Shown here: piece after piece, positions 1 through 64,000 of the stretch
How the letters are laid out: the number at the start of each line of letters is the position of its first letter
Numbering within the stretch: position 1 is the stretch's first letter
Source of the DNA: Mizuhopecten yessoensis
Taxonomy: Eukaryota
Assembly: GCF_002113885.1 (NCBI RefSeq)
Contig: NW_018408761.1
Span: forward strand, 997,580-1,061,579
Direction of reading: 5' to 3'
DNA length: 64,000 nucleotides
Notes under the pieces: model-generated
Told to the model about the DNA's origin: nothing
Seen by the model: only the letters and a program-made list of their open reading frames with translations
Database searches by the model: none
Made by a program: the position numbers and the translations under genes

Positions 1-240
1 TAAACTTTAATATCTTGAGTATCTTTATAAATTTTAATATATTTAATATCTTTATAAACTTTAGTATCTTTAGTATCTTTATAACCTTTAATATCTTTTG
101 TATCTTTATAAACATTAATATCTTGAGTATCTTTATAAATTTTAATATATAAATATCTTTATAAACTTTAGTATCTTTAGTATCTTTATAACCTTTAATA
201 TCTTATAGCATCTTTAGCATCTTTATTGTTATACCCCTTT
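1..240. repeat. Minisatellite with ~10-bp units (tatctttata / gtatctttag) and a ~110-bp higher-order period.
   Basis: Direct reading shows positions 1-110 largely repeated at 111-220. Confidence 0.8.
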
Positions 241-1226
241 ACCATTGGTTAAGTCAAGTACAGCTATAAATTACAGACCAGACGTTATATTTTGTATCCC
301 AAAGGGAGACTAATCTACACAATGCATAAATAAGGGAGACCCATTTCTCTTTATAATATCAAACATGTATTGCCCTTGATTTATGGAAACACGACTCTTT
401 CTCTCCCTGAGTTTAATCGCACCATTAGTACCGTCTCTTTCAGTCACATAGAACAAAGTTGTGGTGCATCTAACTCATTTTCCAGAGAGAGTCCGAATAA
501 GGGAAAAGGACGGGGGAATTCGAGCGCGAGAGAGAAAGCGCAGTGTTGTGTGGACCAAACCAGATTTATCTCTGTGCAATTCACACGGAAACACAATATT
601 AGTTTACAACGAAATACAATTTAAAGATGAAAACGATGATTATTGGATAGATCAGTGATTATTTAAGTGGTTAATTGATTTTATTATAATAATCAAAGCA
701 ATAATCTATTATCGTTTTTATATAGAAAAAAAAGGCTAAAAGTCATTGACATCCAATTGCCCCACAGGTGTGTATAATTTGTGCAGATTTTTTTTTTAAG
801 AATAAAAAAACCCACTAAAGGCATGAAGCCCAACCTTGTTATCGTAATATCAAGACAATTGTTAATTCATCTTATCTGGAAGTCCTTTATTGAATCTTTG
901 AATCTAACAAGGATAGGGAGACTTAATGGAAGTTCAGGGAAATGACGAACTTTCTTAAACACATTCAATTCATTGATAAAAATATTCTGGTAGCTTCGCC
1001 CTCGTGAAATACGATTGATCTCAGGGAAACAAAGATTCATGTTTCTCTGCAGTAATATATTAACAAAACAGTAAATTACTATTTACGTAAAGCAGTTTAT
1101 TTATGTGCGTGTTATCAAAGACATAATCAGCTTGAAGTTTTCCGTAGAAATAATATCAAAAGGATTACTAATCTTGGTAGATACAAATGTTCGCTTATTA
1201 GAATACCTTTTTACCACAGAAAGATA

Positions 1227-2519
1227 TCAATCTTCATCACCCCTCACGACACACGATGGCCGGCGTGACCTTGTTCTCATTTCTCGCATTTTCCTGTCCT
1301 GATTAGTTTCCGGAAGCAACTCAATTATCTTTGCTTTCTCCTTTCTGGCCTCTTCTTTAAAATCGACCCATTTTCCGTCAAATTTTGATAGAATCATCTG
1401 CCTCTGAACCCTACTCATCAGATTCTTCATAGACTCCCAAGCCACGTTTTTCTCTCGATCGACGTTTTCGCATTCTTGTATCCGACGCGTTTTTTCATCT
1501 GCGCATGCTTTCTCAACCCATTTTGCAGCAATTTTCCTAACAAGCTCTTCCTCTACTCTAGACTTTAGTTCTCTAACTTTCTCCTTGTAGCTTTCTTCTA
1601 TCCTTTCTTCCTCCTCTAATACTTGTTGATACATCCTTCTCATGTTGTCCAGGACCTTATCAAAATTTTGAATTGCTTTGGCTCTTTCCTTGTCTTTTAG
1701 CAGGTTATTCTGTTCCATCACACGTTCCTTCTGTTCATCCTCAAACAGCTTCTTCGTCACATCTCTATCCATATTTAAAACAATCCTGATAAGAGATTCA
1801 TCCAGCATCTCCATCATGGCTCCCCGGTAATCATCATCCAAACACTTTTCGTCGTCGACAAGCCTTCCGAACGCTTCTTCCAGATCACGATTGATGTAGG
1901 TCCTCTTCTGATTCGTTTCAGACATAGCGTCGACTAAATCTTCAACACTTGGAGACTTATCAACGTTGCTTAACATCGCTCGAAGCAATTTAATCTGATG
2001 AAAACGCTCTTCTTCTGTTTCCATGGCAACCAGACCAGCGTGCGTGTAGTTCAGAAGCTGAAGCTGCATGTCATCTTTGACCTTTGCCTGGTGGTTTTTC
2101 ACAGATGCTGTTTCCGTTTTCATCTTTTTCCCGCTGAATTTCATGGTATCATCGAATTCTTTGTTCATGGGACTAAGTGCTTCACTTGCCATTAACTTCT
2201 CAGTTTCCTCAAAATGAACCTTCCTGTCTTTCTCCTTGTCAACCTCGGCGTTAATATGATGAAGTGTCAGGCGTCGAGTCGCTCTGGCCATAGGAGCCAT
2301 CCCCTCGACATCCCAATGATTTCCACTGTACGTTTTCTCATCCAGTGATTTCTGCTTGCGATCCCGTAATTCATAAAACCCGGGTTGTTTCTTTATTCCG
2401 CTGTAGTTGTTTTGTAGATTTTTCGCCTGTCTAATACCCTGTCCAAAATCTCTGTTCAAATAACGCTTTATCTGAAATTCTTCAATGCTATCCGAATCAG
2501 AATCGCTATCCGACGACAT
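1227..2519 (-). CDS. Intronless gene for a ~431-aa coiled-coil protein. It has an N-terminal SDSDSDSDS tract and is E/K/R-rich; function unknown.
   Basis: Single minus-strand ORF of 1.3 kb in an AT-rich genome. I chose the second in-frame ATG (2517-2519, MSSDSDSDS...) as the start because the upstream 28 codons read like UTR. AATAAA on the minus strand at ~1095-1100 lies downstream of the stop at 1227. Confidence 0.7.
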   Translation of the reverse strand: MSSDSDSDSDSIEEFQIKRYLNRDFGQGIRQAKNLQNNYSGIKKQPGFYELRDRKQKSLDEKTYSGNHWDVEGMAPMARATRRLTLHHINAEVDKEKDRKVHFEETEKLMASEALSPMNKEFDDTMKFSGKKMKTETASVKNHQAKVKDDMQLQLLNYTHAGLVAMETEEERFHQIKLLRAMLSNVDKSPSVEDLVDAMSETNQKRTYINRDLEEAFGRLVDDEKCLDDDYRGAMMEMLDESLIRIVLNMDRDVTKKLFEDEQKERVMEQNNLLKDKERAKAIQNFDKVLDNMRRMYQQVLEEEERIEESYKEKVRELKSRVEEELVRKIAAKWVEKACADEKTRRIQECENVDREKNVAWESMKNLMSRVQRQMILSKFDGKWVDFKEEARKEKAKIIELLPETNQDRKMREMRTRSRRPSCVVRGDED

Positions 2520-2599
2520 TTTCCTGACAGTATATAGACACAACACGCGAAACTGTCGTGTGACGGCAGCCGATGCGTCGTCAAGTAGCCCCGAGGATG

Positions 2600-2665
2600 A
2601 CGTCACAATAGATAATAATCCGGTGATTAATTGTGACGTGGCCCATTCAGTCTATGACGCAGCCC
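2600..2665 (-). promoter_or_regulatory. Cluster of three TGACG (CRE/ATF-like) motifs, including palindromic TGACGTCA, 90-140 bp upstream of the coiled-coil gene ATG.
   Basis: Motifs gatgacgtcac, tgacgtgg and tgacgcag fall within 60 bp, in the position expected for a proximal promoter. Confidence 0.3.
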
Positions 2666-3044
2666 AAATAAACAAGTACATATTTTCCATTGCTTTCATT
2701 GACATTTCTGAATAAAGACTGTTTATCTTAATGAAACCTTGAAATGACAATACACTTTATATAACTGTTTAGAAGTTGTGGAGATGTAACCAAACATGAA
2801 CAGAAGTGCAATATAAAATTTTCATAAAAAGAATTCAGTGTAAAAGCTATGGAAAGTCCGCTTGGAGGGACCATAAAAAGGATGAGTTCTTTTTTGTTTA
2901 TTTTTTTATTGTGTGTCTATTTCTTTGTAGGTAGGTGCCTAGGTTTTATCAAATGAAAAAAAATAAGGAAATATTTGTTCATCCACGACAACAATGGTCT
3001 AGGGGAGGCGATCCTGTCATCTGTAATATTTACCGCCAGATGGC

Positions 3045-3545
3045 AGAGCTAGTATATAATGTTTATTTCCGGGGTTGTCTGCTTTTGTCATTTCTAAATT
3101 TAGATTTAGCTTGATTTGCAAAAAGTTAAATCACAATGTTTGAGTTCTACAAAACAATATGAAGGTATCTTGGCCACCTGACAAGATGACAGACATTGAC
3201 AAATGCCAAGTCCAGAAGTTTTCTTGGCCGAAGTGGACCAGTAGCAACTTGCATCTCACGAGCGTAGTGGCAGGAGTACCCACGAGTGGAGAGCTAGGTA
3301 CACTGCATTGTCCCTTTGCTAGTACGGAAGTTTTTGTGGATTTGTAAAATGCATGCTGTTATATGAATGACTTGCACGAGGTTTGCCAAGTGTTGAGCAA
3401 ATCAATATTAGACAATAAAAGTTTATAAAACTGTTACAGTTATACTAAAATAGTATCAGGTTTTGAATGCAGTTCACCTTTACTTTCACTTTCCTATATA
3501 AATCAATGGCCATCAGGCAGACAACCCCGGAAATAAATGTTGACT
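3045..3545. mobile_element. MITE-like element with ~25-bp terminal inverted repeats (tttatttccggggttgtctgc ... gcagacaaccccggaaataaa).
   Basis: Inverted repeats at 3055-3085 and 3508-3540, about 450 bp apart, with no coding capacity between them. Confidence 0.5.
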
Positions 3546-4043
3546 GCCTGAATACATTTTACAAAAAATGGTGAAAAAATAGCAACACGCAAATACCGGT
3601 ATTTATTTATAGGCTATACATATAATGTTTAGATAAAAGATGTGTTGAATATTTTAAAGATTTCAGAATTATTGCTAACATCACGGAATTTAAGTCCGTG
3701 CTAGCATGGACATTTCCACTCTGTTATCAGTTTCAAGAGTGAGTTAATCAGTTGGTATAGTTGTCACTTGCAAAACTTTCCACTTTTACAGTAAATACTG
3801 GGTAGTCACCCAAAATTTTAACACCTGATGAGTCATATTGAAAGCCTGATGAAATGTTGGAATTAAGATACACATCTTAAATGTTAATAGAACTTGTATA
3901 GTACTGTAGTTTTTCAAATGACACATGTTGACATTAACACATTGTCTGTATAATATGGCACAAGGATCAATGTCTTCATAAAAAATACTTATTGGCTTGA
4001 TAGTGTGTCAGTCTCTTTGGGAAAAAAATGAATGCTGCGAAAT

Positions 4044-4585
4044 GACTAGCCCGAGTTTCCTCTGGCCCTGACACCAGACTTAGACATTTTGACAGAAAGA
4101 TGTCTGGTGTGGGGCCAGAGCACACTGCTATATAAAAATGTGGAATTATCTGACACCGTTTGGTATCAGGGAGTGACTAATCCGGGGGGGTGAACAAAAA
4201 GACATGGTCCGGAAATCTTCTGAACAATAATTATATATTCCGTTTTCAGTCCCGGTTTATTGATTAGACACGACCTACAAAAATGGCATTCGCTCAGGTG
4301 AGAAATTTTTAATGAATGAAAATCGAAGACTCGACTGAATAAATTTAGCAGCTGTTGGTGATATGAGAGCTGATTTTGATCAATAAATAATCCATTTGTC
4401 ATTATATGCGAGATATGTGTTGTGTCGTAGTAGATTTTTGTTGTCAGCACCTTATAACTCTCTGATACCAAACAGTGTCGGAGAACTCCACGTTTTCACA
4501 TAGCATTGCACTCTGGCCCCACACCACCAGACATCTATTTGTCTAAGCCTGGTGTCGGGGCCAGAGGAAACTTGGGCTACAAAAT
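4044..4585. mobile_element. MITE/foldback-like element whose two ends are each a ~60-bp hairpin palindrome (ctggccctgacaccagac...gtctggtgtggggccagag), ~200 bp upstream of the PARP4 ATG.
   Basis: Hairpin-forming palindromes at 4056-4120 and 4500-4575 are inverted with respect to each other. Confidence 0.5.
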
Positions 4586-4779
4586 GACATATTATCAAAC
4601 AAAATACAAAATTTGATTTGTTTTTTGTATTGGAAATTTGATGTGCATTCAAGCATAAACAGATAAAGGAGTCTTGCAAATGCATGACAATCTTGGAAAG
4701 CTAAGGGAATTCCCAATTTCATTATCTTTTTTCTTCTTTCCCTTTCTACCAACCAGAAAACCCTTTAGAGAAGAAAACC

Positions 4780-4914
4780 ATGAATTCCTCCATATTCCGA
4801 CGTCTTACTGTTGTGCTTGAGTTCAACTCAATGATGCCATTCAAGGAAAAAGCCAGATGGCGCAAGAAAATTACGGACAATGGTGGGACTGTGTCCTATA
4901 TCATAACAAAGAAG
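4780..4914 (+). CDS. PARP4: PARP4 (vault PARP) ortholog exon 1, BRCT domain N-terminus (MNSSIFRRLTVVLEF...ITDNGGTVSYIITKK).
   Basis: Aligns to the human PARP4 N-terminus as recalled (IFANCIFCL...KENGGKFSFS). Donor GTGAGC at 4915. Confidence 0.75.
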
Positions 4915-5532
4915 GTGAGCATAAACTTAGAATATTGTCTCGGCTACGTATACATATTAGTCTCAAGTAGTATGGTACAAAACATAAGTTACAGGAAACA
5001 CTACCGCTCACAAGGGTAATGCAACTGCACTGCAACATCCTACTTTTGCACAATGTCCTGCAGATTATTGTTTGTTGAGGCTGTCAGAGAAGAGTTATAA
5101 TTAACAGGACTAAAAAAATGGTCCTGAGATTCAACTGAAATCTACTATTTCTAGATGAAGTCTATTGACTGTATGGATATGTGTAAAACTATATATAGCT
5201 ATAGTTTTCCTAAGCAGCAATATAACTTGCATTTCACTCCAGGTGCCACCATTTAGGGAATACAATTTTAATTTTTGTATACTAACCAGCAGGCAGATTT
5301 GTTTCTATCTCGTGAAATTTTCCACCCTGAACACTGTTAGCCAAACTCTTTACGGTTTTGTTTTCTTAACTTTAGAATAAAAACATACATTTTTTGTATA
5401 AATGTTTTTCCATGATTCATATCAAACAAAATTGTGCTTCTGATATTCTTTGTTTATTATTCCTTTGTTAGAAACGTTAACCTTCTCAGATTCTGTGATG
5501 ACATTTTGACAACATTTGTGATTTGTTTACAG

Positions 5533-5731
5533 ATATCCTGCCTGGTTTTATTTAACGACATGTTGGAGAAATCTACATACAAAGTTCGTCAGGCTAGAAG
5601 GTGCAGGGTGCCCGTGTTGAGGGCCGAGTTTATTGACGACAGTCTGCAGCAGCAGCAGAGACTGTCCATGACTACTTATATTGCTGGAGAGGCTATGGAG
5701 GGCAAGAATTTCCAGAAGGGAAAAATAATGA
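5533..5731 (+). CDS. PARP4: PARP4 exon 2, rest of the BRCT domain (ISCLVLFNDMLEKSTYKVRQARRCRVPVLRAEFIDD...).
   Basis: Acceptor tttacag at 5526-5532. The frame is open and phase-0 from exon 1. The donor aGTAAAT is somewhat uncertain, but the phase-1 end fits exon 3. Confidence 0.6.
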
Positions 5732-6052
5732 GTAAATCAATTCTTATTTAACCTTACATCTTATATAAAAAAAAATCTTGTACATATTGGCAACATATCT
5801 TTTTATTTGAACACAAAAAAAAAGGTCCGCTTTATATGAGTTTTGTAAAACATTATTATTTCTAATTCAATTTCCATGGAAGTATTGGTGTTATACACAG
5901 AAATATCATTTAGATTTTCTGCTCCACTTTCCATCCAGTCCTGTGTAACATTTGTTGACCTGTGATCTAGATATATGTTAGTTTGAACGTATTGACACTA
6001 TTGCATTTATTTTATTCCTGAACTTCACATGCACTTGGTTTGAATTTGACAG

Positions 6053-6195
6053 CCCCACAGCAGCGATTAGTACGGAAGAAGAAACGGAAAATACATATGA
6101 ACCTGAACAGCCTAGAGTGCTGGCCCCTTGGTGACCCAGATAGTCCTGAGTATGACGAGGAGGGATACTCTGTGGCCAAATGGGCGGTTCTCAAA
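6053..6195 (+). CDS. PARP4: PARP4 exon 3 (TPQQRLVRKKKRKIHMNLNSLECWPLGDPDSPEYDEEGYSVAKWAVLK).
   Basis: Acceptor ttgacag, donor GTAGGT. YSVAKWAVLK aligns to human FEVAKYNTLEK. Confidence 0.65.
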
Positions 6196-6445
6196 GTAGG
6201 TACTCACTTCTAGTCTGCCACGAAAAATCAAAATGATATCAGTAATATGTTTATTGATGATTTCAAATACTAAATTGTGTGTATGGTTCTTGAGAAAGTT
6301 GCTTATAAAACTTCATTCATATGTACACTCAGTATTAAAGCCAGCTTCCTTTAGTGTCATATAGAAATATTTGCTAAATATTACTTGTACTTGGTCAAAC
6401 TTGTGAACAGGTTAAGTACTTAAGTAACTAATTTACCCCATTTTT

Positions 6446-6884
6446 AGGTCAACTTAGCTTTAGCTCCTGACAAAGTGTTGATAGTTTTTCGGGTCAATCA
6501 GAAATCCAATATGGCCGCCACGGCCGCCATTTTGAAAAACTATTTCAAACTTAAAGTCAAGTTCTACTGGGCCGATTGAACTGAAACTTTGTAGGAATGA
6601 TCGACTCATGGTCCTGACAAAGTGTTATTATTATATTTCGGGTCGATCAGAAATCCAATATGGCTGCCACGGCCGTCATTTTGAAAAACTATTTCAAACT
6701 TAAAGTCAAGTTCTAATAGGCCGATTGAACTGAAAATTGGTCTAGGAATGATCAGTTCATGGTCCTGACAAACTTAAGTTAACGTTATACTTAACAATTT
6801 TTTACTCAAATTGGTACATATTTCAACAACAAAAATTAATACTGTAGGACTCAGGTGACCGTTAAGGCCCATGGACCTCTTGTT
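6446..6884 (+). mobile_element. Pearl/HINE-like non-autonomous element, type B. Head is tttttAGGTCAACTTAGCT, with two ~170-bp internal monomers and tail CAGGTGACCGTTAAGGCCCATGGACCTCTTGTT.
   Basis: The same monomer recurs at 43383-43935 and 56232-56955. Terminal motifs are shared with the other families. Confidence 0.6.
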
Positions 6885-7530
6885 TTATGGTAAAATCCCC
6901 TTTAGGTTTTTGGGGGAAAGAATTAACCTTTTTGTTATCTAACTGTATGGGTCTTATGTAGAATTTCATGTTTTCCTTTATGTCTCCTAAATAGAGGAAA
7001 TTGGAGAAAACTGCATGTGCTACAACCTTTTTTTTCTTTTTCTTATATGTTTCTGGTATTTCTACCCAGTGTGGCCTTGTATGATATCACAGATAACAAA
7101 ATCCAAATTCTATTTATCAGAGATTGATGTATGAAAAGCATAAGATTTATTTTTTCTTACATTCAAAACCAGATTATAAAAGAAAACAATGCTGTGATGA
7201 AGACTTTGAAGGCTAATCTGAAGAAATAAATATATGTCGGAGTTGGGCCTACATATATAAATGTCTTTGATAGCCTGAACAAGACTTGTGTATAATGAAG
7301 TCTCAGTGAAAGTAAATGTAGTAAAACCTTTTTATACTGCCACCATTTGTTTGACAATAAATTGGAGTAATTGTTTAAAATAATTCTTAAGAAAACGAGA
7401 AAAGGGTCATTGAATTTTTTTGGCGATAAACGTGGTGCCAAATGAAACAAGGGGCATTATATCAAGGTTTTACTGTATAAACATTTCTAAAAATGTCTTA
7501 CAAAAATGTGTCCCATGTTCTCTTTTGCAG

Positions 7531-7632
7531 TCTAAAGAGTCTGTCCAGATCCTGGAGGTACACACCAGCCAGTGTGATGTTGATCTTCCCTACCGTCTAT
7601 ACTCTCAGGCAGGATCATTGTCAGAGAAAATG
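7531..7632 (+). CDS. PARP4: PARP4 exon 4 (SKESVQILEVHTSQCDVDLPYRLYSQAGSLSEKM).
   Basis: Acceptor tcttttgcag, donor GTATGG, phase 0. Aligns to human EAVVVELQCSRDSRDCPFLISS. Confidence 0.7.
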
Positions 7633-8024
7633 GTATGGTTTGGCAACACTTGCAAGAAAACATCTTGTTGTAATCCTACTGAGATTCAATTGTAACTGCT
7701 GTTCAGTGGAAAGACAGACATCTCCTCTTGATTAGCCAGTTTATTTATATCTTAGTAAGAAATTTCAAGAAATATTGGTACATTTTGTGCATGTTATACA
7801 GCCAGCATTTGTCTATAGAAATGATTACATTATAAAGAGGTTTGCCAATAAATTGAGGGGAATTTTTAAGAAAAAGAGAAATAGGAACCTTGAAATATGT
7901 TAGCAGTAAGCAAAGGGGAAAGGAACATGGTGCTTTATATCACAGTTTTACTGAATATCAGTGTTGCTTTGTTTAAACAGACTCACGACAACATGATATA
8001 TGTAAGTGTTTTATGTTTTGACAG

Positions 8025-8195
8025 ACTAGTGATAACAAAGACACTCCTGTAGCCTGGTATGTGAGCACGTCCGAGGAGGTTGTGAGTGGATATGAACAGT
8101 TGTACCAGCAATACACCTCACATCCCTATAACATGTCTGTATGGGATAACCCTGTGCTAACTAACAGTACCTTGGGGTCTCCCAAACTCCGACTG
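8025..8195 (+). CDS. PARP4: PARP4 exon 5 (TSDNKDTPVAWYVSTSEEVVSGYEQLYQQYTS...SPKLRL).
   Basis: Acceptor ttttgacag, donor GTAGGT, 57 codons in phase 0. Confidence 0.65.
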
Positions 8196-8289
8196 GTAGG
8201 TAGCTTGTCATCACAGAAATGTTTCTCTCAGAACATCATACTGGAGATCAGTTTTCCTTTTTTGAATAAAATGAATACTGATGTCTCAT

Positions 8290-8700
8290 TTCCTGAAACC
8301 TAAAAGATTCTTTCACTTTAGCCGTGGTTCTGTTATTTTGTCATATGTATCTCTATGCATTTTGGAATAGCTTACCATATGCTATTAGAAAGTCAAATAC
8401 CCTGGCTAAATTCAAGCAGAACATCAAAACACACCTCTTCACATCGACATCAAAACACACCTCTTCACGTCTGCATTTTAGGGTCTCTGTAAAGACGTCA
8501 TGTAAATACCACCCTTTATTTATTCATTTATGTACACATTGAGATGATTATCTGCTTGCTTAATGTATAATGGTTATTGTAAGCCTTTGTTTTTGTTTCA
8601 CAATTATAACTAATACTATTATCAATATGTTGTAAAGCGCTTTAGAGTAATTTTACAAATTATATAGGGCGCTATATAAATGTTGTATATTATTATCATG
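8290..8700 (+). mobile_element. LINE-tail/SINE-like fragment encoding the conserved ...WNSLPYAIRKSNTLAKFKQNIKTHLF motif, followed by aaagcgc...gcgctatataaatg.
   Basis: The ORF 8324-8542 contains the CR1/L2-type C-terminal signature. It is the kind of 3' tail shared by LINE-dependent SINEs. Confidence 0.35.
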
Positions 8701-9224
8701 GCAATGCTATGGTAACATGTCTGACATTGTTTACATTGTGACATTATTGGTATTGACATGCGATATAGTCAAACATCCATAAATCAAAATTCAAAGATTC
8801 AAATTTCTTGATGTGTCCAACTTGACAGAGCCCAGATTTTCCCCTTATATAACAATACTGATATTCCATTTATGAATTAAACTTTATTAAGTCAAATTTC
8901 TCACTGTTTCGAACTACAATCAATACCCAGTCATAAGGATAACATTGAAAATAACTACTAACAGATTGAAGTAGAACAATTAGCTGTACAAGAACATTGA
9001 AATGTCCCACAGTCATTTTAACACCTAAACATGCAATCTACAGTGTATAAATTTATGTAAAAATATTTTCTAATTACTTTGAATCCAATTTTTATCAATT
9101 CCAAATTTTTCTCGCATTGTGTTGCGTTACTTAACAATCAAATTTGGTCTTATGCAGTATATACAGGATCTCAAAGATGTTTTCATTTCTACTTTTGTGA
9201 GCCGAAGTTGTGATTTTGCAAATG

Positions 9225-9378
9225 TTTCTCATTGGTCCCCCAAAGTTCTCATTGGTCCTACAAAGTTCTCATCGGTCCCCCAAAGTTCTCATTGGTCCCA
9301 CAAAGTTCTCATTGGTCCCACAAAGTTCTCATTGGTCCCGCAAAGTTCTCATTGGTCCCCCAAAGTTCTCAACATCAG
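9225..9378. repeat. 20-bp minisatellite (ccaaagttctcattggtccc) x7.5 in a PARP4 intron.
   Basis: Direct reading. ORFs 9119-9433 and 9210-9467 are artifacts of it. Confidence 0.85.
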
Positions 9379-9767
9379 AAAGTTTGACTGTAGTTCTAAA
9401 ACTAAAGAGAAAGGGTCAAATGTATTTCAATAGGGTCACTTTCATTATCCCGTTCTCAATGGTGTGACTTGTTGGATTAGACTTTTTGTTCATGAAATTG
9501 TTGACTGATGTTGTTTTCAAGTGAGCCTTGACAAAGACTTTCAATGCATCATTTAATGTATATTTATATAAATCTCCGAGGGTTTTCCTCTGTAAATGTT
9601 TCCAATCATTTATTAGATGATGAACCAGTTGTTCTACATATACAAGAAAATAAAATGTTCTTTGGTAAAGAGAAAAACAGTATGAAATCCATCCTATAGA
9701 TTTTGTAAAGGATTGAGATCAGTCTGTATGGAAGGTGTTGTATTACATCATATCATATTTGTCACAG

Positions 9768-9905
9768 TTGCTGGGAGAGTTGTGTACCCTGACAACGGAG
9801 ATCAGTCCAGAGGTTGGTCAGCTGGTGGAACTGGTTTGGGCAGAGGCGAGTCACGAGGCTGAGACACAACTGAACACGAAACTCCAGCACATCAAGCAAG
9901 AAAAG
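9768..9905 (+). CDS. PARP4: PARP4 exon 6, PARP regulatory region (LLGELCTLTTEISPEVGQLVELVWAEASHEAETQLNTKLQHIKQEK).
   Basis: Aligns to human EEVMNSSTLSQEVSDLVEMIWAEALGHLEH. Acceptor tgtcacag, donor GTGACA. Confidence 0.8.
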
Positions 9906-11130
9906 GTGACAGAATTAGCATACACCAAGTTGTGCAAAATTTTTGGTTGACCAAGACTGGTTACATGAATCATAGGTCTTATAAGCCTGTTGTCTTGTTC
10001 TATCAATATTGTGAAACTATTGTCAGTAAAATTTGTCGAAATTGAAAACTAGATATTTGAATGTCAATATTGATTTGTTTTACCTGTTAAGCATGTATGC
10101 CCATATGGCATATCAATCTAGCCAGGGAATATGAGGGGAAACTTACACAGCCTTACTGACAAGCTAGCTTTCCAGCGATGTGGTATAACCCTGGGACATG
10201 CTCACTAGTTCTGCAACATAAAGCGTCAACACTATGACATCACTTTAGTTTACTTCTTCTGCCAGTAAAAGAAACATTGAGGGCAATTCCAGATATGAAT
10301 TTATTAGGATTCATAAGAATCGAGGTGGGCACAAATGATTTATAAAATATATTGGTGATGGTGTATCAAATGATACTTTATTAGACAAACTTTAGGGTGA
10401 TGGATATCACAAAAAACGTGTATTATATGAGTTTACCCTGACTTAACCTTGATCCTGTAGTCTTCAGTGACTAGCTTCCAGTGGTCCAGTAAAACATATT
10501 GGTAATGAACCCATGGGACCTCGGATACAAGTTTGATTTAAGTGTGAACACATGAACATTTATTTATAGGTTTTAGATGTACACAATATATACTATACAG
10601 ATTTCCAAAACATTGCCCACTCAAACACTTTCTGCAAGAAAAATGTCCAGCTTTACAGTATGTATAGAATTATGTTATACAGTTTGGTGTTCAAATCACT
10701 TCATTACAAGTAATAATTTACAATAAGAATATTATTATTTAACATTTAAGGCCATCACAATATATTGGAAAACTAGTATATATCGCAATTCACAGGCATA
10801 CCATATCGTATCGCAATATAGAAATGAAATATGGCTGTATCACAATATTTTCCAAAAGTTTATTTTTATGTACCTGCTGTGTGTTTTAGCTTTTGAAATT
10901 ACTACTGACAGTTTTAAAATCCATATAATAAATGCTTCAGTTTGATATCTGACCACAATTTCTTTTTAAATTGAACACCTTTTAATAAGATTTTCCTATG
11001 ACAATATATCGGGATATGTATCACAGTACATTCCTTCTGTATTGCAAAATACCTTGATACACTCTAGGGGTATTGTGACACCCCTGATAAGATGCATTAA
11101 ATTACTAAACATATTTTACTGTGTTGACAG

Positions 11131-11307
11131 GTTGAAGAAGCTGAGGCAGCACTGTTACAACTGAAGGCCTCAGTGATAGAAGGAGCTGACAACACCAAGA
11201 TAAGTGGTTTACTGGAGGAGTTCTACTCTGCAATGCCACATAAAGACATGTACAGAAAGGATACCATGTCACTTAAAGATATCTCGACGAAACAGGATCT
11301 CTGTCAG
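11131..11307 (+). CDS. PARP4: PARP4 exon 7 (VEEAEAALLQLKASVIEGADNTKISGLLEEFYSAMPHKDMYRKDTMSLKDISTKQDLCQ).
   Basis: Aligns to human KAEGILLLVKAALKNGETAEQLQKMMTEFYRLIPHKG...ADLCQ. Confidence 0.85.
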
Positions 11308-12033
11308 GTATATAGGTTACACCATCATATCACATACACACAGCTGTGGGATACCCCAACTAACACTTCAGTCCTGACAGATCACATTTAACGCTCTGAA
11401 CTTTTGAAATCACTATGAAATATTCTGAGATAACAATTGTCTTCTGATGTCAATTCAAGTACGCACTCAGGTGTTCAAAGATTTCAAATATCTTGTGATA
11501 TTATGTCCTAAACAATTATGTGTCTTAGGCCCCTTTCGTGTATCCGGTTGAACCTGAAAGAAAACGACAGGCGCAGATCTGAACCAAGGTTGACCTCCGG
11601 AATATTTGGCACGTGTAGATTGTGGGTTCCAGAGGTGCCTGACCGAAACTAAAATGCTGACTATTTTTAGTTTGCATTATTTCTTTATAAAACAAGGTCA
11701 ACCCACATATAGATTTTAAGCTACGTTATATAATTTACTTGACGCGTGAAAAAAGAACATATAATTCTAGATGTATTGTTTTCTGTTCTCCGAAACTGCA
11801 TTTTTAGCTCCACCTTCAGTTCGGTCCAAGTGCATTTGTTTATGGTGGAATATTTCTGGGCCACCTGAACCGTTTAGACTCGTATACACAAATGCGACCT
11901 TAATCTATATGTCTTGAATTCTCGAGGATTAAGCTTGTAATCTGTCCATGCTATAAGAAATGAGTACAGAATGAATAAAAAAATAACATTTTTTTGGCCG
12001 TAGCTTGTTAATGACATCCTAGGTGTGAGTGAG

Positions 12034-12164
12034 GCGACAGACTGGTCCGATGAGGCAACAACCAATGCCAAATATAGAGCTCTTCGATGTCATGTGACCA
12101 GTCTGGATCAATCATCAAAAGAGTTCCAAAATGTGTCTGAAATGGTGACAAGTACATCGGAAAG
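12034..12164 (+). CDS. PARP4: PARP4 exon 8 (ATDWSDEATTNAKYRALRCHVTSLDQSSKEFQNVSEMVTSTSE).
   Basis: Contains AKYRALRC, identical to the human motif. The acceptor was chosen to avoid an in-frame TGA and ends in phase 2. Confidence 0.7.
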
Positions 12165-12885
12165 GTTTGTAATGAGGTTTTTTCCTGAATAAAATAAATA
12201 CCACTAGAATCCATTATATTATTTCTAAAGTCAATCAGTTTGTGCAAGGCTGATTAGAAACAAGTTGAGTTTTGGTGATAACCTACCAAAAATATCAAAT
12301 TTTCTTCACCTTTTATAATACCAGCTCTCTGTGTTTTCTCGACAGTCTCCACTTATGGATGTGTCAATATCTAAATCAAACATTTTCTCTTCTACCTCTT
12401 TTCATTAATTTTTGCTTTAATTATTTGCCTGTTCTATGACTGTTTTGACTCTCCTTATGCCTTTGTGAAATTAATAGCCCATTAAAATCACATCATTCAA
12501 TAAATCAGGAGTCCTTTATTAAACCTGAAAAACTTCTATTAAGGCACTCTCTGCTTTAATTCGGCTGTTGATAGGACGTTAAACATACTAAACCAAACCA
12601 AACCATTGTGAAATATTTTTTTCATTAGAATACTATTATTCCAAAAGCAGATATCATCACTAACTTATCTGTCATTCCATACCATTATTGTGTGTGTTTC
12701 ATTGTTGGACAGGGAATAAAAAGTTGTGTATAGTTGCTAAGAAGTAAATACACCACTTAAAAGTACTTTTTTCGAGGACTTAACTTGGATTCACATTTGA
12801 AAATTCCTCGTAGTTACTTATAATGTGAAAACTTTTAGAAGAAATTAAGGTGTTCTTTTCGTAACCAAATTTTCCTTGTCCTCAG

Positions 12886-13014
12886 TGTTGAGGTGAAGAA
12901 TATCTACAGTGTCTGTCGCACATTGGAGGAGCTGGAATTTCAGTCGGACATTGGAAATGTAACCTCACTGATGCACGCATCTTCCACACATAACTTCCTA
13001 GGAATAATGTCTAG
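12886..13014 (+). CDS. PARP4: PARP4 exon 9, catalytic domain with the H of the H-Y-E triad (SVEVKNIYSVCRTLEELEFQSDIGNVTSLMHASSTHNFLGIMSR).
   Basis: Aligns to human PVDVLQIFRVGRVNETTEFLSKLGNVRPLLHGSPVQNIVGILCR. Confidence 0.85.
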
Positions 13015-13199
13015 GTGAGTTTATCATGCTTTACTATATTGACACAAGGACAAGGTAGCTAAAATCATGTCAAATCATATTTTCACCTAGGTAACCTTTT
13101 TAAGTTTTTGAGAAAAGTTTTGTATGACAAACTTTATTTTCTACAAAAAGAAAATATGAATTGAATGGCAATGGTATCCTTTAATTTTTTCCAATTTAG

Positions 13200-13298
13200 G
13201 GGTTTGTTGCTGCCGAACCTTGTGGAAAGCTCATTTGGGGTCACCCGAACAGATAGAGGCATGCTGGGATGTGGAATATACTTCTCTAACTCTGCCAG
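13200..13298 (+). CDS. PARP4: PARP4 exon 10, catalytic domain with the Y of the triad (RGLLLPNLVESSFGVTRTDRGMLGCGIYFSNSAR).
   Basis: Near-colinear with human RGLLLPKVVEDRGVQRTDVGNLGSGIYFSDSLST. Confidence 0.9.
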
Positions 13299-13845
13299 GT
13301 AATTAATGATTGAATATTAAGTCAGAACCATTATAAACATAATTGCATAGGTTTTTATTTATAAGTAATTACGTCTCAATATCATGTGTAAAATTATATT
13401 GGACACAAACAGTAACATCTACAGTTGCCCTGGGTAACCGATGTTGTGCAACATCTCGAGAAAGTTGTCTGTTGCTGTTGGAATATTGCTAGACTATATT
13501 ATTCTCTATGTAATTTTATCTGCTATATATGCATGAAGTTACTGATAATGATAATAATAAAACTACTCTGATATCTAGAGATATAGATACAATCAAATTT
13601 CAGTATCTGATTCTGTTTTCTAAACTTGATCATTCTCACCTTTCTGAAATTATTTAAATGTAATTTCGAATTATTGAACAAAATTTAATTATGTCTATAG
13701 TTAATATCTTAAGAAATATATACAATATACTTTCAGACCTATATCTATAGCTGACAGTGAAGATACAAAGGAAACATTTCAAATAATCAATCTTTGTCTG
13801 TAATGATTTGATTGTAATGTCTAATGCACTTTCTCTGTCGTACAG

Positions 13846-14029
13846 CACTTGTTTAAAGTACTCCGTTCCGAGTCCCATCTATGGGTGTCGCCTTCTCCTG
13901 GTATGTGAGGTGGCACTGGGCCGACAGTGTCCTTACACAAGTACTGACTACTCCCTCACAGCATCTCCCACTGGTTACCATAGCACCCATGGGGTCAAAA
14001 GGTCATCTGATGTCAACAGTCACTTTGAG
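13846..14029 (+). CDS. PARP4: PARP4 exon 11, catalytic domain (STCLKYSVPSPIYGCRLLLVCEVALGRQC...GYHSTHGVKRSSDVNSHFE).
   Basis: Aligns to human SIKYSHPGETDGTRLLLICDVALGKC...PPGYDSVHGVSQTASVTTDFE. Confidence 0.85.
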
Positions 14030-14403
14030 GTCAGTATGATATTTGATGTTAGTATGATATTTTATCTCAATCAGATGAGGTACAATTTACCTCTAACCTG
14101 TAAGCAAAATAATGATTATGTTTTTTTTCTATCATTCTGCTCAATTATGTTTTTTGGAGTCCCCTACTAGTACTAAGTGAAGGACTAAGATAGGTTTGCA
14201 ATTCATCTGTCCATCTGTCTGTCCTTTATGGGACCCTTTGCTTTTACTTCAAACCTTTAACTACAAATGTAGGACTAAATTTGTTCTTTGACCATGGAAA
14301 TGATAGTTCAAGTTATTCTTATATATTTAACTTTTTGCCTTTTATCTGGAAAATATCGGTTAAGATATTATCCTTGAATGTCTGTCCTTTAATTGTTGAC
14401 CAG

Positions 14404-14563
14404 GATGATGAGTTTGTGGTGTACAGTCCGAGACAACAAAGGATCCGGTATGTGGTGGAGTTTTCTCTCCCTGAGGATCCCAAGGTGGCCGTCCCCTCGC
14501 TCAGCCTCCAGTCTGACAAAGACACCGAAAACGAAGACCTCTCCAGCAACCTAGCTGATATTG
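14404..14563 (+). CDS. PARP4: PARP4 exon 12, catalytic domain with the E of the triad (DDEFVVYSPRQQRIRYVVEFSLPEDPK...).
   Basis: Aligns to human DDEFVVYKTNQVKMKYIIKFSMPGDQ. Donor G|GTAAGA. Confidence 0.85.
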
Positions 14564-14649
14564 GTAAGAGCTATATTTTTTACCATTTTTTCTCTTTTGG
14601 TCATCTAACAAATAGCAGTCAGGCACATATTTAACCCTTGTCAATTTTT

Positions 14650-16212
14650 TAGGTCACCTGGTTGGATTTTTTTCAAACTTGGTCAGAATCATCCTTGGTA
14701 GATGAGGCTACAAAATTGTAAAATTGGGATTCCTACCCCAACCCCTGGGGCCAGGGCGGGGCCCCAAAGGGAAAATTAACCAATATTTCAAAAATCTTCT
14801 TCTTCAGACTCAGAGGTACTACATTTTCTCTACACGAAAAGAAAGATCATCAGTGGCTTTACTTAAATTGTAAATTTCAGGACCCCCAAGCTATCCGTTC
14901 TCCCTTGGGGAGGGGGTAAAGTTTACTATAGTTTATATAGGGAAATAACACTTTTGGGTATATTTTGACAACTTTCTGTAGGAAATTATTTTTACTTGGT
15001 GAGAATTATCCTTGGAGGTAGATGGTTTCAAATTGTAAAATTGAGATTCCTACCCCGACCCCTGGGGCCAGGGCGGGGCCCCAAAGGGAAAATTAATCAA
15101 TATTTCAAAAATCTTCTTCTCCAGACTCAGAGGTACTACAGTGATTTTCTCTACGTGGAAAGAAAGATCATCAGGGGCTTTACTTAAATTGTAAATTTCA
15201 GGACCCCCGAGCTATCCGTTCTCCCTTGGGGAGGGGGTAAAGTTTACTATAGTTTATATAGGGAAATAACACTTTTGGGTATATTTTGACAACTTTCTGT
15301 AGGAAATTATTTTTACTTGGTGAGAATTATCCTTGGAGGTAGATGGTTTCAAATTGTAAAATTGAGATTCCTACCCCGACCCCTGGGGCCAGGGCGGGGC
15401 CCCAAAGGGAAAATTAATCAATATTTCAAAAATCTTCTTCTCCAGACTCAGAGGTACTACAGTGATTTTCTCTACGTGGAAAGAAAGATCATCAGGGGCT
15501 TTACTTAAATTGTAAATTTCAGGACCCCCGAGCTATCCGTTCTCCCTTGGGGAGGGGGTAAAGTTTACTATAGTTTATATAGGGAAATAACACTTTTGGG
15601 TATATTTTGACAACTTTCTGTAGGAAATTATTTTTACTTGGTGAGAATTATCCTTGGAGGTAGATGGTTTCAAATTGTAAAATTGAGATTCCTACCCCGA
15701 CCCCTGGGGCCAGGGCGGGGCCCCAAAGGGAAAATTAACCAATATTTCAAAAATCTTCTTCTCCAGACTCAGAGGTATTACAGTCATTTTCTCTGCATGG
15801 ATGGAAAGATCACCAGGGGTTTTATTTAAATTGTAAATTTCAGGACCCCCGAGCTATCCGTTCTCCCTTGGGGAGGGGGTAAAGTTTACTATAGTTTATA
15901 TAGGGAAATAACACTTTTGGATATATATTTTATCCATTTTCAGCAGAAAATTACTCAAACTTAGTCAGAATCATCTTTGGTGAATGAGAGTATTACTTTG
16001 GGAATCCTGTCCCATCCCCAGGGGCTAGGGCGGGGCCCCAAAGGGAACATTTACCAATATTTTCAAATTCTTATCCTTTGATGTCATGACAAGTATTGTA
16101 TTTCACTTAGTTTACATGCTGATTTCCACTTCACATCTAAACAATAAAATAAAGCTACCAGTACCTATGATATAACTCAGGTGACCGCTAAGGCCCTTGG
16201 GCCTCTTGTTTT
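14650..16212 (+). mobile_element. HINE-like element, type F, carrying 4.6 tandem copies of a 321-bp monomer. It begins 87 bp after the exon-12 donor.
   Basis: Head ttttttAGGTCACCTGG, period-321 copies at 14640, 14961, 15282, 15603 and 15924, and tail CAGGTGACCGCTAAGGCCCTTGGGCCTCTTGTT. Confidence 0.7.
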
Positions 16213-18305
16213 TAAATGAATTGAAAAAACCTATACCATCAAACCTCATTAATCAAGTCTCTTTGGTTCTAAAATATTTTCCAGATTATTATACCCTAGT
16301 CAACTAATCGTTGAGGGTATATAGGGATCTGCCCGTACATTTTTTCATCCTACGTACATAGGTGTCCCAAATGGTGTCACTGCTCTACAGACTTCATTTC
16401 TTATTTGTTTTTCACAAAATTTTACACACATTTTGCAAACATCATTTCTTATTCAAAAAATGGTAGTTTCTACTTCTGCTTAGCGCTCAGCATTTTGGAA
16501 GTGGGACAACTGATTCGCCCAATGTCAGTATAATGTGACCGGGTGAGGTGTCCTGTTGGATGTCTTCGGTAGAATGCTTTAGTGCGGTAGTACTATAAAG
16601 TTGACATCAGTTCGCGCTATCACAAGAGGACAAACACGAACATAACACTTCACGCATGCATCTCGCACACCACAAAAATATATGCCGTCTCATCCCTGAT
16701 GTCGTGTATAATGTCGTGTATACACGACAATTAAGAGACTTTGGTGTTACCTGCCTTATTTTTAGCTAGTAATTGCACACGAAAGTCGCGTAATCAAATT
16801 AATTGTCGCTAAAATCACCACCCACTATTTGGAAAAAAAAAAAAATTTATAGGTGCAGGGTACACATTTTTCATCATGTGACCTATTGTTTTCAAATTTC
16901 CCACAAGATTTTTGCATTTACTGGTCTCCAACATACACAATATGGCGGCGACTTAATTCGGTACGAACACTCGTAATATTATCACTAATTATGTAATGAG
17001 ACTTTTGGAAGTAAATAGGAATATTATGTACAATAGTTGTTATATATGTACCAAAGAAAGGAAGCTATCTGGATACGCCGCAGTGGGCCAGTTCTAAATC
17101 GAGACGAGGGGGCTCAAAGACTCTCACGTCTATGACCAAGTGTTAACAAAGCGTAGCTGAACTGAGTCATTTCGGTACATATATAACAACTATTGTACAT
17201 ATACGTTTCCAGCGTAGCCGAAATCGACATAGATTTTATGGATAACTCGTACACATTTTACACCTTTGTGTGCATATGCTTCATTGGTCATTTGTCTGAT
17301 GAAGGTGACAGTGTACATATCGTACTAGTCATCGAAACGTCACATAGAAAATGTTATTGGTTGTGTAAAAAGAACTTCTCATAATCCATACTTACCAACC
17401 TGATTTTTTTTTTTAGAAAAAACAAAAGGAATCATATTGTTCGTGCCGGACAAATGTCGATTTCTCATTCATAATCAGTTGCAAGTTAGTCATAATGCTT
17501 CAGAAATGAAGATGTGTATGTCTTTAAACAATTCCATAAAACAGTAACAACATTTGTTCACGGTTACCTGTTTATTTCTTGCAGCAGTTACACCTCGTCT
17601 TAAAAGTACATTAATAATCCGCCATTTTTTTATATGTGCGGGGGCGATTTTAGTAAGGACATCGGATACGGAATCCGGACTGGAGTTGCGGTACGGAAGT
17701 AGTTAAACAATACAAACCAAACCTTATCCGATTGTCACGAAACTTCACACACCATAGACCATTTGATTAGGAATCTGCTGGGTTATTAATCTAACAGACT
17801 TTTATCACTATTCTAGTATTTATTGTAAGATTGACCACTTCAAAACTGTAATACAGATTTTTAATTCACACTTCTTAAAACCATTTATAATGAAGTGTTT
17901 TTTGGAGGAATCTGTATAGTTTTAATGAGCAACTGTTCAAGCTGTAAATTGCTTTCAATTTCATTTTTTCTCTGTTAATGAAATGAAGTTCATCTATAGT
18001 GGACATGGCTTTAAAATTTACAAATCGCATTCAAGATTAGATATTAGACAAATTTTGTTTACACAGAGAACTGTTGATTTATAGAACAATCTTCCGTCTA
18101 ATGTTGCCGGTTCAAGCATAGTTAAACAATATAAACAATAAGATGAACACTGGCAACACCAAATGCAGAAATACAGTGTTGAAGAAAAAATCGAAATCTT
18201 AATGTCAAAACTTGTGAAATATGTTTTTATTAAAATATTTTTTATTTAAGAGCTGACTATCAAAGGATTGTAAAATCCTAATTTTTCAACTAACCAATTT
18301 TTCAG

Positions 18306-18433
18306 ACATATCTGATGTTAAAGACCTTCCAGACCCTCTCCAGAAAGTCCCTGGGGGCCTGATTGGGGGTAAAAAATCAGTACCTCTCAAGTGTGTCCAT
18401 ATCAGGGCCAGTATGCTGGACATGGTGGCTAAG
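18306..18433 (+). CDS. PARP4: PARP4 exon 13 (DISDVKDLPDPLQKVPGGLIGGKKSVPLKCVHIRASMLDMVAK), start of the VIT domain.
   Basis: Aligns to human GNLVPLEDVHIKGRIIDTVAQ. Acceptor tttttcag, donor GTCAGT. Confidence 0.8.
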
Positions 18434-18650
18434 GTCAGTGAAATGCCAGAAACATCTGTGTTAAAAGTAAATCCATAGTTTTACAGATCAGACCTCTGTA
18501 AGTAATAAGTGAATGGTTTAAGGTTGGTCCATAAATATGAGGAGATGGAGTTGGTAGGTACTAATCTTTGTGTCCCCACCTGCTGCAATTAGTTTTTTGC
18601 ACAATTTCTGTCTTACTCTGATCTGTAAATTCTTTGGATCATTTAAATCA

Positions 18651-19403
18651 ATGGGCAGGTGAGCTAATGCCATGGCACAGCGTTCGTCGTTCTTCGTCCA
18701 TCCATCCATCAACTTTTCCTTTAAAACACTACTTGTCCTGAATGGCCTAGTAGATTTTGACTAAATTTGGTCTGGAGCATCTTTAGGCTAAGGGGACTCA
18801 ATGTTATATAAATGGTGGGTGTGGACTCCCTTGGGGCAGACGGGTGGGGACGAATAGGGGAAATTGAGGTAAAACATTTAAAATCCTTCTTCTACCATAG
18901 CAATTAAGGGATTATATCTTAATTTGGTCTGGAGCATCCTTGGACTAAGGGGACTCAATGTTGTATAAACGGTGGGTTTAGACCCCCTTGGGGCAGAGGG
19001 GTGGGGCCAAATAGGGGAAATAGAGGTAAACTTTTAATATATTTCTTTTACCATAGGGATCAAGGGATTTCATCCCAATTTATTTTTGGAGCATCCTTGG
19101 GCCAAGGGGACTCAATTTTATATAATTGGTGGGTTTGGACCTCCCTGGGGCAGAGTTGCATCACCCAATAGGGGAAATAGAGGTAAAAAACTTTGAAATC
19201 CTGCTTATACAATAGGGATCAATGGATTTCCGGGTGAGGCCTCTCTGGGTGCTGAGAGTTGCGGGGCCAAATAGGCAAAAGAGAAATTCGAGGTTTTAAT
19301 CTTTAAATTCTTTCTTCTTCTCCATTGGAGGGATTTTATGTAATAAAAATAATTTCCCATTATTGCTTTATTATCCAGGTGAGCGATACTGGGCCTCTTG
19401 TTT
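18651..19403 (+). mobile_element. HINE-like element, type C, with a ~190-bp monomer (ggggactcaatgttgtataaa...ggggcagaggggtggggccaaatagggg) x3.5. The left end is truncated.
   Basis: Tail CCAGGTGAGCGATACTGGGCCTCTTGTTTT at 19375-19403. Confidence 0.6.
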
Positions 19404-19410
19404 TACTTTC

Positions 19411-19600
19411 AATTATCAACTCAGATACATACAAACACTGTTAATGTTTTATCACAGATTCATACAAACACTGTTAATGTTTTATCACAGATACATACAA
19501 ACACTGTTAATGTTTTATTACAGTTACATACAAACACTGTTAATGTTTTATCACAGATACATACAAACACTGTTAATGTTTTATCACAAGAACTACTCTT
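19411..19600. repeat. 31-bp minisatellite (agatacatacaaacactgttaatgttttatcac) x6, ending 8 bp before the acceptor of PARP4 exon 14.
   Basis: Direct reading. ORFs 19363-19752, 19398-19637 and 19460-19711 are artifacts within it. Confidence 0.85.
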
Positions 19601-19608
19601 TGTTCCAG

Positions 19609-19735
19609 GTTGTGGTTCTCCAGAAATACAGAAATGACAACGACTCGGCGATCGAGGCCAAGTACATCTTCCCACTGGATGACACAGCAGCTGTTTGTGG
19701 GTTTGAAGCATTCATTAATGGAAAACACATTGTTG
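19609..19735 (+). CDS. PARP4: PARP4 exon 14, VIT domain (VVVLQKYRNDNDSAIEAKYIFPLDDTAAVCGFEAFINGKHIVG).
   Basis: EAKYIFPLDD.AAVCGFEAFINGKHIVGE is essentially identical to human PARP4. Confidence 0.95.
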
Positions 19736-20030
19736 GTGAGTCATACATTTGATTATTAAAAACATTTTAAGATAAACATGGTCTGCTTATTAACAGTGTC
19801 CAGAGATTTTAATAATGTTTTGAATCAGGACTGTAGGATTGTACATTTTAATTAGTTGTATTAAACTCTATACCATATCAATGTGAAGCTAGTGAGACAT
19901 GTTTGCCAGCACTTTGTGGGCAAGATTTTGAGTGTCTTAAATATCATACTGAATTCTACACAAATGGTAAATAACTAATTATTGTATGAAAAAGAAAATT
20001 ACCAAATTTTGTGGACTGATTCGTTTTCAG

Positions 20031-20122
20031 GTAAGGTGAAGGAAAAGAAGACTGCCCACAAAGAGTACAAGGAGGCTATCAGTAAAGGACATGGTGCCTA
20101 CCTCATGGATGAGGAGGAGCCG
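20031..20122 (+). CDS. PARP4: PARP4 exon 15 (GKVKEKKTAHKEYKEAISKGHGAYLMDEEEP).
   Basis: Aligns to human EIKEKEEAQQEYLEAVTQGHGAYLMSQDAP. Confidence 0.9.
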
Positions 20123-20573
20123 GTAAGATTATATAAACACCCATAACTGTCAACCCCTGCCTCATTAGGAGGAAGACCTCCTCATTTTGACCAAAATTTA
20201 CCAATTTCCCTCATTCAAGTCCAAACTCACACAAACGCAAAATCTACATCCTGTGGTCAAATGATCTCCTAGTTACTGCAGGGCGGTTGAGACGATCCTA
20301 ACAGGTATGTGTGAATCAAATGAAGTTTTTTTGGAGCTTATTTATTTGATGCATTAAAAGGGGAAAATAAATTGAGCAAATCAGTTTCTGTCATGTTTCA
20401 CACACTTTCCCCCTCGTTTGAAATGTGGAATGAGAGATCCCTGTCATTGGAGGTTTCAGAGGCTGACACCTACAAATACAGGGCAGACTTTTGTGTTCAT
20501 TCATGAGTCGTGGTGTATTTTGTTTTAATTGAATACTGTAAACATACACATTTTGGCAAACTTTTGATTTTTT

Positions 20574-21493
20574 AACTCACCTGCCCGAAGGGCAAGTGAG
20601 CTTATGCCATGGTGCGGCGTCCGTCGTCTGTCGTCCGTCTGTCCGGCGTCAACTTTTTACTTTAAACAACTTCTTTTCAGTAACCAAAAGGCCTAGGATG
20701 ATGATATTTGGCCAGTAGCATGCTGGGATGAAGGGCTACCAATTTTGTTCAAATGAATGACCTTGACCAATGTTCAAGGTCACAGGGGTCAAATGTCTTT
20801 AAATATTCAAACAACTTCTGCTCAATAACCAAAAGGCCCAGTGTACTGATATTGGGCCTGTAGCATGCTGGGATGAAGGACTGCCAAGTTTGTTCAAATG
20901 AATGACCTTGACCAACTTTCAAGGTCAAAGGGGTCAAATGTCTTAAAATCTTCAAACAACCTCTTCTCAATAACCAAAAGGCCAATGGAACTGATATTAG
21001 GCCTGTATCATGCTGGGATGAAGGGCTACCAAGTTTGTTCAAATAAATGACCTTGACCAACTTTGAAGGTCACTGGGGTCAGATGTCTTAAAATCTTCAA
21101 ACAACTTCTTCTCAATAACCAAAAGGCCCACGGTACTGATATTGAACCTGTAGCATGCTGGGATGAAGGACTACCAAGTTTGTTAAAATGAATGACCTTG
21201 ACCAATTTTCAGGGTCACAGGGGTCAAATGTCTTTAAATCTTCAAACGACTTCTTCTCAATAACCAAAAGGCCCAGGGTACTGAAATTGGACCTGTAGCA
21301 TGCTGGGATGAAGGACTACCAAGTTTGTTCAAATGAATGACCTTGACCAACTTTCAACCTAATGTCCTTGTTTGACAATCAAGGTCACAGGCATCATATG
21401 TTTAAATCTTTTAATAGGTTCTTATGAAATCTTATGATTACAAGTGTGAGATTAATACCAGGTGAGCGATGCAGGCCCATTGGGCCTCTTGTT
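20574..21493 (+). mobile_element. HINE-like element, type A. Head is AACTCACCTGCCCGAAGGGCAAGTGAGCTTATGCCATGG, a hairpin palindrome, with five ~160-bp monomers and tail CCAGGTGAGCGATGCAGGCCCATTGGGCCTCTTGTTT.
   Basis: A 10-bp inverted repeat, GCTCACCTGG / CCAGGTGAGC, lies at the two ends. Confidence 0.7.
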
Positions 21494-21954
21494 TAATGGA
21501 CTAATCCATTGATGAATGGGCACATCAACCAAATAAACTTCAATTTAGTGCAATCATAAAATTACACTAAGAAGCACTAAAATGTGAAATTACTGCTAAA
21601 ATATGTTCATTTCCAGTATCTTATAAAAAAATAATTAATTCAGGCGACATATTGCTCTTATTCCTTTTGCAAGATCTAATTAATTCCGAATTATCCTTGG
21701 GAGTAAGTTGTTGAAAAAAACAATCATGAAAAGAAGTATTTACAAAATTTAATGCTTTACAGTTTTTGTCTAAACATTGTCTGTAAACCTGAACCTTAAG
21801 TAGGTAGGAAAATCAAATTGTATTACAGATTTGCCGAAGCACTGTTTAAAAAAAGAATTCCTGAATAAATAGACTTTTCCCAGGAAAAGAATTTACGTTC
21901 TAAATCTGAAGATGAGTTAGAAATATGTCAGTGATTTTTGTCTTTGTATGACAG

Positions 21955-22119
21955 GATGTGTTTACAGTTAGCGTGGGTAACTTGCCACCTAAGTCAGATG
22001 TCCTGATCAAGATTACCTATATCACAGAGCTACAGGTGGAGGGAGAGAGCATCGCGTTCAGAGTGCCAGCCTCTGTTGCTCCATGGGTCAAAGATACAGC
22101 ACTGGCACAGCAGACTCAG
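21955..22119 (+). CDS. PARP4: PARP4 exon 16 (DVFTVSVGNLPPKSDVLIKITYITELQVEGESIAFRVPASVAPW...).
   Basis: DVFTVSVGNLPPK..VLIKITYITEL is identical to human. Confidence 0.95.
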
Positions 22120-22647
22120 GTGAGTGGTTCTCTTGTATAGAGATAATTTCAATATATGCTGTCCAAATTATCTTATTACAGCACATGGACTTAGGTACTG
22201 GTATATGCAGTCAGCTTACCTTGATGCCTCATACAAATGTGATGTACTTTTAAGAAAGTTTATTATCTCCAGTCTACCACAGAGCTTTATACCAGAATAG
22301 TCCATCAGCTATAACTCCCAGCCGTAGGTTCTTTGTTACAATGCATGTAAAAGACATCTGTAGAGGTTGATATCATTACTGAGGCTGCTTACTTCAAGAG
22401 TGACTAATGAGATGAGCAACATATGAAATATGTAGAAAGCTGCTGTCCTTACGTTTGTCTTGGGAAAGTTTTATATTCTATTTACTTTAAAGCAAATATA
22501 GCTTGTTCACAATATCAGAAAAAAAATGTTCCGACTCTATCGACCAACAAATTTTAAGTCTGGAAGCAGTCACATCTTTGAAAATATTTTTTCATATCTA
22601 AAAATTTAACATAAAAAGTATTACAGATGTTTATTTAACTTTTCAAG

Positions 22648-22770
22648 GTTGACCTTGACACACTCAAGATCCAAGATGGTGGAAGGTCATCACTGTCACT
22701 ACAGGTTTCCATGGAGATGCCTTTTGATATACGCAATGTTATGTCACCAACGCACCTGGTCAAATACAAG
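22648..22770 (+). CDS. PARP4: PARP4 exon 17 (VDLDTLKIQDGGRSSLSLQVSMEMPFDIRNVMSPTHLVKYK).
   Basis: Aligns to human QSFSLTMSIEMPYVIEFIFSDTHELKQK. Confidence 0.85.
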
Positions 22771-22974
22771 GTAAATATTGTAGATAGAGCTGTCATACCT
22801 TTAAATACAAGGGAAATTCCCATTGGGATTAAGATTTTGTTTTGTTATATGAAAGTGAGGTTAGGTTTTTATACTTAATATGTAAAACCGATTATATAGC
22901 TTACTTACCATATTTCCAAACTATCATACATCTCTGGTGTAATTTTACGTACATTGGAATACTTTTTTGAATAG

Positions 22975-23109
22975 AAAACAGCCACAAAAGCCGTAGTAGA
23001 GCTCCCAAGGAATGCCCGACTGGACGATGGTTTTATTCTCCTGGTCACCTTGGCTGAAATCCATGTACCCCGTATGTGGGTGGAGAGACATCCAACCAAG
23101 GGCAGTCAG
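22975..23109 (+). CDS. PARP4: PARP4 exon 18 (KTATKAVVELPRNARLDDGFILLVTLAEIHVPRMWVERHPTKGSQ).
   Basis: Aligns to human TDCKAVIST...YLPRMWVEKHPEKESE. Confidence 0.85.
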
Positions 23110-23720
23110 GTAAGTGACATGATCAGTCATTGGGAAAAACACCCATTGGACCTTAAGCTTGTCTACATGGGGAATTTTCATTTATCCTGAATGATTGCTG
23201 TCTCTATGTTTAAAAAACATTTTTTCAAGGGGTTAAATCTGGCAAACCTGCAAAGGTTTATGCAAGCATTGTCATGGCTCATCAAAAAACAAACTGGGTT
23301 TATATATCTATTTGATTAATAAAACTTCTGGTCCAACTGAACTATTTAGGATGCGAGAAACATGAACATCCAGCTCCTTACTCGACCAGGGCCGTTTTCG
23401 TTTAAACGGTTGAACTGGTCAGACCACAGTTGTTCGTTCATGAAATAAGGTCAGACCTAGTAATCTAATGCTGCTTAAAACATATGCAGGTCCGCCAGGA
23501 TCTATACCCGAAACTGTTGCATTTAAAAATGGACAAACAGGTTGTTCCACATAAACAAACAGGCCCCAGATGTCAAAATCCAGCTTGAACAGTTTGAAAG
23601 GAAATTTTATTGAGGCAGTCTTTAAATGTTTATATAATTTTTTGTAATGAGTGGTGTCGGAGTTATCTGTGATTTTTTGCCCTGGATAAACGATTTTAGA
23701 TTTTTGTGGCTTTTCAATAG

Positions 23721-23840
23721 GCTTGTATGCTGGCGTTCTACCCCGAGTTTGAGGCGGAGTTAGAGGAGGACCCCGAGATTGTATTCCTGCTGGACATGTC
23801 TAATTCCATGAAGGGTCAGTCAGCTCGAGATGCAAAAAAG
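23721..23840 (+). CDS. PARP4: PARP4 exon 19, start of the vWA domain (ACMLAFYPEFEAELEEDPEIVFLLDMSNSMKGQSARDAKK).
   Basis: Aligns to human ACMLVFQPDLDVDLP...VIICLDCSSSMEG. The DxSxS MIDAS motif is present. Confidence 0.9.
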
Positions 23841-24158
23841 GTAGGTTACAAGGATAAGCAAGTTCAAGTAAGGTCATGATAGATTGAAAAGTTTGAAACC
23901 TAATTTTGATCAATTTAGAATGTCAGAACCAATGTCTTTAAATGATAAAAATTTTACATTGTACCTAAAGGTTAACATAAGGGGAAAACATTAAAACTGT
24001 TATCTGTTTTTAGGTGTATATTGGGTATGAAAAGTATTGTGATAAGGCAAACCATATTTAAATCTTTATTTAACTCATCTGTTTTAGCTGAATATAAGGT
24101 ATGAGATCAGGTATTGTGATAACAAACAATAGTATACAGGTGATTACTTAACCAACAG

Positions 24159-24299
24159 GTGTTCCTGTTAGCTGTTGAAAAGTTACCAGAGAAAGCCCTC
24201 ATCAATGTAGTCAGTTTTGGCACATCTTACTCGGAACTCTTTCCTTCACCTCAAAAGATGACAAAACAGACTTTACAGAAAGTTACAGAATTTGTACAG
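24159..24299 (+). CDS. PARP4: PARP4 exon 20, vWA domain (VFLLAVEKLPEKALINVVSFGTSYSELFPSPQKMTKQTLQKVTEFVQ).
   Basis: Aligns to human IALHALSLVGEKQKVNIIQFGTGYKELFSYPKHITSNT. Confidence 0.85.
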
Positions 24300-25379
24300 G
24301 TAAGATTTTCACTTTGTATGATTTCTTGTTCAAGGCATTATCTTACAATGATTTCACATTTCAGAACAGAAAGGACTTACCCAGTGAAACATGCTCACTC
24401 ACGCTTAGTTTCGATCACTTCATTATAATGGATTTTTTTTATGCTCCTTGAATGATTTTTTCGGTAGAAAATATATAACCATCACTTATATGAGCATTAT
24501 TTACAATATATTACATCGGATGAAATGTATTAGAGAAAACCACCTTAATTGTAAGTATCTTTTCTGTGCTTCATTTTAAACCTGGTTTACTTTGTATATA
24601 ATATAGCCCAAAACAGCTGAAAAGTATGTAGATTTATGGTTTATAGTTACAGTGCAATTGTTTTACTTAGTTTACAACACAAACTTTACATCAACATTTT
24701 AAACAGAAATATGTTACAGCAAATATTTCAAAATTAAGGAAAATATCAAGGAATATCAAGGTGACAGATGGGTCCATTTTCAATATAATTTTGATTAATT
24801 TTATTCAGCATTTTGGTGGCTTTTTAATCTAGAAAGTTGGATTTTGAGTTTTTAAAGTGAATTCAGACAGATGATTCTAGTACTTCTGTAAGTTTGAATA
24901 AACCACAAATAAGTTGAAATGATAGTTAAATGGGGATACACATGTTACAAGTCTACAATGTATCTCTGCCTAGTTGTTTAACAATACTACATTACATTAA
25001 TATTTCCCAGTTTAGATTCCAGAGGAAATTCCAAAATCCCATCAATGTTTTACTCAAATATAACATGAAACTGAATTTTAACATTGTACAAAAGAAGAAC
25101 TATGCTGAAACAAAAACTTCTTCCTTATAACTGAGGAAGTGTACCAAATCGCTGCTCCTTTTGCATTATAGATCTACACCTGGAAAGGTTGTGGAATTTC
25201 TGTTTTCATCTCCAATAATTATGTTCGTTGAACCAGTAGTGGATGATTCAACAGGTAATGTTGTTGGATCCATAGGGTTTGAATCCCGAAGTATTAAACC
25301 AGTTGTTGTTGAATGAGTAGTTGAATCAGTTGTTATACGCCTGTCGAGTTTAAAAGTGAATAAATATTAGATTGGAATA

Positions 25380-26700
25380 ATGCATCCTACCAGGATTGGC
25401 CCTAAGCTACTTCAAGGTCATAGGAGTCAACTATGTCAAAAACTTCTAACGACTTTTTCTAAAAAAACGAGGCCAAAAATTGTACTATTTGGCAAGCAGC
25501 TTCTTGGGAAAGAGCCCAATAAAGTTTGCAAACAAATATTACTTTGATCCACTTTCAAGGTTGCAGGGATCAGACATGCCAAATATTCAAACAACTTCTT
25601 TTGAAAAACAAAAATAACCAAGAGTCATGATATTTGGGTATAGGCTTTCTGGGGTACATTCAGCCAAAGTTTGCTAAATAAAATTACTTTGACTTACTTT
25701 CAAGTTGAAAGGGTTCAAAAGAAGGCATAGAATCATGATATTTGGCCAGTAGCTTTCTGGGACAGAGCCATACAATGTGTGTGGGGGGAAAAAGTGGGCT
25801 TGACCTACTTTGAAGGTCCCCAGAGTCAGATATAAAATAACTAGAGTCATGGTATCTTGCTGGTTGCTTTCTAGGATGGAGCCCATCATCATTTCCATGT
25901 CAAGAGTTGACCTTGACATACTTTCAAGGTCACAGACGTCAAATATGTCAAGAAATTCAAATGACTTCTTTCAAAAGGCCTGGAATCATGACAATTTGAA
26001 TGATCCCAAGAATGTATAGGTTGAAAAAAGAAATGACTGACCTTTGACTATCCAGGTCACAAACATAAAATTGTGCTGAGTCATTTAGGGCAAATAAGGT
26101 GTAGATTAAGTACATTCACAATTTCATATTACTGGTATTGTTGAAATAAACCAATTAAATATTACAGACGTCCACTAATATCTTGCACACCAAATCACTT
26201 TACACATTGGACAAGTGAGGAATACAGGCACTTTTTACCACCTGTTAGATTTAGGTCAATTATTACATCACCTTCATTATTTTCATTCTTGACTACCAAA
26301 AGGCCTAGGGTGATGATATTTGGCCAGTAGCATGCTGGAATAAAGGACTGGCAAGTTGTTCAAATGAATGACCCTGACCAATAGTCAAGGTCACAGGAGT
26401 CAAATTTATTGAAAAAATTCAAACAACTTCTTCTGAATAACCAAGAAGCATAGGGAGGTTATATTTGGCCAATAACATGCTGAGATGAAAGGTTATCAAG
26501 TTGAAGAGAATGAACTTCAACCGTATTCAAGGTCACAGGGTTCAAATTTGTTAAAAACTTCAAACAACTTCTTCTGAATAACCAAATGACATAGGGTAAT
26601 GTTATTTAGCCAGTAATATACTGCAATGCATGGTTATCAAATTTGTTCGAATGAATGACTTTGACCTATTTTCAAGGACACAGGGGTCAAATTTGTTTAT
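25380..26700 (+). repeat. Degenerate arrays of type-A ~160-bp monomers (caaacaacttcttttgaaaaac...tttcaaggt.acagg) without recognizable termini.
   Basis: Divergent copies of the monomer seen at 20574-21493 and 55738-56230. Confidence 0.5.
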
Positions 26701-27354
26701 ATGATGTGTTAAAAGTGAATAAATAACTAGACTAACCATCTTTAGTTCAGATCAATAAAATATGTTCAAATCTTCCAACAAAGATTCACAAAGATACATA
26801 AGGTGTAGAGTAATAAAATGTTTTGAGGAAGACCCAAAAAAGTGTATAGCCTGTTTTAACAGCTAAATGAGTTTCTGATACTCCCTTTGATAAACATGTA
26901 TCGTATCCAAAAGGTTGAAAAATTAAAAAAAATAAAATTTAGGTGAGCTAGCTATCAAGGCCCCTGGGCAGTTTGTTGACTATGTTCTGCATTAAGGTTC
27001 ATGCAACTTTACATATTTATGTGCTTTTATCAGAAGAAAATGTCCCACAATATTTTTAAATCCTTGACTATGACCTTGACCTCTATGAAATTGCTTTGGG
27101 TCTTAAGTGTGGGAAGTGGACATCCCTGTCTAACAGACACATTTCTAGTTGAACCTGAAAAGAAGTTTCAGTCGTTCAATTGATGACAACCACGAATATG
27201 GGATTTACTCTGAAAAAGGCCTGTATTCTTTGTGTAAGATTAGAAAACAATGTTAGTATATAACAAAAATTCAAGTTATCTGACAGACACATGGTTTAAG
27301 CTGATTTAAGGCTAAGGGGCCAAGCAAATTATATCTCTACACTGAAAAACTTAT

Positions 27355-28459
27355 TTAAAAAACAAAAACGCTAAGATGCAATAAAACTGACCTTGAAATA
27401 GTTGATGGAGAACTTGGGTGTACTGGTGGTGTTAAGGGTTGTGTTACAGTACTCATCTGGTACATCCTGTAGTTGTAGTGTACATCTCCTAGTTGGACAC
27501 GGTTGCTGCCAGCCTGGTACACAAACTTAAACACTACCGCTGTGGTGGCAGCGGTGGGATGTGATAGGTCAGCACTGCATGTGGTGCCAATCTGTAGTGG
27601 TATCACATCAGTGGAATAGCATGTCGATGTGAGATTTGTCCACGAGATGATGTCTGTTGTTGTTTAAATCCAAACTGTTTGTTTGGCCTCTTGTCAAATT
27701 TTAAAATGGTAACACTAGTTTTTGACTGACTAGTAGTAAGTTTTGACAAATCAGCCAGTTTGAGCAACTCAGTTGTTTCCATTGTTGCAACGTCCTCTTG
27801 ATTGGGATAAAAGTTCATATAAATCCCTGCCTCACTTAGATGGCTTTCCATGATGTACTTCTCACGGTTGAATTTATCTGGACTCGAGAATTGTATAACA
27901 TTCTTTGAGTCAATAACACTAACACAAGAATAGAACCACTTAACATAATTGTTAGTCCAAGGATCTTGGTAAATAGCAGACATTTTGTGTCAGTTTTTCT
28001 CTTGTTTTTTGATAGTTTCGTGTTCTGCAAATCCTTTTTCGAAAATGTGACACTGATTATGGTCAAGACCTCTAACATCACTGCTATGGCCTTAACCATT
28101 TGTAAAATACTGACTGCCACCTTGCAACATCCTGCAATGTAGACATTAAGGAATATCAATGGAACATTTTCCCATACCAAAATCACATTTGCTCCGTCCA
28201 ATAGCCATGAGGGGAGGTGACTCTCATCCTTCACATCCATAATTATAACAATCACCTCTGTTATGTAAGTCATGGTTCCTATAACAGAGAAGGCAAGAAG
28301 TGATGACATCACACTACATGTACTAGGAAATGGTTCAAATACAAGGCCTTGTTCCAGGCCACTGACCTCATAATAAAACAGCCAATCACAAATTAGGTCA
28401 AAGGTCAACGCCAGAGATGAGATGATGAGAATCAAAATTTTGTTTGTGCGGGAATCCAT
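27355..28459 (-). pseudogene. Antisense nested gene or pseudogene inside the 7-kb PARP4 intron. The first ORF encodes a 4-TM membrane protein of unknown family, and two following ORFs run in shifted frames.
   Basis: Three consecutive minus-strand ORFs (28459-27836, 27983-27603, 27606-27355) of 207, 126 and 83 aa in three frames. Hydrophobic helices are clear in the first. The discontinuities could be 1-nt frameshifts or a ~71-nt intron (GTGAGA...caagAG). Confidence 0.4.
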
Positions 28460-31334
28460 CTCTGTAGGAAATTCTTGATTTGTTTTGTCTCAACTGGTTA
28501 GTAAATCAAGTACGCTAGTGATGTCTGAAGTATATGTTATAAAATGACACCTCTTTTAGAGCCTATCACTTTTGGCCTCAACCCTTTTCCTATAATAACA
28601 AATGATGATAAATAGAAATACTTGGCGAAATAAAATTAGAGGTTATATATTTTGACAAAAATGATGTTACAAAATTTACTTGGTAAAGTTACCATTCTTG
28701 ATGCAAATCTATGAAGAAAATTGTTATCATTAAACATGTTTACCTATCAGCATTTTCCTGTAATTGTGTTTTTCAGCAAGAATGTTGGAATTTGAAAAAA
28801 TTCAAAAATGATGATATTGACTCTTAAATCAAATCTGGAAGACAAACATATTTTTCATTACACATGAATCGCATGTTGCTTATCGCTTACCTTTTGTAAC
28901 TTTAATAACAAATTTACCTGTATGCACATAGTGGTTTTCCTCGTCTTGAATGTTTATAATCAAGCTGTTTATCCTAGAGGACTTTGAGAAGAAAATGAAG
29001 CCCGCAATATCTTTCTACAACCATGGCTACAAATCTGTCTATTACTGAGATGTAGTAGATGGATTCTCAACAGTTATCTATTATATGAAGATGAGACTAA
29101 GACTGGTTAGTCCTAAGTGTATTTATTCTGTGTTGGGTGGCCCATGTTAAAAGTGATTATTACAGACATGTATTGTAAGTTTGTCTTGTCTTCTTTAAAT
29201 CATTATTGATCCATATGCATATATTTTGGTAATATTTTCTTAATTTAAAAATGATTGTTTACCGTATTCAGACTTCATGTTTGAGTTATGTTAATTTGAC
29301 CCTCCTGTACGGAACTGCAACTGTAGTTCTGGTAATATAACACTTCAGTGATTATTTAATTAAATATATATAAAAACAGATATTTAGCTTTTGACCTTGT
29401 TAACATTATCAATTTAAATTATAGGTTGTTTTTATATAATATGCAGCAATTTTTATGATTATGTGTGACAATATCCTTAATTTGGTAAACTCGTGACGAT
29501 ACAGAAATTGGCTTGTTCTCAGGGTTCACTGTTGGTGCTGTATGGTCTTTTTGTGAACATTGTTTACATTTGTATGAATTAAACATACACATCTCTGTAA
29601 AATTGTTTAGAAGTTTAAAAGTCCACCAGTATTTGTCCGTCCTGTTAACATACACATTTTGTGCTTGTCAGTTAATGTTATTTGTGACAGCTTTTCAACT
29701 GGATTTCTAAACAGTGATATAAGATATCTCTGTAGCTGTGGCTAAATCATCGGAGCAATGTAACGCTCTTTTTTCATTAAAACTGTGTTTAGGAAATAAT
29801 TTTTATGAACAAATTGAGGCAGCATAAGAGGGTTTTACGGTAATTCAACGTAAAGTTTGAAAATATTTATTCAATAAAAGAAAGGTTTTTTCTTATCAAA
29901 AAATTGTATAATTTTGATTTGTTAAATATACTTAAGTATTTGATAAAATATTAAATACTACTTCACTGTCTAAACCAGGCGGTTCAAATATAGATTTTTA
30001 TTTTGTCTAAAATAAGAATTTGGTTCCAGCAATGAAAATCTATTATACCGTTAAACAATTAGACTATCTACCATCCAGAACATGCAGGAAATCGGCTATC
30101 ATTGCTTGGTCCTAGCTAGGAGTGTTTGTCCACACTTATAGTTTTTGGTGATTATTTCAGAATCCAGAAGTCCAAAACTTATGAAATTTTATATGGTGAT
30201 TTACTGTTATATGCACATATGCAATGGTAGTTATAAAAGTTCATAAGGTCAAAGTCAATATGCACATGCATGTGCAATGGGAGTTTAAAAAGAGCGTAAG
30301 GTCAGTCACTATTGCTAAAACTTCATTGCCTGTGTGACCTGTCAGTGTTGCATTTTTAATTGTTGGTTATGCTTCATTTATACATTGTAGCACCATATAA
30401 CCTTGAACCCGTAATCCAAGATTGCAACAAGTCAAGGTCAAGGTCACTGATACTAATAATAAAACAGGAGTGATTTACTGTTAAAACTACATTTTATGAC
30501 TTGGTCAGTGTTTGTTATGATTGCAAATGTTACTTGGCAGATATCCTGTACATCTATAATGCCATATTTCCTTAATCCTGAAATCTAAGATGGCCGACAT
30601 CTATTGCTTCTGACTGGCTGAGACATAACTTTTGTTTTGTTAATACAATTTTGTTCATATGTCATGGAAAATGATGCTTATAAGGGACAGTCCATATGGT
30701 GAATATGAACATATTGTCCGATACCCATGAAACAAGTTGGCTGACATAGTTTCTCATTGGCTGGGGTTTCAACTTTGAAGTCATATTACCTAGTCTGTAA
30801 CTTTTTATTACAATGTTCCAAATTCCTAGTGATCACTGCATAAGACTTTTTCTTCGCAATTTTGCATTCTAGATAAACTGTCAGGATGGGGCCATTATTT
30901 GCTGACCTATATCTGAGTTCTATGTAATTGGTTCCTGATTTAAATACCTACTAAATTGTGTTCACATTGCATAAATCGCATTGTATATACTGCATTACCC
31001 CAAAATAATTTTGATTTTTCCTTATACATAATGTAATTGCATTAAAAAAGCCAAACAACACTTTCAAGGGCATAGTTAATGAATATTTATTCAAAAATAA
31101 TTTTGCACATAACACAGCATTAATGATTATGCTGTAACTTAATTCATCATCAAGCATCCATTCAGAATTTAAAATTAAAAATACTGCGACAAACATTGTG
31201 GTATAATTCACACCTGGGAAAATCATTGCAACAGTAAATATCACATGAAAGAAATGGGATGTTTAAATTTTGAATTGATGTGATTATTGAATAACGTCAA
31301 ATATACTGATTATAATGTTATAATGATATTTCAG

Positions 31335-31522
31335 GCTGTGCAGCCACATTTGGGAGGAAGCAATGTTGATTACCCAGTAGAGTCCTTGTTCCTTCTCAGT
31401 CCAGCAGAGGGCAGCAGGAGTGTCTTCCTCATCTCAGATGGTTACCTTAGCAACAGTGATGTGTTGCTGTCAACAATCAGGAAAGGAAATGCTAAAAATA
31501 GAGTCTTCACCATTGGTGTTGG
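31335..31522 (+). CDS. PARP4: PARP4 exon 21, vWA domain (AVQPHLGGSNVDYPVESLFLLSPAEGSRSVFLISDGYLSNSDVLLSTIRKGNAKNRVFTIGVG).
   Basis: Aligns to human ...RGSRNILLVSDGHLQDESLTLQLVKRSRPHTRLFACGIG. It follows a 7-kb intron. Confidence 0.9.
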
Positions 31523-32388
31523 GTAAATATGGTATATGTAATGATTATTTTGTAAATTAAGATTTTATATGAAAAAGATAAGTTAAGTTTGATCGGTGCG
31601 TTTCATTTATGTTGAATTTCTACTAACCAGTTGGTATTATTCATGGAAGATTGAATTTTGCTATTTTCAAGGCCATTCAAAATTATGAAAATTTAACATC
31701 TAGCCAATATTTAATATTGCTGTCAATTATAACTGCTGTGACTATAAACAGGCCCACATAGAGTGTATAGACATGCTTATAATTACTGCTAAAAAAACAG
31801 GTGACCAAACTTCAACCAGCTGACCATGTTGTGGTGTTGTCGATGTCAGTTTGTTTTCAAACCTTTCCCAAGCAAGGTTGTTATTAAACAATTAGTAAAA
31901 ACAAATGTGATTTACACGCTTTTATTGAAAAGTAAATAAACCTCACCTGTAAATTGGACATGTCCATGACTTGAGGGTTGTGCGGTACTAATCTAACTTG
32001 CCTACAGTATTATAAATCAATTTTACCTAGTTTCAGAGAATTAGATGGGATTGCTATCTAAGTCTGTGCTAGTACCTATACCAAAGTAGCCAGTGACACT
32101 GAAGTTTTGACTTGCTGGTGTTTCAAAAATTTTCATCCCTGTGAAATAGTTCCAATCAAGATAGCTGCATAACATGAGCCCTTTAAAATTAGATTTGAAA
32201 TTAAACAACTATACAGTATGTAAATGGATGTGCAAGTGTTTCACAGGATAGAGGCAGGACGTATGATGTTGAGGTGTAGGCTATTGATTATCAATTGGAA
32301 TTGAAGCATGATGGGTTTTTTCAAAATGTATATAAAGGTATTTATGTGTAAAGTAAGTAATATTTTGAACTTTGATGTTTTTATGAAG

Positions 32389-32488
32389 ACAAAACGTGAA
32401 CCACCACCTGATGCGGAGCCTGGCGTCACGAGGAGGCGGTACCTATTACCATTACAACTATAAGACACGCTCCGTTTGGGAGGCCAGG
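32389..32488 (+). CDS. PARP4: PARP4 exon 22 (GQNVNHHLMRSLASRGGGTYYHYNYKTRSVWEAR).
   Basis: Aligns to human STANRHVLRILSQCGAGVFEYFNAKSKHSWRKQ. Acceptor ttttatgaag, donor GTGAGT. Confidence 0.85.
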
Positions 32489-33506
32489 GTGAGTGATCCA
32501 GTCTCATCACCTTGTTGTATGAGGCTTTGTTATTGTTGGTTGTAAGCAAGGGAGAAACTCTCAGCATCATCCTGAGAAAATAATCTGACCCAAGCATCTG
32601 CACTAACAAATCTCATATGAAGGATTGTAATTTTAACACAGTACTGGGTCTCTTCTAAAGTGGTGGACGTTTTTTTGTTTCAAACATTACTATACTGTAG
32701 ACCTTGGTTTGAACTCTCATACTAGTAGAATGACTCAGGCATTTATATTCACAAAGTTCACTACAAAGCAAACAGTCATTTAAGTCAGAATGAACAAAAA
32801 ATATAACACTGAGTTCCTTGTTAAATTTCTTTTTGCAAATAATGTTAACGAGCTTTCCTTTAGCATAGGAAAGGGGGTGAGTCTAAATTACAGGTAACAA
32901 ACTTAGTGGTTAAACTATATCATAGTGATCTCAATGTCTTTACTCTAATATACAATTTCGCAACTTTCGTGTTGAGCGATAAACTTCATGTTTTTCCTGC
33001 CATATAATTTCACTGAACCTATTGGAACAGAAGATAATGCCCAAATTCTTCAAGAATTTCTTGAAGTCTCTCAAAAAACAGGGACATAATTCAAATCAGA
33101 GCTTAGTCAATGATTAAAGCTTAATAGGGTAGAAACATGCAGACTAGATCACAAATTAAAAACAAATTTTGCTACTGAAATCATCACATTACATATTGGA
33201 ATACTGGTAGAAGTGGTTCAGTATGATTTACAGAAACAATTATACATATAGATTTGAAATATAGCATTACAAAGAGACAATCTACAGGAAATACGTGTTT
33301 AAAGCTGTCAATCAATATCCATTCCCTTAGTTAACTCATTCACCCCTGATTTCATAATGAATTATTCCAAACTTTGAATTGGAAGAGTTCAAATGTGTCT
33401 TCAGGGGTAATTGAGTTAAATATGATCTCTGAAAATTTCATCTTTAAGAGATATTTAAGAGGTAGTCTTGTACTTCTATGTCACTTTTATGTTTTAATAC
33501 TCTCCA

Positions 33507-33677
33507 GATGAACACTCAAGTTCAGAAGGCATGCCGTCCAGGTATTTCTGGTGTTAAAGTGGAGTGGCAGCAAAACATGGACACGACCAACAGACCTCTT
33601 CAGGCCCCTAATCACATCCCAAGTTTGTTTTCTGGGTCACGACAGGTCGTGTATGGCTTTGTACCTAACTGTACACA
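33507..33677 (+). CDS. PARP4: PARP4 exon 23 (MNTQVQKACRPGISGVKVEWQQNMDTTNRPLQAPNHIPSLFSGSRQVVYGFVPNCTQ).
   Basis: Aligns to human MTRLCSPSCHSVSVKWQQLNPDVPEALQAPAQVPSLFLNDRLLVYGFIPHCTQ. Donor CAG|GTGAGA. Confidence 0.9.
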
Positions 33678-35840
33678 GGTGAGAATTTTTATTACACTGA
33701 TGTGCTGGTAAGCAGGGGTTCAACTAGTTATATCTTTGTATGGCTTTGTACCTAACTGCACACAGGTGAGAATTTTTATTACACTGATGTGCTGGTAAGC
33801 AGGGGTTCAACTACTCCCCTCGGTAGGGACAAGTTATATCTTTGTATGGCTTTGTACCTAGCTGTACACAGGTGAGACTTTGTATTACACTGATGTACTG
33901 GTAAGCAGGGGTTCAACTACTCACCTCGTTAGGGACAAGTTATATCTTATCTTTGTATGGCTTTGTACCTAACTGTACACAGGCGAGAATTTTTATTACG
34001 AGGATGTGCTGGTAAGCAGGGGTTCAACTACTCGCCTCGTTAGGGACAAGTTATATCTTTGTATGGCTTTGTACCTGAATTTAGGCAGGGGAGGCTTTGT
34101 ATTACACTGATGTGCTGGTAAGCAGGGGCTCAACTACTCACCTCGGTAGGGACAAGTTATATCTTCATATGGCTTTGTACCTAACTGTACACAGGTGAGA
34201 ATTTTTATTACGAGGATGTGCTGGTAAGCAGGGTTTCAACTACTCACCTCGGTAGGGACAAGTTATATCTATGTATGGCTTTGTACCTAACTGTACACAG
34301 GTGAGACTTTTTATTACGAGGATGTGCTGGTAAGCAGGGGTTCAACTACTCCCCTCGGTAGGGACAAGTTATATCTTTGTATGGCTTTGTACCTGAATTT
34401 AGGCAGGGGAGGCTTTGTATTACACTGATGTGCTGGTAAGCAGGGGTTCAACTACTTATTTCTGGTGTTAAAGTGGAGTGGCAGCAAAACATGGACACGA
34501 CCAACAGACCTCTTCAGGCCCCAAATCACATCCCAAGTTTGTTTTCTGGGTCACGACAGGTCGTGTATGGCTTTGTACCTAACTGTACACAAGTGAGAAT
34601 TTTTATTACGAGGATGTGCTGGTAAGCAGGGTTTCAACTACTCACCTCGGTAGGGACAAGTTATATCTTCATATGGCTTTGTACCTAACTGTACACAGGT
34701 GAGAATTTTTATTACACTGATGTGCTGGTAAGCAGGGGTTCAACTACTCCCCTCGGTAGGGACAAGTTATATCTTTGTATGGCTTTGTGCCTAACTGTAC
34801 ACAGGTGAGACTTTGTATTACACTAATGTGCTGGTAAGCAGGGGTTCAACTACTCACATCGGTAGGGACAAGTTATATCACGCTTTATATCTAGATAAAA
34901 TAAAACGAGTTCATTACAAAGATGACCGGACAAAAAATGATGTATTCAATATCAATATCAATATTGATATATCTTTGTATGGCTTTGTACCTAACTGTAC
35001 ACAGGTAAGACTTTGTATTACACTGATGTACTGGTAAGCAGGGGTTCAACTACTTACCTCGTTAGGGACAAGTTATATCTTTGTATGGCTTTGTACCTAA
35101 CTGTGCACAGGTGAGACTTTGTATTACACTGATGTGCTGGTAAGCAGGGATTCAACTAGTTATATCTTTGTATGGCTTTGTACCTAACTGTACACTGGTG
35201 AGACTTTGTATTACGAGGATGTGCTGGTAAGCCGGGGTTCAACTACTCACCTCGGTAGGGACAAGTTATATCTATGTATGGCTTTGTACCTAACTGTACA
35301 CAGGTGACACTTTGTATTACGAGGATGTGCTGGTAAGCAGGGGTTCAACTACTCCCCTCGGTAGGGACAAGTTATATCTTTGTATGGCTTTGTACCTAAC
35401 TGCACACAGGTGAGAATTTTTATTACACTGATGTGCTGGTAAGCAGGGGTTCAACTAGTTATATCTTTGTATGGCTTTGTACCTAACTGCACACAGGTGA
35501 GAATTTTTATTACACTGATGTGCTGGTAAGCAGGGGTTCAACTAGTTATATCTTTGTATGGCTTTGTACCTAACTGCACACAGGTGAGAATTTTTATTAC
35601 ACTGATGTGCTGGTAAGCAGGGGTTCAACTAGTTATATCTTTGTATGGCTTTGTACCTAACTGTGCACAGGTGAGACTTTGTATTACACTGATGTGCTGG
35701 TAAGCAGGGGTTCAACTACTCACATCGGTAGGGACAAGTTATATCACGCTTTATATCTAGATAAAATAAAACGAGTTCATTACAAAGCTGACAGGACCAA
35801 AAATGATGTATTCAATATCAATATCAATATTGATTATATT
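33651..35840 (+). repeat. Tandem satellite (~108-bp unit, ~20 copies) derived from the 3' end of PARP4 exon 23 plus its GT donor and the start of the intron. It includes a 180-bp partial re-duplication of the exon at 34440-34620 and an 880-bp higher-order period.
   Basis: The unit ctttgtatggctttgtacctaactgtacacagGTGAGAatttttattacactgatgtgctggtaagcaggggttcaactactc.cctcggtagggacaagttatat repeats head-to-tail. Its first copy is the authentic exon end. Confidence 0.85.
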
Positions 35841-35924
35841 AGGAGACTGTAAGTGCAGAATTAAGTTCTTTGCAAAGGGGTTTTTAATGTGTGGTGGAAC
35901 TGGAATGGGTTGATTGTCGGTGGC

Positions 35925-36010
35925 CAGGTAGCTCAAATAGTAGTGTCTGTCTAGTGTTGTGAGGGTTCCAGGTTTGAACCCCAGTCTGGCCATTGCATTT
36001 CTGTTTTGCA
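35925..36010 (+). mobile_element. tRNA-derived SINE head fragment (ggccaggtagctcaaatagtagtg...ggttccaggtttgaaccccagtctggccattgcatttc).
   Basis: A-box/B-box-like GTAGCTCA and GGTTTGAACCCC. A homologous copy lies at 62706-62800. Confidence 0.45.
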
Positions 36011-36070
36011 ACAAATGTATTGTTGTGTCTGGTTGTAATTTGGTTAGTCTGTTTAATGAAGAAGGTAAAA

Positions 36071-37117
36071 AGGTTATATTAGCTCACCTATGAGCTTATG
36101 GTATGGCGTGTTGTCACTCGTCTGTCATCCGCCCGTCATTGAGTCTGTCGTTCATCGTCCCATCAACGTTTTCTTTGAATGGCTTGTTCTCAAGAACTGG
36201 AGGACCTAGGGCCATGATATTTGTTCAGTAGGTACCTGGGACAGAGTGCTGTAATATTTTCTCAAATAAATGACCTTAACTTACTTTCTATGTCACAGGG
36301 GTTAAATATATAAAAAAACCTTTAAACAACTTCTTCTGAATAACCAGGAGGCCCAGAGTAATAATACTAGGTCAGTATGTACCTGGCATGAAGTGCTATA
36401 AAGTGTCCTCAAACAAATGACCTTGACTTACTTTCAAGGTCACAGGGGTCAAATGTGTTTAAAAACCTTTAAAACATCTTCTTCTGAATTTCTGAATAAC
36501 CAGTAGGCTAAGAGTCATGATATTTGGTTTGGCCAGTAGGTTCATGGGACAGAGTGCTATAAGTTTTCCTCCAATAAATAACCTTGACCTACTTTCAAGG
36601 TCATGGGTTAAATATGTAAAAAATAAATTAAACATCTTCTTCTAAATAACCAGGAAGCCCAAAGTAATAATACTTGGCCAGTAGGTACCTGGCATGAAGT
36701 GCTATAAAGTTTCCTCAAATAAATGATCTTGACATACTTTCAATGTCACAGGGTTCAAAATTGTAAAAATCTTTAAACAACTTCTTCTGAATAGCTAAGA
36801 GGCTTAGAGCAATGATATTTGGCTAGTAGGTACCTGGGACAGAATGCTATCACGTTTCCTCATATAAATTACCTAGACCTCCTTTACAGTCACAGGGTTC
36901 AAATATGTGAATACTTCTTCTGCAATACCAGGATGCCCTCATTGATGATGTTTGACAAGTAGCATGCTGGGATAGAGTAGTATAAAGCTTCATTTAGTCT
37001 GGAGCATTCTTAAGCCAAGGAAACTCAATATATTAAAATATTTACAAAAGTACTTTTATTGAGAATATTTTCCCATGATTGCTCAAATAACCAGGTGAGT
37101 GATAAGAGGGCCTCTTG
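36071..37117 (+). mobile_element. HINE-like element, type A variant.
   Basis: Head AGCTCACCTATGAGCTTATGG, ~160-bp monomers and tail CCAGGTGAGTGATAAGAGGGCCTCTTG. Confidence 0.6.
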
Positions 37118-37340
37118 TAAAATGATTAAAGAGTTTCTCCATTTCAGAATGTTGTCAGTCTGTTAGAGATATATATAGATGGTAATATTTGCCTCGGACA
37201 AATAACAAACTTACAATGTCGGATCATACCAAGGTAAATATCTCTTTGTAACAATAACAAACTTACAATGTCGGATCATAACAAGGTAAATATCTCTTTG
37301 TAACAATAACAAATTACAGCAACCATCATTTATTTTACAG

Positions 37341-37421
37341 GCCTATTTGAAGGCAACTGTGGACAACATGGAGGTTTCTACGATGGTAGCAACAACAGAA
37401 CTCAACATTACACAAGGAGAG
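37341..37421 (+). CDS. PARP4: PARP4 exon 24 (AYLKATVDNMEVSTMVATTELNITQGE).
   Basis: Aligns to human ATLCALIQEKEFRTMVSTTELQKTTGT. Confidence 0.85.
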
Positions 37422-37803
37422 GTAATCAACATCAATTAGAAATGGAAAATGTATTCTATTATAATATCTCATTGCTTGTGAACAGAACTCCTTTTTCAAC
37501 ATCTCGTTCATTCAGATAAATTAAAGTCTATCTACCAGAAGCATAACATTTACATCAGACTTCCAAAGGTGAATTCAAAGCATTTCTCTTGGTTGTCATT
37601 TATATTTACTTGATATTTTGTACTTTACACCACAAGCTTTCTAGTTAATTAAATCAGATTATCAGGGCCCTAGCTGGTGATTTTTATGTGAGTAAATAAA
37701 TTCTACAACCTGTGTGAAAGTTTGATGGAATAGCAGCATTGAAAACAATGTTACCTGTTTTACATGTAGTTCTCTCCCCTGATTGGATATATTTTGTCCC
37801 CAG

Positions 37804-37884
37804 ATGCTGCATCAGCTGACGGCTCGTGCGGTGATCCGTGACTACGAGGATGGCATCCTTTGTGAGGACAAGATACAACAGCGG
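37804..37884 (+). CDS. PARP4: PARP4 exon 25 (MLHQLTARAVIRDYEDGILCEDKIQQR).
   Basis: Aligns to human MIHKLAARALIRDYEDGILHENE. Confidence 0.9.
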
Positions 37885-38569
37885 GTAGGTACTCGTGCAA
37901 ACATAATCTCTTATTTTGCAATTATTCAAATGCTATTGGTACAAATTCTCAAGAAACACAAAAAAAAAAATCATAACATTAAATTACTTTTGAATAATTG
38001 AAATAATACAGAGTTGGCTGTTGGCTGTCATTGACCGTGACAAAAGGTGGATTGTTGTTCTGATGGTACTTACCAAACATACAAAACTTGTTTGCAAAGC
38101 TGTCCTTTCTGGTTTGGTCCTCTATACATCAACTAGCCAAAGATATTGCAATGATTCCCATGAAGGTTTTGTTGTAATGATTGAATCATTGCAATTAACT
38201 TAGTCATGATGAATGGATACAACCAATATTTCAGATCTAGTATTATCAAAGTTTTGTTAGTGTATAACCTGTTTCTCCATGATCAAAGAATTTTAACGTG
38301 TTTGGTGCCAACTCATGCTGGATATCTTATAGACTCTATACTGCAGATAACTCTGACCAAGATCACTGTTTCCAAGTGCTTCCATTGTGCTAAACCCTTG
38401 GTTAACGGTTACTATCCCATTGTTCTATAGATTAACCTGAAGAGAAATTCCATCTAGCCGAATCAGTAACAAAGTTTCTAAATAATTCACCACTTTGACA
38501 TAGCCCTCCATGGAAGGACCTGACCCCTAAGACTTCAGTGACAACCATAATTATGCCTTTAAGAGTAAG

Positions 38570-39370
38570 GCTAAAGAGATGATAAAACATAGTATTGTGA
38601 TCACATTGTAAGCACCAGTGTATACGTAACTGAGATCCTTATTTCTCTTACCCTGGACAGGTGTATACACACTTTTCCTGTTGTGAGTTTATAATAGAAT
38701 CTTTCACCCCAAAGGGTGAGATGAGGGAATCTCAACCCGAGGGGGAAGATTCTTAAGTTGACAGCAAAGCCTCAGGTTCGGCAACTTAGGAGAATCTCAA
38801 CCATTCTTTCCCTGAGGGTTGAGATTCTCCTATCTCACCCCCAGGGGGATGAGAGATTATTTTTCTCTTACCCTGTTCTTGCATTGTGTATAATATACAT
38901 ATTGTAATGTTACAGGCTAAATTCAGGGTTGACGTGACGTTGATGGATTGTTTATGTGACGTCATACCATTGTTATGAATAGGGGAATCCCCCCGTTTCA
39001 ACCCTAGGGTGTGACATTGATATATCACACCGGTAAAAGTGTGGATACACCTGTCCAGGGTAAGAGAAATCCTTGTCTTTCCTAGGGTTGAGACGGGGGG
39101 ATTCCCCTATTCATAACAACTGTATGACGTTACGTCAACATTACATCAGCATCATGTCAACAACGTATTATATGATACACAATGAGTGAACAGGGTATTA
39201 AGAGAAAAATAATTATTGACCCGCTTGTGGTTGAGATTGGGGAAATATTCTTAAGTTGCCTTACACTCGGCAAAACCTCATGTTTGTCAACTTAAGAATC
39301 GTCCCCATCATGTTGAGATTCCGCTATCTCACCCGCAAGGGGTGAGAGATTCTATTATTCCAAGTTCACC
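38570..39370. mobile_element. Large foldback-type element. Palindrome arms are ~400 bp, centered near 39030, with nested smaller hairpins.
   Basis: cctggacaggtgtatacacactttt (38652) pairs with aaaagtgtggatacacctgtccagg (39040). gggaatccccccgtttcaaccctaggg pairs with cctagggttgagacggggggattccc. Internal palindromes at 38720-38870 and 39230-39360. Confidence 0.6.
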
Positions 39371-39537
39371 CGCTAGGTCTCTAATCCAGATTTACAAAAT
39401 TCAAATCCATTCTAAACTTTCTCCTAATTATCAGAGTCAACAAGTGATTAGATGCTTCTCTACTTTGACAATCAGAAAGCCAGTACTAGCTGAATAAGTT
39501 CTCAGAATTGATTTCAGTATGAACTGTGCTTCTTCAG

Positions 39538-39639
39538 GTGCTGAAACAGGAGAGAAAGAACACCATTATACAGCTGAGCACGGAGTACTCCATTGTGACC
39601 CCCTACACCAGCTTTGTGGCCATTGAGGAAAGAGATCAG
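39538..39639 (+). CDS. PARP4: PARP4 exon 26 (VLKQERKNTIIQLSTEYSIVTPYTSFVAIEERDQ).
   Basis: Aligns to human TLKSLIIKLSKENSLITQFTSFVAVEKRDE. Confidence 0.9.
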
Positions 39640-40474
39640 GTATTTACAGTGTTAATAACTTGTATCTCTTGTACAGATCTGGGAAATATTAAGGGATTCC
39701 TTTACAACCTTTGGTTGGTTGGTTCACATGTTTATCAGTCAGTGTGGGGGAGGGGGGTTAAGTGGCCTTTACAAACCCTCCTAGTCATGTGTGTCTATGC
39801 ATGATCCCCACGGCACTCCTATCCCTAAGCAATCCTGTGAATGCTTCTTATATATATATTTATATACCAGATGCAAATTAAAGTCAACCTGTCTTTGTCA
39901 GCACCTCTGTTAATAAGCAGACACTTCTCTAATCCTGCCACTGTTAAGGAATATAGTACTGTATAACATGAAATGTTCGATGTGTATAAACATTCGAGGT
40001 TTTCGTGGTTTCTATTGAATCACGAAAATAAATTCAAACAAATTTGAATGATATAAGTGTCTACTGTTTGTTATTATAGGATATCCACAAAAGTTTGTAC
40101 CATGAAACGATCTAAATGGCTTCAATCCACTAAGGAAAATAGCCACGAACATTTTGTGTTATACAGTATTATAGTTATAGTCAAACAATTAATTAGAACT
40201 TGTATAATAGCCACTTGTATTCAGCAGCCACTTTTGACGATCCCTAAATCAGGTTTTACCATACAATACCTTGTCGATCTTGAATAACTAGGCCCACTGA
40301 GGACGACTCATCTTACATATGAAACAACATCTGTTGATATCTGAAATAACACACAAAATTGTCCAACTGTAATGACTTTTTTATGCTGCTTGACATTGTT
40401 TTATCATATTATTGAACTTTTTATCAAACAGCACATGAAAACATAAAATTGTTTGTGTTTCTTACCATTGTCAG

Positions 40475-40582
40475 GATGAGCAGATAACAGATGGACCATC
40501 TATTGATGACCTGGTTGCTGAGGAATCTGTAGACATTTTGGATTATGTAGGCTGGCAGAACCCTGATTTCTTTGATGAAAAG
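40475..40582 (+). CDS. PARP4: PARP4 exon 27 (DEQITDGPSIDDLVAEESVDILDYVGWQNPDFFDEK), the last exon with clear colinearity to human before the low-complexity part.
   Basis: Aligns to human ESPFPDIPKVSELIAKEDVDFLPYMSWQGEPQE. Confidence 0.75.
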
Positions 40583-41235
40583 GTAAGTTCACCATAACTC
40601 TCTCTTTTTGTTAGATTCCTGATGATACCTGATTTAGTTTGTTTTAAATTTTCAAAATTCTTCATTAATAGGTTTGAATATTTTGATATGGTGAAATGTC
40701 AGGATATGTTAGTTAAAAGAAATTCTGTAGAATTTTCACTTCAAAATTGTAGAAATAATTGGGTCCCAGTGGAGGATTTAAAGTAAATCTTGTAAATTCT
40801 ATTCCTTTAGTACCAATGTAAGGATATTCTTTTTATTAATGGAGGGTGTGGACCCACTTAGGGCTGAGAGACAGGGCTCAGTTAGGGAAGTAATGTCAAA
40901 TAAAAACTTGAAAATCCTATTCCTTTGATACTGGTTAAGTTCTTTTTACCAAAGTTATTCTGTGCTCCTTAAGGGGACTCAATAATGTATTAATGGAGGG
41001 TGTCGACCCTCTGAGGGTGGAGTGGCAGGGCTCAATTCGAAAAATAAAATGTTATTCTTCCTTTTTCAGTACTGGTTAAGGGATTTTAACCAAATTTGGT
41101 CTTGGGGCTTAGGGGAGGGAATTGATTGTTGCATAAACATTTAAGTGTGTAGCACAACAAAATTATGAATAAAAGTGAAGTACAATAAGATCAACATAGC
41201 ATTTAATTTTGTTTGCTTGTTTGATTCTGATCTAG

Positions 41236-41382
41236 GAGCCAGAAGAAATTGTAGAGGAACTGTTAAGAAAAGCTTTGATTGCAGAGAGCTTCTCACAACA
41301 GGAGGCAAATAGAACCTATGCCTCTATCTTAGATTACAAATCCTGTCTTCAAAACGATGCCAACAACGAACTCAAAGAAAAG
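41236..41382 (+). CDS. PARP4: Probable PARP4 exon 28 (EPEEIVEELLRKALIAESFSQQEANRTYASILDYKSCLQNDANNELKEK).
   Basis: The frame opens exactly at the acceptor tctgatctag, with an in-frame TAG immediately upstream. 49 codons in phase 0, donor GTAACT. No human similarity. Confidence 0.5.
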
Positions 41383-41440
41383 GTAACTGCACTGAATTTG
41401 ATGAAAAACAAGTCAGCCATACTTTATAATTTGTCATTGC

Positions 41441-41840
41441 TTTTTATGCACCTACCATAAAATGGGGGGGGGGGGGGGCATATATAGTGTTGCCCATGTC
41501 TGTCCTGTCCCGTTCCGGTTCAATGTAAACACCCGTCCCGTCCCATCCCATCCCGTCACTCTTGTTGGCCCTTGCCACAACTCATACTGATCACTCTTGT
41601 TGGCCCTTGCCACAACTCATACTGATCACTCTAGATCTTGTTGGCCCTTGTTACAACTCATACTGATCATTCTTGTTGGCCCTTGTTACAACTCATACTG
41701 ATCACTCTTGTTGGCCCGGATGTTAGCGTGCAGGGAGTCTTACTGTTGGAGGAAACTAGTGTTCCCGGAGAAAACCCACATGATCGGGTTGGTGACCCAT
41801 ACCTTTTCACGTCTGATTGGGGAATCGAACCCTGGCCGCC
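41441..41840 (+). mobile_element. Repeat family G. Starts ttttatgcacctaccataaaatgg, then (G)18, then catatatagtgttgcccatgtctgtcc, a 35-bp x4.5 internal tandem repeat, and a tRNA T-arm-like motif at the end.
   Basis: The head is shared with the element at 57419. G18 homopolymer at 41461-41478. Confidence 0.45.
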
Positions 41841-41999
41841 TTAGTGAAATTGAACATTGATTAACGTGTAAGTTCATAGACTAAATTGAATAATGTGTCA
41901 AGACAGTCCTTGTAAAGCTTATATACATATATACTTAAATCAAGTGTTGAACAAGCTGGGAAGTATATATTTTTACCTTGTATGTTTTTGTTTTCAAAG

Positions 42000-42087
42000 G
42001 TTATGGAAGCAGCTGAAAGATTTTTCTCCTGTTCTAAAGATGACATTAGCCAAAATATGTTGGCAGAGTTTCGGAAAAGTTTTCCTT
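42000..42087 (+). CDS. Exon encoding VMEAAERFFSCSKDDISQNMLAEFRKSFP, which joins in frame to the ubiquitin-like exon. Either an alternative PARP4 exon or the first coding exon of a nested UBL gene (ATG at 42003).
   Basis: Acceptor ttttcaaag, donor GTAAGT. Phase 0 in, phase 1 out, exactly matching the UBL frame of the next exon. Confidence 0.45.
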
Positions 42088-42549
42088 GTAAGTATTAAAA
42101 TATGTTACTTAATATGTAAATGAGTGATAAGCTAGACAGACTATCCTGTATGTGCAGATTTGGCAGAGAAGTTAACACTCATGTCTCCCACAAACGCTGG
42201 AATGCAATCCCTTGAGCTATTTTAGCATGGATTTTCATTCCTCAGAGCTTTTGCAGCATAGATTTTTCAGAGAACATGTTTTTCTCCAATAATCCAGACG
42301 GAGAATTAAATTGTCTGCAGTGGGTGCTATAGTGACTGGGATGTAACAATCAAGTGAGATGTCACTGTGGTGAAAGATTTAATTAATACACCAGCCCACT
42401 GCACGACACAAACAAATGGAGATTTAGACGGAGCCTTTCCTTCTAATGTCTGTAGTTACTGTGTACCAGATGTTGATAATACTCTTTTCATATCAAAATA
42501 TATTTTGAAAAAAGAATTGATGAAAGTTTTACATTTATTCCCATTGCAG

Positions 42550-42726
42550 TCCCAATCGAGATACACACCCTGACTGGTAGGACTATCCCCGTGAGTGTGT
42601 CCGAGGGCGACACCGTGTCTGACTTGAAGAATAAGATCCATCAGATAGATGGACTTGACCCAGAGCAGCAGAGATTGATTGTTGGTGGGAAACCGCTGAA
42701 GGATCTCGCTGTTCTCTCCGATCTTG
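42550..42726 (+). CDS. Ubiquitin-like domain exon, first part (FPIEIHTLTGRTIPVSVSEGDTVSDLKNKIHQIDGLDPEQQRLIVGGKPLKDLAVLSDL).
   Basis: About 40% identical to ubiquitin residues 1-58 (TLTGKTI, DQQRLIFAGKQL, TLSDY). Acceptor ccattgcag, donor G|GTAATT. Confidence 0.7.
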
Positions 42727-42744
42727 GTAATTATACCCCACATA

Positions 42745-43166
42745 ACGTTGTATAAACGGTGGGTCTGATCCCCATTTGGGACAGAGAGGCGGGGCTTTAA
42801 TATCCTTCTTCTTCCGTTGGGATGAAGGTATTTTGACCAAACTTGAACAGTAGCATCCTATGGGGAAGGGAAATCCATATTAGGTCTAATGCATCCTTGG
42901 GTGAAGGGGACCTAATTTTGTATCAATTGTGGGTCTAACCCTCCTATGGGCAAAGGGGCGGGGCCCAATAGAGGAAACATAGCAAATTCTTCAAATCCTC
43001 CTTTTCCTGTAGGAATGACAAGATTTTGTCCAATTGCATATAAATATAATCCCTGACTAATCATGTAATACATGTACATTTCCAGCATCATCTGGCTATT
43101 TCAACTTCAATTTTGCTAACATTTCCAGGTGAGCTATACAGGTCCTCTGGGCCTCTTGTTTTTTTT
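42745..43166 (+). mobile_element. 5'-truncated type-C HINE-like element, beginning 18 bp after the donor of the UBL exon.
   Basis: C monomers followed by tail CCAGGTGAGCTATACAGGTCCTCTGGGCCTCTTGTTTT. Confidence 0.6.
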
Positions 43167-43382
43167 ATTTTATGAAACTCAACAAATGTAATCTTACACC
43201 ACACTCTGAAGTGTTGCTTTTCTTTTTTTCATCAAATAGTGGGCTGTTCAAATCACTATTCATCTGTGGTCTGTCTTCCATTCATCATTCAGTCCATCCA
43301 TCCATCCATTTGTCCTTAAACAATTCTTGATAGTGCTATTTCTCAGAGAGATCTTTCTCAAGTTTCACCTGAAGGTTCCCTT

Positions 43383-43935
43383 TGTTCCCTAGTTATGCTT
43401 ATCAAATTAAGGGTCCTGACAAAGTGTTGTTATTTTTCGGGTCGATCAAAATTCCAATATGGCCGACATGGCCACCATTTTGAAAAAAAACAATTTCAAA
43501 CTTAAGGTCAAGTTCTGCTGGGCCGATTAAACTTAAACTTTTTAGGAATGATCGACTTATTGTCCTGACAAAGTGTTGTTATATTTCGGGTCAATCAGAA
43601 ATCCAATATGGCCACCACGGCCCCCATTTTGAAAAACTATTTCAAACTTAAAGTCAAGTTCTAATGGGCCGATTAAACTGAAACTTTGTAGGAATGATCG
43701 ACTCATGGTCCTGACAAAGTGTTGTTATTTTTCGGGTCGATCAGAAATACAATTTGGCTGCCATGGCCGCTATTTTGAAAATAACTATTTCAAACTTAAA
43801 ATCAAGTTCTAATAGGCCCATTTAACTGAAACTCTTTCTAAGAATGATCAGCTCATGGTCCTGACAAACTTAAGTTAACGTTATACTTAACTATTTTTTA
43901 CTCAAATTGGTACATATTTCAACAACAACAAAAAA
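43383..43935 (+). mobile_element. Type-B element (three ~170-bp monomers), truncated at both ends.
   Basis: The monomer tcctgacaaagtgttgtt...atggccgccacggccgccattttgaaaaa...cgactcatgg is the same as at 6446 and 56232. Confidence 0.55.
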
Positions 43936-44742
43936 TCTTGGATTTCAACAGTTCAGTTTGTTGTCACTTTTTCCCATAAAGTCCTTAAACAATAAGCATT
44001 GTACTAGTAAATAGGTAAAACAACCAGCTCGCTTTGAAAGAACAGTGTCATACACAGCAGAATGAAGGCTTTGCTCAAAAGTTACCACAATTAAGGTGCG
44101 TTACTGTTAACGTGACTCAATCTTACAGATAAGAGAGAAAAGAAGAATCTTACATAGAATCTATGAAGATAATAAGAATAATATCTTTTATTTAACCAGG
44201 GTTACATATTTAGACAATGTCTAGTTTACAATATGGCGCTGAAGCAAACTATATATACAAGCATGACAACAATTTAAGATAACAGTATAACACTGCAGTA
44301 TATGGTATCATCACAGTCAATGTAACTTGAAGTTAAGTAATCCTAAATTAGAATTTAATAGTGAACACTTGCATATCACACGAGTGTTACTGAATGATAT
44401 GGTTAAAGCATAGTCAAATATACATAATATGTTAATATGGCAAAGCGTAAAAAATGACAAGATATACACCAATTAGTCCAATATAGTGTGTATTAAAATG
44501 AGACAAAGAAGTCGGTGGTGTGAAAAATAATAATTTATGATAGAAATATGATGGTACGATAGTCGGTGTCAAGGTCCCCCGGGGATCTCTTGTTTTAAAA
44601 GACAGAAAGATGTGAAAATGAAAATAAAGCATTAATGGGGAAAATAAAACACGAACTGCTAAAGAGGTTAATGTCGTTTTCTTTAAGGCAGTGGCCAATC
44701 ATATCGTCCACAGTCATATCTAAAAGCAGATCTATGCTTTTT

Positions 44743-46463
44743 AGCTCACCGGCCTGAAGGGCAAGTGAGCTTATGCTATGGCGCGGCGTCAGGCATCCGT
44801 CATCTTTTCCTAAAAAACGCTACTTGTCATAAACGACTGAGCAGATTTTGACCAAATTTGGTCAGAAGCATCCTTATGGGAAGGGGAACAAATTTTGTAT
44901 AAATGGTGGGTCTGGCCCCCTAGGGGCTGAGGGGTGGGGCCCAATAGGGAAAATATAGCAAATTCTTTAAAATCCTTCTTCTTTTGTAGGAATAAAAGGA
45001 TTGGTTCCATATTTGGTCTGAAGCATCCTTGGGGGAAGAGGAACCAATTTTGTATAAATGGGGGGTCTGGCCCCTGAGGGGCCTGAGCGACAGGCCAAAT
45101 AGGGGAAACATAGCAAATTCTTTAAAATCCTTCTTCTGTAGGAATGAAAGGATTTGTTCCATATTTAGTCTTAAGCATCCTTGGGTTAAGGGGAACCAAT
45201 TTTGTATAAACTGTGGGTCTGGCCCCTTTGGGGCCTGAGCGACGGGGCCCAATAGGGGAAACATAGCAAATTCTTTAAAATCTTTCTTCTGCAGGAATGA
45301 AAGGATTTGTTCCATATTTGGTCTGAAGCATCCTTGGGTGAAGTGGAACCGATTTTGTATAAGCAAGGGGTCTAGCCCCCATGGATCTGAGGGGCGGGGC
45401 CAAAAGGGGTCAATTGCGCTATATTGATTTAAGCGACTTCTTCTCTGGAACTAAGAGATGGATATCAACCATATTTGACTGGAAGCATCCCTCTGTAGTG
45501 GAGATTCACAATTGTACAAATGGTTGGGCTGACATCCCAGGGGGCTGAGGTGCGGGTCCAAAAGGGCGCAATTTGGCTATATTGGTGTACGACTTCTTCT
45601 GTAGCATTATACCATGGATATCGATCATATTTGGTCAGAAGCTTTCATGGGAAGTAGGGATTCAAAATTGTACAAATGGTGGGGCTGACCCCCCGTGCTA
45701 AGGGGTGGGGCCAAAAAAAGTTTATTACTTGGAAATGGTTGAGATCCCAACCATATAACCATATATATAATTGTGGAGTATGAAGAGAAGCATTCACATT
45801 TGCTTCAAGGATGGCCTAGGGTCTGGCCCCACCCTTTGAGACATAGTCCCTGGGTCATATCTTTGAAACGATTGAGATCCGCACCCCAGAACTATATATA
45901 CAAATGCTTGGCATAAAGAGACAAAAGTAGTCATGGTATTAAAATAGACCCTGGGGTCTGACCGAACCCCTAGGGACCTAGTTTCTTAGTCACAGCTTCG
46001 AAACAGTTGAGATCCCCACCCTATAACTATGCATATATACAATTGCTGAGTATAAAGAGATGAATGCACATATGCTTCCAGGATGGCCTTGGGGTCTGCC
46101 CAAACTTTGCAGACTTAACCCCTGGGTAAATATAACTTTGAAACAGTTGAGATCCCCACCCCAAGACTATAAATACAAATGCTAGACAAAAAGAGACGAA
46201 TATAGTCATGATATTATAATTGATCCTGGCGTCTGGCCACAACCCGAGGGATCTAGTTTCTGAGTCACAGCTTGGAAACAGTTGAGATCCCCACCCCATT
46301 ACCATACATTAAATTGCTGGGCATGAAAAATCTAATACAGACATACTACAAGAATTGACATTGGGGTCTGGCATATACCCTTGGATCTCATTTGGAGAAT
46401 ATTTTGCTTTTTGATTGCTTAGATATTCAGGTGAGGAATTCAGGCCCTCTGTGCCTCTTGTTT
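44743..46463 (+). mobile_element. Composite HINE-like element, copy 1. It runs head hairpin, type-C monomers, a ~180-bp transition monomer, ~150-bp type-D monomers (gaaacagttgagatccccaccc...) and tail. It lies in the intron just upstream of the terminal UBL exon.
   Basis: Head tttttAGCTCACCGGCCTGAAGGGCAAGTGAGCTTATGC, tail CAGGTGAGGAATTCAGGCCCTCTGTGCCTCTTGTTT. The same architecture is repeated twice downstream. Confidence 0.7.
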
Positions 46464-46593
46464 ACCATAAGAATACATCATATTTGATTGAGAGGATGTG
46501 CTTTTAGAGGTGGCAGCTGTTTTGATACAACGTTATGTGAGGGCATGAGTTAGCCTCTATATAACAATTGTATTTTTTTTCTATATTCTTCAG

Positions 46594-46700
46594 ATCTGGA
46601 GTATAATGCTGTCTTCCTGTTACCAAGGCTGCGAGGGGGACTTAGTTTTGGTCTCAAGGAAGATTTGAAAACAAAGCGTATTCTCGCGGAAAACGTATGA
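46594..46700 (+). CDS. Ubiquitin-like domain terminal exon (DLEYNAVFLLPRLRGG + LSFGLKEDLKTKRILAENV, stop TGA at 46698-46700).
   Basis: Completes the UBL with the RLRGG C-terminal motif. The phase-1 junction with 42726 restores the frame. Acceptor ctatattcttcag. Confidence 0.65.
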
Positions 46701-46780
46701 TATGACAATAAGACATAAAATGTGGATTCCACTCTCAAAAATCTAAGGGTGGGGTAGAAAGTGGTTTATTGGACATTTTT

Positions 46781-48636
46781 AGCTCACCTGCCCGAACGGC
46801 AAGTGAGCTTATGCCATGGCGCGGCGTCCAGCATCCTTCAACTTTTCCTAAAAATCGCTACTAGTCATAAACGACTGAGCAGATTTTGACCAAATTTGGT
46901 CAGAAGCATCCTTATGGGAAGGGGAACAAATTTTGTATAAATGGTGGGTCTGGCCCCCCTGGTGGCTGAGGGGTGTGGCCCAATAGGGAACACATAGTAA
47001 ATTCTTTAAAATCCTTCTCCTTCTGTAGGATTGAAAGGATTTGTTCCATATTTGGTCTGATGCATCCTTAGAGAAAGAGGAACCAATTTTGTATAAACCG
47101 TGGGTCTGGACCCCGAGGGGCCTGAGGGGTGGGGCCCAATAGGGAACACATAGTAAATTCTTTAAAAACCTTCCTCTTCTGTAGGAATGAAAGGATTTGT
47201 TCCATATTTGGTCTGAAGCATCCTTAGGGAAAGAGGAACCAATTTTGTATAAACCGCGGGTCTGGCCCCCGAGGGGCCTGAGGGGTGGGGCCCTATAGGG
47301 ATCACATAGTAAATTCTTTAAAATCCTTCCTCTTCTGTAGGAATAAAAGGATTTGTTCCATATTTAGTCTGAAGCATCCTTGGGTAAAGGGGAACCAATT
47401 TTTTATAAACCATGGGTCTGGCCCCACAGGGGCCTGAGCGACGGGGCCCAGTATGGGAAACTGAACAATTTCTTTAAAATCCTTCTTCTCTGTAGGAATG
47501 AAAGGATTTGTTCCATATTTGGTCGGAAGCATCCTTCGGTGAAGGGGAACCAATTTTGTATAAACAAGAGGTCTGGCCCCCAGGAACTTGAGGGGCGGGG
47601 CCAAAAGGGGGCAGTTGCGCTATATTAATTTAAGCGACTTCTTCTCTGGAACTAAGGGATAGATATCAACCATATTTGACTGAAAGCATCCCTCGGAAGA
47701 GGAGATTCAAAATTGTACAAATGGTTGGGCTGACCCCCCGTGCTAAGGGGTGAGGGTTGCTATTAACGACTTATTCTGTAGAATTATGCTAAGGATATCA
47801 ATCATATTTGGTCAGAAGTATTCATGGGAGGTAGGGATTCAAAATTGTACAAATGTTTGGGCTGACCCCCCTGTGCTAAGGGGTTGGGCCAAAAAAGGTT
47901 TATTACTTGGAAATGGTTGAGATCCCCGCGGTATAACCATATATACAATTGTGGAGTATAAAGGGAAGCATGCACATTTGCTCCCAGGATGGCCTAGGGT
48001 CTGGCCCCACCCTTTGAGACATAGTCCCTGGGTCATAACTTTGAAATGATTGAGATTTCCACCCCAGAACTATATATACAAATGCTTGGCATATAGAGAC
48101 AAAAGTAGTCATGGTATTAGAATAGACCCTGGGGTCTGACCGAACCCCTAGGGACCTAGTTTCTTAGGCAAAGCTTCGAAACAGTTGAGATCCCCACCCT
48201 ATAACCATGCATATATACAATTGCTGAGTATGAAGAGATGATTGCACATATGCTTCCAGGATGGCCTTGGGGTCTGCCCCACCCTTGCAGACTTAACCCC
48301 TGTGTCATAACTTTGAAACAGTTGAGATCCCCACTTTAAAACTATATACAAATGCTGGGCTTAAAGAGAAGAAACCAGTCATGATATTAAGAATTGATCC
48401 AGGGGTCTGGCCACAACCCTAGGGATCTAGTTTCTGAGTCACAGCTTGGAAACAGTTGAGATCCCCACCCCATAACCATACATTAAATTGCTGGGCATGG
48501 AAAATCTAATACAGACATACTACAAGAATTGGCATTTGGATCTGGCATATTCCCTTGGATCTCATTTGGAGAATATTTTGCCATGATTGCTTAGATATCC
48601 AGGTGAGCGATTCAGGCCCTCTGGGCCTCTTGTTTT
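46781..48636 (+). mobile_element. Composite HINE-like element, copy 2, beginning 81 bp after the stop codon of the UBL exon.
   Basis: Head tttttAGCTCACCTGCCCGAACGGCAAGTGAGC, tail CCAGGTGAGCGATTCAGGCCCTCTGGGCCTCTTGTTTT. Confidence 0.7.
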
Positions 48637-48768
48637 TTAAATCTACTCTTCATGAATGATAGGTTTCTTCAGTACCTTTAAATTGTGAATGCAATTACCC
48701 TGATGTCTCCCATTCACCACTGGGAAGGGGGAAATTCTGCTACATTTCCTATGGTTATAACAGCTTTT

Positions 48769-50482
48769 AGCTCACCTGGTCCGAAGGACCAGGGTGAGCT
48801 TATGCCATACCATGGCATCCGTCGTCCGTACGTACGTCAACAATTTCTTTAAACGACTTCTTCTTCTTAACCACTGGTTGGAATTAAACTAATTTTGACT
48901 GGAAGCATCCCTAGGTGGTTGGGATTCAAAATTGTACAAATGGTGGGGCTGACTCCCCAGGGGGCTGAGGGGTGGGGCCAAAAGGGGTCAATTTGCCCAT
49001 ATTGCTGTAAGCGACTTCTTCTCTGGAACTAAGAATTGGATATCAACCATATTTGACTGGAAGCATCCCTAGGTGGTGGTGATTAAAAATTGTACAAATG
49101 GCGGGGCTGACTCCCCAGGGGGCTTAGGGGGGGCCAAAAGGGGGCAATTTTGCTATATTGCTACAAACGACTTCTTCTGTAGAACTGTGCACTGGATATC
49201 AATCATATTTGATCAAAAGCATTCCTGGGAGGCAGGGATTTAAAATTGTACAAATGGTGTGGCTGACCCCCCAGGGGGCTGAGGGGCAGGGCCAAAAAGG
49301 GTATTTGGCTATACTGCTTTAAGTGACTTCTTCTCTGGAACTAAGTGATGGATATCAACCTTATTTGACTGGAAGCATCTCTAGGTGGTGGAGATTCAAA
49401 ATTGTACAAACGGTTGGGCTGACCCCCCAGGGGGCTGAGGGGCGGGGCCAAAAGGGGGCAATTTGGTTATATTGCTATAAATGACTTCTTCTGCAGAACT
49501 ATGCCATGGATATTGATCATATTTGGTCGGAAGTATTCATGGGAGGCAGGGATTCAAAATTGTACAAATGGTGGGGCTGACCCCCCGGGCTAAGGGGTGG
49601 GGCCAATAAAATGTATTACTTGGAAATGGTTGAGATCCCCACCATATAACCATATATACAATTGCTGAGTATAAAGAGAAGAATGCACATTTGCTTCCAG
49701 GATGTCCCTAGGGTCTGGCCCCACCCTTGGAGACATAGTCCCTGGGCCATAACTTTAAAACGGTTGAGATCCCCACCCCAAAACTATATATACAAATGCT
49801 GGGCATAAAGAGACGAATGCAATCATGATATCAGAATAGACCCTGGGGTCTGACCGAACCCCTAGGGACCTAGTTTCTTAGTCACAGCTTGGAAACAGTT
49901 GAGAGCCCCACCCTATAACCGTATATATACAATTGCTGAGTATAAAGAGATGATTGCACATATGCTTCCAGGTTGGCCTTGGGGACTGCCCCACCCTTGG
50001 AGACTTAACCCCTGGGTCATAACTTTGAAATGGTTAATATCCCCACCCCAAAACTATATATACAATTGTTGGGCATAAAGAGACGAATGCAGTCATGACA
50101 TTAGAATTGATCCCAGGGTCTGCCCCACCCTTGCAGACTTGGCCCCTGGGTCATAACTTTGAAACGGTTGAGATCCCCACACCAAAACTTTATATACAAA
50201 TGCTTGGCAAAAAGAGACAAATGCAGTCACGATATTAGAATCGATCCTGGGGTCTGGCCACAACTCTAGGGACCTAGTTTCTGAGTCAAAGCTTGGAAAC
50301 AGTTGAGATCCCCACCCCATAACCATACATAAAATTGCTGGGCATGAAAAATTTAATATAGCTATGCTACAAGGATTGGCCTTGGGGTCTGGCATATTCT
50401 CTTGATCTCATTTGGAGAATAGTTTGCCATGATTGCTTAGGTATCCAGGTGAGCGATACAGGCCCTCTGGGCCTCTTGTTTA
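48769..50482 (+). mobile_element. Composite HINE-like element, copy 3.
   Basis: Head cttttAGCTCACCTGGTCCGAAGGACCAGGGTGAGC, tail CCAGGTGAGCGATACAGGCCCTCTGGGCCTCTTGTTT. Confidence 0.7.
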
Positions 50483-50559
50483 TTTATCCTCAGCAGAAAA
50501 TAATTCAGTTCAATTTTTGTTATGGCATGGCATCGATATAGAATCTATTTTAGTTGTTG

Positions 50560-51000
50560 TACAACATAAAGATTTGTGGTTAAATTCTAAGCTATGAGAT
50601 ATGAAGTCTCTCTTACTCACCGGTACTCAGTATAACATGAAGATTTGTGGTTAAATTCTTAGCTATGAGATATGAAGTCTCTCTTACTCACCGGTACTTA
50701 GTATAACATGAAGATTTGTGGTTAAATTCTTAGCTATGAGATATGAAATCTCTTTTACTTGCTGTATAACATGAAGATTTGTGGTTAAATTCTTAGCAAT
50801 GAGATATGAAATCTCTTTTACTTGCTGTATTATATGGAGATTTGTGGTTATATTCTCAGCTATATGATATAGAATCTCTTTTACTTGGTGTATAATATGG
50901 AGATTTGTAGTTATATTCTCAGCTATATGATATAGAATCTCTTTTACTTGCTGTATAACATGTAGATTTGTGGTTAAATTCTCAGACATGTGATATAGAA
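50560..51000. repeat. ~63-bp minisatellite x7 (atgaagatttgtggttaaattcttagctatgagatatgaa.tctct.ttact...), 230 bp upstream of the low-complexity ORF.
   Basis: Direct reading. The minus-strand ORF 50684-50989 is an artifact of it. Confidence 0.8.
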
Positions 51001-51232
51001 TATCCTTTACATGGGGAAAATATGAAGTTTGTTGGTAAATTATTAGCTATTTTTAGTGAACATTGATTAATCAGCCTTAATATTTTTACTTTTGTCAGTT
51101 AAACTATATTTAGTCACTATACTCAATGTAAACTTCTTAATAATACCCACAAAAACCACAGAAGCAATGATTCATGAGTTTACTATTGTACAGTACAGGT
51201 ACATGTGAAGTATTAACATTTCTGTATTTCAG

Positions 51233-51459
51233 GACATGAATGAGTATGATCAGATATATGGTAAGAAGGTGCATACGGAAAAGGACAAAAGCTGTACTGA
51301 TGATGGAAAAAACCCGGTGAAGATGTCCTCATTGTTTTCTCCTTTTAGGCAATCCTTACGAATGATGGCTCCAAGGAAACAGTTAGCAACCAAAGCTGCC
51401 AGAAAATCTGCACCTGCAAACTTTGATGAAAATGAGGAGGAGCAGAATGAGGATGACAG

Positions 51460-51497
<38 letters not shown>

Positions 51498-54337
51498 TTG
51501 AAAAGATGGGCAACTTTAGCTGCATGGCACTTCCAGATGACAACGTGGTTGATGATGCTACGAACAAGAAACAGGAAGTGTCAGATGTAGGAAGAATACC
51601 AGACTCTCCACTCTCAGCAACACAGTTTGGCCCCTTGTCTCCAAAATGTTCAGATTCATTTGGTACAAACTTTGAAAAATTTGAAATCTCTCAGTATTTA
51701 GATGAAGACATGGAGATTGATTTAGATACTGAAGACCCGGCATTCCTCATTCTCACTTCTGAAATATCTGACATATTTTCACCTTCAATGGCAGGCCATT
51801 CTCAGGACACTCCAGCCTATATATCAACCTCCCCATCTTACAAACCAACTTCCCCATCCTATTCGCCCACTTCCCCATCTTACAAACCAACTTCCCCATC
51901 CTATTCGCCCACCTCCCCATCTTACAAACCAACTTCCCCATCCTATTCGCCCACCTCCCCATCTTACAAACCAACTTCTCTATCCTATTCGCCCACTTCC
52001 CCATCTTACAAACCAACTTCTCCATCCTATTCACCAAATAGAAGAGCACGAAGAGCCAAATCAACATTTGAGGATTTCCAACATGAATCAACATCAAACA
52101 ATAAAGATTTTGTGGTTTCAGGTTCAAGACAAGCAAAGTCAAGCAGCACATCTAGTGAACATGGTTTGTGTGGAGCTCCAGTGCAAGCAGAACCAGGCAG
52201 TAAACCAAGTCAGAGCTTCAATTTTAATGCTTCGCTACAAACAGCATCAAGCAATGAACCAACACAAAGTTTGGGATTGGGGGCTCCAAACCTAGCAGAA
52301 CTAGGCGGTAAACCAAGTCAGGGGTTCAATTTTAGTGCTCCTCTAGTAACAGCATCAAGAAATATATCAACACAAAGTTTGGGATTGGGGGCTCCAAACC
52401 TAGCAGAACCAAACACAATGCCAAGTCAAGGGTTTTCCTTTGGAGCTCGAATGCAAACAACTCAAAGCGCTTCACCAGCCGAAGGTTTCAGTTTTTCTCA
52501 GAATCAAACATTGCAGAGCATTACCAGTAAAGGAAGCCATTGTTTTGGATTTGGGACTTCAAAACCAGCCGGAGCAAGCAGAACGACAAGTCAAGGGTTT
52601 TCCTTTGGCGCTCAAATGCAGTCCCAACGATGCAATATACCAACCCAAGATTTCTATTTTGGAGCTTCAAATTCAGCAGGTTTTGGAGATGACGGTGACA
52701 GACGTGGTGGTTATGGAGGTGTCAGTGTTAGACCTGGTGGTTATGGAGATGACAGTGACAGACGTGGTGGTTATGGAGGTGTCAGTGTTAGACGTGGTGG
52801 TTATGGAGGTGTCAGTGAGGGACTTGGTGGTTATGGAGGTGTCAGTGTTAGACGTGGTAGTTATGGAGGTGACAGTGTTAGATGTGGTGGTTATGGAGGT
52901 GTCAGTGAGGAATGTGGTGGTTATGGAGGTGTCAGTGAGGGACTTGGTAGTTATGGAGGTGTCAGTGAGGGACTTGGTAGTTATGGAGATGACGGTGTCG
53001 GACGTGGTGGTTATGGAGATGACAGTGTCGGACGTGGTGGTTATGGAGGTGACAGTGTCGGAGGTGATGGTTATGGAGGTGTCAGTGAGGGATTTGGTGG
53101 TTATGGAGGTGACAGTGAGGGATGTGGTGGTTATGGAGGTGTCAGTGTTAGATGTGGTGGTTATGGAGGTGTCAGTGAGGGACGTGGTGGTTATGGAGGT
53201 GACAGTGAGGGACGTGGTGGTCCTAGACTTGCTGGTTCTAAAGATGGACATGTTTCTTACATAGAAACAGCACCAACATTTACATATTTGAAGGATCTTG
53301 ACTTGAATTTAGCAAAACATGATCCAAAAACTAGGATATTGAAGGAAAATGACAGAAGACCTTCCAGTGTAACAGAGAAGGATCTGCCTTCACAGCCTTT
53401 CAGACATGTACAGGATAAAATGTTCCCACCAGACTTTGATGAATCCTTATTACCTAAACAAAAGAGAAAAATTCCTCCTGTTGGAAGAGGAGGTTCTGGA
53501 TTCACTGCAAGGAATGACCAGGGTCCTGCTGAAACAACCAAAGAACAAGGTCGAAGGTCATTAAAGTCAGTCAGAGGCGCAATGCATGGTGCAAGATCAA
53601 GAGACAGAAATAGGGAACAATCTCGTGAGCTTATTGTGCTGGATAAGAGTAAAAAACTAAGTTTGAGTCATGACAGAAGGCGGAGGAGTTTGAGTAGAAG
53701 TTTGAGTCGAGACAGAAGACAGAGGAGTTTGAGTAGAAGTTTGAGTCGAGACAGAAGGCGGAGGAGTTTGAGTAGAAGTTTGAGTCGAGACAGAAGGCGG
53801 AGGAGTTTGAGTAGAAGTTTGAGTCGAGGAAGGGGGAGAAGAGACTTGGAAAGATGTTACAGTAGAGATAGAGCAAGAAAGGAAAATAAAAAAATGCACA
53901 GATCAAGTGGAAATAATGATACAAACAGTAGGAATAAAAATAGGGACAAAGCAGGAAGCAAAATAGACAGAGATCCTGCAAGAGAAAGTAAGAAACAGAT
54001 AAAGCATAAAAATGAAAAGAAGGAGCAAACAAAGGCTGATGAACAGGTTGTCAAAACATTTGGGAAAAAAGGGAAGAAAAGGGAACAGACAAGGGATGAT
54101 GAAGAGATTGTCAAAACTGGAGGGAAGAACCTGTCAGGAAAGTTGGAATATGATGATCATGAGAAAATGGACTTTACAGTGGACATGGCACCAACTTTGA
54201 AAGTCTGGGATGTAACATCAGAGACAGGCAAGGACATTGTGAAATTCATAAAGTATATTTCTGATTCAATCTTCTTTTATATACAAAAGATCTGTAATTT
54301 TCTACAAATTCAAGTGAGCTTAAGTGAACTTTCTTGA
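51233..54337 (+). CDS. 3.1-kb open reading frame (giant exon or intronless gene) encoding a modular low-complexity protein. Its modules are a histone H3(15-31) mimic, a poly-Asp tract, RNAPII-CTD-like heptads, FG repeats, GGYGG repeats, an RS domain and a K/E tail. It is probably the large low-complexity exon of the PARP4 ortholog.
   Basis: Uninterrupted 1033-codon ORF. The acceptor tttcag at 51227-51232 lies immediately after an in-frame TGA at 51206. Phase 0 is compatible with PARP4 exons 27 or 28. Human PARP4 also has a large S/P-rich low-complexity region at this position. Confidence 0.7.
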
Positions 54338-54339
54338 TT

Positions 54340-54960
54340 AGCTTGTAATGATATACAGTCCTGCAGTAAAACTTGTCTAAGAACTCACCTGTCTAAATCA
54401 TCTTGTAGTGTTACAGTCCTACAGTAAAACTTGTCTTAGAACTCACCTGTCTAAATCATCTTGTAATTATATTTATACAGCCCTACAGTAAAACTTGTCT
54501 AAGAACTCACCTGTCTAAATCATCTTGTAATTATATATATACAGTCCTACAGTAAAACTTGTCTTAGAACTCACCTGTCTAAATCATCTTGTAATTATAT
54601 ATATACAGCCCTACAGTAAAACTTGTCTAAGAACTCACCTGTCTAAATCATCTTTTAGTGTTACAGCCCTACAGTAAAACTTGTCTAAGAACTCACCTCT
54701 CTTAATCATCTTGTAATTATATATATACAGTCCGACAGTAAAACTTGTCTTAAAACTCACCTGTCTAAATCATCTTTTAGTGTTACAGCCCTACAGTAAA
54801 ACTTGTCTAAGAATTCACCTGTCTAAATCATCTTGTAGTGTTACAGTACTACAGTAAAACTTGTCTAAGAATTCACCTGTCTAAATCATCTTGTAGTGTT
54901 ACAGCCCTACAGTAAAACTTGTCTAAGAACTCACCTGTCTTAATCATCTTGTAATTATAT
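54340..54960. repeat. ~60-bp minisatellite x10 (cagtcctacagtaaaacttgtctaagaactcacctgtctaaatcatcttgta...), immediately downstream of the low-complexity ORF stop.
   Basis: Direct reading. Confidence 0.85.
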
Positions 54961-55605
54961 ATATACAGTCCTACAGCATTTCATGTCTCAGAATCGATTT
55001 GTGTAAACCAACTTGTGTCCATGTTATATTTCATGGTAATCTCAAAATCCAAGATGGTTGCCCTTAGTTATCCTTTTCATTGGGTAAAACCCTTCCTCTG
55101 AGACATTTTCAATTTTTGTATACTAGAAAATGTTTCTTATGTGAAACTCAAATAATGTTGTTACTTTTCATGACAAAAATACAAGATAGCCACCAATGGC
55201 TCCGATTTGCAGACAGTTGCTATTTCTCTATAACAGTAGCAATTGACTTCTAACTAATCTAAATGATTCAAATTTAATGTTCCTGTATTGTTTAAAAAAA
55301 ATGTAATTCATGTGAGCGTTAAAGCTTATTTCGTTTCTTGTTATTATACATATATCTACACTGTCCATAACAACCAAATGCATGCTCAAGGAAAGGCTAA
55401 CTGTTAAAACAGAATCTGATGTCATGCACTTTTTTCCCATATTGATCATTAAGTTTCATTCAACAAACCTTAATCGTTGGATATGGAAAAAATATCCTAG
55501 AATAGATAACAAACTACAGTTTAGAAGTATCATAAATCATTTGGTATATCTAGAACATCTAATTAAAAAGAAAAGAGAATAATAACATTTGTTCTATTGT
55601 TACAG

Positions 55606-55636
55606 GTGAAGCAGCTCCCTCCTCAGTTCCTGCGAT
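55606..55636 (+). CDS. PARP4: Candidate 31-nt PARP4 micro-exon (xEAAPSSVPA.), bridging in phase to exon 57305.
   Basis: Acceptor ttgttacag, donor GTAAGT. A phase-1 start and phase-2 end are required by the downstream exon. Short, so weak. Confidence 0.3.
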
Positions 55637-55737
55637 GTAAGTATGACAATGTTGAAGTTGGACTGTCTAAAGAAATATTAAACTTACTTATTGAAGAAAT
55701 GAAGAAAACTATTAAGAAAATCAATTTTGTGGTTTTT

Positions 55738-56230
55738 AGCTCACCTGGCCCCTTGGCCCATGCCGTGGTGCGGCATCCGGCGTCAATATTTTACTTTAAA
55801 CAACTTCTCAATAACCAAAAGGCCCTAGGTACTGATATTGGGCCTGCAGCATGCTGGGATGAAGGGCTACCAAGTTTGTTCAAATGAATGACCTTGACCC
55901 ACTTTCAAGGTCACAGGAGTCAAATATCTTAAAATCTTCAAACAACTTCTTCTCAATAACCAAAAGGCCCAGGGTACTGATATTGGGCCTGTAGCATGCT
56001 GGGATGAAGGGCTACCAAGTTTGTTCAAATGAATGACCTTGACCCACTTTCAACCCAATATCCTTGTTCGACATTCAAGGTCACAGGCGTCATATGTTTA
56101 AATCTTGTAATAGGATCTTATGAATCAAACACTGATATTCTGCCTGTAGCTGTATTTTAGTCCACTCTTAAGATTACAAGTGTGAAATAATACCAGGTGA
56201 GCGATGCAGGCCCATTGGGCCTCTAGTTTT
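55738..56230 (+). mobile_element. Type-A HINE-like element with two monomers.
   Basis: Head tttttAGCTCACCTGGCCCCTTGGCCCATGCC, tail CCAGGTGAGCGATGCAGGCCCATTGGGCCTCTAGTTTTT. Confidence 0.65.
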
Positions 56231-56231
56231 T

Positions 56232-56955
56232 AGGTCACTTGAGCTTAAGCTCAATTGACCTATTGTTATCCGTCTTTGTCCGTCGTCTTCCGTCGTGCGT
56301 CGTCAGTCGTGTGTCGTCATTTTACATTTTCAACTTAAGCTGAAATACTGGCAAAGGGATTTCATTAATATTTCATGGGAAGTTTACTGACATTTTCCAG
56401 ACAAAGTGTTAATATTTTTCGGGTCAATCAGAAATCCAATATGGCCACCACGTCTGCTATTTTGAAAAACTATTTCAAACTTAAAGTCAAGTTCTGCTAA
56501 GCCGATTGAACTGAAACTTTGTCGGAATGATCGACTCATGGTCCTGACAAAGTATTGTTATTTTTCGGGTTGATCCGAAATCTGATATGGCCGACATGGC
56601 CGCCATTTTGAAAAACTCTTTCAAACTTAAAGTCAAGTTCTACTGGGCCGATTGAACTAAAACTTAATAGGAATGATCGACTCATGGTCCTGACAAAGTG
56701 TTGTTATTTTTCGGGTCGATCAGAAATCCAATATGGCCACCAAGGCCGCCATTTTGAAAATAACTATTTCAAACTTAAAGTCAAGTTCTGCTAGGCCGAT
56801 TTAACTGAATCTTTTTAGGAATTATTGACTCATGGTCCTGACAAACTTAAGTTAACGTTATACTTAACTATTTTTTACTCAAATTGGTACATATTTCAAC
56901 AACAAAAATAAATACTGTAGGACTCGGGTGACCGTTAAGGCCCATGGGCCTCTTG
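56232..56955 (+). mobile_element. Type-B HINE-like element, inserted directly abutting the previous element.
   Basis: Head AGGTCACTTGAGCTTAAGCTCAATTGACCT (palindrome), three ~170-bp monomers, tail GGTGACCGTTAAGGCCCATGGGCCTCTTGTT. Confidence 0.65.
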
Positions 56956-57304
56956 TTATAATTATGTTTTAAGTACAATAATGCATACAGAAGTATTTTG
57001 TTTTCTTTTATTATCTTTTAGGATAGCTATTTAAATGTTTTGTTCATGAGTAACTGTAATGGAAACCAGCCTTCAGGAGAATATTCTCTTATTTATTTGC
57101 TTTTTATTACAAGGGCTTCTGTATACCACTAGGTATCCTCCTTAAACCTAGAAGAAGAATGTAATACTTCGATGTATAATGGATATTCGATTTCTACACT
57201 TGATTTCAACTCATTAATTATTGGAAACATTACAGAATTCTGCTGCTGATATATCACACATTAAATCAAATTGAATTAAATTTGAATGCAAAATTCACTT
57301 TCAG

Positions 57305-57392
57305 TTGTGAGGATGTCGGGATCTGGAAAGGCATTGTACGAAAGATTTCAAAAGTCCCTAACACTGAGGATCTCCTGCAACACATTAATACG
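57305..57392 (+). CDS. PARP4: PARP4 C-terminal exon (ICEDVGIWKGIVRKISKVPNTEDLLQHINT).
   Basis: Together with the next exon, aligns to human VPWTELLSLQTEDGFWKLTPEL. Acceptor cacttttcag, donor GTACAG. Confidence 0.7.
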
Positions 57393-57418
57393 GTACAGAA
57401 ATAGTTAGTCTTGTTTTT

Positions 57419-57960
57419 TATGCCCCCACCATAAAATGGGGAGGCATATATAGTGTTACCCATGTCTGTCCCGTCGCGTCCCGTCCCGTCCCGATTCAAT
57501 GTAAACACTTGGCAGCTTCATTCTTCGACAGATTTTGGTCAAACTTTATACAAAGGTCAAGTATGAGTATACTTCGGACATCGTTTTATTTCAGGGATCC
57601 AAGGTCAAGGCCAAGATCACACTTGCTATATATAGAAAATCATCAACTGATACAATTTAAACACTTAGCAACTTCATTCTTTCAAGGATTTTGGTCAAAC
57701 TTTATGCAAAGGTCAAGTATGAGTATACTTCGGACATTGTTGTGTTTCAGGGTTCCAAGGTCAAGGCCCAGGTCAATGTTGCTATATATAGAAAATCATC
57801 TACTGATTAAATTTAAATGCTTAGCAACTTCATTCAATATGTTATGGAGATGGTAATAACATACAGAAAATACATATGAATATTAAAATCAACTTTAAGT
57901 GTAGTACCTTGTGTGTGTGCATGTTTCAGGGTATCAAGATCAAAGTGGTTGTAACTTTTT
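57419..57960 (+). mobile_element. Family-G element with ~140-bp x2.5 internal tandem repeats.
   Basis: Head ttttatgcccccaccataaaatggggaggcatatatagtgttacccatgtctgtcc is homologous to 41441-41530. Confidence 0.4.
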
Positions 57961-58913
57961 ATAGAACACAGAAACTAATTTCACATGGCAGTGGGGGCAT
58001 TTATGTCTTATAGACATTTTCTCGTTATAAGTAAGATACACTGAGAAATAGTTAGTCCATCTCACTTTTCAGTGAGGTACGTTAAGAAACAGGGTCACTA
58101 CCTGTGTTACTTATCAGTAAGGTACATCAAGAAGTATTTAGTCGGTCCTCAGTTGAGAAATAAAACACTCGATCCTACTGATTTAATGTGTTTACTGGTA
58201 TTAGATCACCTTGCCGATCAAGTGAGCATATGAAATGGAGAATTGTCCATCTTTCAAGTTTCATCTAAAACCTTATCTTGATCCGACTGCCCCGTATATA
58301 CTGTAAAACTTTAGAGCACTGATTGAAAGCAGACTTCAAGTTTGGTGCAATACAATGATCGGGTCTAGTGGAGAGGTCCTGCACTGGAAACTAACTCTTG
58401 AGTAACTCTGTAAAAGTCGCATTTTTGTGTCGCCTGCAACACGAGGCGACATATAGGTATTACTTTGTCTGCGTCGTCAGAAACAAGGTTTCGGTGTGAT
58501 AACTTGAGTTCCTTTGGGTTGATTGAACTCGACTTTGGTACACGTATGGCATACCAACAAAACTCAGACAGGTACGTATTTCAGAAGTTTACATGCATCT
58601 TTAGTGGAGTTATGCCCCTTTTATTGCCAGATAAGGGCATTGTGTTGTAAATTTATGCAAGAACTTTTTTATTTTATCAATTCCTTTCAAATTTTGTACG
58701 GTAATGCTAGAAGCAATAATGTTCAACATATATTATGGGTTTTTCTGTCGAGTTTCAACATTCCGCGTTTTGGCATATCTGTTTACGTGATAACTCAAGC
58801 CAAAACACTTTTCCTACTAAAAGCGCTGTGCAGGCGACACATCCACTTCCGTGGAATTCTTGTTTATTTCTGTGTTGTTGGAAAATCATTTTGTATATTC
58901 TTGTGTTTCACAG

Positions 58914-59013
58914 GGACAATATTGGGAACTGACTCCAGAGCTGTGTCAAACCCTCGGTGTTTTCTACATCAAGGTCACCAACCAGCTGAAGCTACATGGC
59001 CTGTACTCCTTAG
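58914..59013 (+). CDS. PARP4: PARP4 C-terminal exon (GQYWELTPELCQTLGVFYIKVTNQLKLHGLYSL).
   Basis: WELTPEL aligns to WKLTPEL of the human vault-interaction region. Acceptor gtgtttcacag, donor G|GTATGT. Confidence 0.8.
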
Positions 59014-59399
59014 GTATGTATACAGACCCTTGAGGGTTCTCGTAATTATGTCACAATATACGTCTTTGGTCATACAGCTCACACGTCTTGAGCTCAATAT
59101 GGCTTGACATCCATCGTCTATCAGCCATCTGTCAACTTTTTATTTAAATGACTCCTTGTCCAGAAAAGTTAAACTGATTTCAATTAAATATGATGTGGAC
59201 AATTCCTTGTAAATGGGACTCAACATTGTATCAACTTAGTGTGTGGTTGTTTTGCCTACTTGCCAACTTTTTGAAATTTCCATGGGGGAGATAATGCATG
59301 CTCAGAATGAAAACCATTAATAAAATGTGTGTATCATCAGGTCATAGAAAATAGGTAGAGTTTAGCAAATTAAATGGTTAAAAATCATTTTTGGGTCCA

Positions 59400-60130
59400 A
59401 AATCGAGAGTCTCCCTCTAAAATAAGGAGAGTTGACAAGTATGCTTGTGGGGGCAGAGAGATGGGGCCTGATACAGGAAATAGAAGTTCAATTTTCAGAG
59501 GACTTCTCCTTCAGTATTAGTGAAGGGAATCAATTTTAAGTAATAAGTAATAAAGGATCCCTTGACCAAGGAGACTAGGGCTGCTTTCGTTAATCGCGAT
59601 TCGAAATGTTGAACAGGTTTGGACCATTGTTGTTCCTTTATGAAATAAGTCAGACCTAGTAATCTGATGCTGTTTTCAGGCGAGCTTTGACTATGCCTTG
59701 CAAGGCCTGCATTTATATTTGCAGGTCAGCCAGTATTTATACCTGAAAATGTCACATTTAAAAACAGACAAACCGATTGTTCCGCATAAACAAACAGGCC
59801 CTTATGTTTATTAAGGGAAGACTCTTGCTCCCTATGGGGACAGAGGGGTGGGTCCAGATACAGATAATAGGGGTTAAATCTTTAAAATACTAAGCCTCCA
59901 GTAGGAGGGAAACAGTTTTAATCCAATTTGCTTGAAATGATCTCTTGACCATGGAACTTAATACTATTGTAAAAGAAGGGTGTGGACCCCTTGGAGCAGA
60001 GAGGAGGGGCATACAATAGGGAAATATGGGGAATTCTTTTAAAATGTTATTTAAACAAATTGTTTGCCTGCCTTAACTTTTTTGGAACAATGGTGTGGGG
60101 CTCAATAGTGTAAACTAAGGTCAATTTGAA
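59400..60130 (+). repeat. Degenerate type-C monomers plus a copy of a ~200-bp dispersed repeat H (59580-59810; a second copy at 23380-23580).
   Basis: Shared strings: ttcatgaaataag.tcagacctagtaatct.atgctg and ttgttcc.cataaacaaacaggccc. Confidence 0.4.
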
Positions 60131-60475
60131 CAATAAATACATAACAATGTTATATAAATACACAAAAGCATTCTGAGAATATAGAATAATCAGCTTTAAA
60201 TTGAAGTATGCTATTACAGTTCAGATAATCTTTGAATTACTGTATATTGTTCAATGCAGTTTAACTTAAGCCATTTTGCCCTCGGTAATGACAGCAAATT
60301 TATCATGACAGCAACTATTGATACACGCTATACTATACATAGCCATTGCATGAGAGGGCAAAAATAACACTTGGTGAAAAATTTTACAAGTAAATGGCGA
60401 CAGTTTCCCAGCTGTAAACAGTATGGTTTTACAGTATGAAATGTAGTCACTTGTAAAAATAAATCTGTGTTGTAG

Positions 60476-60843
60476 GAAGCCATGCTGCATCCTTAGGAGA
60501 AAACATGGTAGCAACATATCTTGTGGTCCTCAAGATAATACAGATCATTTACCAGCAGATGAACAGAAAACCACTGAAATTGGACCTGGCCGGATTTGCG
60601 TCTTTGGACTTGATGAACTGGACATTGAATTGTAACAATACCCTGTCCATCAAGTTAGATACTACGCGGTCAACAGGATGCTCAGCGGTGTTGTATCTCC
60701 ACAATGAAATATCAGGTGTTCACAAATGGTTGACCGAGAAGCGTGGTGAACATGAACGACTCTGTAGGCAGTTAGAACTAGGACATTCCTTACAAACTTT
60801 CACTTGGAACCTTTTCTGTGCTCTCAACGAAAAGCCAGTCTGA
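60476..60843 (+). CDS. PARP4: PARP4 terminal exon (GSHAASLGENMVATYLVVLKIIQ...KWLTEKRGEHERLCRQLELGHS...NEKPV*), stop at 60841-60843.
   Basis: Aligns to the human C-terminus ATMLVLQFIRT...EWVRRTEGQYPSICPRLELGND. The phase-1 junction with the previous exon is consistent. Confidence 0.8.
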
Positions 60844-62229
60844 TTGTTAAATTTTCATTTATATCCTTGAAAAGGAAGAAAGACATGCATATACATTTGA
60901 ACAAAACCTATGCAACTGAAATGGAAATCCTCGTGAAGTTTCAGATAATTCTGTTATTTAAAGTATGATGTTATAATGTTGGTTTGAGATCACAGAATGG
61001 TACTGTTGAGAGATTGTTCCTTTTTTTAATTGCAGTGATTGTGATAATGTAGTTTACAGTACAACATATCCTACATATAATCAGAGAGACCTCTCATTCG
61101 CATTGTTTGCATTAGAGCATGTTGTATGTATACATATAAACAACATGACAATCTTGTTTTTGTATAGTGATTACCGGTATCCCATATACATTTAAGTATA
61201 AATGTTTTATTATTTCCTTCTTGAATGTTCAGCTTATTTCAATTTACGTGATGTATTGTTTAACCATGCTAAAGATAGAAGCTGTATTTATATTGAAATG
61301 AACAGAGAAGATGAACTTAAGTTCCTGATGAATGAGCAAGGCCTGCAGCTTTAAGTAGCTTAGTGTATATATAGCATGATGCGTAGACCCAGGTTGCTAA
61401 GTATTTAAGTGTATATATATATTTGACTTAATACAATATCGTGGATATTATCTGATATATTAATTAATTTTAAGCATGTACATTTTAATATAACATCATC
61501 TTTTAGAATGTATTATCATAGGCCTATATAATATCTGATATATTTTAAGTGTGTACATTTCGTCATTTTTTTAGAGTGTCTCATAGGCCAACTATGGCCG
61601 GATGTTAATACATCATGATATATAATTAGAAATGAAGATATTTTAATTTTCCATTTTAAAATGTCATTGTTTTAGTATGTATTAACATGTGACATTATGA
61701 TAAAATAAATTGTTTTGTATTGTACTGGTCTGCAGATCATACATAGCAGTATACATTGAAGATTTAAAGATGAAATGGTATATTTTTTGGGAATTGTCAT
61801 GTCTGTATGAAGTGCAATAGGGTTTATATATGGCATCTATTTAGAATTTCAATACACTTACATGTAGTATAAGTATATAGTAGAGTATATTAGAATAAGT
61901 TTTGAATATGTCTGCAAGTCACTGCTTACCATTCTATTTAGTGTGTATGTACCGAGTAGTACCATTACATAACTACAAGCCTATTGTCTGTGATAAGATA
62001 CCATCAGGAGTCGCCCTCATCACAGTATACAGGGAACTTTTGGTACGTCACTAGTGAAGTCTATATTCGCCCATCAAAAATGTTACCCTTCACATGTTAT
62101 AATTATATATAATCAACTCACCGTTACCTCACCGTTGTCGACGCCATACCATTGATCTACGACTATACTATTGACACATCTACTGGTGTAACTGGTACAC
62201 ACTCCCGGTCTGTACCTCCCGCTCTGTAG

Positions 62230-62600
62230 CATGCGGGGCTAAAGTTGCCTGGGTGTTCCTTTCATGCACGGTTCAGTCTTGACTACCGTTCAATAAAGGC
62301 AGTGTTTACAATTTCAGGTGTTAGATTGTTCCAGAGTTCTTTAGTCACACGGTGTGAAAAAGCGTTTCCTCTTAGTTTTGTTCCAAAACGTTTTTTGTTG
62401 TGTCCTCTAGTGTTGTGCATGTTCTGTCCAGTCGCGAATATTGTGAATTTATCTACATTGGCCTCCACCAGACCGTTTATTTTATGGTGTGAATTAATAT
62501 TTGCTGTCAGGATAAATTTGCAGTCATTATGGACAGCTAAAAAGGCTAAAGTTAAACTGCTCCGAACATTTCCCGATATACAGTGTAACTGCTTAGGGAA
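62230..62600 (-). mobile_element. 5'-truncated CR1/L2-like non-LTR retrotransposon ORF2 C-terminal fragment.
   Basis: Minus-strand ORF ...FGTKLRGNAFSHRVTKELWNNLTPEIVNTAFIER matches the FS.RV...WN.LP..VV signature of the CR1 clade. Confidence 0.45.
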
Positions 62601-62705
62601 TGAGAGTTGGAGGTACGTGTTGTAAATAGTTTATATCTTCGGGGGCAAAGACTTAGGAAAAGGATTGTTAAATATAGCAGAACTGGACTGGGTCGATCTC
62701 GGCGA

Positions 62706-62800
62706 CCAGGTAGCTCAGTTGGTATAGCGTCCGTCAAGAGTTCGGAGGTACTAGGGTTCGAACCCCAGTCTGGCCGTTGCATTTCAGACTTTCTACTGTT
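62706..62800 (+). mobile_element. tRNA-derived SINE head (GGCGACCAGGTAGCTCAGTTGGTATAGCG...GGGTTCGAACCCCAGTCTGGCCG), not a functional tRNA.
   Basis: The D-arm and T-arm are tRNA-like, but the acceptor and anticodon stems do not pair canonically. A homologous copy lies at 35925. Confidence 0.5.
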
Positions 62801-63519
62801 ACACAGATATGATATACATTATGTTTCAGTTGTGTATCTTGTTATTATTATTATATAACATAATTGTGTGGAACCCAAACTACTTCAAACGAAATTATTC
62901 TAAGGTGCTTCATATTCAAGAAATGATGTACAGCATTCCACACAGAAGAGTGTGGGAACATCCTTACTGAAGCCCATCATACAACTTGATTCTCATTAGT
63001 GCCTTTGTGAGGGTGTGCGAGTGTGTATTAAAGGATGTATAGGTGTTCTGCTTGTTTTGCGTCAGTATTTTTAACAGCTCATTTATCATGCTTTAACAGT
63101 GGACTACTGCAGCATGGAAACCATAAAACTAACATACTACAGGTTTTATATTGTGTTACGGTTACAGAATTTGATGTGCAGTATTATTTTATACTAGTTG
63201 AAGGTTCAAAATATTAAGCACCATACTACAGTTTTGTAAAAACTTTTTTTCTGAGAATTATTCATCCAAAATAATATTCATGAAGGTTCAGATTCAAGAA
63301 GGAGCAAAAAGTTATATATGTTTAAATATTTTCTTAAAGGGGCATCACGGTGAAGTAACTTTATTTTTTGTCTTTTTTTCAAATACTACATAAACATATC
63401 AAGTGAGACTTCTTATGGAAAAAAACGATCGGATTTGGCTGAAATAGATTCATAAAAATGATTAAATCTAAGAAAATCATCGGTATTTCTACCTGTCTGA
63501 CCAACGTTTTGTTCAGGGA

Positions 63520-63545
63520 TTTCCCTCTACTGGCGCATGCGCATA
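63520..63545. promoter_or_regulatory. NRF1-type palindromic motif GCGCATGCGCA in a locally GC-richer patch. It may be a promoter element for a gene beyond the window end.
   Basis: ctggcgcatgcgcatagc at 63527-63544. There is no supporting coding evidence within the window. Confidence 0.2.
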
Positions 63546-64000
63546 GCACACCATTTCTTTGTAAACAAAATGACTGGCCGTGTGAAGTAAGCGAAAGAAA
63601 AGTGTTGTACCGTGTCAGCTACGAAACGAAAAGTTGCCAAATGGTCAAAAGATAGCGCAAGGAGTACGTTACGGTATCATTTTTGCAGGTGGGCAGTATT
63701 CAAAGGAGAAAATAACTGCCGTAGCAGTTAGTACGGTGCATGTATTCTTCCGGATAGCCGGTTAAGCTGAAATGGAATCGACAGAAATGCTAGCGCTGTT
63801 TATGTTATGAATAAATATCTAAAACTATTAAGCTCGCTAGTATCTTTGTCTGAGTTTGAACACAGATGAACTTAGTTTAATATGTTAATGGGCATGTATT
63901 GGAGAGAGTTTACTTTGTGTTTCTATAATTATACAGTGGTTTATGCGAAAGGAAGGGATAAGTGACTGGTTAGTTTGATTTTTCCATGAGGCCCTCCAAG

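Follow-up and report, generated by a model that had tools for sequence, protein, structure and literature searches.

The sequence evidence supports that the interval analyzed here is a genuine coding exon from an animal, most likely a mollusc, encoding ~1,000 disordered residues as a string of short-motif modules in the series H3-tail-like motif, poly-Asp, CTD-like heptads, FG motifs, GGYGG decapeptides, and RS segment. A sequence-only reading had claimed that such modules are encoded by in-frame tandem arrays with periods in multiples of 3; using TRF on the exon, we found five arrays inside the ORF at 51236..54337, with periods of 3, 42, 108, 30, and 39 nt. The exon is a new example of a known phenomenon in which disordered segments grow and shrink by in-frame tandem repeats. 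Altogether, we consider it likely that a disordered exon, the turnover of tandem arrays, ancestral modules, and probable membership in a PARP4-like gene together account for the interval. The features identified in the window (the whole 64-kb stretch of DNA) are listed in Table 1.

Table 1. Features of the exon and its surroundings, in positions of the window
Feature	Position	Strand	Basis or remark
Upstream exon, first part of ubiquitin-like domain, 3' end of PARP4-like gene	42550..42726	+	tblastn of M. coruscus P0207, splice sites
Upstream exon, end of ubiquitin-like domain (LEYNAVFLLPRLRGG...)	46594..46694	+	Ends in phase 0, fits acceptor of exon at 51233
Non-coding minisatellite, 63 nt x 8, upstream intron or flank	50535..51050		TRF
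Large coding exon (predicted), disordered low-complexity segment	51233..54252	+	Frame open to TGA 54335-54337 without the candidate donor
Histone H3 residues 15-31, exact 17-residue copy, no tandem repeat	51368..51418	+	Longest exact peptide in common with three H3 proteins
(GAT)12 microsatellite, encodes Asp12	51461..51496	+	Exact, in frame
42-nt x 5 array, ten CTD-like heptads (YKPTSPS/YSPTSPS alternating)	51827..52036	+	TRF
108-nt unit, two good copies and a diverged third; FNF/FSFG and SLGLGAP motifs	52184..52507	+	TRF, copy alignment
30-nt x 18 array, GGYGG plus variable pentapeptide	52676..53221	+	TRF
Conserved non-repeat motif, 34 residues	53402..53503	+	Aligns to P0102 RQVTDKYFAPDFDPLLIP, BLASTP E=0.001
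39-nt array, 13-residue RS-type unit	53654..53848	+	TRF
Non-coding minisatellite, 58/122 nt, directly past the open frame	54346..54976		TRF

The reading frame and its coding status

The stop-free frame at the exon comprises 1,042 codons and is the longest in the window; the exon itself accounts for ~1,030 codons. It begins behind an AG acceptor at 51231-51232 (tttcag/GACATG), and the candidate donor is AAA/GTATAT at 54253 in phase 2. When looked up by exact match in public assemblies, the 1,033-aa ORF returned no record, and Pfam searches identified no domain either in the 1,042-codon ORF or in other ORFs of the window. The exon at 51233..54252 is predicted to be intrinsically disordered: in AF2 single-sequence models, the mean pLDDT of the encoded protein is 34, and 983 of 1,034 residues are below 50.

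The repeats have several stop-free frames, including some on the opposite strand, non-coding minisatellites lie on both flanks of the exon, Pfam domains are absent, and database homologues are almost absent. These observations would fit a non-functional frame, i.e., minisatellite-rich DNA that is open by chance or a decaying pseudo-exon. However, ~650 codons outside the repeats are open in a single frame, and none of the other frames in this DNA is open past ~460 codons. Moreover, among the seven changed codons in the 42-nt array, six are synonymous and only one is non-synonymous (P>L), and a homologous exon in another species (on Logan contig L001) has conserved non-repeat motifs and acceptor and donor phases (0 and 2) identical to those of the exon. 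We regard a non-functional frame as very improbable and treat the interval as a coding exon below.

Tandem arrays and the age of the modules

The repeats in the exon are far above chance expectation. TRF scores range from 77 to 694, and from 312 to 694 for the 42-, 108-, 30-, and 39-nt arrays, and all five arrays have 0% indels, while 50 dinucleotide-preserving shuffles of the exon yielded no TRF array with a score of at least 50. Arrays with a score of at least 100 cover 36.9% of the exon and 20.1% of the rest of the window. The consensuses of the 42-, 108-, 30-, and 39-nt units have no copies elsewhere in the window at up to 25% mismatch, and we reject that the units derive from dispersed repeats in the window. 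We also reject the 3n periods as independent evidence for selection because such periods also occur in roughly half of the window's non-coding arrays; 0% indels are likewise found in many non-coding arrays. The 63-nt minisatellite beside the exon shows that the local DNA is generally repeat-prone. Only arrays with 3n periods and without indels fit a reading frame, and these would be the ones that persist.

The arrays differ in how well their units are preserved; all copy numbers are taken from one assembly, in which assembled repeat counts may be wrong. The near-perfect arrays are only the 42-nt array, the 39-nt array, and (GAT)12, so that this description, originally given to all modules, does not extend to the 30-nt and 108-nt arrays (87 to 88% matches). 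For the CTD-like heptads, ~4.5 copies of a 42-nt unit had been proposed, in agreement with the 4.9 copies (96% matches, 0 indels) at 51827-52032 in TRF. In frame, the array comprises five units of 14 residues with an average identity of 96.7% to the consensus. The two 21-nt halves of the unit are identical at only 14/21 positions, with four synonymous differences; because the halves have diverged while the 42-nt units are alike, we suggest that an older di-heptad was amplified recently. Similarly, the RS block matches its proposed 39-nt unit and ~4.5 copies, with 4.4 copies at 95% matches in TRF (53659-53828); two central units are identical, one has two differences, and the edge units are degenerate. 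The (GAT)12 tract encodes poly-Asp as claimed, although it lies before the start of the interval to which the sequence-only reading had assigned the modules; the corresponding period-3 array in TRF (51460-51501) has 14 copies with 94% matches.

The two remaining arrays were described less accurately. The GYGG block does contain ~18 copies (18.1 copies, 87% matches, and 0 indels at 52679-53221), but its unit is 30 nt rather than 33 nt, and the unit quoted for it was itself 30 nt long. Pairwise identity between the 30-nt units is 84.6% on average and 66.7% at minimum. Codons 1 to 5 are nearly invariant, the core GGT GGT TAT GGA GGT is without synonymous change, and all 48 codon changes relative to the consensus are non-synonymous. 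This pattern of many amino-acid changes and no synonymous changes is not explained by simple neutral decay after one expansion. The FG block, supposedly three copies of a ~120-nt unit, has a period of 108 nt (2.1 copies, 88% matches at 52186-52411). Copies 1 and 2 (52184-52399) are 87% identical, a putative third copy (52400-52507) reaches only 54 to 70%, and the FG motifs beyond the 108-nt copies, up to 52675, are not a tandem array in the DNA; hence, the FG block is only partly tandem.

To separate the age of the modules from that of the arrays, we rely on one distant homologue, P0102, which is encoded on contig L001 and was the only true homologue identified by motif screening of the 150 matches listed in an exhaustive phmmer search with the whole ORF against 1.8 billion representatives. 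The 150 listed matches align via the CTD-like stretch, and most of them resemble RPB1 CTDs. P0102 matches the exon colinearly, with ~31% identity in the best stretch and modest similarity outside the low-complexity segments. P0102 escaped BLASTP when the CTD was masked and SEG was on; therefore, we checked the homology by Smith-Waterman alignment against shuffles. This gave z=8.0 for the post-CTD part and z=4.1 for the N-terminal part. For the PDFD motif (34 residues), z was 6.8 with 0/300 shuffles scoring as high, and this motif anchors the homology outside the repeats. A word-indexed search with a non-repeat query matched histone H3 proteins only, via the 17-mer; with the H3 and K/R-rich parts removed, it gave no matches among the proteins that this method returns, all of which are below 1,000 aa, so that long models may be missed.

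P0102, in which Pfam identifies no domain, has an H3-tail-like motif (23 residues, a degenerate version of the 17-mer), an acidic tract (interrupted, DDSDDSDDS, versus Asp12 in the exon), ~11 CTD-like heptads whose position 2 is basic (Arg), and a long RS domain. The order of the modules is similar, with the CTD-like heptads followed by the RS domain as in the exon. At the DNA level, its CTD-like module consists of degenerate repeats (78 to 83% matches), and its RS domain is not a tandem array. Because the module types are present in degenerate or non-repeat DNA in P0102, we suggest that the modules predate the arrays in the exon. Judged from this comparison, four module types (H3-like, acidic, CTD-like, and RS) are ancestral; they have undergone species-specific turnover, with near-identical copies in the exon and degenerate ones in P0102. 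Since the modules are older than the arrays, the recent part would be re-amplification or homogenization. Residues ~268-709 of the ORF, by contrast, have no counterpart at that position in P0102, and for this reason birth by expansion is tenable for the 108-nt FG and 30-nt GYGG blocks, which appear to be lineage-specific expansions. The earlier idea of de novo domain birth by minisatellites thus may survive for the FG and GYGG blocks and fails for the module types present in P0102. In this way, a single homologue allows old module types to be told from young arrays.

The idea of recent expansion must be divided along similar lines. At 95 to 100% identity and with mostly synonymous differences, the DNA of three arrays (42-nt, 39-nt, and (GAT)12) is either young or recently homogenized, while the 30-nt (mean pairwise identity 84.6%) and 108-nt (88%) arrays lack the identity that the idea would call for. 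The words "recently homogenized" matter because the DNA identity may alternatively reflect old arrays kept alike by gene conversion or unequal exchange under selection on the motifs, i.e., concerted evolution, to which we give slightly less than even weight. It is favored by the occurrence, in a very distant homologue, of an RS domain and of CTD-like heptads whose position 2 is basic, implying that the modules are old; by the synonymous differences between the 21-nt halves, which would mean that an old di-heptad spread as one block; and by the 30-nt core without synonymous change. Within the 42- and 39-nt arrays, divergence is highest in the edge units, which is compatible with both models, and concerted evolution and recent re-expansion are indistinguishable from one genome. 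Mechanistically, the GAT run would have originated by replication slippage and the longer units by unequal exchange or gene conversion; such arrays would alter motif copy number (valency) and create no new folds. The timing of array expansion and any function are likewise inferred.

Relationship to the upstream PARP4-like gene

VIT, vWA, and PARP exons of a PARP4-like gene lie upstream of the exon on the + strand, followed by two exons for a ubiquitin-like (Ubl) domain whose spliced peptide matches PF00240 at 7e-16. From the last PARP4-like exon to the exon at 51233, there is a gap of 4.5 kb on the same strand and with compatible splice phase. Moreover, the Mytilus coruscus gene model P0207 joins a PARP4 C-terminal part, a Ubl domain, and a 510-aa FG-/G-rich disordered region, which carries GPRKSAP (YGPRKSAP, a degenerate H3-like version). 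This disordered region and P0102 have a motif in common (z=5.3). Based on position, strand, splice phase, and this one mussel gene model, we suggest that the exon is probably the large disordered exon of the upstream PARP4-like gene.

The exon could instead belong to a stand-alone gene for a multi-module disordered protein that starts at ATG 51236 downstream of the PARP4-like gene and in which the repeats arose as described above. P0102 is called as a 775-aa protein whose start ATG aligns with ATG 51236, this ATG has a purine at −3, and the second Ubl exon (46594-46694), if left unspliced, reads V-stop and ends one codon later. The similarity of the ORF to the M. coruscus PARP4-like C-terminus is not significant (z=3.1). 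Likewise, an MVP-interaction domain was not detected downstream by PDB match in candidate exons and +-strand ORFs at 54.3-64 kb, a weak test because of the short exons, a possibly divergent domain, and a gene that may extend past the window. However, both species have a phase-0 AG acceptor 3 to 9 nt upstream of the ATG that matches the phase of the Ubl exon, the M. coruscus model runs from Ubl into an FG-/G-rich disordered region that carries RKSAP and has a specific motif in common with P0102, and the last PARP4-like exon is just 4.5 kb away on the same strand. We consider a separate gene possible but less likely.

The wider value of the exon depends on the gene to which it belongs. If this is a vault PARP, this region of the protein would contain recognizable and, therefore, testable motifs (the exact H3 K27/S28 peptide, CTD heptads, FG, and RS). 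We speculate, while considering it unlikely, that the exon is a disordered arm of a mollusc vault PARP whose modules purposely copy motifs of host hubs, i.e., H3(15-31) with its ARKSAP/KS site, the heptads of the Pol II CTD, and FG, G/Y-rich, and RS motifs. These would serve as integrated baits or decoys for pathogen factors directed at such hubs, or else the attached ADP-ribosyltransferase would use them in cis, as acceptors or as recruiters. Minisatellite turnover could then tune motif valency quickly in a host-pathogen conflict, as an invertebrate counterpart of the positive selection seen in exon 30 of mammalian PARP4. Both P0102 and the Mytilus PARP4-like C-terminus have RKSAP, and differences that alter the amino acid are in excess in the 30-nt array; these observations are compatible with such a role without demonstrating it.

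Comparison with known systems

MUC1, involucrin, and the yeast FLO adhesins are proteins built by coding minisatellites, and mollusc shell-matrix proteins contain repetitive low-complexity domains. In common with coding minisatellites and VNTRs, the exon arrays have head-to-tail units of 30 to 108 nt beyond chance, in frame, in multiples of 3, and free of indels; also shared are a species-specific unit and copy number and the location of short-motif arrays within a disordered segment. The exon differs from typical coding VNTRs in combining five unrelated arrays, with motif classes typical of nuclear proteins, and from the known repeat-built proteins in having neither a secretion signal nor a structural-material context. 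Copy-number polymorphism is the hallmark of VNTRs, whereas the exon arrays are known from one assembly; neither the exact look-up nor the homologue searches with non-repeat parts found a second haplotype or a close relative in which the predicted length polymorphism would show. Tandem repeats have also been described to create disordered regions in Borg elements (PMC9879509).

The CTD-like module resembles the RPB1 CTD in its di-heptad periodicity and its ten heptads, five of which are exactly YSPTSPS. The top database matches of the ORF cover only this 80-aa stretch (60 to 84% identity), and the longest of them (1,600 to 1,900 aa) match what is expected of RPB1 CTDs in length and in the C-terminal placement of the repeats. 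However, Pfam finds no RPB1 catalytic domains in the ORF, its neighboring exons are PARP4-like, Lys occupies position 2 of alternate heptads (where the homologue has Arg), and the module is internal to the exon.

The RS domains of SR proteins, FG-repeat nucleoporins, and the G/Y-rich low-complexity domains of FUS/hnRNP proteins are known motif classes. The exon has RS units, GFSFG/FNF motifs with polar spacers, and GGYGG units, but no RRM, nucleoporin anchor, or folded domain according to Pfam, and the likeness is one of motifs. Histone H3 tail mimicry involves ARKS/ARKSAP-type motifs in non-histone and viral proteins, usually of 4 to 6 residues. The exact H3(15-31) 17-mer of the exon includes ARKSAP; it differs from these mimics in being much longer and in lying in a host disordered exon beside motif arrays. 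The 17-mer stands apart from the minisatellite arrays. A literature search for proteins in which histone mimicry occurs together with CTD heptads and PARP4 returned nothing relevant.

Should the exon belong to the PARP4-like gene, it can be compared with human PARP4 exon 30. This exon encodes >300 aa under recurrent positive selection (PMC4038475) and is a disordered linker from the ITIH-like region to the C-terminal MVP-interacting domain (PMC10450202). In the PARP4-like gene described here, a ubiquitin-like domain precedes the exon, which the human PARP4 domain descriptions we draw on do not mention (PMC10450202), and an MVP-interaction domain was not found downstream of it. The passages we draw on for the mammalian exon do not describe it as built from minisatellites. 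On the other hand, the largest PARP4 exon in mammals is disordered and positively selected (PMC4038475), and our exon would be the largest of its gene, is predicted to be disordered, lies downstream of VIT-vWA, and is barely alignable between species. If it is a vault PARP exon, this would also point to repeat turnover, besides point substitution, as a driver of the rapid evolution of this region.

Large exon and its in-frame repeat arrays

The window is eukaryotic, with a GC content of ~36%, spliced exons, and 21% of its length in tandem arrays. Its longest open frame, 51236-54337 (+), spans 1,042 codons between stops, or 1,033 when counted from the first ATG, and the corresponding large exon runs from a splice acceptor to a candidate donor (see table). 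Pfam detected no domain in this ORF, a single-sequence AlphaFold2 model of the exon had a mean pLDDT of 34, with 983 of 1,034 residues below 50, and 49% of the residues are Ser, Gly, Asp, Arg, or Lys. Based on these observations, the exon is predicted to encode a long, intrinsically disordered, low-complexity segment. Near the exon start and ahead of an acidic tract, residues 45-61 of the ORF (51368-51418, +) exactly reproduce positions 15-31 of histone H3, including K18, K23, R26, K27, and S28. Next in length among the window's ORFs is an intronless one of 459 aa (1227-2606, -), which is rich in charged residues and has no Pfam match.

Features of the large exon and its surroundings (window positions)
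Feature	Position	Strand	Details
PARP regulatory and catalytic pieces	11.1-14.6 kb	+	
VIT	18.3-23.2 kb	+	
vWA	from 23.7 kb	+	
Later PARP4-like exons	37.8, 39.5, 40.4, 41.2 kb	+	
Ubiquitin-like domain exons	42550-42726 and 46594-46694	+	in-frame splice; PF00240, 7e-16
Non-coding minisatellite, 63 nt x 8	50535-51050		adjoins large exon upstream; TRF
Splice acceptor tttcag/GAC ATG	51231-51232	+	5' end of large exon
Period 3	51460-51501	+	TRF: 14 copies, 94% matches; exact (GAT)12 at 51461-51496; encodes Asp12
Period 42	51827-52032	+	TRF: 4.9 copies, 96% matches; encodes CTD-like heptads
Period 108	52186-52411	+	TRF: 2.1 copies, 88% matches; encodes FG-type motifs
Period 30	52679-53221	+	TRF: 18.1 copies, 87% matches; encodes GGYGG decapeptides
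Period 39	53659-53828	+	TRF: 4.4 copies, 95% matches; encodes RS-type units
Candidate donor AAA/GTATAT	54253	+	putative 3' end of large exon
Non-coding minisatellite, 58/122 nt	54346-54976		adjoins large exon downstream; TRF

Using TRF on the large exon, we obtained five arrays, all of which are in frame and none of which contains indels. Because 50 dinucleotide-preserving shuffles of the exon yielded zero arrays, they are not due to chance. A sequence-only reading had described near-perfect coding minisatellites here. Our data support the encoding of the CTD-like (42-nt), RS (39-nt), and GAT-run modules by in-frame DNA repeats (94-96% matches) and the claim that all periods (3, 42, 108, 30, and 39) are multiples of three, with the frame kept. 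The description as near perfect is accurate for the 42-nt array, the center of the 39-nt array, and the GAT run, but not for the 30-nt and 108-nt arrays; pairwise identity among the 30-nt copies averages 84.6%, with a minimum of 66.7%. The GYGG unit, proposed to be 33 nt, has a period of 30, and the unit originally quoted itself has 30 letters. Similarly, the FG unit, proposed as three copies of ~120 nt, is 108 nt long; two copies are 87% alike, while a third is only 54-70% identical, and the FG motifs beyond these copies, up to 52675, form no DNA tandem array.

The 42-nt unit is a di-heptad in the CTD register. Its 21-nt halves are identical at 14/21 bases, with four synonymous differences and AAA versus TCG, which argues that a heptad pair that was older and already diverged was copied as a single block. 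Across the five units, 6/7 changed codons are synonymous. In the 39-nt array, the central two units are identical, and degeneracy grows toward the edges. In the 30-nt array (52676-53215), codons 1-5 (GGT GGT TAT GGA GGT) are almost invariant, with 7 differences in 17 units, none of them synonymous, and no synonymous change at four-fold sites. We counted 43 nucleotide differences in codons 6-10, and the amino acid is altered in 48/48 changed codons; the unit types VSVRR, VSEGL, and DDSxxR recur at non-adjacent positions. This variation departs from the expectation for simple neutral decay. The pattern fits a few founder units being shuffled through unequal exchange, together with some CpG decay (CGT>TGT), and diversifying selection on the variable pentapeptide is possible.

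TRF arrays scoring at least 100 cover 36.9% of the exon compared with 20.1% of the window outside it. Because the periods of about half of the non-coding arrays are also 3n, many without indels, we rejected period-3n as independent evidence of selection and consider it a frame-keeping requirement. We also rejected the idea that the units derive from the dispersed satellites of the neighboring introns because none of the unit consensuses occurs elsewhere in the window. The large non-coding arrays (14677-15926, 33650-35718, 43412-50345, and 56396-57835) fill introns of the PARP4-like gene and make up most of the window's ~20% tandem-repeat content; they include a 321-nt unit (3.9 copies, 96%), 87/106-nt arrays, and 134-156-nt unit families with a GGGGCGGGGCC-like core. 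A further 33-nt array (5.1 copies, 95% matches; 19422-19588, +), located in the intron directly 5' of a VIT-domain exon, is open in the frame of that exon (ORF 19300-19749), i.e., it is a non-coding 3n array that could pass for coding.

A distant homologue and the age of the modules

In a word-indexed database, the non-repeat parts of the ORF matched only histone H3 proteins, because of the exact H3 peptide, and no detectable relatives. When the whole ORF was used in an exhaustive search, the 150 matches listed all aligned via the CTD-like stretch. Among these, many (e.g., P0009, P0020, and P0098) have CTD-like heptads away from the C-terminal end expected for RPB1, as in the 1,355-aa P0009, whose best match covers residues 237-312, and some also carry Y[KR]PT heptads; among public proteins, CTD-like arrays outside RPB1 thus appear not to be uncommon.

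By screening the 150 listed matches for several motif classes, we identified P0102 (775 aa), which is encoded by a Logan contig of 3,061 nt (L001; SRR29726839). P0102 contains an H3-like match (YGARKSAPVAE) beside a further 12-residue match; an SDD acidic tract matching that of the large exon; SPLFGPKSP…VEDEIDLSELGF, aligned with two ORF segments (13 and 15 residues); ~11 CTD-like heptads, YRPTAPS among them; DKYFAPDFDPLLIP, aligned with a 14-residue ORF segment; and a G/F/Y-rich duplicated 26-mer followed by RGRGRGG and an RS domain of ~130 aa. In Smith-Waterman comparisons with 300 composition-preserving shuffles as control, z was 8.0 for the post-CTD part and 6.8 for the PDFD region, each scoring above 300/300 shuffles, and the score of the N-terminal part (z=4.1) was reached by 1/300. 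The contig is genomic. Its homologous exon (528-2860) is entered in phase 0 through an AG acceptor 9 nt 5' of the ATG and left in phase 2 through a GTGAGT donor that overlaps the stop; these phases are common to both exons. Judged by these alignments and splice phases, P0102 is a genuine, distant homologue of the large-exon product.

Module order is similar in the two exons. The L001 CTD-like module shows periodicity at 21, 42, and 63 nt with matches of only 78-83%, its acidic tract is a DDS repeat with interruptions, and no tandem array at the DNA level underlies its RS domain. Other arrays are young in this contig, with units of 78 nt (1.9 copies, 92%) and 42 nt (2 copies, 97%). Because P0102 encodes these modules by degenerate repeats or non-repeats, the H3-like, acidic, CTD-like, and RS types are older than the divergence of the two species, which contradicts the earlier proposal of de novo domain birth for these types. 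Rather, old modules have been turned over by re-amplification or concerted evolution, and the species differ in which module currently stands as a fresh array. ORF residues ~268-709 (FG and GGYGG blocks) correspond to ~22 residues in P0102, making these blocks the best candidates for lineage-specific growth via 108-nt and 30-nt units; with two sequences compared, their loss in the P0102 lineage is equally possible.

Probable membership in the PARP4-like gene

PARP4-like (vault PARP) exons lie upstream on the + strand at about 11100-46700, and a query from them retrieves PARP4 proteins, the best from oyster and snail with 55-59% identity. Because phase 0 is shared by the end of the second ubiquitin-like (Ubl) exon and the start of the large exon, the junction 46694>51233 reads through (KRILAEN/DMNEYDQ). 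The Mytilus coruscus PARP4-like gene model P0207 has the same layout, i.e., the end of the ITIH-like region, a Ubl, and 510 disordered Q-, FG-, and G-rich residues including KKQKKIP and YGPRKSAP; the ENA protein P0187 also has a Ubl after the ITIH-like region. P0102 and the mussel C-terminus share the motif K.Q..IP.P…YG.RKSAP..E.I..P (z=5.3), and degenerate versions of the H3 peptide occur in both proteins. In mammals, the largest PARP4 exon is described as encoding a >300-aa disordered region that is the sole carrier of the gene's positive-selection signal (PMC4038475) and is placed after the ITIH-like region and before the C-terminal MVP-interacting domain (PMC10450202; PMC12280208); the human domain descriptions in the latter two sources mention no Ubl. 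Against membership, or neutral to it, the second Ubl exon, if unspliced, meets a stop one codon past its donor, no MVP-interaction domain was detected downstream of the large exon, which is a weak test, and the similarity between the ORF and the P0207 C-terminus is not significant (z=3.1). On balance, we lean toward the large exon being part of the PARP4-like gene.

Probable mechanism of array turnover and its predicted consequences

We infer that, in this repeat-prone chromosomal region, the GAT run would change through slippage and the 30-108-nt units through unequal exchange or gene conversion, while variants breaking the frame would be filtered out. Such changes would alter the number of short linear motifs along the disordered chain (phospho-acceptor heptads, RS dipeptides, aromatics in a Gly-rich spacer, and FG) and are predicted to affect multivalent binding and not the fold. 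A further reading, which we consider improbable, is that the modules serve an immune-related ADP-ribosyltransferase as integrated baits or as cis-acceptor motifs, with repeat turnover tuning them. What is unusual is that a single exon contains an exact H3 peptide of 17 residues alongside CTD-like, FG, G/Y, and RS modules, a combination kept in outline in a second species and possibly attached to a vault PARP. The creation and resizing of disordered regions by coding tandem repeats is well documented, e.g., in Borg elements (PMC9879509); the arrays in the large exon are thus a further example of a known phenomenon.
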